From the NCBI GenBank assembly GCA_964016885.1, contig OZ024740.1, forward strand, positions 117,180,001 to 117,244,000: 64,000 bases of DNA. The letters run 5' to 3'. This DNA comes from Eledone cirrhosa (taxonomy: Eukaryota). Positions 1 through 64,000 of the stretch are shown here, piece after piece (the stretch's first letter is position 1; each line of letters begins with the position of its first letter). Both the position numbers and the translations under genes were made by a program. Under the pieces are notes generated by a model. The model worked only from the letters and a program-made list of their open reading frames with translations. It made no database searches and had not been told where the DNA came from.

Positions 1-278
1 TACCTCACCTTATTAAATAATCCTCTTTCATGACTTTCTTTATATCACAGCCACAGGTATGTAGTGGAAGAATACACCGTTTTTATTTTCATACTTGAAG
101 ATCTTCCAGCTAAGTGGAACGACTCTACACAAAACGCAGCCAACAGAAATGTTACTTGTACTCCAGTGAATCGTGTATACTTCTCCCCATAAGGTAGTGG
201 TCAATTTTGTTCTTAACAAACAATACTAAAATCACACACGCACACACACAAACACAAACACACACACACACACACACA

Positions 279-312
<34 letters not shown>

Positions 313-318
313 TGCACA

Positions 319-368
<50 letters not shown>

Positions 369-2041
369 CATGTGTGCGTGTGTGTGTGTATGTGCGTGCA
401 TGTATGTTTTTATATGTGCATTTACGTTTAGTTTGGCGAATGCAAACGTAGACGATATTAATGATAAGAGGAGCCAAATGATGGTAATATTTATATCCGT
501 GTAATGATGCCAATGTTAGTGATAAACTGTAACCAGAAATTGTCAGGTGGTAATTATTGTTAGGCTCTTAGGAATGGTAATTGGCAAACAGGGGCGCCAA
601 TAAAATAACAGAATATATATATTCTGGTTAGTATGTTAATAAACTGATGAAAAGGTTAATTAGTGTGTGTTGGAAAAGAAAATACTTTAAAATCAAACAA
701 ACATATCTTTTAGAACACTCGCAGCTGTTACAGATATTACTTATTGCCATATTTTTCAACATAACATATACAAGGGATATAGCAACCGCAAATTAGACTG
801 CTACAGTTGTGTGGAAATATTTCCAAAACGACCTGTTATTACTGTTGTACACTGAAACCCATAACACGTTTTGACAAACGACAACAGGTTCGGCATGTAT
901 CCATTCAGTGATTATATCTGGTTTATTATTTTTCGTTAGTTGATAACCATCGTGAAACAAGAGGTATCTTTTTGATAAACTAAGTTTGTGTCATGATTTC
1001 GTTTCTTAGCTGCATTATATTTACTCTGAGGTGCTACTGTATTTATAAGCCATAGCGTCTTTAATTGATGGCAGATGACATGAGACAATATTAGTTTTGT
1101 AGTGAGCTGAGATACTATAAGATCCAAGGGACGGTTAACGCTATTGTTTATCGTTGATGACGGAAAACATGGGCGGAAAGTGTAAAAGTAAACCCTTCTA
1201 ATGACAATAGAGACCCTAATTATAGAAGTCCTTCACGAAATATATCATTGACATGCTGAAGACGAATACAAACCTTAAAAAAATATGTACTACACCAACT
1301 GAAAGAAACCACACGTGAATATGCAATAGCTCGAAGAAAATATCAAGGAGGTGGGGATAGAAAACAGCTTGTAAAGTTCAGAAAGCCAAAGGTTTCTTCA
1401 TCCCACTAATAACTTAAATATGACGCGATGTGAAAATCGAGAAATGATGGATCACTATATGATCGCAAGAGATGTTTCTGTCCCATTTAGACAATCACTG
1501 GTGGGTTGGTTTAATTGCCATAGACGATAAAATGCAAATGTTTTAACACTATGATGACATGTATATAGACAGTATATTTCGAATATGTTCACCTTGCAAA
1601 TAATTCTATATTTTTCATGGAAAATATAGGTTTCTCATTTTTGCGACATACTGTTTGTTCTGGAAAACAGTTGATCATTACCATCAATTGCAGTAAGTCC
1701 TGAAAAAAGAGTTCTGATGTAACTCTCAACATAGAGGAGAGCCAAAGAGTGTGTATGGTGCTGAACAGTTATTTATTACTGTGGTGGAAACTGAGCTGCA
1801 AATGGACAATGTTAATGACTGCCAGCCCATAGTGAGATGTTTGTAGGTGCTAGAACTATCTAAAGAATACTGAAGTTATGGACGCTTTTGAAAGTTTCTC
1901 TCAGAAAGAAACTCCTTTAATGACAATTATCTGCTCTTGATGCAGAATACACCCTACAGAAATTATGTGGAATGTGAGTTCATAAAATCTTCTTCCGATT
2001 CATTGCTCTCACTGATGTAATAAATGTCACATTATTAATAA

Positions 2042-2727
2042 TACTAGCAAAAAAACCACCCTTCGGGTGTTTTTCTCCTAGCATGTGTAGTGTGTATATT
2101 GATATTATACGCAAGTATATATACATGTAGATATGATACATCAAATAAAATCGTAATTGACAATATACACAGAAATTGAACGAAGACTGTGTTACACTGT
2201 CTTATTTAATCAATAACGTAATCCATGATGCATTAAAAACGACGATATTATATATAAACTGCATTAGGAGAAAATTAGTGACAGAAAATTGATATGTTTA
2301 TTTAAGCGATCGCCACCAGAAGCGTTGACATTTGAACATTTTAAAGAAGTGAATCTTTAAATAAATAATAAAATATATTTAATGAACAGTCACGAAATTT
2401 AGTAGATAAATTATGTAATATTCATTCATTCATTATTTATTGAAAGGGTGGTGGATTGGTAGTATCAGTAGAGGGTCGGACGCCATGCTTTCCCACATAG
2501 TTACGTCCCTTTACGATCTGAGTTCAAATCCCGCCGAGGTTTACTTTGCCTTTCATCCTTACGGGGTCGATAAAATAAAGTACCAGTAATGCACTGGGTA
2601 ATTGCTGGCCTTGTGCCTAAAGTAGAAACAATTATTTATTCAAAGTAATCTAACTTATTTTACTAATGGGATAAAAAATTATAAACCGTACGCAGTCCCG
2701 CACTTCTCCCTTTATTATAGTTTAGAT
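2042..2727. mobile_element. Probable non-autonomous Helitron/Helentron-like (HINE-type) repeat with a SINE inserted
   Basis: Starts ACTAGCA with a terminal hairpin (CTAGCA...ACCC TTC GGGT...CTAG). About 190 bp is repeated with high similarity at 62855-63040. Possible other end is CCCTTTATTATAGTTTAGAT near 2727. Family assignment is inference. Confidence 0.4.
2446..2631 (+). mobile_element. tRNA-derived SINE with Deu/Nin-type core
   Basis: A-box-like GGTGGATTGGTAGTATCAGTAG, B-box GAGTTCAAATCCC, core TTTGCCTTTCATCCTTACGGGGTCGATAAAATAAAGTACCAG, TSD-like ATTATTTATT on both sides. Confidence 0.9.
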
Positions 2728-2897
2728 TAAATAATGACATGGGTTATTAACTGTATTCATAGTTGTCTTTTCTAGATTTTTATTTGGGTTGTAACTAATC
2801 TGTATGTGTTAAGCATCTATCACTCTGGACATTCTCTCGCTACCAGGACAGCCTGTAAATGTAAGCAGATAGAGGAGATCGTATTCTTCTTGCAAAG

Positions 2898-3083
2898 AGC
2901 GGTGGATTGGCAGTATCGGTAGAGGATCGGACGCTATGTTCTGCAGCATAGAGTTATGCCCCTTTACGTTCTGAGTTCAAATCCACCTGGGTTAACTTTG
3001 CCTTTCATCCTTACGGAGTCGATAAAATAAAGCACCAGTAATGCACTGGGATAATTGCTGGTCTTGTGTCAAAAGCAGAAACA
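2898..3083 (+). mobile_element. Same SINE family
   Basis: Full-length copy similar to 2446-2631. Confidence 0.9.
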
Positions 3084-3199
3084 TTTCTTTCAAACGAAGA
3101 TGGACACGACTGGAATCTCAAATTCGACACCTCAAAGCACATTATAAGATAGAGGATAGAATCCTAACCTAGTTTGTGAAGACCATCTCAAACTGTGTA

Positions 3200-3720
3200 A
3201 TCAATAATTTAGTAATCTTGTCTATTAACACATTTTATAAGATGCAAATACTGATGTACTATTAAGAGCACCATTAAAAGTTTTGAGAACTTTAAATACC
3301 TTGGCTCTCATGTCACAGACTCCCAAAAATATTTCAACATCCCTAAAGTTCTGGCATGGGACGCGTACAACAGGCTTGAACAGCCTTGGCGCTCAAATTT
3401 ATCATCCTCCTTATAAGTTCAAATCTTTCGAACATTGATTGAACCAGTATTACTATATGGATCTGTTCGTCTTGAAAAACTGCTGGATGGAGCATATACA
3501 AATCTGCTCAGAAGAATGAAAAACATAAGCAGGAGATCACACACAACACTTGAACCATCTATGGCGATTTGATTCCAATATCCCTTAGACTTAAGCAAAA
3601 AAGATACAGTTTGCTGGTCACTGTCATCGGGCCGAAAAAGAAATCATTGTATCTCTCTTTCTGTGGCATCCCTCTGGATGTGTCTATTCACGAAAACTGA
3701 CTTTCCCAGACACCATGGGT
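3200..3720 (+). mobile_element. Degenerate non-LTR (RTE-like) RT C-terminal fragment
   Basis: Hand translation gives FENFKYLGSHV, PVLLYGS and LDGAYTNLLRR, with stops and frameshifts. Confidence 0.6.
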
Positions 3721-3899
3721 CGGGAATCAGGTTATATTATATAACTAGATTAGATACTAAAATATGATACAAATATAAGGATAGTTGAAATATTTTCCCC
3801 ATGTTAAAGAACGTACCACTGCTACAACCAGAAATATTTTTCAGAAAAATCAATCAAATTTACACTAACTTTTGCAATTAGGGGGTGTATGTATGTTCT

Positions 3900-4345
3900 T
3901 CTGTAATTTCACCAATTGTTTCCAAATAGAGAGAGAGTCGGTTTCTAACATAGACACAAGACTCTCTCATTGGAATTTACACAACATCAACTAGGTAGAT
4001 TATGTATGCTTGCATGTGTAGATATGGATGTTATTGTATGTGTGGATGTGTATGTTTTGAGTTGTATGTGTGCATGTCTATATGTTTTGTATCTGTACAT
4101 GTGTATATGCAGTTATTCGATGCAACATTTTTGGAATGTTTTACATATTTTTACTGTTCCAGTAATGGATTGTACTTGTAATTTCCTAACTAGTTGTGTT
4201 CTCTCTATTCTTGTGAAGCCTAGCTTCTCAAGATTTGTATTGAGGCAGTTACTAATATATCCCAGTGTCCCAATAATCACAGGCATAAATCTGAAGGTGT
4301 AATCAGGGTGGAGTATCTGTAGATTTCTCATCGGTTCTGCATAAA
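3900..4345 (-). mobile_element. 3' end of an R4/Dong-like RLE non-LTR element
   Basis: ORF 4113-4331 (LQILHPDYTFRFMPVIIGTLGYI...KLQVQSITGTVKICKTF) resembles an RLE C-terminus. A second copy lies at 46400-46640. Confidence 0.6.
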
Positions 4346-4902
4346 TATGTATGTATGTATGTGTGTATGTATGTAGTTAGAATGAGGTGAATAAAGGCCA
4401 CTCTAAACAATCTTCGTGGTTCTGAGAAAAATTTTCAAAATTGGTGATTGGTGCAAATAATACCATCAAAGACTGTAGTATGATCACATTCAATAAAAAG
4501 CAATTGTACTGCATTGTCCTTCGTGTGACACGTAACAAAGAACACGTTTAGAATTTAGGTAGAGGGCCTCTTCGGAAATATATTGCAGTCTCCATTTAAC
4601 CCACTACAGACGACTACAGTAAAGGGTAGAAAGAAAATACGCTACATTAAGTTATGTTTCAGCCTAGTCGACGGCCCTGAATCAGTGAACAGTAAAAAGG
4701 GGTCATCTACACATACACAGTATACTTTCTTTTAAAGAAAGCAGAGAAAAGCTAGAATTAATTCATGGTTTGGAAATAGTGAGTGACCATATCTATAACT
4801 GAGAAGCTGTATGAATGAGTATAGTGAGCGTATAGATGTGAAAGTGAAGAGAAATGTGTCAACGTTAATAAAATATGTAAAAATTCCATATTAGATTGTA
4901 TA

Positions 4903-4980
4903 TACAAGGTGTCCCCAAAAATGTATACACACTTTGATTACTTGTACGGGCAATATTTATTAGAATGTATATTTACAGGG
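4903..4980. mobile_element. Short Tc1/mariner-like MITE or terminal fragment
   Basis: TA|CAAGGTGTCCCCAAAAATGTATACAC... matches the element at 39975-40060. Confidence 0.45.
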
Positions 4981-4989
4981 GGGAAAGTA

Positions 4990-5510
4990 GAAGGAAAGAA
5001 AATATAGAAGAAAGGAGGGTGGGTTAGGAGGGAGCAAACTCTACTTTCTTGGCTACTTCCCGTGGACATAATGGCGAAAGTATTGCCGCTGAGAAGAGCC
5101 AGCGACACCCGCCAGCGGCGTGCAGAGCTCTGGTGATGCCCGGGCCAAATCTTGATTCTATGACCCAAAGACTCAAGTATAAGGCCTAATATACTGAGAA
5201 ATATGAGAAAGGAAAATATTTTGAATATATAAACATAGATGAAACATGAAATAATCGCTTTATTCAATTTTAGTATAAATCAATCAAATTTATTAAGTTC
5301 TTTTCCCCAAAGGATGCCCGGGGCCAACGTAGAGTCGCTCCCACCCTCTGCACGCTACTGCCTGCTGCCCAGCAATCCAACTATTGGGGTGAAATGTTTA
5401 GATGAAATGATCCATTCCTGATTTGGTGGAGGAAATCGGCAATCCGGAGACCGATAACACCGTAGGATTCAATGGCAACAGGCACAAAACGGAAGCGGTC
5501 AATCAGTTAA
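4990..5510 (-). mobile_element. CRE-like non-LTR C-terminal (RLE) fragment, interrupted
   Basis: Minus-strand translation gives LIDRFRFVPVAIESYGVIG (about 5507-5445), then ILESLGHRIK...RVSLALLSGNT (about 5190-5075). Confidence 0.5.
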
Positions 5511-5830
5511 ATAGATGGAGAAATGTGTGGAGAAATCTAGATTAAATAAAAGAGAAAGGGGGAGGGAGAAAATGAAAGGGAGAATAACACTTAACGCATA
5601 GAGAAAACAAGAAGGAAAAGCATTGAAACAGAATGGTGTTAATGTGAAGAAGTGGCGAGAAAGACGTGGAAAGAAAAGAAAAGAAATAAGAACTGATTGA
5701 ATGGGCGGTGGGGAGAACTAATGAGTAGGAAATAGGAACGAAATACAAAATAAGAAATAGAAGAAATACTACGTAAACAAGGTTATAAGGGAGTTGAAAT
5801 TAAGTGTTAAAGTGAGCAGGAGAAGGGGTG

Positions 5831-5861
<31 letters not shown>

Positions 5862-6770
5862 GGAGGCAGTAGTGGTATGAACGTGTATAAATCGAAAGAG
5901 ATTCAGCAAATGGGAGAATGTCAGAGAGTTAGAACATCGAAGAGTGACAGGAAGTGGCAGGGAAAAAGAAAGACAAAAATATATCAAAGGATAAGAGACC
6001 GAAATAGTTATAAAGAGAAAAAGTAGAAACTGAAAGAGAAAGAGGGACAGAGAGATAGAGAGAGAGAGAAAGAGAGAGGGAAAGAGAGAGTGTGTGTATG
6101 TGAGAGAGATGGAGACAGACAAACAGAAAGACTGATGTAAAGAGAGCAGCATCAGAAATAAATTTAATAATTGGAAAAAAAAAAGACAGAAGATCGAAAT
6201 ATTTACTGAGGAAGAAAGAGGCAAAAGAACTGAATTAGATTTCTAGAGAGAAATTGGGAGATGAGAAGAAAGAAAGAGAGAGAGGGGGAGCAATAAATAA
6301 CAAGAGTGAAGAAAAGGAGATGCAGGGAAAGAAAGATAGATAAATAGGAAATAAAATTGCAAGAAAAGTACGAAAAAAATCTGAAGAAAGATTGATGTAT
6401 AGATAGAAAGACTAAGAGAAAACGAAAGAGGGAGGGGGAAGAAAGACTAAAAGAAAAAGAAAGGGAGAAGAAAGAAAGATAGAGATATACAAGCATCGGC
6501 AGATAGAAGGGAGGGAAGTGAGAAAGTTTTATAAATGGCTCCTGTTTTGGTCAGGTTCTCTAGTACAAAATAAACAGAGGAGGGGTATGACTGAAAGATG
6601 TCAATAAGTACATTACGAGAGAGTTTGCTGTAGTGAGTAGTGTTGATAAAATAAAAATCGAGAAACAAACGGTTTAGATAACAGGGAGGTATAAGGCGGA
6701 GACGGGAAGAAGGATGGGAAAAAGGAAGGTGAAGAGATTGAGGAGTGGGGAAGAGTAGATCAAAGTAGTA
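5510..6770. repeat. Purine-rich (GA) low-complexity tract
   Basis: Near-continuous A/G-rich sequence with (GA)n and (GATA)n. Confidence 0.85.
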
Positions 6771-7099
6771 TATACATACATGGTGGCTGCCAACTCGTTT
6801 TCGAGTACGGCCACTACTTTATATCCATGTAGGAGAACTCCTACCGATGCGCTGAACGAGTGTGACTTTTTAGTCCAGCCAGCGACTTGAAAACTCTGGT
6901 ACAAACACTACACTTGTGACAATTATTGACACATAGTGCTGGGCCCATGGTACCATGTGACGACAAGTGCAGAGTGATCTCCAGAAATAAAGCAATGCCT
7001 GTGCCGTGAAGCTTTTATAGTGAGCAAAGGCACTGCACAAAGCCAGTCCCACTCTCTTAACCAAGATGATATTTACCAAAAAGAAGAACAAGTCAACAT
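6771..7099 (-). mobile_element. Bipartite internally deleted RTE derivative (5'UTR segment fused to 3'UTR) with (ATGT)n tail
   Basis: 6778-6961 matches 7116-7299 (RTE 3'UTR). 6962-7099 matches 10753-10890 (RTE 5'UTR). Confidence 0.85.
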
Positions 7100-10000
7100 A
7101 CATACATACATACATACATGGTGGCTGCCAACTCGTTTTCGAGTACGGCCACTACTTTATATCCATGTAGGAGAACCCCTACCGATGCGCTGAACGAGTG
7201 TGGCTTTTTAGTCCAGCCAGCGACTTGAAAACTCTGGTACAAACACTACACATGTGACAATTATTGACACCTATTGCTGGGCCCATGGTACCATGTGACC
7301 CAAGGTGTCGTGTGAGATCACCTATCGACCTGCATACCCTTCCACAAACATTACATGTCGTCGTCTAATGAACACTTTATAGCTCCACAGGTGCCTGCTT
7401 CCCTGTTCTTGTGCACTCTCAGGTGACTCTTTAGACCTGCCATGCTCAGACAAACCCTATTACAGGTCTCAGATGTCAGGTCAGGCCCTCTGTCAGTGCC
7501 TTCGAGAAGGCCAACATGGATTCCTTTCCGGACATCTCTTTTTAGTGTCGCGTGCCTTCTTCTTGTTTCCTCAAATAGACTGTTGCCGCTAGCCACTGCT
7601 TTCCTCCAATGCGATCGGTCGCTAGCGCATCCTTCCCAGTGCTCACAAGGAATGTTACTTTTCTTGAGCGCCCCCTTGATGCAGTCCTTAAAACGCATCT
7701 TGGGTTTGCTCGCGTTCCTTTTTCCCATTTGGAGCTTGCCATAAAGCAGCTGCTTCGGCATTCGCTTGTCATTCATCCTTACAAGATGGCCTGTCCAGCG
7801 CAGCTGATGTTTCAAAATCAAGGAATCGACACTATCATAGCCACTTCTGTCCAGAACCTCGACGTCACTGACAAACATTTGCCAAGTTATGCCGAGGATC
7901 CGACGTAAGCAGTACTGGTGGAACCTCTCAAGTCGCTTCATCTGTCTACGGTAGACCACCCACGTCTCACAAGCATAAAGAAGTGCCGCGAGCACACACG
8001 CATGATTCACTTTGAGCTTTGTCTTTATTGAAATTCCGTGTTGAGACCAGAGACGCTTGTTCAGTTTTCCAAAAGCACCACTGGCTTTCTGTATCCTGTT
8101 TGATATTTCCCCATCGCAGGACATACTCAGAGTGCTTCCAAGATATACAAAACTGCCAACGACCCTTAGCCTTTCACCATAAACCAAGATGTTGGGCTCA
8201 CAACATCGCTTCCCAGGGGCTGGTTGGTACATGGCTACTGTCTTTTTCAGGCTTATGGTAAGTCCCAATGCAGTACACGCATTAGAAAATGCATCCATGA
8301 GATGCTGCATATCAATCTCCGTGTGCGCTACCAGGTCACAGTCATCTGCATAAAGGAAATCCTGATTAGTGACAAGTGAACCTTTGACTTAGCATCGAAC
8401 CTCCTGATATTAAACAGCTTTCCAGTTGATCGATAGCGAACATATATACCATGATTGCAGTTCCCGAAGGCCTGTTCGAAGACAATGGAGAAGTACAAAG
8501 CAAAGAGCGTTGGAGCTGGAATGTCACCCTGTTTGACTCCATTCTCGACCGTCACCGGCTCAGAGAGCGTTCCACCAACATTTACCCATGCCTTCATGTC
8601 ATCATGAAACAAACGCAAAATGGAAACAAACTTCTCAGGGCACCCCAGCTTCCTCGAGATATCCCATAAAGCCTTTCTGTTGACCGTGTCAAACGCCTTT
8701 GTCAGATCAACAAACACCTGGTAGAGATCCACATTCTGCTCAACACACTTTTCATTCAGTTGTCTGGCTGTAAAGATCATGTCCACAGTGCCACGCCCAG
8801 CCCGAAAGGCCGATTGCGACTCTGGTAGAGCTTCATCAGCAATGTGGAGCAATAAACGGTCCAACAGTATTCTACAGAGAACTTTGCCGACAACAGACAA
8901 CAGTGATATCCCACGATAGTTTCCGCAGTCATCCCTGTCTCGCTTTCCCTTGTACAAAACAACCATCACAGCATCCTTCCAGTCATCGGGAACATGATTG
9001 TTGTTCCAGGCATCCAGAACCAGAGAAGGAAGTCGGTGCAAGAGATTCTCTCCACCGTGCTTCAAGATCTCAGCATACAGCCCATCCAATCCAGGCGACT
9101 TCCCACCATTGAGTTTCCAGACAGCACTTTTAACCTCCTCGATCGTTGGAGGCTCAGCAAGGATTTCCTTTACTGGCCTATCAGGTATGGACCTGATAAA
9201 CTCTTCGTCAACCTCTGAATCCCTATTGAGAAGCTCGCCAAAGTGTTCCCGCCATCTCAATAGGATATCATTGGGATCTCTAAGGAGCTGATTGCCATCC
9301 TTTGTCCTAAGAGGCGCAACTGGTGATGTAGGTGGTCCATACACTTCACGAATAATATTATACATTGCCTTAACGTCCTTCACATCCGACGCAAGTTGTA
9401 TTTCATCGGCTTTGTCATTCCACCACTTATTCTTCATTTCACGCAATTTTCGTTGCACATCTGCTTTTACGAGCTTCAGCTTATCAGCGATCGGTGCTTA
9501 AATCACTACCAAGCAATGCGGAGTGAAGCATATGTTTCTCCTCCAAAAGCTTGTCTATAAGCTTGTCATTTTGGTCAAACCAATCCTGATGCTTCTTATC
9601 CGTGAATCCAACAACATCAGCAGATACCACATAAACTGCCTCGTTAAAGAAAGTCCAGTCATTTCCACACTCTAACGCATCCATCTTTTTAACCAGATTT
9701 TCTCTGACTTCAGGATCCTTCAGACGGGCAACGTTCAGCCGTTTCGGAAGTGATACCCCTCGCCGTTTCTCCCTTTTACGAACTACACATCTTGCTCTTG
9801 CTCTCACCAGACGATAGTCGGTCCAACACTCTGCCCCACGCATCACACGAACACTCCACAGATCCTGTACATCCCGCCGCCTCGCAAGGACATAATCAAT
9901 CAGGTGCCACTGTTTCGATCCAGGATGCATCCATGTTGTCTTGTATTTGTCCTTCTGTTGGAACATAGTGCTGCCAATGAACAAGTCCAGCTCAGTGCAC

Positions 10001-11181
10001 ATTTGCAATAACAAGAGTCCATTGCCAATGTACTTTCCGAGCCCATGCTTGCCCAGAGATCTCCAGGTCTCACAATCACAGCCCGCGCGAGCATTAAAAT
10101 CTCCAAGAATGAAAATGTTGTCTGCTGCAGGCACTTTCCAGACAAGAGACCTTAATTCGTCATAAAAAACCTGCTTTGTTTCATCAATGCATTCCATAGT
10201 GGGTGCATAAGCACCAATCACGGTTGCATATCTTCCACCCTCTAGAAGAACTCTCACAGTGATCAGTCTATCACTAATGCCTGTCGGCAGCTCCTGAAGA
10301 TGGTCAGTTATAACTGTTTTTATGGCAAAAGTGACACCAGCTTCCCTCCTCCCCCCCTTCCTTCTCCTCCAGAAAAACGTATATCCACCGGGTTTCTCTG
10401 TGAAATGGCCCTCACCATGAAATCGAGTTTCTGAGAGGGCCACAACATCCATATCATAACGCCTGAGCTCCTTGGCAACCAATGCCGATCTTCTTTCAGG
10501 TCGCTGTACATTTGTTTCAATATCAAGAAAAGTACGCACATTCCAGCACCCAAAATTGAGTGGTTTGCACACAGTAGACCGATGAAGACCGGGCCCAGAC
10601 TGTGGCGCCCAGGGACACCTGCCGGGCCAGACCCTTTCACATGATGCTGATCCAGAGCCCTTATTGCCATTTACTTCAATTGTGTTAGGTACCTTCATTG
10701 TAATGTAGTTTGCCTTTTTAGGCTACGGCCAGCCAGAGTTCCACATCAAGATGACACGTGCAGAGAGATCTCCAGATATAAAGCAATACCTGTGCCGTGA
10801 AGCTTTTATAGTGAGCAAAGGCACTGCACAAAGCCAGTCCCACTCTCTTAACCAAGATGATATTTACCAAAAAGAAGAACAAGTCAACATCATTGGATAC
10901 CATCAGAGTTGCAGGTGTTATATCAGAGTTTTCCTTCTAGAATTCTGCCTTGACAAAGGCTAAGGGGTCATCTCTCCCGGTGATTTTGGATGGCCATTGA
11001 CTCTTAAGAGCTCCTTTGCCCTTTGACAGGTTTTGTTTTTAGTCCTGCAGGATGTTCAAAGTCACCCTCCTCACCAAGAAACCTTGGTGGGGTTGCCAGT
11101 TTAATCGCCAACGACCCGACCATGGGACAGGTTGTACTGGGATACATGTTACCATTAGCACCAACTGGTGACCTGACACAA
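7097..11181 (-). mobile_element. Near-full-length RTE-clade (BovB-like) LINE inserted in (CATA)n
   Basis: APE endonuclease, RT and C-terminal ORF segments with 5' and 3' UTRs. (CATA)n on both flanks (7097-7118, 11182-11233). Confidence 0.95.
7351..10698 (-). pseudogene. RTE ORF (AP endonuclease-reverse transcriptase), disrupted by two frameshifts (about 9484 and 8362)
   Basis: Endonuclease motifs CWNVRT, ALSETR, AYAPT, LGDFNAR, HLIDYV and TDY (H to Y). RT motifs NYRGISLL, FVDLTKAFD, GVKQGD and frameshifted DFLYADD. C-terminal QLRWTGHL and CNRVC..LKSHLRVH. Confidence 0.93.
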
Positions 11182-11233
11182 CATACATACATACATACAT
11201 ACATACATACATACATACATACATACATACATA

Positions 11234-11850
11234 CAGTTTACAAAGATCGGAGTGCTCTACAATCAGTTCCCTTGCCATTAAGTGTCAGATGCACTGGATA
11301 GGGCATCTTGTTTGTATGAATGACGCAAAGCTTTCAGAGGAAATCTTTTATGGTGAGCTTGTGCAAGGAAAAAGACCACAGCATAGGCCTAAGAAGAGGT
11401 ACAAATATTGCATTAAGAAAATGTAAAATGTCTAGATTTAGATATAAATCAATGGGTAAGCAAGATCTTGATCGTAGTACAACGAGAAATACAATTAAAT
11501 CAACTAAAATGGGCACTAAGAAACGATGAGCTGGTAGAGCTTGAAACTTGATTATTAGAATTGCACTTTCTGTCACTGTGTCCTTCCCTCTAAAGCCGGT
11601 TTCGTAAACCATGTGAAAGCGCATGAATAGACAAAGACAGACAGATTATGTCACAAATCTCCCTGCACCTCCAGATGTGACTACTTATCAAATTTATAGC
11701 AAGATGTGTAAGACAACCTCCAAGTTAAAGTGTCATATGAAGGTTCATCATCATGAAATTCCACATTCTAATCCAATAAACCCAGTACACACACAGGCAT
11801 GCCAAATGCATTGAAAATCACCTGGAGTGATTGAGATGATGTTGTGACGG
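11234..11850 (+). mobile_element. Older 5'-truncated RTE 3' fragment
   Basis: Translation QMHWIGHLVCMND...FYGELVQGKRPQHRPKKRYK and a degenerate C2H2-like CKTTSKLKCHMKVH. Confidence 0.75.
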
Positions 11851-12251
11851 CTATCATCTGAAAAGATGAAACATTTAATGTCCGGAAACATTTAATGTCC
11901 ATAGAGGTTGTAGGCACTACCATTGTTACTGTCCCACTATTTCTCTCCATGGAGACTAGAGCTGAATGCTACCATTCTAATGTACAGCGATAGGAGACTG
12001 AATTTTTCTAGTAACCAATTTTTAACTAACTTGTTAATTTGTGTTTGAAATACGTTGGCTGAGTGCTTATGGCGGGAGCGGAACTATTTGAATTTCGTCT
12101 CCTGCCATCACGTTAACGTAAGGGGACGGCATTGTGACGCGTAGAAATTCTAGTTACCAACGTTTTACTGTGTTGGCCGTCACATACAGTTATAGCCGGC
12201 ACGGACTGGAGTCGAATTCTGTCGATCGATTGGTTATAGATTAGGCGAAAA

Positions 12252-12360
12252 CCGCTGATAAAGCCACATGCGCTGATTGTGCATTGTTGCATAATATATG
12301 CGGACAGAGGGTGCTGTGCACTCTATTGCTGCATTAAGTGTGGCCGAAACTCGAGTTCGG
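12252..12360 (+). ncRNA. Hammerhead ribozyme-like motif (type I, G8A variant) with long branched stem II
   Basis: CCG|CUGAUAA A GCCACA...UGUGGC C GAAAC UCGA GUU|CGG. Confidence 0.65.
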
Positions 12361-12504
12361 GAATAATTGAAGGTACCCGTTTACGTGCGCTGTATCGAAA
12401 CGAATAACTATGTGTATGTTCTGGAAGTTTATTTAACATTACCTATTGAGTACGCTGAGATGCAACCTATCCTAGCAGTGATACCCTTGCTAGTTCTGTC
12501 AACT

Positions 12505-12600
<96 letters not shown>

Positions 12601-13449
12601 GTACATTTGTGGATACATTTGTGTGTTTGTGTGAGAGTAATATGAGATAATTTTTTTCCATGTCTAGATACGATGATTATACGAATCTTATGTTCATTTT
12701 ATATCTTTGTTTATGACTGTTTTAATGTCAGCAATATTAAATTACCTCCTAATATTTTTATGGGCGCTTTTGCTTTTCCGTCTAGGCACCGTTATCTTCA
12801 ATATACAATGTATTTAACTATCCACAATGATTCGTTGTTTTTATAGAATTGAACAGAGTACAGATTTGCTATTCATTGCTGACTTTCTTTTTCGTCTTTA
12901 CCAATTTATTTTAATTGAATCTAACCATATTTCTGTTTTTAAACATTCATCACTAATATTGAGATTGTAAAATTATTTCCAGTTTTAGTTTCGTAATCAA
13001 GTATTTAACTTATACTATAATCTAGTATTAAACAATTATGAACTGAAAAAAAAATTAACTTTCAATATTTTCGGCTGTATGTTTTGTGTTCAAGCCCACC
13101 GTTGTCAACGCCCTTCTTCATCCTCCCTGGGTGGATGAAATAAGTACCCGTCGTATATAGGTTTACATTCAGCGGATAAGAACCCTTCTTTATAAGGATG
13201 AGGTCCTGTGATATTGTAAACATATCTGTGTAGCTAACAGGTATGATTTTATTTCTAACATTTAATTACATTGACCTAAGTACATTTAGGAACGGTTTTG
13301 TCAAACAGATTCTAGATTGTATGAAATATATCATCATTCAATTGGTTTGCAAATATTAACCTACTAATTCGTTACAATCACTGAAACAGAAATACATAGC
13401 ATTCTCCATATACATTTTGTTATTACAACAATTATTGTTTCTCCAAACG

Positions 13450-13499
13450 AACAAGCTGTGTAAAAGAAATATAAGTATATTTCTTTTACACAGCTTGTT
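13450..13499. repeat. Perfect 24-bp inverted repeat with 2-nt spacer
   Basis: AACAAGCTGTGTAAAAGAAATATA-AG-TATATTTCTTTTACACAGCTTGTT. Confidence 0.95.
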
Positions 13500-14020
13500 T
13501 TCAGGATTTCTACTGTATATTAATGCTAAACCTCGCGCTAAACACTCTACCTGATTTTTACTTACTCACCTTCCAGCTCTGAAAAATTCATTTCTCTATA
13601 CATTTTACCTTCAAGCATCAAACTTCAAACAAAATGAACAGAAATTGCTTCGTCCTTCCTGGTCCAGAAATGGCAACAATATTATTGAATTAAAAAATCC
13701 CTACTAACTGGTAATTGCGGATGCTAGAACGTCTAACTTCCCCTTCTCTGGAGAATTGGTTATGCGTTGACCTACGGGTTAATCTGACAGAACTAAGTGA
13801 TCATCGAATAAAGTACCTTATGATATTTGATTACATTCATATTTCACATCAATGATTTACGTTTCCTTTGATCGTCTCGGAGTTCAATAAATAAGTACTG
13901 ATGTCTGTGTAATCAACTATAATTTAAAATGTAGTGCTGTAGTATCGTCTCAGTCCTATATGAATAGAAAGAAAGAATATATATGTATATGCTCCTGTGA
14001 AAATGGGCATAATATAATAT

Positions 14021-14205
14021 AATTGTCTCTACTTTTTGGCACAAGGCCAGCAATTACCCAGTACATTACTGGTACTTTATTTTATCGACCCCGGAAGGAT
14101 GAAAGGCAAAGTTAACCTTGGCGCAATTTGAACTCAGAATGACAAGGGGCGTAACTCTATGCGTCAAAGCATCGTGTCCGACCCTCTACCGATACTGCCA
14201 ATCCA
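14021..14205 (-). mobile_element. Deu/Nin-core SINE
   Basis: Reverse complement of the 2446-2631 family. Confidence 0.9.
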
Positions 14206-14220
14206 ATATAATATAATATA

Positions 14221-14299
<79 letters not shown>

Positions 14300-16094
14300 C
14301 CATTTGCCATCGAACCGGCAAGAGCTCAGCCGTCGGATACTAACTATTTACAATATATATGTTTTTAAACTTTTTCTTTGCTAAAATGTTATACTTCTTA
14401 AATTCGTTGATTGTTATCAACCTTAACATGATCTATTCGGGTATGTTGTCTTGCGAACATTTCATACTGAGTTAGTTCTGAAGCATGTTCTCTTCGCACG
14501 TGTTATAATTGAGCAGTTTTGCAAATTACAAGTTCGGAATAATTGTGATGGCTTTTATGCTTTTTGTATTGTATCATTCTAAATCACACACACTCTCACA
14601 CACACACTCACGCATTTTCTCTCTTTTTAACTATCTATCTAGCTACTTATCTAGCTTTCTATAAAGCTATCTACTGTCTAACTATTATATATCTTTATCT
14701 ACCGTATGTATATATGTCTCTCTCTCTCTCTATCTCTCTCTCTCACTCTCGCTTTCTTTCTTCTTTATATATGTATATATATATATGGGGAGAGAGAGGA
14801 GGGAGGAGGAAGAGTGTATTAATATATCCCTGCTTGAACAGATATATAGTGAAATATATTCTGGTCTTGACAATCCCATCTACTATCAAATGTTCAGATA
14901 TTATATCTATAAAATTAATCGAATCCCTTCTCTTTTTAAAGACAGGCTAAGTGAGAAATTTGTCTGTTATTTCTAGCAACTATAGTGACAATATATTGGC
15001 AACGATGACGACTTGAAGAACAAATATATTTAGGTGATGTATTAAAAGAAACTGAAGAATTGATTTATTCTTTTCATATACAAATTTTGTTTATGTTTAT
15101 GCATCTACATAATATCAACGAAACCACAATAGTATAAAGCTCCATCAGATCCCATATCTTTCATGCCCCACATTCATAAGCATCACTTACACACAACAGG
15201 CTAAAAAATGATTCAACGCGGAAGTCTCTATGCTGTCGCTTCACGTACTAGAAATAGCAACCAAATCTCGCTCATGTCATACCTCCCTATCTTAAAAATA
15301 GAGCGGTTTCCTTAAACAATGTAATCCTACATATACAATGTTTGAAAGAATAAGACAGTGGTGTCATGATTCTAATGCAAAACAACACCAACAAACTGAT
15401 AAAAAAAGGAATGAGGAAAAGAATTGAAGAGGAGCCCGATCTATGAATTCACCATACGTAGGACTAGAGAAAAAATATGTGGGGACAAGATTGTTGCTAA
15501 AAAGACATGATCAAAAGCATTCCAACCATGACCAATCACATTTTGATACAAAGTATACCTTCTATGAGAATCCCATCCTTCTCATTCAATGGGGTTCTTG
15601 TATTGAGGTATCCAATGAGCCGTTCTCTTTTCATGATAACATGGGTTTCAATTCTAACACGCCATGAAATAAACGTAAAAGCTCCATTGAGCGACCATAT
15701 CCTGAATGGTTGGCAGAAAAGTAGACAACAAAACAGTAGAGGAAGAAAAATGTTGGAAAAGGTGTTAGACTTGTACGCATATGACACATACGTCTCGACG
15801 ACCATTTAATAACAATATTGGGAGCATTCAGTGCACTACGAAATAACAACGCAAAGATGTTGTTTTGTTCTTCTTCCCTTTATTGCTTTTAGTCATTGTT
15901 TTTATTTATTTATTAGCCTTTTTAGTGTGTCTCTCTGAAGGAGCTAACTTGAAGGATTGAATAAGCCATTATGTTTAATGCTAACCAGGTGAATGAATAT
16001 AACAGTACTATACACCGCCCTTCTGAAAATAAAGAGGTAAATAAAAGAAAATAGACACAAAATAGACAAAGTATACGTCCTACATTTTAAAATA

Positions 16095-16158
<64 letters not shown>

Positions 16159-16882
16159 ACACACATGCACATACACACATATATATATATATATGTGTGT
16201 GTGTACATATATGTATATATATATATAATGAAATAACCCTCTAGTCCTTTGGCATGTGTGATTCTTCATTTTAAATCAACGCTTTCGGATATGTCTACCG
16301 CTTGTAGTCAGCTTCTGTCTATCGTTAGCTGTCGCTGTTTTGTGGTGTGGGTTAGTAGGGTTCGATGTAGTGTGGTGTAGTGTGATGTAGTGTAGTGTGG
16401 TTGGGTGGAGTATGGTTTGGTATGGTGGGGAAACACTGACCGAATGACTAAAGTCAATGTTTTCAAAAAAAGCTTTTTTCAATTTGTCCCGTATCATTTT
16501 GCAGATGTTTCCATGACAGACACTAAGAATAGCTTTTTGTCTATGTCTTTTGATGTTTTCGAGAAATTAAGAAAAACAATAACAAAAAGTTTCTTTTAAA
16601 GCGGTTTCCTTCCAAAAAGAAAATATTCCGAAGTTTGGTAAACATTTAAGTATGACTGTGTGCGCATGTGTGCTCCTATACTAAAACTAGTAAAAGGATA
16701 TATATATATATAAAAGAAAATTTCGCTCTACATGGCTGAATACAATAAATGTAATCTGAGTTTTTCGAATATTAATAAGAACATTCGATTCGTTTGCAAT
16801 TTTGCAAACAAGCCTCAATTTTATAGCCATGTCAGGAGAATGAACACTTCATTCTTGCTCTTATGTTGACATGCGATCAGAA

Positions 16883-16926
16883 CTGCAGACACTAATGTTT
16901 CTGGGTTTCACCCTTCATCAGTACAA
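16883..16926 (-). ncRNA. Minimal type I hammerhead ribozyme
   Basis: UUGUA|CUGAUGA A GGGU GAA ACCC A GAAAC AUUAGU GUC|UGCAG. Stems I and II pair and stem III is quasi-palindromic. Confidence 0.85.
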
Positions 16927-16990
16927 CTCACTGTTCACTTGCCAAACTGTCAGAGCTAGTGAAAATATATGCTATTTTCAAAAATACAGT

Positions 16991-17108
16991 GACTGATCGG
17001 CCTGATTTGTTATTAGCAGACTGGCTGATCAGTCAGATCTGCATATTAGCAGATCAATTGATCAGCCAGATTTGCATATCAGTAGACTGGCCAGTCAGTT
17101 TCCTGTAT
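16991..17108. repeat. About 30-33-bp degenerate tandem repeat (3-4 units)
   Basis: Units resembling GACTGGCTGATCAGTCAGATCTGCATATTAGCA. Confidence 0.7.
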
Positions 17109-17613
17109 ACGAGCGATAAATGGCCGGCTTTGCCAAATTCAAATAAAAAAGAAAATTTCGGTCTACATGGCTGAATACAATAAATGTAATCTGAGTTTTT
17201 CGAATATTAATAACATTCGATTCGTTTGCAATTATGCAAACAAGCCTCAATTTTATAGCCATGTCTTTCTCCTGACATGGCTATAAAATTAAGGCTTGTT
17301 TGCAAAATTGCAAACGAATCGAATGTTATTATTAATATTCGAAAAACTCAGATTACATATATATATATATAGTGGTAGAATACTGGAAGGTAATATCCGT
17401 AGTGGTAGAGCACTCAGTCCATGGGACGAGTTAGGTAGCAGTGATTACACAACAGTTAGTTCAACATATATATATATAAATATATACACATTAAAAAGAG
17501 GGTGTGGTAAGATACCAGGTGAACCATAATGCACCAGAGTACTGGATACTTGGGGTAGTAGATCTAGCTGTCGAAACGGCCGGAGCTCACCCGTCGGGGT
17601 CCTGAATGTTTTC

Positions 17614-17671
<58 letters not shown>

Positions 17672-17675
<4 letters not shown>

Positions 17676-18283
17676 CCAACATTTCAACAGCATGTAGAAA
17701 CTGACTAAATATACCGTCAACCATACACAATTAGGTGTAAATTTAAACTCAGAAGAAACGCGTACATACCGTAATTATATCTCTAACATGGTTTCGTCCG
17801 TATTTTTAGATTTCCTATTGTTAGGACGTATCCAGAGTAACAGACTCATCAGGAGAAAACTCAAGATTGGACAGTTAATTTTCCAAAACGATCGCGCCAA
17901 AAATAGATTAAAACATGGCTAAGAATCGTGAGGTGGCAGTGGTCAAGTTAGAAAGAATGTGATAAGTTGCTTACGGCGGGTAGGCTTGTTGCTAGAAAGC
18001 GCAGCCCAATATCGCCCAATTGTATCTCAACCTAACGGCAGATTATTAAATATAAAGATTTACATATACATAAAGTCATAGATATATATGTGGCAACCGT
18101 TCACGAGGTGGCTCAATGAAGAATTAATAAATTAAATAATCAGAGCAAAATATCATAAATCATGTCCTTAGAATTATTAGGTAAAATATATACCATTTCC
18201 TCTCCCAATTAGCATAATTAACCATATAACAAATCAATTAGACCAGGCTATCAGAATAAAGGCTCCTTTATGTATATGTAAAT

Positions 18284-18285
<2 letters not shown>
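17672..18285 (-). mobile_element. HHR-bearing non-coding PLE-like element (family shared with 20430-21265)
   Basis: Flanked by (TA)n. Homologous blocks at 20440-20600 and 20700-21060. Confidence 0.75.
17781..17855 (-). ncRNA. Hammerhead ribozyme with extended stem II (one stem III mismatch)
   Basis: CUC|CUGAUGA GUC...(about 45 nt)...GAC GAAAC CAUG UUA|GAG. Confidence 0.7.
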
Positions 18286-18355
<70 letters not shown>

Positions 18356-18396
18356 TATAATATATATATAATATATATATATTATATATATGTTTA

Positions 18397-18434
18397 CGAG
18401 CTGAGGATCCGGTAAGGTGAAACAATTGTTCTCG
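18397..18434 (+). ncRNA. Minimal type I hammerhead ribozyme
   Basis: CGAG|CUGAGGA U CC GGUAA GG U GAAAC AAUU GUU|CUCG, within a 75-bp island between (TA)n tracts. Confidence 0.8.
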
Positions 18435-18463
18435 GTATGGTGAACTAACTGTTGTATAACCAC

Positions 18464-18991
<528 letters not shown>

Positions 18992-19129
18992 AGGGATAAC
19001 AAAATATCGTTATAGGTAATCCAGTTAGAGGTTGTGAATACTTCTTATTATGGATAGTTTCAGCGTATAGCATTGTTTGACTCAACAAGAGGTTTACGTA
19101 GATGGCGAGTTTATGATTTCACTTGGCAC

Positions 19130-19814
19130 ATGTTCGTACATTTCAGATCGGCCCTCCCACTCGGTGCCAAGTTCGGATACATAAAGAACGAACTGGCACG
19201 TATCAAGAACAAATGCACCGACGCCAGAGACCGAGACACACACACCACACATTTCCTGGAAGTACTCAAACTGAACGGATACACGACATCCACCACAAAC
19301 CGTGCCAGAAAGAACAGAGGACACCACACCCGAGGCACTAACACTTGCTTCCTGAAGCTCCCACACTTCAGTGAAGAAACAACAACAGCCATCCGCAGAG
19401 CCATCAGACGAGAGGGACTGGATATCCAACTGGCCCACTCGGGTCCTTCTTTGCGCGGACGGCTGGCTAAGAGACACTCCACCAGACATGACAACTGCTG
19501 CAGGCTAGCCAACTGCCCCATCAACGACACAGACCTATGCCACCAGGCTTACGTAGTATACAGACTAGAGTGTGACAAATGCAACAACTTCTACGTAGGT
19601 AGCACCACCAGACCACTCCACATAAGAATAAAAGAACACCTCATTTAAGAAACACCTAGTTAAATGCAAAAATACCGATAAAAGCATAACAGTTAGGATA
19701 GCAACTAAGGAAAGAAACCTCGGCAATCTTAGAATTAAGGAAGCACTTATTATAGATAGAACACATCCACCAATCAATAATAGACTAGAGCTCAACACCC
19801 AATTTATAACCTGA
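19130..19814 (+). pseudogene. PLE ORF remnant, GIY-YIG endonuclease
   Basis: ORF 19073-19648 plus a frameshifted continuation to TGA at about 19814. Confidence 0.85.
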
Positions 19815-20205
19815 TAGGGCCTCTAGCCCCATTTTTACACACCCCACACACACGCACGCGCACACCTCCACTTATTCTCTCTCACACATACACACACAAA
19901 ACCAGTTCTAACACCAGATAACACCTACCCCCCACTTTTACGATTAGACCTATCTTCCCACACTCACACACACACACCCACATACCTACACCTTCATGCA
20001 TCCTCCCACACACATATACAGGCACGTATATATAATTTAAAAAAAAAAAAAAAAAAACCTAAACAAACCTCTCTTAAAGGGAGACTACTCTTTATCCACC
20101 TAATTTTAATTCTTTGATATTAGAGTTAGAACAGATACTCTATACTATTTCCGGTCAGCATGGCTTGACTAGAGATTTAAAGACGCTGGTTTGAGACCTT
20201 TACTC

Positions 20206-20241
20206 CCCTCCGAAGAAGAGATATTATCTCGAAAATTAAGG
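20206..20241 (+). ncRNA. Minimal HHR (U4C variant) in the PLE 3' region
   Basis: CCU|CCGAAGA A GAGAU AUU AUCUC GAAA AU UA|AGG. Confidence 0.6.
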
Positions 20242-20429
20242 ACATTTAAATAAATTCAAGGTGAAAGACGAATTCACATCAATATCTTTCACTATTGCAT
20301 TCTTTTTTCTATGTCCATACCTGCATTGTCTTGGCCTTATTACACATATTCAAACGTTTATATATATATATATATAAAATTTAAAGGGTATAACCACATA
20401 AACTAGACAAGGCCATATAAATATATATA

Positions 20430-21265
20430 TATGTTTTTTGGCAACCATTCACAGTGGCTCAATGACGAATTAATTAAATAATTAATAATCAGAGCAATAT
20501 ATAAAAAGTAAGTCCATAGAATCATTAGATAAAATATATACAGTATTTCTTCTTCCAATCAGCATAAATTAACCACACAAAAAATCATTTAAACGAGGCT
20601 ATAGGTTTAAAATATATCTATGAAGAAATAGTAGATAAATGATATAGCTCTTTATCTGCGATTCACAGCTATAGAAAATTTACCCATTATTTCTTATAGC
20701 CTGTAGAAATTGACTAAACATATAGTTAACCATACATAATTAGTTGCAAAATCAAAGTTAGAAGAAAAAATGCACATAAACATACCGAACTTTCATACCG
20801 GCAGTTTCATTCCGTTTTTGGATATATCCGATCTTGGATAAATCAACGAGGTTGGAAATCATCAGGAGATAAACTCAATTGGACAAAGATTTTTCTTACA
20901 TGATCCCCGCCAGAAACGAATTCAAAATGGCTAAGAATCGTCACGTGGCTAGAGGTCAAGGCAGAAAGTTTGTGATTGGTGCCTGTCGGCGAGTAGGCTG
21001 GTTGCTAGAAAGCGCAGCCGAATACTGCCTAAAGTTTTACTCAACCTTACGGGAGTATATACAATTTAAAGGGTATATACACATAAACTACTGGTAGTAG
21101 AGATGTATTGATGAGTTTGGTATGTTTATGTGCATTTGTTCTTCTAACTTTGATTTTGCAACTAATTATGTATGGTTCACTATATGTCTAGTCAATTTCT
21201 ACAGGCTATCAGAAATAATGGGTAAATTTTCTATAGCTGTGAATCTAATGATTCTATGGACCTAC
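20430..21265 (-). mobile_element. HHR-bearing PLE-like element with about 135-bp inverted duplication
   Basis: 20660-20792 is inverted at about 21113-21245. HHR-like motif at 20793-20868 (minus): CUGAUGA U UUCC...GGAA U GAAAC UGCCG GUA. Confidence 0.75.
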
Positions 21266-21365
21266 TATATATATATATGTAAAAGGTAAACAGAAATAAC
21301 AACACAATCGGTACAGTATATGGAAGGGATATATTAGGTTAACGCTTGAAATAGCAGGAAGAGAG

Positions 21366-21400
21366 ACTTAACGTTTCAGACGCTAGTCCTTATCAGAAGA
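21366..21400 (-). ncRNA. Degenerate minimal HHR (G8A)
   Basis: CUGAUAA GGAC UAGC GUCU GAAACGUUA. Confidence 0.5.
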
Positions 21401-21486
21401 AAGAATGAGAAATAAGATAGATTGACGGAACGGGCGGGTTTTAATTGGAAAAATGTCTTTAGATAAAAAATATATATATATATACA

Positions 21487-21600
<114 letters not shown>

Positions 21601-22569
21601 TGTGTGTGTGAGTATGTGTGTGTGTCTGCTTGTGTGTGTTCCGCCCGCTGAGGGACTTCCTTACGCGGATGCATTTCTAAATTAATTAGGTTTAATAACC
21701 GTTAATAAAATACAGTTGTTGATATTTGACGACTGGCATGCATAATATATTTAGGTGTGTGTATGTATGTATGTATGTATGTATGTATGTATGTATGTAT
21801 GTATGTATGTATGTATGTATGTATGTATGTATGTATGTATCTATGTTCTCCTTTTCGGGTAGTGTTTTCGATGCTCAGATAGTGGGACTGGTCGAGTGCA
21901 AGGCCTTTCCCCACTTAAAAAAACCTTCAAAGCACAAGCAATGGTTGTTCAGGTTATGTTACAGATTCGTGTGGCTGGTAATCTAACAAGCGATTACAGT
22001 ACTCTTAGCAGAGTTTGCAGCCATCATGTATGTATGTATGTATGCATGTATGTGTGTGTACGCACGTCTGGGTCTTCTTACAAACCTACAAACACTGTTT
22101 GTTCAAATGCAGGCAGCGAATAAAACAGATATATAAGCACGTAACTAAAAAAATGCATGTGCGTGCAGGGACATAGACATATGCGTGCACACTAAATACG
22201 TCGTTATCTATCGCAAAAATGTCTGATTCGACATATGGCACACGCATACATATATGCATATAAGTTTATATACATGTACACACACACATTCGACATCATC
22301 TAGATCACTTATTGTTTTTTAAAAACGTATGTATATTATTTATTGTATATTCCTAATTCGACATCTCTCCCCCAAATATCCTCTTTTCTCCCTATCATTC
22401 TATCTTTCGATGAAGAACTAACATCCAACACGTTAACATAATCTTGCTATTATATTAAATGTTCAACTAATATACATACTCGATCCCACAATGTATTCAC
22501 ACGCACACACAGGCTGACACTCACGCACGCAATTGCAGGATAGGAGAGAGAATATATATATATATATAT

Positions 22570-22840
22570 CCCACAAATCCTTGTGGAGTCGTAGGGGCAC
22601 CGTCAAACGACGTGCCTAGGGCACTTTTAAACCTTGCGGAGCTCAACCCTCTCCAGGTCTGAACACAGCAGATTATTTCTATAGTGGAAGAATTGACTCT
22701 AGTCCTGGACTGCTACTCTTGTTATCGACCTCGAAAGGATGAAAGGCAAGGTTGACTCGGGTGGGATTTGAACTCATAGCGCAATGAGGTAGGACGAATA
22801 CCGTAAAGCATTCTATCCAAGGTTTTGTTTCTATCGCCGC
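22570..22840 (-). mobile_element. Divergent Deu/Nin-core SINE with a different tail
   Basis: TTATCGACCTCGAAAGGATGAAAGGCAAGGTTGAC...GGATTTGAACTC. Confidence 0.7.
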
Positions 22841-22956
22841 ATATTATATATATATATATGCGGTGATATGCAGTAAAAGCTAGTTAGACCATTACTCATA
22901 TATATATATATACATATATATGTATACATACATACATATATATTTATATATATATA

Positions 22957-22997
<41 letters not shown>

Positions 22998-23051
22998 CGT
23001 TTCTGAATTTGTTTAGCAAGATTCTTTATCTGAAATCGTGTGTTGAAACCG

Positions 23052-23561
23052 ATATTGTTATAATTTGGGAGGGTCATGTTGCCAATAAGAAACACACGCA
23101 CCAGTCGCTTTCACTTCAATTTAATTTATTAAATATTTATAAATTTACAAATTTATAAATTTCTGGTTGGTTGGTTGGTTCCACAACCAGATAGTTGTTT
23201 ATATATATATAGTCATAGTTCTTTCGTCACACACTCTGTGACCTCTTCAGTGACTGGGGATTTCTTTCTTCGTTTCTGTGCCTTTCTTTTCTTCTATTCT
23301 ACGCCATTTTGTTTTGGCGTAGGATAGAAGAAAGGAAAGGCACAGAAACGAAGAAAGAAATCCCCAGTCACTGAAGAGGTCACAGAGTGTGTGACGAAAG
23401 AACTATGACTATATATATATAAACAACTATCTGGTTGTGGAACCAACCAACCAACCAGAAATTTATAAATTTGTAAATTTATAAATATTTAATAAATTAA
23501 ATTGAAGTGAAAGCAACTGGTGCGTGTGTTTCTTATTGGCAACATGACCCTCCCAAAGTAT

Positions 23562-23569
<8 letters not shown>
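23052..23569. repeat. About 255-bp-arm foldback palindrome (8-nt spacer) with an HHR in each arm
   Basis: Arms 23052-23306 / 23315-23569 with a few mismatches, abutting (TA)n. Confidence 0.95.
23366..23410 (+). ncRNA. Type I hammerhead ribozyme (mirror copy at 23211-23255, minus)
   Basis: AGUCA|CUGAAGA G GUCAC AGAGUGU GUGAC GAAAG AA CUA|UGACU. Confidence 0.85.
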
Positions 23570-23654
<85 letters not shown>

Positions 23655-23662
23655 TATGTATG

Positions 23663-23736
<74 letters not shown>

Positions 23737-23759
23737 TAATATATATATATATTAATATA

Positions 23760-24045
23760 TGTAGAAATAAACAGTAAATTCTGCGTCTAAAATTACGAGG
23801 GTAGATTATACCACAGATGTGGATTATACCACTGATGAAATGCCTAAGGATTATCTGTTACAAAGACAATTTTCGGGGCGAAACAGATTAAATCTTTAGT
23901 CTGTCCGAGAGATGAAATCGTTATTGATACGGTCTGTATAGGAAATCTTGTATCTTACTGTATGATTCAGATTAAATATATAAAACATTTGTGGTATATC
24001 TACCCTCGTAATTTTAGACGCAGAATTTACTGTGGTTATTTCTAC
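23760..24045 (+). mobile_element. PLE-like element with about 60-bp inverted ends and an internal HHR core
   Basis: IR 23760-23820 / 23985-24045. CUGAUGA...GGC GAAACAGAUUAAA UC UUUAGUCUGUC at 23832-23905. Confidence 0.75.
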
Positions 24046-24589
24046 TTATATTATTATATAATGCTCAGTATTTATAATTTGAGCTTGTTAATTGCAGGGT
24101 ATCAATATGAGTTCATAACTCTATATTTTATTTGTGTATATATATATATATATGAGTGTGTTTGTGTGTGCGTATATGCACTTATTAAAATGACCCACCC
24201 GATATACTCTAGAGTTTCAATGATGAATTAATTAAGTTTTTGGAGGCAGGGATACAACCAAGCATTGTTGTTAAAATACTGATATCAGGTTTCTCTTTGC
24301 CGAGGTATATTTCTTTGACCGAAGTCTAGAATACAGTCCCACTTTAGTAACATGCTTCATTTATGAACATATTATATTACGTATTTTTACAAATGATCTG
24401 GATATCCAGCAGGAAAAGAGAATTATAGAAATTACATGACGAATGGGTAAATGTGTGGAAAGGGAAAAGCAAAACAAAGCAATTAATCATAAAAAGATGA
24501 AAGATTTTTTTTAATTATTAAAAAAATAAAATAAATCGAAACTGGAAAGAGAAAAGAAAGTTATATAGAAATGATGACGGGAAGATAAA

Positions 24590-24790
24590 TGGTTTCTAAT
24601 TTAGGTACATGGCTAGCAATTTATGGGAAGGAGAACGTCGAATATATCGACAACAGTACTTTATTTTATCGACATCGGAGGATGCAAGTTAAAGTTTAGA
24701 GCGGTGGGATTTGAACTCAGAAGATAAAATGTTGTAACTTGATGCCTCAACGCACTTGATGCGACACTGTTATGATTCTGCTAACCCACC
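24590..24790 (-). mobile_element. Old Deu/Nin-core SINE
   Basis: Degenerate core and B-box (GGATTTGAACTCAG). Confidence 0.7.
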
Positions 24791-25299
24791 ATCCCTTAAG
24801 CATAAATGGTTAAGAAAAAGTACTAAATCAAAATGTCTTTTATAAAAGTATTCGAAGTTTAAAATCTTTTCTTTATACACAGGTCGACCATAAATGAAGA
24901 GACCTATGATCAAATGATTTGCGGTCGTGACCAGCCTTTCCTTTTTCTACACAAATTATTCAATGTTTCTTTCCATTTTAAAGACACTACGATATAATTG
25001 AAATTACCGCTCACACCTATATAGGTTTAACTGACTTCCTACGGGGCTGCATCTCACAAGAGGTTTCTCGGGAATTTTAACGTTATAGGCTCCACTCTTA
25101 TCACGAAAACACCGTGAAATGAAATGTCTTGCTTAACAACACAATATTCCGAACGGTCCAAGAATCAAACCCACAACCCTATCATCATGAGTCCAACGCT
25201 TTATCTACTAGGCCACGCACTTTCACGTGATTTTAAGAAGTTATAGCGACTACATGGCAATTTTTTCGCAGACTCGTTGGTCTTATTATTTAAAGAAAC

Positions 25300-25485
25300 G
25301 CGGTGAATTGGCAGTATCGGTAGAGGGTTGGCCGCCATGCTTTCTAGCATAGTTACGTCCCTTTACGGTTTGAGTTCAAATCCCGCCGAGGTTAACTTTG
25401 CCTTTCATCCTTACGGGGTCGATAAAATAAAGTATCAGTAATGTACTGGGTAATTGCTGGCCTTGTACCTAGAGTAGAAACAATT
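25300..25485 (+). mobile_element. Deu/Nin-core SINE with 14-bp TSD
   Basis: Full copy. ATTATTTAAAGAAA is duplicated on the flanks. Confidence 0.92.
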
Positions 25486-25844
25486 ATTTAAAGAAATAAC
25501 ATAAAATTGAATTTCGCCACAGCATATTGTGACATATACCCTCTTTACAAGGTAAATGGATAATGGAACTTAAACCATTTGGCAGATTGGTAACCAGTTA
25601 CTTAGCAACGCACAGTTTCATTATTTGGTCTTTCATTTATAATAACTAAATTTTAGTTTTATTTAACTCATAACATCTTGTAATGATTCAGCAGAAAATA
25701 CTTACAAAAGTTTATATCTTTAGTATTGGACAGTTGGTTGTGAAAATATGTAGTAAACTAAAGCAGTAGTCATAGTGCTATTTTTACTTTTCAAGAATGG
25801 CCTGCTAATGTGGTTTCATGTAATACAGCATGTGAATATATCAT

Positions 25845-26205
25845 TGTTTCAACTTTTGGCACTGGGTCAGCTATTTGAAAGGAAGGGGGAAAGTAGATTA
25901 CATCGGTCCCGTGAGGATAAATCGCAAAGCTAACATCGGTGGAATTTGAACTCAGAACATAAAGGGCCATAACTGTATACCATAAGGCCTGTCTGACGCT
26001 CTACCGAAACTGTCAATCCACCAACCTACAGAACGTTAATACAAAATTGTTTCTACTTTTGGCACTAGACTAGATATTTGAAAGGAAGGAGAAAATCAAT
26101 TAAATCGAACAAGTGGTACATTATTTTATCGACCACTGTAAAGGTGAAAAGCTAACATCGGCGGGATTTGAACTCAGAATGTAAAGGGACATAACTATAT
26201 GCCAC
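25845..26205 (-). mobile_element. Two tandem degenerate SINE copies
   Basis: Two GATTTGAACTCAGAA B-box segments with the family tail. Confidence 0.7.
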
Positions 26206-28419
26206 ATCTTATTTGCACTTATTCTATCATTATTTGTATTCATTCTCTATATTATTTGAATTCGGAAAAGTGATATAAAACATTGAATATAGTTACAAAA
26301 TCTTGAGTAGCGATCTAGGATTTTTATCAACGTAGCTGATTTAATGTCATATCTCACAATCCATGTTTCATGTAAAATGTCATTGTGATTTATAAAGTAT
26401 TCGTTCTTTCATCTGGTTATAGCTCTTTCTTCATTTGTCTTTTTCTTTTAAACAATATTATTATTTGAACAAAGAAACAATATTTTATGAAGTGTTTAAC
26501 AACTCTGAATTTTGAATGTAAGCTAGCTTAGGTTTGAGAGTTGTAACAGCTACTAGAAGCTAACATAATTTCAAAATTGTTATTTAAGTTTATTGTCTAA
26601 AAATATGTATTTCCGCAATTAATTAAGTATCCATATTATTTGTTCTACTTCTAGTTAATTAGATATATCAAATGATTCATGATATGAATTTAATTTTTAC
26701 TTAGTTATGAAAGAGTACTTCGTGAATGTAATTATTTTTATAATTAACTAATGAAATAATTCTAGAATAAACCATTCAATTATTTCTATAATTAGCTAAT
26801 TAATTATTTATAATGCAATAACAATGTTTTGGATGAATATGATTATGCAAATTTATTTCTTAATCATTTAAATATTTCAAAATGATGAAGAAAACATTTG
26901 ATATTGTGCATGATTTTTGCTCGATCTCCTTCGTATGAGAGAATTGCAGTGGTTGTAGAGATACACAACAAATACAATTTATTTCAGTGATATCTGATCA
27001 GCTCGCCTTCTCATCCTAATGCCCCACCCATCTAGAGATGCACTTCCTTTACAATGGGGTCGACGCTAACACCCACTCACAAACCGGCGCCCAGAAAACG
27101 AAATCAAATAAATAAACCGAAGACCTTCGAAATACCTGAAAACAAACACAGATGCGTTTCTTTTCTGGATAAGTTTAGACTGGTTTGTTTTGTTGTTTTT
27201 ATAATCTTATAGTTTATTGTTCTATTTTAGTTCTTCAAGCAACAGTAAAGAGATAGATGCGTGAATACATAGAGAAAGAAGTAACAGAGAGAAAGAAAGA
27301 CAAATAGCCTGACACACACATACGTATATATATATATATATATGTGTGTGTGTGAGACTGGCTGTGTGTGTATATACAGACAAATTTTTACACCCCCCCC
27401 CCCCCCGCCCATATATATATATATATATATATATATACCTGCCAATAGAATTATTGTTTGTGTTGTGAATGTCTTATAAAGTAGGCTAACGCGTTAACGA
27501 TAGCTGTTGGCCAAACATCTTGTCAGTTATATCCACTTCCTTATTATATATAACACATTCCCATTTATAGATTAATAGAAGGCGTATGAAGGAATAACTG
27601 AATGCAATGACATTTATAGAGTGCTACATACAGCTGTTAAATTTACCAACGACGGACAGTGACGGTGTAAACGCCTCATGCTTTACTGATGAGGTCACAT
27701 TAAGACTAAAACATGTCAGTCTGAAAATAATTATACATCATGCAATCACTCAGTTCTTCCAATTTATCCAGGCTCATTTGTTTTGTTTCGTTTTTTCTTT
27801 CTAAATATAAACAACAGATTGTAATAATTTGCCAATACGTTTGTAAGAATTTCCAAATTAAGAAGTAATATCATGTATACCTAAGCAATAGGATAAAGAA
27901 AAATAATAGAAATATCCGTTGGTTTATCTACGTTTATTTGATTCTAAGGTTTTTCCTTCTAGATTGAAAGAAAAAGAAGTATATCTAAACAAAGAGAAAT
28001 CAGAGATATAGGATATGTGGATATTGTATGAAAACGTCATTCTTTTTTCGTTTAAAATATAGTGATAAAATATAGTGAAAAAATATAGTTTCTAATTTAA
28101 ATGTAATACAAATATATCAAAGGAATACGAAATAAAATATTCATTGTTTGGTATTAATATGTCAGACAAACGTTTTGTGAACATTTCAGAGCGAAATCCG
28201 CCAAAACGATTTTTAATCACTATTCAAGTTTTTGTTTTATTTATACTGATAAATAACTTGACGAAGATATAGACGTCATTGCAGTCAACAAATTAATTTT
28301 AATGTAGCTGGCTGAGTATTCCACGAACACTTGTACCGTTAGAATAATTCTCAGGTGGAATGAACGGGACACACTGTGAAACATGACTAAAATCTATCGG
28401 ACAGGCTTCCCCAATTATC

Positions 28420-28570
28420 CGGGGCGTAACATGGCAGAGTGGTTAAAACGACCACTTTGCAATCCCACTATGAAGGATCATAAGCAAGCACATTTTACAT
28501 TAGCTTCGGGTCGACCCTAAACCTTGTTGGTGAAATTGAGTTAGACAGACATTACGTGGAAGGTCATCGC
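28420..28570 (+). mobile_element. Second tRNA-derived SINE family (degenerate)
   Basis: TGGCAGAGTGGTTAA head and CGACC..AACCTTGT..GTGAA tail, related to 55455-55605 and 61255-61410. Confidence 0.5.
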
Positions 28571-30519
28571 TGGATTGTTTCAGTGACATAAGGAGTGACA
28601 ATGGTGGAGAATGTGAGTTGCGTGAGTGTGGATTATGCAAGAGTATGTGGTATGTGGGTTGTGTCAGTTTATTTATTGATGATTATATATAATATGTGTT
28701 TTCGGTCGACAGTGTAATCTATGAGATCCGCTATTGTGTCTTGCCTATATGTGGGCTGTCGCTAGCAGGGCTACTTTTTTAAATGTGTGTAGATTTGCAT
28801 ATACCGGTGCAGTTTGTATGATTTTGTTCTTTCTTAACATACTTAATATTCCGATTATTATTGATATTGTTTTTAATTTAATATACCACATTCTACTTGT
28901 TTTAATTTCTGTATTCTTATAATTTGGTTGCCAACCCCATCTAATTTGAAGCGATATTTCTTCTATCAGAGTACGTTTTTTTTCTGTCGTGACCTTGATA
29001 ACTATATCTTCGACGGTTTGTTTTTACCCCATTGTCATTCTGGACAGTTGATTTTAGAGTACAGTGTTAGGTACATGTGTATACCACTTCTCAGTTTCCC
29101 TGCAGAAATCTCGGCAGATAGATGCTGACTCGATACATAGTGTGTACGTAATATCAACCCGTATTTTCTTGCATAGTTTTTAAACGTTTATTCGTTGCTA
29201 AAATCAAACTTTCTGTTTTTTCTTTTGGTCTAGATGTTTTGAACCTCTGATGGGTTTCATATTGACTCTACCTCCGCCCTTTCTATGAATCTGCTAATTA
29301 TTGTGGACCTACATGTGACGCATTTTTAAATAGTACGGCTTCTCACATTCGCCGTCGCACTTTCTTTGTTTTTTTTTTCTTTTAATTAAATAAAGCTGTA
29401 AAACTTTTATCGCCTTTTTCCATACGAAAGTGCATTATCTAATGTAACAGGGAAAACTCTAACCCCTACTGCTATCATTTTTTTTTCAACCTTTAGGGGA
29501 CCTGACGTTATGCCTACACTAAAACATCGACATACATAGGCACTTTTATATGTGGCTTCAACATACGCGGCGATTGAATTAAGATACAGACCCATTTATA
29601 TATGCAGTGCCTCAAAATTAAGGCATTGCATCTGCATGACCGGAGACCAAATAATGCTATATATATTTTTTCTTGTTATTATTAATATATTTTTTATGAT
29701 ATATAGGAAGAGATAAACAGAAATACGCTTTATAATGTTCAGGATATCATTATTTTTGCTGATGTAGCGCTGATAAAATTGTAAGTTGTTTTAAATATCC
29801 CGAAATAATACTAAGAGATTAGCTTGAAATGGTAAACAGTTGTTTCTCTGTCTGTGTGATGGCGGCGGTTGTGGTGATAGTGGTGGCAGTGTTGATGGTG
29901 ATGATAGTGATGTTGATGGTTTTGATGGGGGCGGTGTTGTTTGAGGGTGTGTTCATAGTAACAGTGTTGTTGTTGGTTGTGATAGTGTTATTAGTAGGGG
30001 GGTGATAGTGATGAAGGTGTTGGTTGGGGTGGTGTAGTGCGAATAAAACTAACTCAAAGAATATAATAGTAAAACTTGATGGGTTGCTATGATTAAGCAT
30101 AATAACATTTATTATGGCAGTATCGCTTTAATTAAAGAGAAATACTAAAACAAGAACATATTTCTTTCTGTTTCAAGAGCATATAATTATATAGATGGTA
30201 GATTCTTTGACAAACATTTGAGATTTATATAGACACAATATTACTAGTAATAAATATTAAAAAATATACATACATGCATACTAACATATGTATGTATCTC
30301 CCATTTCCTCAACAGCTGTTATAAAATGTCAGCAAGTTACTACCGTCCTATGTGGCATGATGTCATAGTAATAACAATATACAGAACCATATGCATGGAA
30401 GACTACCCAGATTGATATATCCAAATGCTGATGACACCGAATTCATAAGGGCATTAGGAAGTGTAAAATAAAATATTTCAGTTAAAATGTTGATGCAAAT
30501 ATATATTGATATCTACCTT

Positions 30520-31480
30520 AGCCAAAAGGCCACAAGGTTTGGGAAAGACAATAGTCAGTAGCAACATTATCCAAAATATCCAAGCTCTGTACAAAAATTC
30601 AAACAGTATCATTCTGTTGAATAACAACGGAGAATTCTTCATTGCAACAGTTGTAGTTCGTCAAGCTTGTCTCCCCAGCCCAGAACTTTTCAACAACATC
30701 CTAGAAATCCTCATACAAGGGGCACTATGAAAATTCCATACCTCCATTTCCATTGGAAAATGACTACATTTCAGTCTGCATTTTGCTGATGATATCAATG
30801 TACTGGGAAACAGTGACACAAAACTCCAGGAATTCTCTATCAGCATGGGAAGAGCATACGGAATGACGATTATTTCAGAAGGAGCAAGATTTTGACCATT
30901 AAGCATAACCAGAATGAAACCTGAAGAGGTGGAAAATTGTAAATAGCTAGGGTTCATTTTAATTAAGGACAACAGCTCGATAAATGCGTTGAAAAGAAAG
31001 CTCGGTCTAACCTCTTCTGTCGTGACGAAGCTGAAGATCATATGGAAAGCTATTCAACCGGTCTTCCTACAAAGTCCTCTGTGATTTCGCCCGTTCTCTA
31101 TGGGCGCGAAAGCTGGGAAATTACTGCCGACATGAAATGAAGAATCCAAGAGTTTGGGCGCCTGCTCATAAGAAGGCAGCTATATATTCCGTACACGGAG
31201 CACAAGACAAACAGCTCTATCAGACTGCAAGTCAGCAAATATGTTGTCAGGCAGAAACCACTTCTTGCAACAGTAAAAATACAAAAGCTTGCCTTGTATG
31301 AACATGTATTCCAGTGCGACATTCTCTCCAAATCCATTCCCAGGGCGCATTTGTAGGAGGGCGAAGAAAGAGTAAATAAAGAAAATCCTGGTTCGACAAT
31401 AATGCCACTTATGATAGAGAACATAAATAAGTGGCGATTTCTGACTGTCAGACCGTTTTAAGTGTCATCCCCAACGACTG
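30520..31480 (+). mobile_element. Degenerate LINE RT fragment (RTE-like)
   Basis: IQALYK...VRQACLPSPELFN, LHFADDI, PVLYGRESW. Confidence 0.8.
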
Positions 31481-32917
31481 AATGGAGCAGTTACAATAAG
31501 ATGATGCAGGCATTATTTAGTTATGTTTCCTTAAGCTGAGAAAAGTATCATATATAAAATGTATTTCGAAGATTCGAATCTGCAGCCCCGATTCGATTAC
31601 ACCTAAATCCGTTTAACTTTGATTATGCAGTTTACGTTTTCATGAATAATACAAACGCCTCCCAAACATATTATGATAAGAAATATATATATTTTAATAA
31701 TGAGATGAGTCGTGACGTACTTTCAGAAGGTAATAGATTGTGGAGACGATTCACAAAGATTTTATGTGATTTTTAATGAAAATACCCGAGTTCGATGGCT
31801 TAAGAATAGTTTTGGTGTCATGGATGAAGTAAGCCATATCATAATTCTAGAATGATATAAGCTGTGTAAATTCGAATGCCTTTTCTACGCAATTTGAACG
31901 ACTACGGGCTTGTTTATTTCATTATCCACCAAAAACTGAGGTGTTAAATAAAATGTTATTATACAAATATTCTAATTATTTGTCAGTAACTCATTTCTGA
32001 AGATTATAACAAAGACAAGGGAAGCGCTGGAGAAAAGAATCTAATTTTGAATGTTTTACACTAACTCTAATTTAAACGGTAAGCCAGACTTAAAACATCT
32101 GACACTCAATTATGATGTATTATGATTGATTACAGACTGTGCAGACTACTATATACCACAAACTCTATAGTTTATTTGTTCTGATGCTAAACTCAGCTGT
32201 TGACGAAAATGACAGGCAACTTAATTAACACAAAAAAAGAAAACAACAACAAAAAAAGATGTTCTTAGAAGCTATATCATTAGTTTTAATGTTGTTATGA
32301 AGATCTTATTATAAATATATCATGTATTTGAAACCTATCAATGGTTTTAGTGTAGTTCTCTTTTTTACATATTGAACATTTTTGTTTGCTACTTTTTCAT
32401 ATGTTTTGCATTCCTTTTATGTTTGTTTTTGTAGGTTGTTGATTAGGGTTTTTCTTGCAAGTGAAATGCTTTGCATTCGTTTGATACGAATATCTTATGC
32501 ATATGTAGGTGTATATATCCTCTGTGCGTTGTTCAAATTCAAAATAATGAGGTGAGGTGTTAGAATGATAGAGTACATTATATACTTATGTCAACAATTT
32601 CTTACATTTTGCAGTGAATAAGACATTTTCGTACAAGAAAGCTAATTTCCTGTTCATGTAGTTTCTCCTGCCCTATTATATTCTTGTTGTGAATTTAAAA
32701 ACATTCGGTACATGAGTGAGACCTTCACGTACAAGTATTTCAAAATGTAGAGTTCTTCTTCACTAGTAAGTGAGAGATGATAGCTAAACATCCAAATTCT
32801 TTGCGAATGACAAATATTCTTTATAAAAACTAGTATAATAACCGCTTTATAATTTAAAAATACACTCATCACTTTCATACATATGAATTTGTCTGACCGT
32901 GACGGATATATCATAAT

Positions 32918-33102
32918 AATTGTTTCTATTTTAGGCACAAGGCCAGCAATTACCCAGTACATTACTGGTACTTTATTTTATCGACCCCGTAAGGATGAAA
33001 GGCAAAGTTAACCTCGGCGGCATTTGAACTCAGATCATAAAGGGACGTAACTCTATGCTTCAAAGCATGGTGTCCGACTCTCTACCGATACTGCCAATCC
33101 AC
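32918..33102 (-). mobile_element. Deu/Nin-core SINE
   Basis: Full reverse-complement copy. Confidence 0.9.
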
Positions 33103-33273
33103 GACAGTTCAGATAGGGCACAAAAATAGAGCATTTTGTATTAAAGAACATAGGAATATTTCTATAAATTTTACAATCCATCTACGTTAAAGGAACTATA
33201 CATACATACATGCAAAACCACATGAACATATGTTAAACATGAAAGTACATTTAAGATGCATATAGAAACTAAT

Positions 33274-33393
<120 letters not shown>

Positions 33394-33891
33394 TGTATAT
33401 ATATATTTTTGCGTGTGTCTGTGTGACTGTGTGAGAGTGTGCGTGCACATGCGGCGCGTGTTTTCGTTACGTGAACGTATGTATAATTACGCGCGTATAT
33501 ACAGACATATACAGACATATTTATATAATCAGATTTCAAACATACATAGATACATACATACATTAACAAAGATGCTTGCGTTCACCTAGATGTAGCCAAT
33601 GCTGCTCACCATGAGTCAAAAACACGTGCATACAAAAACGAACACCCACCGCCACCACCTTCACTACCACCACCACCACCACCACCACTAACACAACCAT
33701 CACCACACACACTCTCATCCATACACCTACACCCAAAAGCACAAATGCATAAATATCAACAGTATTAAGTAAATGCATATTTGAAAGTATGTTCAAATTT
33801 GTAAATCAATGTATGACTATGAATATGTACCAGTCATCATATTTCTTATGTTGCCTTGTTTTTCTTGCACGTGCGACTCGGCAAGCTCGTG

Positions 33892-33948
<57 letters not shown>

Positions 33949-34088
33949 AATATATATGTGTGTATATATATATGTATGAATGTATACATATATATGTGTG
34001 TATCTGTATACATATATATGTTTTTATATTTGTGATAATATATATGTGTGTATACATATATATGTATGTATGCATCTCTCTCTCTCTC

Positions 34089-34197
<109 letters not shown>

Positions 34198-34286
34198 TTA
34201 TTATCTTAATTCCACACGAGGTGTAACTAGCCTTTTAAATTCCCTTTCTAGCATATTTTAGCAGTGATTTTGGTTATTGTGTTTGA

Positions 34287-34368
34287 GCTCTACTGATGAA
34301 CGACTCCACCCGTGACTAACCCCACTGAAAAGTTTCGTGAAATAGTTTTTTTTAAGACTATATAGAGC
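34287..34368 (+). ncRNA. Type I hammerhead ribozyme with stable stems
   Basis: GCUCUA|CUGAUGA ACGA...UCGU GAAA UAGUUUU..AAGACUAUA|UAGAGC, within an island of about 410 bp between microsatellites. Confidence 0.85.
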
Positions 34369-34606
34369 ATTTGAAGATTTTTCCAAATTTAAGGATAAGT
34401 ATTTACCCTTAATTTTATTCTGGTTTTTTCCCTGGATTACACAAAATCTGTGGTTAAAATCTTTGTCTTGACTTTTTTTTAATTGGGATTGAATTATTTT
34501 CCCATATCTTACGTTAAATATTTTCTATCTTGACGTAATAGTCACTTATATGTATGAATTACTGTTGGTTTCTTGCTCACATTAATTTCTCTATTTTCAT
34601 TTATAT

Positions 34607-34731
<125 letters not shown>

Positions 34732-34766
34732 GGTAAAAAACCGGGAGGGCGAGTTCTATATATAGT

Positions 34767-34896
34767 TAGCTCCAGAACAAATTAGCCAACCATACTCGAG
34801 GACGCGCGTTTCACCGGATGGATTTTCAACGGTTTGAAAATCCATCCGGTCAAACGCGCGTCCTCGAATATGGTTGGCTAATTTATTGTGGAACTA
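34767..34896. repeat. 63-bp-arm palindrome containing the 3' half of an HHR
   Basis: Arms 34767-34829 / 34834-34896. GAAAC GCGC GUC on the minus strand at 34798-34812. Confidence 0.85.
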
Positions 34897-35026
34897 TCAC
34901 TCTTTCTCTCACTCCCCCCCTCTCCCTCTGGCCCTCTCTCTCTCTCTCAAAATAAGCTTTAGAAGCTGGTAGTATCGGTGAAACTTGAAAGTAAACCGTC
35001 ACTATTGATAGTATATTAATAGTATA

Positions 35027-35100
<74 letters not shown>

Positions 35101-35573
35101 ATAATAGTGTGTATGAAATCATATACTGTATGTTTATAACTTATAAATATATGGTAGCCTCACTATCAAAGAAAAAATATTTTTTCTCATTGAACACGTC
35201 ATAGATTTTGTCAGTAGCGGTCGAAAATGCCAGAGAATGGCCTTTCAAGATTCGATAATCTTTCATCGGTGAGCTTCTCTCAACCGGTACTGACACGGAA
35301 ATAGAATAGAATCTTTATAGATTTTGATTGATGAACATTTGTTGGGGCTACTCATTTGCATATAGTGTGAACTTAGCTGGGTGTAATTAATACGGATGTT
35401 TCTTTGCAAACGAGTGATGCATCTGATCGTCTGTTCCGAGGAGAGGATGCCACGTTGGCTGTGACATCTGTGACAGTAACATTTACAAAAAAGAGTGATA
35501 CGTTCCATCATCAGAGGGAAACAACAGGCCAACGACGAGGCAACTTGTTGGTAACTGACTCAATCAATGTTAC

Positions 35574-35618
<45 letters not shown>

Positions 35619-35649
35619 TGCATATATATATATATATATGCATATATGC

Positions 35650-35680
<31 letters not shown>

Positions 35681-35689
35681 CATATATAC

Positions 35690-35731
<42 letters not shown>

Positions 35732-35756
35732 GCATATATATATATATATGCATATA

Positions 35757-35790
<34 letters not shown>

Positions 35791-35794
35791 TATA

Positions 35795-35864
<70 letters not shown>

Positions 35865-35886
35865 TACATATATATATATATGTATA

Positions 35887-35957
<71 letters not shown>

Positions 35958-36178
35958 ATATATATATATATACAAAATTAAGATAATCAAAATTATGGGT
36001 GTCATGCCAGAAAGACATGCACCATATCACCCGCAAAATAACCTCTAAGATTCTAACGAATAAGTCCGAGTATTTTATAATCAATTTCTAGTTATTATAT
36101 ATATATATATATATATATAGATAGATAGATATATATAGAGACATATACACGGATGTGTATGATAGTGTATAGAAGATT

Positions 36179-36558
36179 ATATTAATAAGAGGAATTCCAA
36201 CTTTGTCTGATTTACTCGTTTTTTTACAATCCTTTAAAATTTATAATGGTATTATAATGAAATAGTATGATAGAATATTAAATTCTAAGTGTTAATTGAA
36301 CAAGTACTTTCATGCTTTCGCAATCTTCAGGTTCATAATGTGTGGTGACAGTCAAGTTTGCAATTTTCAACAGTTGAAAATTGCAAACTTGACTGTCACC
36401 ACATATTATGAACCTGAAGATTGCGAAAGCATGAAAGTACTTGTTAAATTAACACTTAGAATTTAATATTCTACCATACTATTTCATTATAATACCATTA
36501 TAAATTTTAAAGGATTGTAAATAAAACGAGCAAATCAGACAAAGTTGGAATTCCTCTT

Positions 36559-36565
<7 letters not shown>
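36179..36565. repeat. About 190-bp-arm foldback palindrome (centre 36372) with an HHR in each arm
   Basis: HHR GAAC|CUGAAGA U UGC GAAA GCA U GAAAG UA CUU|GUUC at 36298-36334 (minus) and 36410-36446 (plus). Ends at (TA)n. Confidence 0.93.
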
Positions 36566-36594
<29 letters not shown>

Positions 36595-37030
36595 CGTGTG
36601 AATGTATGTGCGTGTGTGTGTACAAGGAATCAGGTGGTGAATATATTTCTAATGTCTTCGTATATACATGGTTTCTATTTATCTTCATGACTACATACAT
36701 AACCGGGTTACTTGGTAACCTTTTGTTTCTCTCTTTATTTTATTTTATTCTATTTATTTCTTTTAGCATGACATGAAAGAAAGCGGAATAGCATTGTTAC
36801 TGCATACTTCCTGTTTTTGAGGCAAGCCGAGACAGAGTTCTTAACGTTTATGAAACAATATATGTATGTAGTTTCATATCCCATAACAGTGTTTGGCGCT
36901 GTTGAATCCTGTTCAGCAAACAAAAAACAGAGACAATTTTTGTCTTATCAGTTGATAACTTTTCTTCAATTTCCTTTCGCGAATCATAAGCATATACACA
37001 CATACTCATTTACACACCAGTAACCCCCTC

Positions 37031-37148
<118 letters not shown>

Positions 37149-37239
37149 GTAGGAGGTGAGTTTTATTGTAGTACAATAAAGCAATGCAGATATCGGATAA
37201 GTAGCACTCTACAGTTTGTAGGACTGGAGTATAAATAAT

Positions 37240-37582
37240 ATATAAGATCAAAAGATGGTTAAAAGAGTTCCATGTATTTTATTATGCGCATTTCAAAAAC
37301 AAATATCATCATGCGATGACATTTGCGTTTTCGTCAGATAAAATAGGGAGACATGGTATGAAGGTTAAAAACACTTGTGAATAGTGCAGTTTTAAATCAA
37401 CATAATTTAAAATTTGATCAACATATGTTGATTTAAAACTGCACTATTCACAAGTGTTTTTTAACCTTCATATCATGCCTCCCTATTTTATCTGACGAAA
37501 ACGCAAATGTCATCGCATGATGATATTCGTTTTTGAAATGTGCATAATAAAATACATGGAACTCTTTTAACCATCTTTTGAT

Positions 37583-37590
<8 letters not shown>
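37240..37590. repeat. About 165-bp-arm foldback palindrome with an HHR in each arm
   Basis: HHR UAUUUUAU|CUGACGA AAACG...CGUUU..GAAA UG(C/U)GC AUA|AUAAAAUA at 37484-37554 (plus) and 37275-37345 (minus). Confidence 0.93.
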
Positions 37591-37627
<37 letters not shown>

Positions 37628-38069
37628 GTGTATGTGTATACAAAAGCATAATTTCGCATTTACAGATTTTGAATGTATGTATGTGTGTGTGTTTAATAGT
37701 ATTTTAGTGCTGTCATCGTTGCCTAAAGGCAACACAAGTTGATAAATCTGTAATGGTCCGATCAACACTTTCTAAACTCGGTATACCGAATCGGACGGCA
37801 ATAGCCACAAAATGGGGGAAGACTGACGTTTTCAAGTTGCAGCTACCCTATCACCTAGTTACTATATAATAAAGCTAATATATGCCTAAATACAATTGTG
37901 TCTCAGGTATTACAAACAAACATTAATATGTTCATTTTGTGGGGTTGTGAATACTTCAAATATTGTGTTTGAAGTAGATTGTATAAATAGTTACATGAGT
38001 AAATTTATGGATTTATTAAAAACTATTAATTAGCACTAACAGTTTTCTGTATTTAAAAGAGTTTACATG

Positions 38070-38650
38070 TTGAAAGCGCGGTGCTTGGATGTAAGGTCTT
38101 GAATTTGATTCTTGACGTTGTGTTGTGTCCTTGAGGAAAACACTATATTTCGTGTTGCTCCAGTCCTCTCAGCTGTTAAAGTATGAGTTGCACCTTTGAT
38201 TTAAAGGGCCAGACTTATAATACAACCTGTCGCGCTAAATCTCCCTGAGAACTATATTAAGTATACGTGCCTCTGTGGAATGCTCAACTCTTGCGTGTTG
38301 ATTTAAGAAGTAGACTGTTCCATTGTCGAATAAGCTGGATGATACGACGTCGGAACCGACGCGAAATATGCATGTGATAAATATGCATTTTAACTTTTAA
38401 TGCAGTGGCATGAGCGCCTTTCTGGCATACAATATGCCTTGAGAAATTTAAACTTAACGGAGCTAATCCCTCTTCTACAGATAGAGAAAGGGGTCATCCA
38501 GTACAATATTGGTACGTTATTTATCTATATCGAAAGTATGAAAGACAAAGGTGACCTCTACAAGATTTGATCTCAGAACGTAGATAGCCGGACCGAATAC
38601 TGCAAAGCAGTATATCAGACGTTTTAACGGCTTTGGCAATTCTCAACATC
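38070..38650. mobile_element. Degenerate SINE remnants (plus-strand copy about 38070-38360; Deu/Nin-type minus copy about 38490-38645)
   Basis: GTGTCCTTGAG..AAACACT motif and GATTTGATCTCAGAACG. Confidence 0.55.
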
Positions 38651-39188
38651 TGTTTCTCTCGAGATTTCATATCACAGTTCCATTCTCTAATCTCCATATA
38701 TTTGACTTTTGAAAATATATGATTTCTAAAACAATTTTGACTTGTATTTTAGACCTAGAAATAAGTAATAAGAAAGAATTAAAAAACAAAACAAAAAAAA
38801 ACGTATTCTTCCGATACATACACACACATATATACACAAATATACATGCGCACACGTTCACACCCATGCACATGCACATACACATACTTACACAAACACA
38901 CACACATACAGACACGCACATGCATACACACACGCACATGCATACACGCATACACGCATTCAAAGAGAAAAACGTACAGGCATACACACGTACGCACACA
39001 CGTACACGCTTATACACACACACGTTCAACATATATACGGTAACATACATATACACACGTACATACCTGCTTGTATTGTCTTTGACACTCATCCCTCAGG
39101 GTCGATAAACGTATCAGCCGTAAACTACTGTTGAAATTATTTTCCTTCCCTTCAAAAATTATTTTCAGCTTAACATAATACGGACCCA

Positions 39189-39281
<93 letters not shown>

Positions 39282-39815
39282 ATACCCCCCCCCCACACAC
39301 ACAGATATCACAAATACCTCTATAGATTTGCCTTTGGCATTCATCTCTCTGGTCTGATTAAGTGTCAAAAAGTACACACACGCGCAAACATATTTCACAA
39401 ATACGTATATATCACACACACGCGCATATACTAATTTTATTTTAATAGATGGTTGTAGGCCCACCCAGGCATGTGATATCAATGCGGTTGATGTTCAGCC
39501 TGAACATGTGTAGTTTCATACTTTTAGAGATTACTTGTACGATGAGCGTGGTCGTTTGGTTTATAGTTCTGAATAGAAAAGATGTACGTCTTGCGCAAGG
39601 GTTTCTGGTTTGCAAAAATGTAGGGTTGTTGGGGAAAGAAGGGATAGATGCATTAAGGTGAATTATATATGACAGCTGCTGTTGGTTGCAGAAATAACGG
39701 TCTTATTTATGCATATGTATCATCATCATCATCATCATCGTTTAACGCCCATCTTCCACGCTAGCACGGGTGTGTGTGTATATATATATACGTATACACG
39801 GGTGTGTATATATAG

Positions 39816-39887
<72 letters not shown>

Positions 39888-39912
39888 CTATATATACACA
39901 CCCGTGTATACG

Positions 39913-39955
<43 letters not shown>

Positions 39956-39974
39956 TCGTGTGTGCGTGTATATA

Positions 39975-40060
39975 CAGGGTGTTACAATATGTATACACTC
40001 TTTGATTACCTGTAAAGACAATATTTATTAGAATGGTGTATACATTTTGAGGCCACCCTG
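39975..40060. mobile_element. Tc1/mariner-like MITE
   Basis: TA|CAGGGTG...CACCCTG termini with an internal TGTATACAC inverted motif. Confidence 0.55.
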
Positions 40061-40088
40061 TGTATATATATATACCAAATTATATATA

Positions 40089-40390
40089 TATCAAATTACA
40101 AAATATGAGGAAATTTCACTTGCTATGAACGCGTCAAGAATCAGTCCTTTTTTCTGAGGGGTCTCTTGATAAACCGTATCAACCTCACAGCGATGATGCA
40201 ATCTTATAGTGCAGATATCGTTGCACACGGATCGACGAAACTGCAGTCGGGACTTTGAAGAAAAATTAGGTATATTTTTGTCTATTATTTCCTCATATTT
40301 TGTAATTTGATAAATAGCTCTGATTATAGAATTTAATTATTTTAATTATTTTGGCTCTTTCGGTCATCGAGCAAAACTTGTTAAGGCCAC
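40089..40390 (+). mobile_element. PLE-like element with 26-bp inverted repeat and branched-stem-II HHR (40143-40254)
   Basis: IR 40089-40114 / 40287-40312. CUGAGGG GUC...GAC GAAAC UGCA GUC|GGGACU. Confidence 0.7.
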
Positions 40391-40429
40391 ACACACACAT
40401 ATACATATGAATATGTGTGTGTATTTCAT

Positions 40430-40467
<38 letters not shown>

Positions 40468-42509
40468 AAGAGCATGTCTGCGGGGTATTGTTGCTGTATG
40501 CTGTTGAGTGAATCTGGCTGATCTACTGTGTGTAGAAATTTGTGCGGAACATGAGGTAAAGAGGACACAACGGAGATGATGAAAGGAGGAGAGACCAGTT
40601 AATCGGGATTACCTGAATGGATTTGACGTGGGTTCAGGAGACTCAGAGGAGCAGAGACTATTGTAGTAACGGATCCAATTATGCGTTGTCCTTGAAAGTG
40701 TAGCGTTGCAAGATGCTTTCTTTAATATATGTAGGATTAAGTTTCGGCGGTGCTCTCATGTTCCTATTTGATTTTTTTGTTCGGCCTCTACGATAGATGA
40801 ACTCTGACAAGTTACTTGCCGCGTAAGAAATTGTTGATTGATAGAATCTGAGAGTGGATAACCCTGCATGTTTTTTTTATGCTAGGGACTGTCAAGTGTG
40901 GTAACAGTTCTTTATCCGGAGTTCTCTAGGGTGCAGGACCATTGATGTACCCGACATAAGAAAGCAGATCTATACTAGTTCTGGTTCAACAAAAACCTGC
41001 GTAGATAAAGGTCGTTGTTCAACGACTGTGTGAATGCAATTTAAACGCTGAAAGTTTGAGTGATAGCTTTGTAGTTTGAAGAGTTTCAAATATTGCCTTC
41101 ACTTAGAATGTAACTCCTTTCATTGGTGTGGTTGAGATCCTGTAGAAATAAAACACTTGAAACGTTTAATGGAAGCCAGAAACGTTGAGCCGGAATTTGC
41201 ATTGTCAGAATAGAATTGGTCACGTTATTGGGAGGGAGTGACCTGAAAAAATTCTCAATTGATGATTGTAGACTCGTGAAAATCAGAGCTGTCACAGAAA
41301 ATAAATGAGGAGTGATTTTTTTTATGTGTGTGTAGTGAAGGTAAAACAATCATCAGAAAATCAAGGGGATTTTGATTTAGAGTAGCGAACGGGAGAATTT
41401 CTATAAAATTAGTAGAAAATTATTTTGGTATGGCTAATGGCTGTATTAATGGAAACAGGCCAGCTTACATGCCCTGTGTTGCAAGAAGGCATATTCTGCT
41501 AGAATAAAGGTTATCTTGATGGCGATGGTAGATAAACGTCTACTAGGTTTTCATAGTAGATGGTTTTTTGCAGATAGTATAAAGAAAATTGTTCGTTTTT
41601 ACAAAGTAACTCTTAATCACTTGGGGATTTTAGAAGTTGGTTTTTCTTGTCTGAGAATGTTGCGAAACATACGAAAGCTTATAATGTCCCTTACTTAGCT
41701 GGCCCAAGTAGTTAGACATCACAAACTCATATATGTACACACACACACATGCACAAATATATAGACCCACATACACACGCGCAAGAGATAGAAAGAGAGA
41801 GGGGGAGAAGGGAGGAGTATACTTAGTTTTTAGTATGTAAGTCCTCTCTGTTGTTAGAAGATGTCTGCATATCATATGCATGTGAATGCAGCGAAATGGC
41901 TTTAGGGTGTCGGATTAAAAATTCTTCGGTATTTATTCCAAACAATTATGCTTGACTTTGCCCTCCGTCCTTTCGAGGTCGATAAATAAAGATACGACGT
42001 GTTTCCAGACGGTGCCCCTAAGACTCCATCGAGATTTAAGGGCCCTTCCCGTTTATTTTACGTTTACGTGTGATTTTTGTTCGAAATGTTGTATTTAATA
42101 CAACATATTGTAATTAAGACTTTCAAAATATTTAGTTGGAAATTGCTGGTTATTTTAATTATTTTCTTTTATCATTTCGCATTCAAAATTTTTTTAGTAC
42201 TTTGTTAAGACAAAAGTGGGAAACGTTGCAGCAATAACAACCAACTCTAGCACAACAATCTCTAATAAAACTCGGGAAAATTTGTAGAACAATACCTGAA
42301 AATTAAATTAATTCTGGACCAGTACGTCTCATTCGATGCTACACTCTTCCAACTTCAAATTCCGTCAGAGAATACTCTACATATAGAAGGAATGGTAATG
42401 GTATCGCTCTGACACAGGATGTGTCTTGTGCATTTTAAATGATGCAGAACCTGTTCCTCTATAAGACAATTTCTTCCAGAAAAGGCGAGAAAGTCTTAAA
42501 GAGGAAGAA

Positions 42510-42665
42510 ACAATCCCAGTATTCGACTAGCACATTATTTATCGACCCCGAAAGGATACATGGGAAAATTGACTTCGGAGGGATTTGAACTCAGAGTGCT
42601 GTGAACAGGAAGAAATACTGAGGCATTTAACCCCACGCTCTAACGACTCTGACAATTCACCACCT
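42510..42665 (-). mobile_element. Old Deu/Nin-core SINE
   Basis: TTTATCGACCCCGAAAGGAT...GGATTTGAACTCAG. Confidence 0.75.
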
Positions 42666-44442
42666 AAGTGTAGTGTCGTAGATGCAATAAACGATATTCG
42701 TTTGCGTAAATAGTATTGGCCTTTTATCTAATAGCTGCCATTATTATTCCAATAACCACTGTAATGAAACCATTCATAATTTTGACATTCCATGTCAGTT
42801 CCAATTTGACATGTTTTATAGATTGTCCCGCCCTTTTTTATAAAAAAAAATTAAAATCTTCTCCCTGTGTATAGAGCATTGCATGGTACTACAACTTGTT
42901 TCTTTTTTCTTATATAATTTATTACCTCGTTTTGGTACCCAGCCTAAAAGAAAGAAATGGAAATCAGTCTGAAATTGGTACCACAACATTTACGCCTTGT
43001 TGCATGGAGAAATTCAAGTGAATTTCTCTTCTACTCTTATCATATCAATTGTTTAAATGGCTTGCAAACATCACACGATCCTTTGATCTTTGTATAACAA
43101 CTAACGTTTCCAACATGAAAGTTCTCTTTCTTTTTCTTTCCTTTCTTTTTGTATTTAACCAAGAGTTATAAATAACTCTGTAACATCAAAGACTCTTTGG
43201 TGTGGTTATTAATTTCTTTGAAATATGAAATAAAAAGGATTCTTTAAGAGAGTTCTTGCAATGCCATATTTTATTTAGCCAATCAAAAATTAGCAAACAA
43301 AAATGTTACTACATCACGATTTCATCACCATCTGAGAATTCGTATTTGATATATAATGATCATATGGGACGTATATCTACATAATCTAATAATTTAATCA
43401 ATTCTTTCGATCAATTTAAAGTGGTAGTAATGTCTTAGAAATTCAAAATTCAAAAGTTGATATACGCCAATAAAAATATTGCTTTCATTTTTAATTTTCA
43501 ATACGATCTCAAACCCGCGTCTCTTCCTTTCCATATTTCTCTCTTCTACTCTCATTCACTGAAATCACATCTTTTCAATGGAAATCTAATTACATTATGG
43601 TCAAATAAGGAAGAACTATTTGTATTGGAACCTTTTTGATTATAGGTTTCCGTGAGAATGTTGACTTCGCACTAAACAAAACAACAATCTGAATCATGCT
43701 AAAATCTTTTACCATCGTCACTAAATTACTTCATCTCCTACTGCACAGCTTCCACACAACTCAAATCACTTCTTCCTAGACCTCACCCCTCTTTTGGCTC
43801 GACAACATTCCTTCTTAATTCCATTCAGTTTCTCATCCACAATGTTTGCTATTTAGGCATTTAGACTTCTATATTTTCTCTTTTCGGAGGAAGACAATTC
43901 TCAGAAATGCTATATGGGACTCTTCTACACGGATAAACAATAACAACCACAACAACAGCAGCAAAGAATGACAACCTCTAGGTCTACAAGAAAAATCCCA
44001 ATAATTGACAGCACCCAGATCATATGCTGCTTCTACATGCCTGCTAGCTCTCCTGGTAATAGCTGCCAAATCTCCCTTAAACCTCCATCAAACCGTATCA
44101 AAAAGAAAGGACACGTTGATTAACAGGAATCCTCGATATGCAAGATATATGGGATTATCATGACTGAAATATCTTTAATTACAATCCTGCTCCCAACCTG
44201 TGTTGCTCAGGAGTTAAAAACAACAATGACATCTCTTCAACGACTGCAGGTGCTACAGCAGAATAAAATCATCTTCCCGACTTTCTAAAATCTAAGATAT
44301 CTAACTACGTAGCTTATCTTTCTAGGCAACGTTTATATATTCTTTTAGAAAATCCCATTTCACAAATAACTTCTTCCTATCTCTGTCTCACTATTTTCAT
44401 TTTATTATCTTTACTTTCCTGTCCTTCACTATCAACCCACAC

Positions 44443-44495
<53 letters not shown>

Positions 44496-44824
44496 CATGT
44501 CTCTTTTTTCTTCTTTTTGCTCTCTCTGTCTCTTTATCGCTATCTATCTATCTTTTACAGCTCTTTCTGCTTTATCTTTTTTTCTATTGTAAATATACAC
44601 AGAGCAGAGAAACTGGTAACTCATTCTTTCACTCTCTTTTTTCCTTTCTTGCTTTCTTGATTTAAAATATAAATATACGCACCAACATATGTGTGTGTGT
44701 ATTTAATCTGCGTGTACGTGTATATGTACTAACACATACATATATGCATGTGTATATAATTATGCACACTTATATGCATCTGTGTTTACGTATGTACGTT
44801 TGTGTGTATATATGTACATATGTA

Positions 44825-44860
<36 letters not shown>

Positions 44861-45574
44861 TGTATGTATGTATGTATGTATGTATGTATGTATGTATGTA
44901 TGTATGTTTATATATATATATATATAAACATATATACATATATGTGTATGTGTGTGTGTGTGTGTGTGGAGAGAGAGACAGATACTTGTATTTGTGTGTG
45001 CGTGTATGTGTACTGTACCTCTGCATTTATATATTTCGGTGCTGTGATTTAAATATCTGTCCTTAGAGAATCAACAAGGCGTTCTGCTTTCGATCACCAG
45101 CTGTTGCTGTCTTACTACGCTCGTGTAGTTAAAAACCTTTGCGAAATTCATGAAGGTCAAAACGTTTTATTTTATTTTATGTTTCTCCTACAAATCTCTC
45201 ATCCCGCAGTTAATGAAAGAAACGTTTACGTTATGACAAACAAAGCCGTGTTTGATATTTCTCGATTAAAGCCTTTAACAAGGGGTTCCCAAGCTTTATT
45301 CATTCACTGAGCATTTTAGAACAACTAAGTATATATTGTATACATTTTATCAAATTTTAAAAATTTATTCAAGTGAGTTATTTATTTATACATATTAACA
45401 GACGGTCCAAGTTGTCGACCTCCTCGCGTCGGGCCCTGAAACTGAACGATAACAACCTGAGACAGTAACAGTTTCATACTCAAGAACATATTGGCATAGC
45501 AAAAAATAGAAAAATATATAACTAAACATGGAGAAAAAGGAGCTAGGTTATCAATGAAAGAGAAACAAGCGCTT

Positions 45575-46270
45575 GTTTGGTAAAGCGTCGGACTGCATGC
45601 TTCGCGGCATAGTGTTATGGCCCTTTACGTTCTGAGTTCAAATCCAGCCGAGGTTAGCTTAACCTTTCATCTTTATGGGGTCGATAAAATAATTGTTTCT
45701 ACTTTTGGCACAAGGCCAGCAATTACCCAGTGTATTACTGGTACTTTATTTTATCGACCCCGTAAGGATGAAAGGCAAAGTTAACCCCGGCGGGATTTGA
45801 ACTCAGAATGGAAAGGGCCGTAACTCTATGCGTGAAAGCATGGCGTCCGACCCTCTACCGATACTGCCAATCCACCGCCGGGGTCGATAAAGTAATGCAG
45901 AATAAATAGTAACAATTATTATTAAAGCATTTAATGCTTTGCAGCATATAGTTTCGCCCCTTTACGTTCTGAGTTCAAATCCCACCGAAGCTAGCTTTGC
46001 CTTTCATCCTTAAGGGGTCGATGAAATAAAGTACCAGTCACGCACTGGGGTCGATTTAATCGAATTGCCTCTCCCTCAATAACTGCTGACCTTGTGCCGC
46101 TAGTAGAAATCATTATTATTATTACATGCTTTGCAGCATAGAGTTTCATCCCTTTACGTTCTGAGTTCAAATCCCGTCGAGGTTAGCTTTGCCTTTCATC
46201 CTTAAGGGGTCGATAAAATAAAGTATAAGTAACACACTGGGATCGATTTAACCGACTTTCCCTCCCCATC
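45575..46270. mobile_element. Cluster of four SINE copies, one nested antisense (45691-45879) inside another
   Basis: GGGGTCGATAAA(A/G)TAA is duplicated around the nested copy. Two further plus copies at 45930-46110 and 46126-46270. Confidence 0.88.
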
Positions 46271-46399
46271 ACAAACATGGCTCAAGAACCAGATGGTGGT
46301 CTTAAACCAAACAAGTTTACCACTCATAAATATGAATTGTTTCTCAGAAGGGCTTCTACAGAATTTCCGTCTACTATATACACATATATACGAGTGTGC

Positions 46400-46640
46400 A
46401 TGTGTATGGAAATCAGCTGCCCATCACATGTCAATATAAAGAGAAATCTGCAGATATTCCCTTGACTATACCTTTCGATTTGTACCCGTGATAATTGGGG
46501 CTCTGGGATATTTCACTAATTCCCTCAGTACAACTCTTGAGAAGCTAGACTTCACAGAACCAAATAGGGCCAACTAGTTAGGAAATTGCAAGTACAGTCC
46601 ATGGAATGATAAAAATATGTAAATCATTTCCGAAATTCGA
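46400..46640 (+). mobile_element. 3' fragment of R4/Dong-like element (same family as 3900-4345)
   Basis: RNLQIF..YTFRFVPVIIGALGY..LEKL, followed by a TACA-rich tail. Confidence 0.6.
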
Positions 46641-46884
46641 CATGTAATAGCTGCATATACATATGTATAGATAGAGAAACATATTGCACGTCTACACATA
46701 TAATTCAAAACATACAGATCTATACATGCAATAACACGCATGCATACATACATACATACATACATACATACATACATACGTACATATATACATACTTAAA
46801 TACATACATGCATGCACGCATGCATACATACATATACACATACATACACATACATATGTACATATATACATACATGAGGATTGC

Positions 46885-49112
46885 AGCGTCTTCACAGACG
46901 ATTGCCGTCTCTTATTGATTCTTCATTGTCATCCCATCTGCGTCCATGACTTTGTAGATGACTTTGTAGACCAGCTGTAGATTGCATGGTTTACGACTCA
47001 GGTGACAGAAGAGGGTTGTGCTTTCCACAGGATTGGTGGTGTCACCCTGTGGGACACAGTCTTTATGCACCACCATGTACTTTTTTTTTTAGTCCAGAAC
47101 TAGTTCTACACACTTTGTTGGATATCACGCACGTTGTTTCACCAGGTCTTTGTTGAGTGGTGTTGCGGGTAGTTATACTTTCATGTGACTTCAGGTGATT
47201 AACATAACCAGCTTATGAGAGGAGTACATGCTGACAGAAATTACATATCCAACTACTGATGACTTCATCAAGACTGTGAGCACCGCCCTTAGGAAGCTGA
47301 CTCTTCAGTTGTTTATGATCTAGACGACATTCCTCAAAAGTTTTGCAACTGCCCTTTATGCGCTTTCTCCACTCAGCCCTATTTAGATATATCTCCACCC
47401 ATTTGTCTATATCAAATTCCAGCTCTTTGAAAGTGTTCTTGATGCTGTTCTTGTACCTCATTTTCGGTTTGTGTTCAGGCCTTTTTCAAAGATACAGTTG
47501 CATCGGGGTCCTGCTTGGATTTCTGCTTTGACGAGGACATTGATGTTAGGAATTCTGTCTTGCCACTTGATGTTGAATATGCGCCTTAGACATTTCTACT
47601 GAAAACGCTCAAGCAATTTGATGTATTTGTGGAATAGCGTCCTGGTTTCGGCGGAGTATAAAAGAGCAGACAGAACACATGATCTATAAACACACACCTT
47701 GGTATTTTCGGTAATGTTTCAATTTGTCCAAACTCACTTTTCCAATTTTCCGAAAGCAACAGAGGTCATCTGAATGCACAAATATATTTCAGCATGCAAG
47801 GAGTCATCATTTGATAGTGTGATACCTAAGTAGACAACTTTATCTAGTATGCTCAACCTGGTTCCATCAACCATGTTATTGGGTTCAGTATATGGTTCTC
47901 CAGGAGCAGGGGTAAACATTACTTTGGCCATTTTAAGGCTGATTGTGAACCTAAATGCTGTAGACGAGGATGAGAAATGGTCCATAATGTGTTGCATGTC
48001 AGCTTTTGTGTGTGCTAGGAAGTCAGCATCGTCGGCGTAAAGAAGGTCTCTGATCAAAGCTTGAAAAGGTTTTGTTTTGGCATTAAACTTTCCTAAGTTG
48101 AAAACCTTTCCGGTAGTTCTGAACGTTAGAGAATGCCTCTGTCACAATTATGGAAAGCATGTGTGAGCAATGCAGCAAAGAAGATGGAGAAAAGCATAAG
48201 AGCAGGAATATCCCCTTGCTTTACACCGTTGCCAATTGGGATTTCCCCAGATAGTTGACCATTGAAGGTAACTTAAGCTTTCATGTTTATGTGCAGCTTC
48301 TTTAGCATACTCACAAACTTAGGTGGACATCCTACTTTTCCGAGTGCATCTTTGTTAACTGTGTCAAAAGCTTTTGTTAGGTCGACAAAGTCTTGATATA
48401 GAGAGACACACAGCTCAATGCATTTTTTTTTTTTGTATTTGTCTTAGAGAGAAAATCATATCAACTGTTCCCCTTCCTCCGCTAAAACCACTCTGTGATT
48501 CTCGGATAGCTATAGGACAGATAACCTCCTCCAGGCTGTTGAGCAAAAGTCTGCGAAAACGTTGCCAACAGCTTCCAACAAAGTGATACCATGGTAGTCT
48601 CCACATATCGATTTTTATAACATAATATGTTGATCCTGTCCGGAGTCCCATTCCAGCAATCAATGATGCAGTTGTTTATCGCTTCTGTTACATTATCACT
48701 ACCGACTTTTAGCAGTTCGACTGGGATATCATCTGGACCTGGTGACTTGCCAGACTAACCTGCTTGACTACCGGCTTTATTTCATCAGCAGAGGGAAGTC
48801 GATCCAAATGGTTCACTGTTTCATTTTGAGGAAGGCCCTCTATCACTCCAAAATTGACTGCTGATGGGTTGTCAAACAAGTCAGTAAAGTGTTCCTCCCA
48901 ACGCTGAAGGATTTTTATGGCTCTTTGATGATGATATTGGCATCATCTTTAGATAGCAGAGGAGTTACTGAGGATATTGGTGAGCCGAAAACTTGGCGTA
49001 TCAATGAGTAAAATGAATTTGAATCTTTGTTGTTAAAAGCCTGTTAGATTTCCGAAGAGATGTTATCCCACCACTCATATTTCATCCTGCGTAGTTCGCG
49101 TTTCAGTATTGC
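46885..49112 (-). mobile_element. Degenerate 5'-truncated RTE LINE
   Basis: ESQSGFSGGRGTVDMIFSLRQIQ, IRDLLYADDADFLAH, PKMRYKNSIK, CNFCQHV. Confidence 0.9.
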
Positions 49113-49132
49113 CTTACATACATACATATATA

Positions 49133-49683
49133 CAGGGTGGGGCAGAAAGGTTGCTCCGATTTCAAAGGTTATTAAAAAACAAGCACATGATCATAAGAGT
49201 AAAAAACTTTGTATTTATAATAAGTACATCACATGCCATTGTGGTTTAAGTGGTTTCGAAAATTGTATCACTTAAGTGACGACCGCCAATGTTGATGCAG
49301 TTTTGAATTCTCTCTCATTTTCTGACCATGTAGCGGTCCTAGGACAGCCAGGACTTTTCTTTTTTAAAGCCGATGATGTTTGTCTAAAGTTAGAAACCCA
49401 AAGACGAATTGTTTTACCATCCGGTACGGGGTCATGACGACGAAGCGCAGAGTGTCTTCGGAAGGACCGCTGCGTCGTTACGACGGACTCACCGTTCTTA
49501 AGAAACTCTTCCACAACAAATGAACGATGATCTCCACTCCGAGCCATGGTGGGGTACTACCTGAAACAGAACATTAATGGCATGTAAAGTACTTATTATA
49601 AATACAAAGTGTTTTTATCTTATGATCATGTGTTTGTTTTATATTAACCTTTGAAATCGGAGCAACCTTTCTGCCCCACCCTG
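49133..49683 (-). mobile_element. Internally deleted Tc1/mariner element, about 95-bp TIRs, TA TSD
   Basis: TIR CAGGGTGGGGCAGAAAGGTTGCTCCGATTTCAAAGG. ORF 49272-49547 resembles a DUF4817-type HTH N-terminus (FVVEEF..NGESV..TQR.FR...P..KTI..WV.NFR.T). Confidence 0.9.
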
Positions 49684-49943
49684 TACATACAAACATGCAC
49701 ATGTCTTACCTTTTACGGCGTTTATCCTGCGTCATTCTCTCTTTTCTCCATGTTGGACATAGGCTGACTGAACACTTTATTTATTGATTCATAATCATGG
49801 GTATCATACAAGTGCACTCATAAAATAGATTATATATGCTGGTAATTGAAGGGCATGTTTTGGCGCGTGTGTGTATGTACACATATTGAGTGGTTTCTTC
49901 GTGAGTGAGAGAGAGTGGGTGAGAGAGACAGAGAGAGAGAAAT

Positions 49944-50027
<84 letters not shown>

Positions 50028-50543
50028 AGGAGAGTTGTGTGTAATAAAATGGTAATGAGAGAATGTGTGTGTGTGCGTGTGTATACATGTAGCGGTAGTT
50101 CGAGAGATATAAATATGGTGTAGGTGAGAGATGTGAAGAAAAAAAGAGTGAATCAGAGAATTGTATTGGTGAATGCTAAGAAAGATAGGTAAAGTGTGGG
50201 TTTGGGGAAAAGAAAGGACGATAAGGAAGAAATAAAGGAAGGCAGGAAAACAAATGGACGGAGAGTACTAAGACGCCAAGTTGTTTCTTGGAGGTAAGAG
50301 TCTGGATAAACAACGAAAATCTCAAAAAATGGCTCCAGAAGAGGCTGGTTATTCCCTTGGCATTAATCCATTGATGTCAGACCAGTACACAGATGATGTA
50401 CCGACATCATGTCTTTGCTATATCCTCCACATTGCCGTGATACGTTTTTGTTCTAGAATTAAGGGATGTTTACGTCTATGTGTGTGTATGTATATTGCGT
50501 GCAATATGGTCATGTTTATATATAGTGTCTTTGTATTTATATG

Positions 50544-50611
<68 letters not shown>

Positions 50612-51104
50612 TATATGTATATATATATGTATATAAATACATATATACATATGTGTGTGTGTAAGTGTGTGTGTATGTGTGTACTTTTACACTGGTAACT
50701 TTATTACCAGTTCATTTCTCAAATAAATAATACTAAGGGCAATTGGTGCTTTTTTTACCATCTCTGTACTTTGCTGTCGGATTCACATGAGATTGCGCCG
50801 AGAATGTCTTATATAAGAGTACTTTCAGTGTATGTAACTGTGCAGATATGTAAATGTGTTTTATATGAATACTTTCTTGGGGCATAATGGAAACAAAGAA
50901 TGCATTATTTGCATATACCCCGCAGTCTATTGTAGTCTCAGAAGAATATTTTGGTGCAACAGCCCATACGTTTTGTCTTACCTCTCCAAAATGCGCGTTT
51001 ATGAACATAAAAACTGGGACATGTGTGTGTGTGGTGTCGGTTTGTCTGTATGTATGTCTTTCTCCCCTCTCTCTGTATGTCTCTCTCTCTCTCTCTCTAT
51101 CTCC

Positions 51105-51143
<39 letters not shown>

Positions 51144-51272
51144 TGGGTGTGGAGAGAGAGAAAAGGAAAGAGAGGGAAACAGAAAAAGAGAGGGATAGAG
51201 AGCAAGATAGAGCGAGTAAGTGCTAGAAAGTGAAGGAAGAGGGGGACAAATAGATAGATACAAAATTAATGC

Positions 51273-51368
<96 letters not shown>

Positions 51369-51734
51369 GTTTTAATCACATAAACAAACTGACAGTCAGA
51401 CAGATAGAGAGACAGACAAATGATAGATAGGTAGATAGATAGGTTGATTGATTGACCGAAAACAAGATAAGATAAACAGATAGATAGATGGTTAAACAGA
51501 TGAGATAGAGACATAGAAAGAGAGGGAGATGTTTAAATAGATAGATAAAATAAGTAAACTCATAGAATATTATTGAGAACAACAAAATACTATCGGCTTC
51601 CTTGTTTTTATTGTATAGTTAATGTTCTTGGCTTAGTTCAGTTTTATTTTCATTGTATGTTTAGCTGTACGTTAAAAAACAGATTGTAGCTGAAGCTACA
51701 ATAATAGCTACCTTAAAAAACGACAATTAATATT

Positions 51735-51922
51735 AATTGTTTCTACTATTAGCACAAGGCCAGCAATTACCCAGTACATTACTGGTACTTTATTTTATCG
51801 ACCCCGTAAGGATGAAAGGCAAAGTTAACCTCGGCGGGATTTGAACTCAGAATGGCAAGGGCCGTAACTCTATGCGTCAAAGCATGGCGTCCGACTCTCT
51901 ACCGATACTGCCAATCCACTGC
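51735..51922 (-). mobile_element. Deu/Nin-core SINE with ATTAATATTAAT TSD
   Basis: Full copy with a flanking duplication. Confidence 0.92.
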
Positions 51923-52162
51923 CCATTAATATTAATGGCTTCTAATTTGGTTTCCGATTTAGGCACAAGGCCAGTTCCTTTGACGAAAGGGAAAGTTGAC
52001 TTCTGTAAAATTAGACCATAAAGAGACTGAACAACTACTGCAAAGCATTATATCCGCAACTCTACCGATTCTGCCAATCTAACATTAATATTGATAGTAA
52101 CAATTTAAAACGAATCTGTACTGTTATATCCAATTTTATTTATTGAGATGATTATATGCTGT

Positions 52163-52244
52163 GTTAGTGTGGGGAAGTGGTTTATGGTGCTAGTTCAAGG
52201 CATTAGCATCTTCTTTGGCGTAGGTTCAAGTCCCACAGTATCCA
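52163..52244 (+). pseudogene. tRNA-Leu-like pseudogene
   Basis: 82 nt colinear with eukaryotic tRNA-Leu(AAG-type): long variable arm, GGTTCAAGTCCCAC T-arm, downstream T-run. Acceptor and D stems are degenerate. Confidence 0.6.
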
Positions 52245-53109
52245 TCATTTTATGTATCTCTTCATTGCGTTGCGCTAGCATGGTCGCGTGAAACCAATAA
52301 AATGCCATTCCTCTACAAGACATGTATATATATTTTATGGGTTCCTTGAAACGGAACGGTACGTTTGTTTGACTGTCGATCTACTAATTCTGTCAATCTA
52401 CACTCATTTCTTAAACAATTATTTCTTTGACTGACCAGAAGGCCAAATACGTTGGAGAGCGAAAAAGAACGAAATGGAAAAAAAAAAAAAATAAAATAAA
52501 ATAAACAGTAGAGGTTAAATTGAGTAAAACAAGTGGAATCAACAAAAACAATAGAAAACAATAAAACGTCAATGAGAAAAGGGTGTAACAATAGGGAGAT
52601 ATCCATATAGGATAATTCAGGTCACAGAGCATAAAATCCGGATCCGTCTGGTACATCAAAGGCAAAAGTACTGTCTCCCAGTTTCTCAATATATGCTTAT
52701 AATCGCAAAATAAGAGTAAACTAGTGGTTCTCAAACTGGGGTCCTTGAACTACGTAATTTGTTAAAGACATGCAGAGGCCATTGCGCATCAATTTCTCTC
52801 TAAGTATAACTACTTCTCCATTTGATTGTTATATAACAATACGGGGTGAGAATTATTGTAACAAGTTGGAAAATTTATTTAAATAATGGGAATCCATGGT
52901 AATGAAAAGAGTAGGAACCCATTTAGCCTCGTCAATCTCACCGTTTTCACCCACTGTATGTAAATCAAACTGGTGGGCAACGCTTTCCTCGCCACCCTTA
53001 TCCACTACTTCAAGTGGTACTTGAAAAAGTTCATTGCTAATTATCATACTCAGTTTAGTGTATTTCGTTACTAATACCGTCCTGTCTATATTAATTATAT
53101 AAATAACTC

Positions 53110-53299
53110 GGGCGGTGAATTGGCAGTATCGGTAGAGGGTCGGACGCCATGCTTTGACGCATAGAGTTACAGCCCTTGCCATTCTGAGTTCAAATCCCGC
53201 CGAGGTTAACTTTGCCTTTCATCCTTACGGGGTCGATAAAATAAAGTACCAGTAATACACTGGGTAATTGCTGGCCTTGTGCCAAAAGTAGAAACAATT
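53110..53299 (+). mobile_element. Young Deu/Nin-core SINE with 16-bp TSD
   Basis: ATTAATTATATAAATA at 53090-53105 and 53297-53312. Confidence 0.95.
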
Positions 53300-55454
53300 A
53301 ATTATATAAATACCTCAGATATAGAGTGCTTTGTCTGGAAATATTAACTAAATTTCTCTCAAATTATACCCAACCACTTGAAAAATATATATACAAGATA
53401 ATGTTGTCCTAGATACACTATCTTTAAAAATAAAATAATTTTAATGCCTTTGATCATAGGTTTGGTCGATCAGGACCGATCCTACGCTAAACAACAATAA
53501 GTATATGTGTGAATGTATATGTAATATGAATGTATATGTAATATGATTTTATAATGTAAAGAAACAACTATTTAAAATAAAATAAGAAAAGAAAGTAAAA
53601 TGGCAGTCAGTCAATGTCAAAACGTTTCAGATGAATTTATATTATAGTTCTATTATAGTGGAGCCAAAGCTTCGTTGGGTTATTGAAACGATAATATCCA
53701 AAGCAGACATAAGCAATTCTCTTTAAATATCATATATGGTATCCCTAGATAGACATTGCTTTGTAATGGTGACTGAAAATGAGGGGTGATGGAGTGAAAG
53801 GAAGTTGGGTGAATGAAATGATCTGCTGAATGTTTGAGAAGACATCTTTTAGAACGAACATTTAGACGAGATTAACCGGTTTCTACATTAGCTCATAATT
53901 TGAAATGGGGAATAATACAAGTCGGAAATAATCTTCAGATAAAGCCCCAAAGCAGATATCATAAAAATGTTTTATTGCTATTGTTATTGTTGTTGCTGTT
54001 GCTGGTGGTGGTGTTATTATTATTATTATTATTTCAGAGAAGATAAGGGAAAGAAAGTAGTGGAAATTAACGGGGAAAGACCCTAACTAACGTGTTAAAA
54101 CATTCCTATTTAGCTTACTCATCCATCATCTGTTAAAGCAAAAAATACTCAAACTATCTGTGACCCGGCACAGCGGAATATATATATATGGGGGGGGGGG
54201 GTCTATTTAATCATGAACTACACATATGAAATAAATAATAATCCACTCAAAGGTCCAGACAAACGAAGTAAACATTAAAGATAGGGATGGTTTAAAATGT
54301 TTTCATTTTACTAAGACTCTAGTATGTGGAAGTAAATCCATATTACAATTTATCAGGCTTACAACAAAATAGCAATGAAAAAAATCTTTTCCCCATACAT
54401 ACTGTAGAATCACATTGAACTTTAGATCTACTTGGTATGTCTCAAATAAGTTGAATCTCTTGGCTTATTAACTTATTAATCTTGTTTTATATAGAGTAAT
54501 AAGTAAATAGGTCGAGCGATATAAGAAGAACCATGGCTGAGAGGTTCGTGTCTATCCTATGACGATAGAAGTTCGACAAATAGGGTTCGATGTATTAAGT
54601 ACTCGACTTGAAAAAATATATATTGGCGTCGATATACTCAACTAAAATGCTTATAAAGCGGTCCTTGTTTGGCATTAGTCTGGTGACTGAAACCAGTAAA
54701 ATTATAAAAGAAAAGAATAAAAAGTATGGACCTGATATTTCTAATATAGACACTCTTGCGTTCTCGTTTCTGAGAAGCAAGAAGCTTCATAGAAATATAT
54801 GATTCGGCAATCTAGCTATGAGCCATGACTGAGTTTTTAATATGTAAAGGACATGCCTAGAAATTAAAAAAATAAAGATAAAATAAAATTTACAGGTCCC
54901 ACATATGCTGGCCTCCTGCAAAGTTACATCTCTTAGAGGGTTTTTAGGATGTTTTAAGGCTTAGGGTAAGGGTTGGCGTTTGAAGAATTTTTAGGATTCT
55001 AGTAAAATTATTAATTTATTACTAAGATAGTAACTTAAATTATGATTCTTATATAAAATTATGCTGGAAGATTTTAGTTTAAAAGCTAACCCAAATATGT
55101 GTTTTAGTATATAGAATCAGAACTGGATTTAGCCAGGTTGATATCAAAAGTGGTAATGATAGTGGCTCCAATCCTATCATGAAAAGTAACGGGAAATGGA
55201 GCGTCTTGCTCAAGAACACAACGTGCCATTCGGTTCAGAAATTCAATCTACGACCTTATGATCACGTGTTGAACAATCTAACCACCAGGCCACACCCCTA
55301 TCTCTTTGAGAGATTGTGTATAATTTCATTATCATAGTTCACATAATCTCGCCACCCGTAAATGTATGGGTGTGTTGTTGCATTTATTTATGTGTGCGTC
55401 AATGGATGCGTGTACGTATTCGTATGTTTCTGGGTGTACCAGTGAAGGAATGAC

Positions 55455-55603
55455 TGTGCGGTTAACGAATTCATTTCACAACCACATGGTTCCGAGTTCA
55501 ACTCCACTGCGTGGTTCCTTGTGCAATTATCCTCTACTATTTCCGTACGATGACCAATATTTTGTGAATGCAATTTGGTAAACAGAAAGAGTGCGGAAGC
55601 CTG

Positions 55604-55605
<2 letters not shown>
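55455..55605 (+). mobile_element. Second SINE family copy
   Basis: GAGTTCAACTCCACTGCGTGG...TTGTGAATGCAATTTGGTAAACAGAAA...GAAGCC followed by a microsatellite. Similar copy at 61255-61410. Confidence 0.7.
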
Positions 55606-55684
<79 letters not shown>

Positions 55685-55689
<5 letters not shown>

Positions 55690-55850
55690 AGTTATTCCGG
55701 GTTGAATCGGAAGTAACCACAGTAAGTAAGGTACTCAATACATAGCAGAGTATAAAAGTTTTAATATGAGATTCAGAACTGTTTCATACACGCAAAGACA
55801 AAACCAGATTCCTGATGATTTCTAAAGAATGAAACAGTTCTGAATCTCAT
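55685..55850. mobile_element. Short PLE-like island with 22-bp IR and HHR-like motif (55806-55847, plus)
   Basis: AGAUUC|CUGAUGA U UUC UAAA GAA U GAAACAGUUCU|GAAUCU. IR 55766-55787 / 55829-55850. (TA)n on both sides. Confidence 0.6.
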
Positions 55851-55857
55851 CTATATA

Positions 55858-55971
<114 letters not shown>

Positions 55972-56219
55972 GGGAGAGAAAGAGAGAGAAATGAGTTAGT
56001 GAGTAGATGTGCATCTTTCACTAATGTATATCAGTGAATGATATAAACATCAGTGAAAAGTCAGAAAACCGGTGCTTAACGAAAGAAGTCTCTTGAGATA
56101 TTTGTTCTGCATCGTGTTAGACACTTCCGCATCACTCTCACCGTCACAAATGAAGCGAACTAATGATAAACACATTGAAAATATATAATTAACTCTATTA
56201 TTGTTCACAAAGTTTGATA

Positions 56220-57111
<892 letters not shown>

Positions 57112-57115
<4 letters not shown>

Positions 57116-57472
57116 AAGTTAAAACAATGAAATAAAAAATCAAGTCATTAGAAATATACTTCACTGCTTTACGATTGTTTCTAGGTGATGATAATACATC
57201 GTAACTATACTTCGATATCGATCTATGTAACGTTGGTTACAAAATATCAGATAAAGAGAATATTTACTTACATGCATATCACCACTTTTGACAACAGCTG
57301 GTGATATGCATGTAAGTAAATATTCTCTTTATCTGATATTTTGTAACCAACCTTACATAGATCGATATCGAAGTATAGTTACGATGTATTATCATCACCT
57401 AGAAACGATCGTAAATCAGTGAAGTATATTTCTAATGACTTGATTTTTTTTATTTCAATGTTTTAACTTATA
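57112..57472. repeat. About 173-bp-arm foldback palindrome (14-nt spacer) with HHR 3' half
   Basis: Arms 57112-57284 / 57299-57472. GAAAC GAUC GUA at 57402-57413. Confidence 0.9.
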
Positions 57473-59084
57473 TCATGACTCGGTTTTCCTTTTAATGTTT
57501 TATTGTTTTCCGGGATTTATTTTACCTACAACATTTTCAACATATGGACTACATTGAGTTCTTCGTGCAGAATAGACCCCACAACTTACCGTGGATATCT
57601 CTGTGTGTATATATATATATATATTGGATGAACTCATAATTAAAAAGCTCATAAAACAAAGCCTATGCATCGATCTTAACCACAAACTCATAGAATATAT
57701 GTAATACAAAATTAGGTTAACCTAGGATTAAACATGAACGCTTTTACTTCCATCTTCTACCTCACTTTTACATTCTCGCTATACATATCGCTTCCCTCTC
57801 TCACTCTTTCTCACTCTCAGACTCTACCCTTTCATTCTTCCCTTTAACTTTCTCTTGCGATCAGCTCATTTTTTAAATGAATACACATCCATACATGGAC
57901 AAACACGCAGGCGCAAATATATATACGCTCATTCAACCACACACGCAAACGCAAACACAGGCGCACAAGACACACAACACACAAAATACATATGCATATA
58001 CAAAAGCATACGCACACACACATACACAAACACACATAATACGCAAACGCAAGATACCCACACGCACTCACCCACATCCATACACACAGTCACACACATC
58101 CATCCATACAAACACACATGTTACATATCTACCAACTCTATAAGTAAAAAAGAAAAAAAGTTCGTTTTTCAGTTTCTTGATGAATTTCAAATAGAAGATA
58201 ATGGCGACTGTCAATGACATTATCTCCCCTATGGGACAATGAATTATTCAAACGGAACTTTCAAACAGTTTTGCTGTCAGCCACTTGTCATTTTATGTTC
58301 AAGAAACCCCCCACCGGGCGCTCACATTTAAAATTTCGAACCGTTTCTTTATTATTATTATTATTATTTTGCACTTTTTGTTTTTTAATGTTACCTTTGT
58401 TGCTGTTATTTTGGTTATTTCGTTGGATTTTTTCATCATGTTTAATTACCACTTTTTTTTAGCAATAATTACATTTATGTATTTATATAATGAGGTTGTG
58501 TTGGTGGTATTATTGATGTCGGTCGAAATGCGGTAGTATTTTTGTTTTAGTATAATCTAGAGATTATGAATAATATGATACCTATATAATAATATTCTCT
58601 AAAAAGTAGGTTACAAACATACGCTCGTATGCATATACACACGCATATACATATGTTTAATCATTCATATGTACAGACCAACATAGGAAGGGGTATATAT
58701 GCGAAACACTGGAAATATTAAAAAATATGTACCCCTATGCGTGCATAGATGTACATTTTTTACGGCTTATTCAGAGAAGAAATAATAACGCCCATGATTA
58801 TTTCAGGGCCTCTGAGACTATTGGAGGGAAGAGAGGAAGAAATCATGTTTCAGCTTATCCTCAGAGTGGACTATGCTTAAAGCGCAGGAGGGACAGGTGG
58901 TTATTTACTTTTTTGCATTTAGCTATTTCAGCTAAAGTCAAGCTGCTATACTTCCTGGTGTTAAAACGAATGACGGAGTAAATCTCCCACACAGCAACAT
59001 GCATACATATATACATTGGAGGTACACCCATACATATTAATGTCCATCCATCCACCCATCCTTCCATACATACGTACGTGCATA

Positions 59085-59382
59085 CATGATGGCTGCCCCC
59101 TCGTTATCGAATATGGCCATTGCACGATATACCATTATTAATAATTATTAATTAATTCTATCGTGCAATGCCTGTGCGTGAAGATATTTTTTAAAGCGAG
59201 GAAAGACTGTGCACTGAGCCAATCCCACTCTCTGAGCGACAGTAGCTATAACCCGAAAAGAAGAAAAGATCAACGTCATCGGTAACTACTGAGCCGAAGA
59301 TTTTATATCGGAGTTATCCCAGTTTCCTGAGTTGCCTTCTCCTAGAAGAATGCCCTGACAAAGGCTAGGGGTCCTTCACTCC
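59085..59382 (-). mobile_element. RTE-related bipartite SINE-like copy
   Basis: Homologous to 18580-18893 and flanked by CATA-type repeats. Confidence 0.75.
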
Positions 59383-59599
59383 CATGCATACATACATGCA
59401 TACATACATGCATACATACATACATACGCACGTACGTACATTAGTTCATACATACATAGTACAAATACACTGGGTACCACAATCTGTTCTTGCAGGTTCT
59501 TTGTGCCACCAATTACATTTTAACACCTGAAGAAACTGAAGAAAGAAGGAAGTCTCGAAATGTATAGAACAACTACTAATTAACAAAATGATACAGAAA

Positions 59600-60900
59600 A
59601 AAACAGTGAAGAACAACAGATACTTGGCTGTAGAGTGTAGGACTAACAGAAGGCCTTTGATAGTATACCCATGTGGATTATCAAGGTTTTATGGTTAGCA
59701 AGTCCCACAACCTCTAGTAGCTGCTACCGAATACCTGACCACAATTTAGTAAAAACATCTGCTCCTTAGGGGTGATAGTATTGACTATCAAAAAGGCTCT
59801 TTCAGGGTGATAGCTTGATAATGCTGCCTTTCGTCCTTTCATTAAACCCACTATCCTACCTGCTCACAAATTATAATTGCATTAGAAGTGGATCCAGACG
59901 TATCTCCCATGTTTTCCTTGTCAATGACATGACATTGTATGGGCGAAATATCAACGACATAAAAAAAAAAACATTCGAGCTTATTACTCAATTATCAACA
60001 GATATTGGAATGAAATTTGTTGAATCTAAATGTGCATTTTTGACAATAAAATGTGGAAACGTTGGACCCTCCTACGAAAACCTAAAAATGAATGAATTGA
60101 CGATACAAACACTAGAGTCAGGTGACAACTATAGGTATCTTGGACAGGATGAGAATATCAGATATGGACCCATCTATAAGAAATGAATACCTCTGGTGAG
60201 TAAGGAGAATATGTTAATGAGATTTCTCAGCGTACAGCAGACACATTGCACATAATACTTTTGCTGTGCCCTTCCTAACGCCAGCATTAAAGCTGTTGAA
60301 CTGGTCATTGTAAGAACTGGGCGAGATGAATGTAAGGACTCGTAAACTACTTGGTGTTACCTAAAACTTTAACATCAATGGTGATGTGGATATGCCATAT
60401 GTCTCACGCCGGGGTCTAAAATTCATATTAACATCATAGGAGACCAGGATAATAACACTGAAGCAACATCTTCAACAGAAGAAAAAGTTCAGCGGCCATC
60501 TCACCCAGGTTTATGTGTATGAAGATAATAATATTGTTAGGGTAGTCATTGATCTATAAGAGAGACATGAAATAAGAAATTCTACAAATCTCTTTTCCAG
60601 TAACATTGTAAGAACAAATTAAAAAGTTGAGAAGGTTATCCATTCTTTTCCTGGGAAAATTTCTTATGAATATGTAGAAATGAATGAAAATTACAAACTC
60701 AAATCACAGCTCACACTAAGATTTAGACGGAACGTCGATACTTATATTGACAAACCAATATCGAGAAGAAAAATTATGACTGGAATTAACACAAAATCTA
60801 TACAATCCGTGATTAAAGTTGTCCGTGATGGAACGAGTAACTAAATACCACCTAACTCAAATTGAAGCTCTTTTATATTTTGCTATGTTCAGAGAATAAG
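59600..60900 (+). mobile_element. Degenerate R4/Dong-like RT fragment
   Basis: KAFDSI, FVLSLNPLSYLL, ISHVFLVNDMTLY (degenerate YMDD), DIGMKFVESKCA, YRYLG. Confidence 0.75.
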
Positions 60901-61404
60901 GAAAAAATATGTTTATGTTTCCTTATTTACACGGCGAGGCTTCTAATCAAACAAATATTGTTATATCTAGATCAAATTTATCTTAAATATTTTAATATAA
61001 TTCTTCTTCTTAATATTAGGCTATTATTATTATTGTTATTATTTAGGTTTGAAGACTCATATTATTAGGGGGCTAAAGGCTAAAGATTAAACTAAAAAGT
61101 AAAACAAAAACTTAAAAAGAAATCAACAACTAAAGAATCAATTCAGCGAGGATACGAAACCAGAATTTCGAAATAGCTTGCACGACAAAGGAGAGATATA
61201 CAAGCAGTAGACGGCTTATATATCAAAGCTTATAAGAAAACAAAACGTTATTAAAAGGGGGTTAAGGAGCTCGATTAATAACTGCATAGTTCAAGGTTCA
61301 GCCTTAATGTGCGGAAGCCAGGGTAGTTTCCTACCATATACTGGGGTTGAACAGTGCCTTGTGAGTGGAAGAATAATTTGGTACATGGAAATTGCAGAAG
61401 CTAG

Positions 61405-61594
<190 letters not shown>

Positions 61595-62217
61595 CAGTTT
61601 GTGTCTGCGGTTCTATAAAAAGAAATCGATAAAATAACTATCAGACTTGAAGAAATAAGCAGACACTTCGATAGTATGGTCGCAGTCAAACGTCTGAAAC
61701 CAATAAAATTATTTAAAAAATATCATATACTACCGAAAACCTATCTTGCTTCTGAGTAGCAATCTCAAACCAGCCTTCAAGGAAAGAAAACATGCGGCGT
61801 AATAATACCCATGAAAGAATTTACATCATATGTTGTGACTAGTTTCTAAGCTGGGGAGTTTATATTCCCTATGTGCTAGAAGGAGAGGAAGTTCTGGACG
61901 ATACCACCATATGTTGACGAAATAGGTAGGATGTGTTGAGTTAGTTGTCAACACCTTAGAGATACCATGACAGGGTCAGTTAATGAGAACTTTATTATTT
62001 ACACGCGCGCATACTCTCTTTCATTTTCACACACGCTGTAAATCTGTCTAGCTCAATCTATCAACACTGTATAAGTGTATGAGTGTGTATTTATATATGT
62101 ATATATACATAATATATATACCTGTGTATCCATATAGTGGGGTGTGTGTATATATATATATATGCAAACACACAGACGCGCGCGAATATATATAGTATTC
62201 AGAAACTGCAGAAGTCC

Positions 62218-62280
<63 letters not shown>

Positions 62281-62286
62281 AAAGAG

Positions 62287-62371
<85 letters not shown>

Positions 62372-62854
62372 TGTGCGAATGTTCATTTGTGCATGAGTAT
62401 GTTTGAACAGTATAGAAAGAGCGAGGTACACGCACACACACATACACGCAAATACATTAATGCGCCCATATGCTCACACACATACAAAACCCTAGTGTAA
62501 ACATTAACATACGTATATGATAACACTCAAGGATTTATTCATCTATATAGGTAATTATAAGCTGATGACACATATAACTGTAACCTTGTATAGACACCTA
62601 TATTTATTTATGCAGTAATATACTAGAGTGGAAGAATGTGTGGTTATGACGAAAGGAACACAAAAATATACAGGTAAAAGCGTATGCCTTTATACACGTA
62701 TAAAGGGATATAGATGTTTACAAACATGAGCTAAGTGAGATTTTGAGGCGTTCGTCTGTCGTAATTGAATTACGTGAGAGGAGGATATGCAGGACCATAA
62801 AGGCCAACTAGGGAGGTGTCTGATGTGCAGATTTCAGAAAGGTGCATTAATGAA

Positions 62855-63143
62855 ACTAGCAAAAAACCACCCTTCGGGTCGTTTTCTGCTAGCATGTGTA
62901 GTGTGTGTATTGATATTTTACGCAAGTATATATGCATGTAGATATGATACATCAAATAAAATCATAATTGACAATATACACAGAAATTGAACGAAAACTG
63001 TGCTACACTCTCTTATGTAATCAGTAACGTAATCCATGATACAAATCCCGTCGAGGTTGACTTTGCCTTTCATCCTTATGGGGTCGATAAAATAAAGTAC
63101 CATTGGGATAATTGCTGATCTTGTGCCAAAAGTAGAAACAATT
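62855..63143 (+). mobile_element. Second copy of the 2042-2230 repeat, joined to a partial SINE (63042-63143)
   Basis: Direct similarity to 2042-2230, then the SINE core. Confidence 0.75.
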
Positions 63144-64000
63144 ATTTTCCTACGATCAATAAGTAAAACACTAAACTTGTCATGATTTGGCGAAGTTGAA
63201 TATGGAGTGTGTTGTAGGCTTGGTAATTTTCCTAGTGTGGTCAGAGCAAGAAGTGTCAAAAACTATGTTCATCAGCATACCAAACAGTAACTTGAAATTG
63301 TTTTATTTGGGAGAATAATGTACATAACTGGGATAAGGAGGGATCACTGAAGGGCTAACTTACGAAACTAAATACCGAGGCGCCAACCGTTGGTTTACGT
63401 GTATACATTTGAACACATAGAACCTTATAATGTTATTTATTTTTACGAGTGTGAAATAAATGGCGTATATGGATTTAAGAAGGATATACTGATATCATAA
63501 TTTTATCATGAATACTGCATTAATAGAATTGTTTGACATTTTTTCAAGATATTACTTAGCTGTATATTATTGCTACGAACTTGCTTGTAGTTAACGTTTC
63601 CAGGAACCATCACGCGTGGCCCACACTGTCAAATGCGTTCTCGTTTATAATAGGTAATAGGAAATCTTTTTTTTAGGTATTCGATTTTACCAAGAATTGA
63701 CTAGTTAAAAATAAGATTAATGCAGCAAATTGATGTAGAAACTGCTACTTTCTGAATATATTAATAGCTTTACATTGTGGAAGATAATTTTAGCCACAAG
63801 AACTGTTACATTCGCTGTACATTTATCATTGTTTGTGATCTGGGGACTGAAAACTTTGACTTTAAGAAATAAATGATAAATAGAAAGAACAGATGATAAT
63901 TGTTGTCTGTTTTTGAATGTTAAAAATGAATTGTCTACGAAATAATTGCTTTCATTACAATATAGTCTCAAATGAAGTCAGTTGCCTGAAAAGTAAAACT

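What the first reader, a model, noticed from the sequence alone, without database searches (positions are those of the whole stretch)
23052..23569. 518-bp foldback with intact HHRs on both strands
The 255-bp arms differ at only a few positions, which argues for a young but real structure rather than an exact fold-back read artefact. Each arm has a well-paired HHR (5-bp stem I, 5-bp stem II, CUA site). A transcript from either strand could self-cleave or collapse into a long dsRNA hairpin that blocks the ribozyme. Such a hairpin would be a potential ADAR or Dicer substrate, which is relevant if the host is a coleoid (inference).
Basis: partly seen in the sequence, partly recalled or inferred. 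Interest (0 to 1): 0.75.

Follow-up and report, generated by a model that had tools for sequence, protein, structure and literature searches.

The report
Back-to-back Penelope retrotransposon stub
This palindrome is two short end pieces of a very abundant Penelope-type jumping gene joined head to head, a known layout that occurs at hundreds of places in this genome; its hammerhead-ribozyme motif is predicted to be switched off in read-through RNA, and the join likely marks where the element's RNA begins.

Summary
The foldback is in the assembly as described (255-nt arms, 4 mismatches) but is ordinary. It is one insertion of a Penelope-like element (PLE): 26,134 exact arm ends genome-wide, 667 palindromes with tips at this same position, and longer copies encoding RT plus GIY-YIG endonuclease. 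The '8-nt loop' is templated arm sequence. The motif is the published PLE minimal hammerhead with a 2-bp helix III, reported inactive as a monomer. In read-through RNA from either strand it is predicted to be buried (stem II probability about 1e-20), so 'self-cleave or collapse' is not a real choice. What is left of interest is how such copies form. 37 of 99 sampled arms end 248-272 nt from the arm end, beside YY1/NRF1/ETS-like motifs; only 2 end at the ribozyme cut site. In 13 of 43 pairs the tail-less arm is the longer one. This favours two RNA-templated cDNAs running to the RNA's start. This scan already reported the same reading for other PLE families in this genome. No read spans this locus's tip; editing and expression are untested.

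The parts
22992..23051 (-). One-sided 60-nt PLE tail; reads on as N-terminal codons of the parent ORF
   Evidence: Matches parent copy L031 for the first 60 of 60 bases; tail length 60 in 51 of 59 tailed arms
23052..23314 (-).
   Evidence: 98.8% identity over 323 nt (arm plus tail) to L031:2651-2973; arm length 263
23315..23569 (+). Tail-less arm: last 255 nt of the same segment
   Evidence: 99.2% to L031:2659-2913
23366..23410 (+). Minimal type I hammerhead motif: stem I 5 bp, CUGAAGA 23371-23377, extra G 23378, stem II from G10.1-C11.1, GAAA 23396-23399, 2-bp helix III, CUA with predicted cut after 23405
   Evidence: 3,895 exact genomic copies of a 42-nt stretch of it
23211..23255 (-). Identical hammerhead motif in the left arm
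23302..23310 (-). YY1-like motif (label recalled), whole in the left arm and cut in the right arm; lies at the pile-up of arm 5' ends
   Evidence: 259 nt from the arm end, single occurrence in 4.3 kb of parent; pile-up
22992..23077 (-). First 29 codons of the parent ORF (ATG at 23077), ending in the TA repeat; not a gene here
   Evidence: 28 of 29 residues equal to L031 ORF start
22898..22991 (.). Left (TA)n-rich target flank
   Evidence: sequence; 106 of 115 arm ends in the sample abut TA repeats
23570..23755 (.). Right (TA)n-rich target flank; target-site duplication not discernible
   Evidence: sequence

Best explanation
The palindrome is a single non-coding insertion of a Penelope-like retrotransposon, made of two 5'-truncated copies of its ribozyme-bearing end segment joined head to head in a TA repeat, and it was likely made when the element's enzyme primed DNA synthesis from both cut strands of the target and both copies ran to what is likely the start of the element's RNA. 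Shown: family identity, copy number, tail on one arm, TA target, pile-up of ends. Inferred: the endonuclease nicks both strands in (TA)n; one cDNA starts at the tail end and the other 60 nt further in (the two internal start sites reported for the anole PLE); when they start in the first pLTR of the transcript they run out after about 260-330 nt; the two cDNA ends are joined with small losses or template switches. The hammerhead is cargo of the pLTR. In read-through RNA it is predicted to be sealed in a 255-bp duplex that would be an ordinary ADAR or small-RNA substrate; no locus-specific function is indicated.
For: Family: 53 matches among 40 scored of 1,358 candidates, most at 98%; 26,134 exact 27-mers of the arm end, 0 for the reversed control; 667 head-to-head tips within 30 nt at this position. 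Parent: L031 is a partial tandem and L032 an inverted-end copy; L032's 647-aa frame has weak Pfam RVT_1 and GIY-YIG matches in that order (E about 2e-4, both under Pfam's cut-off), a C-x4-CxxC linker and C,C,H,H residues around YIG, and 235 homologues at E<=1e-10. Tail on exactly one arm in 45 of 47 young pairs and 26 of 28 pairs of the broader sample, none without a tail. 37 of 99 young arms end at 248-272 nt against 2 at 162-167, the ribozyme cut being at 164; 11 of 57 and 1 of 57 in the broader sample. ETS-, NRF1- and YY1-like words at 306, 297 and 259, each once in 4.3 kb; YY1 acts just upstream of itself in human promoters (10.1101/2023.06.27.546584, passages). Two RNA-templated arms: tail-less arm longer by >20 nt in 13 of 43 pairs, tailed arm longer in 10 of 43; the same tip recurs in two other subfamilies, with the tail on the opposite arm in L209. 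Arm ends are coupled: both at the hot spot in 14 of 43 pairs against 7.4 expected (p 1e-4); 5 near-equal pairs elsewhere against 0.44. Arms share source alleles: 35 of 35 pairs agree at a common A/T site. The anole PLE protein cuts and extends both strands and starts at two internal sites (PMC11167929, main text).
Against: No RNA, CAGE or long-read data for this family or locus. No read spans this tip. The motif labels come from mammalian promoters. A modest hairpin (-13 kcal/mol, rank 5 of 114 windows) lies just upstream of the hot spot and could stop RT instead. This locus alone (tailed arm 8 nt longer) also fits a cDNA snap-back, as do the near-equal pairs. The hot-spot bounds were set after seeing data and paired arms are not independent, so the p-value of 9e-29 is optimistic. 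A common A/G variant at 236 differs between arms here and in L003 and L026, which argues against one RNA molecule for those loci. Several long arm lengths are lower bounds (locus or reference edge).
Confidence: 0.62

Rival explanations
1. Same PLE insertion, but the second arm was copied from the first strand by self-priming or snap-back (of the cDNA, or on an antisense RNA as proposed for rotifer PLEs), and the endonuclease later trimmed the tail from one side.
For: PMC3846280 (passages) reads head-to-head palindromes as self-priming. Arms share alleles in 35 of 35 pairs and 5 pairs fold nearly symmetrically at arbitrary positions. Three-part junctions show back-and-forth copying at the join. 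This locus fits.
Against: A copy of a target-primed cDNA cannot hold sequence the cDNA lacks, yet the tail-less arm is longer by >20 nt in 13 of 43 pairs and L209 has this tip with the tail on the shorter arm. It survives only if a free two-tailed intermediate is trimmed on either side.
Confidence: 0.22
2. Arms end at 248-272 nt because RT stalls at RNA structure there, not because the RNA begins there.
For: A -13 kcal/mol fold just upstream ranks 5 of 114 windows; 46 of 83 arms that reach the site pass it.
Against: The strongest fold in the scan (-18.7, near 80-140 nt) has about 0.18 ends per nt against 1.48 at the hot spot; three promoter-type words bracket the site; arms that pass can come from the downstream pLTR of a tandem transcript.
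Confidence: 0.1
3. One reading: a functional foldback whose RNA switches between ribozyme cleavage and a long hairpin, kept for editing or small-RNA control at this locus.
For: Motifs are unmutated in both arms; an RNA starting at the centre would be free to fold the motif (stem II 0.995, stem I 0.63); octopus has very high hyper-editing and palindromic repeats are ADAR targets (PMC5625713, passages).
Against: Intact motifs are expected in a copy 98-99% identical to its parents. Read-through RNA buries the motif. Minimal PLE hammerheads showed no cleavage as single motifs (PMC4209133, results). It is one of at least 667 such palindromes. The upstream ETS- and NRF1-like words are absent from the insertion.
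Confidence: 0.04
4. The palindrome at this place is a fold-back read or assembly artefact of a single arm.
For: No read or contig in 4 runs crosses the tip; long TA tracts on both sides hinder assembly.
Against: One-sided tail, 4 arm differences, non-mirrored flanks, and family-wide rules (one tail in 45 of 47 pairs) that read fold-back would not give. The runs were short-read, reduced-representation or collapsed contigs.
Confidence: 0.02

Closest known systems
EN+ Penelope-like elements with inverted 5'-truncated pLTR and one-sided tail (PMC8557442; PMC3846280, Adineta Pen2a)
   Same: Head-to-head inverted ends, tail on one arm made of N-terminal ORF codons, partial tandems, (TA)n target, RT followed by GIY-YIG in the parent.
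   Different: Tail is 60 nt, against 30-40 bp described; here the insertion holds only the two ends, with no ORF body; the pile-up of ends at one site is not stated in the passages I read.
Neptune / Nematis PLE clades
   Same: CX2-5CxxC linker before the endonuclease, CCHH residues, TA targeting (PMC8557442 passages).
   Different: No tree with reference elements was run, so the clade is not fixed; Hydra features (no CCHH, CxCX5C linker) and Naiad features (N-terminal endonuclease) do not fit.
Minimal type I hammerheads of metazoan PLEs (PMC4209133)
   Same: Short helix I, extra base before G10.1-C11.1, 1-2 bp helix III, location in the pLTR; that paper already notes pairs 100-700 bp apart on opposite strands.
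   Different: Stem II is 5-6 bp (7-8 in Schistosoma); loop III AA is not self-complementary; older subfamily has CUU in place of CUA.
Poseidon element of Anolis, in vitro (PMC11167929)
   Same: Both strands cut and extended, two internal RT starts defining the tail, ribozyme cleavage not needed: fits the genomic pattern here.
   Different: There the ribozyme overlaps the start codon; here it lies about 135-180 nt upstream of the ATG. That paper does not address inverted copies.
Non-LTR retrozymes (10.64898/2026.07.22.740005)
   Same: Non-coding, PLE-derived, type I hammerhead.
   Different: Retrozymes are direct tandem units with two same-strand ribozymes; this is inverted, one ribozyme per strand.

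Membership tests
EN+ Penelope-like element | Parent encodes RT followed by C-terminal GIY-YIG endonuclease | tested here: met
   L032 frame: RVT_1 at 196-283 and GIY-YIG at 542-632, both weak and under Pfam cut-off; YVDD and YIG motifs in sequence; 235 homologues
EN+ Penelope-like element | pLTRs from partial tandems and inverted 5'-truncated copies | tested here: met
   L031 tandem; L032-L039 inverted with spans of 0.5-3.8 kb
EN+ Penelope-like element | Tail on one end, made of the ORF's first codons | tested here: met
EN+ Penelope-like element | RT groups with PLE/telomerase RTs in a tree | not tested
   No named reference set was fetched
Neptune/Nematis clade | CX2-5CxxC linker and CCHH motif | tested here: met
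   Read by eye from the translation; definition from PMC8557442 passages
Neptune/Nematis clade | Phylogenetic placement | not tested
   No tree run
PLE minimal type I hammerhead | CUGANGA / GAAA / NUH core with helices I and II, extra base before G10.1-C11.1, vestigial helix III | tested here: met
PLE minimal type I hammerhead | Palindromic loop III for dimer pairing | tested here: inconclusive
   Helix III strand pairs 2+2 bp around an A.A mismatch pair; duplex energy +1.4 kcal/mol
Active hammerhead ribozyme | Self-cleavage at the NUH site | not testable with these tools
   Needs an assay; indirect: no excess of arm ends at the cut site, 2 of 99
Canonical (Rfam) hammerhead | Reaches an Rfam gathering score; stable helix III | tested here: not met
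   0 hits in the window
Non-LTR retrozyme | Direct tandem units with two or more same-strand hammerheads | tested here: not met
   One motif per strand, inverted
MITE / foldback DNA transposon | Fixed ends and fixed internal structure across copies, DNA-transposon parent | tested here: not met
   Arm lengths run from about 30 to over 2,700 nt, tips differ, ends are asymmetric, parent is an RT element

The most novel reading that the evidence does not exclude
The hundreds of short palindromes of this family are a fossil record of the PLE insertion reaction: an enzyme dimer primes from both cut strands, one start with and one without the tail, copies RNA of the same source locus twice to its capped start, and joins the two cDNA ends. 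The palindrome centres then map the element's transcription start, ribozyme-cut RNA is not used as template, and the process seeds the octopus genome with self-contained perfect hairpins that could feed its hyper-editing.
Probability: 0.45. Interest if true: 0.55.

Novelty: new member of a known kind. Interest (0 to 1): 0.25.

Why it matters
The locus itself matters little: it is one of hundreds. The family statistics bear on an open question, how PLEs make their inverted ends (PMC8557442 names it as unresolved; PMC3846280 proposed self-priming). They give direct predictions: RNA 5' ends at 255-272 nt from the arm end, none at the ribozyme cut, and two RNA-templated cDNAs per insertion. I found no paper stating this in three searches (open-access library only), but earlier reports of this scan reached it on other families in this genome.

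Tried and rejected
Rfam scan: 0 hits. PDB sequence search with the parent protein: 0 hits. Sequencing runs: no RNA holder listed, so no statement on expression or editing. Reads over the tip: none in 4 of 4 runs, uninformative given library types. Insertions starting at the ribozyme cut: 2 of 99 and 1 of 57 arms within 162-167, no excess; one junction is compatible with the exact site through microhomology. A cap-derived extra G at junctions: many tips can be parsed that way, but the G is usually also templated by the other arm, so I make no claim. Editing signature in arm differences: G>A 11, A>G 9, C>T 4, T>C 2 among 38 private differences in 9,056 columns, too few. Amplification of a master palindrome: rejected, tips differ and the same tip occurs in different subfamilies with the tail on either side. 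In the broader sample many arms stopped at 431 because of an indel in the reference; these were not counted as ends. Host gene context: no exon was evident near the locus among window ORFs, not pursued. Look-ups of earlier notes by sequence and by nearby place gave nothing. Supplements of the cited papers were not read; those of PMC8557442 and PMC4209133 may list this or a related octopus family.

Full report
Observation. The window holds an inverted repeat with arms 23052-23306 and 23315-23569, 255 nt, 98% complementary, differing at four places. As RNA it folds at -440.9 kcal/mol, far beyond 100 of 100 shuffles. Each arm has a hammerhead core with 5-bp stem I, 5-6-bp stem II and a CUA triplet. 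Helix III is two base pairs around a 2-nt loop, and Rfam reports nothing in the window.

It is a high-copy repeat. The arm found 53 matches among 40 scored of 1,358 candidates, most at 98% identity. A 27-nt word at the arm end occurs 26,134 times, a 42-nt stretch of the ribozyme 3,895 times, and 667 places have two arms head to head with tips within 30 nt at the same position as here. Reversed-pattern controls were 0 in each. Raw RAD-seq reads of two runs under the same species label cover the arms thousands-fold. No read or contig of four runs crosses this copy's tip, so the family is confirmed and this copy is not.

The parent is a Penelope-like element. L031 is a partial tandem of the element with a broken reading frame; L032 is a longer inverted-end copy. 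L032's 647-aa frame gives weak RVT_1 then GIY-YIG matches, both under Pfam's cut-off, has a C-x4-CxxC linker and CCHH residues, and 235 homologues, the best named one from Octopus vulgaris at 70%. By PMC8557442 (passages) these motifs point to the Neptune or Nematis clades; no tree was run. The left arm continues for 60 nt (22992-23051) into the first codons of the parent ORF; the right arm stops without them; both sides are TA repeats. The eight bases called a loop belong to the left arm, so a 263-nt tailed arm abuts a 255-nt tail-less arm. An inverted truncated copy, a one-sided tail and TA targeting are the described PLE layout (PMC8557442 and PMC3846280, passages).

The ribozyme. It matches the minimal PLE hammerhead of PMC4209133 (parts 1-2 of 4 read, with results and discussion): short helix I, an extra base before G10.1-C11.1, vestigial helix III. 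That paper found no cleavage for a single motif, low cleavage for dimers, and already notes pairs on opposite strands 100-700 bp apart. In PMC11167929 (parts 1-2 of 4 read) the anole motif cleaves only with the protein and is not needed for insertion. Here either strand's read-through RNA makes the antisense arm first; predicted stem II probability is about 5e-21. An RNA starting at the centre could fold the motif (0.995 and 0.63 for stems II and I). Family variants keep the core and vary mostly in loop II, loop III and the base before the cut; no compensatory pair changes were seen among the 40 commonest variants.

How the palindromes form. I sampled the first 100 listed exact matches on contig C1 twice: a broad set (analysed) and a young-subfamily set out of 1,555. 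Head-to-head pairs carry exactly one tail in 26 of 28 and 45 of 47 cases, two in the rest, never none; both two-tail pairs of the young set have one arm continuing into the ORF. Of 99 young arms (the window's own left out; one duplicated locus counted twice), 37 end 248-272 nt from the arm end and 2 at 162-167, around the predicted cut at 164. The broad set gives 11 and 1 of 57. ETS-, NRF1- and YY1-like words lie at 306, 297 and 259 nt, each once in 4.3 kb of parent (labels recalled); in human promoters YY1 drives initiation just upstream of itself (10.1101/2023.06.27.546584, passages). I infer that the pile-up is the RNA's 5' end. A modest hairpin upstream is a rival.

One cDNA or two. Of 43 one-tail pairs (window, one duplicate and two two-tail pairs dropped), the tail-less arm is longer by more than 20 nt in 13 and the tailed arm in 10. 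In the 13, each arm has sequence the other lacks, which simple snap-back of a target-primed cDNA cannot give. This window's exact tip occurs at two more places in other subfamilies, one with the tail on the opposite arm. Arm ends are coupled (14 pairs both at the hot spot against 7.4 expected; 5 near-equal pairs elsewhere against 0.44) and share alleles (35 of 35 at a common site), so both arms usually come from one source. Against a single RNA molecule: a common variant at 236 differs between arms here and in two loci chosen for likeness to this one. The anole enzyme cuts and extends both strands from two internal start sites (PMC11167929), which would give this pattern. The published alternative is self-priming (PMC3846280, passages); a free two-tailed intermediate trimmed on either side is not excluded.

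Editing and small RNAs. Octopus shows very high hyper-editing, the lizard's Penelope is heavily edited, and palindromic repeats are ADAR targets (PMC5625713, passages). Nothing here tests it, and nothing shows that this locus is transcribed.

Novelty. The element class, layout and ribozyme are in print. The family may be unnamed; I did not see the supplements that could list it. The start-site and two-primer reading was not found. I had noted both ideas before seeing that this scan reached them for other PLE families in the same genome; those notes are unchecked and are not counted as support, but they gave me PMC3846280 and the arm-length test, which I then ran on this family. 10.64898/2026.07.22.740005 was read in part 1 of 5; other papers in the search lists were seen as listings only.

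Verdict. Real in the assembly, explained as a PLE stub with high confidence (about 0.95 for identity, about 0.6 for the full mechanism). New member of a known kind; interest 0.25.

Noticed in passing
L167, L182, L187, L193 (about 1,578-1,583 nt from the arm end): A second, smaller pile-up of 5' ends inside the ORF: 4 arms not cut by a locus edge; possible internal start or stall site.
   Followed up: no
window 23287 / 23334; L003; L026: A common A/G variant differs between the two arms in three loci, each time A on the tailed and G on the tail-less arm; two templates, conversion or editing.
   Followed up: partly
L130, L183, L196: Three-part junctions with short back-and-forth copies at the palindrome centre.
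   Followed up: no
window 37300-37530: Another palindrome with a minimal hammerhead-like motif on each strand (37492 +, 37337 -), unrelated in sequence; likely another PLE family.
   Followed up: no
window 23757-24047: Element with inverted ends next to the right TA flank; holds hammerhead core words but no stem I was found.
   Followed up: partly
window 20660-21245, 36219-36525, 57134-57449, 51732-53302: Further inverted repeats; the last looks like an inverted pair of SINE-type repeats (label from recall).
   Followed up: no
window 19058-19648 (+), 17852 (-), 34293 (+): GIY-YIG-like remnant frame of another PLE and two more hammerhead-like motifs.
   Followed up: no
window 7351-10722 (-): Frameshifted LINE with endonuclease and RT frames, RTE-like by eye.
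   Followed up: no
L031 3614-4100: Parent ORF has a long asparagine/threonine/histidine-rich low-complexity stretch, recalling the N-rich inserts of rotifer PLEs in PMC3846280.
   Followed up: no
G000:C1 63,066,977-63,075,864: Three same-strand ribozyme matches 4.4 kb apart: probably a triple tandem of full-length units.
   Followed up: no
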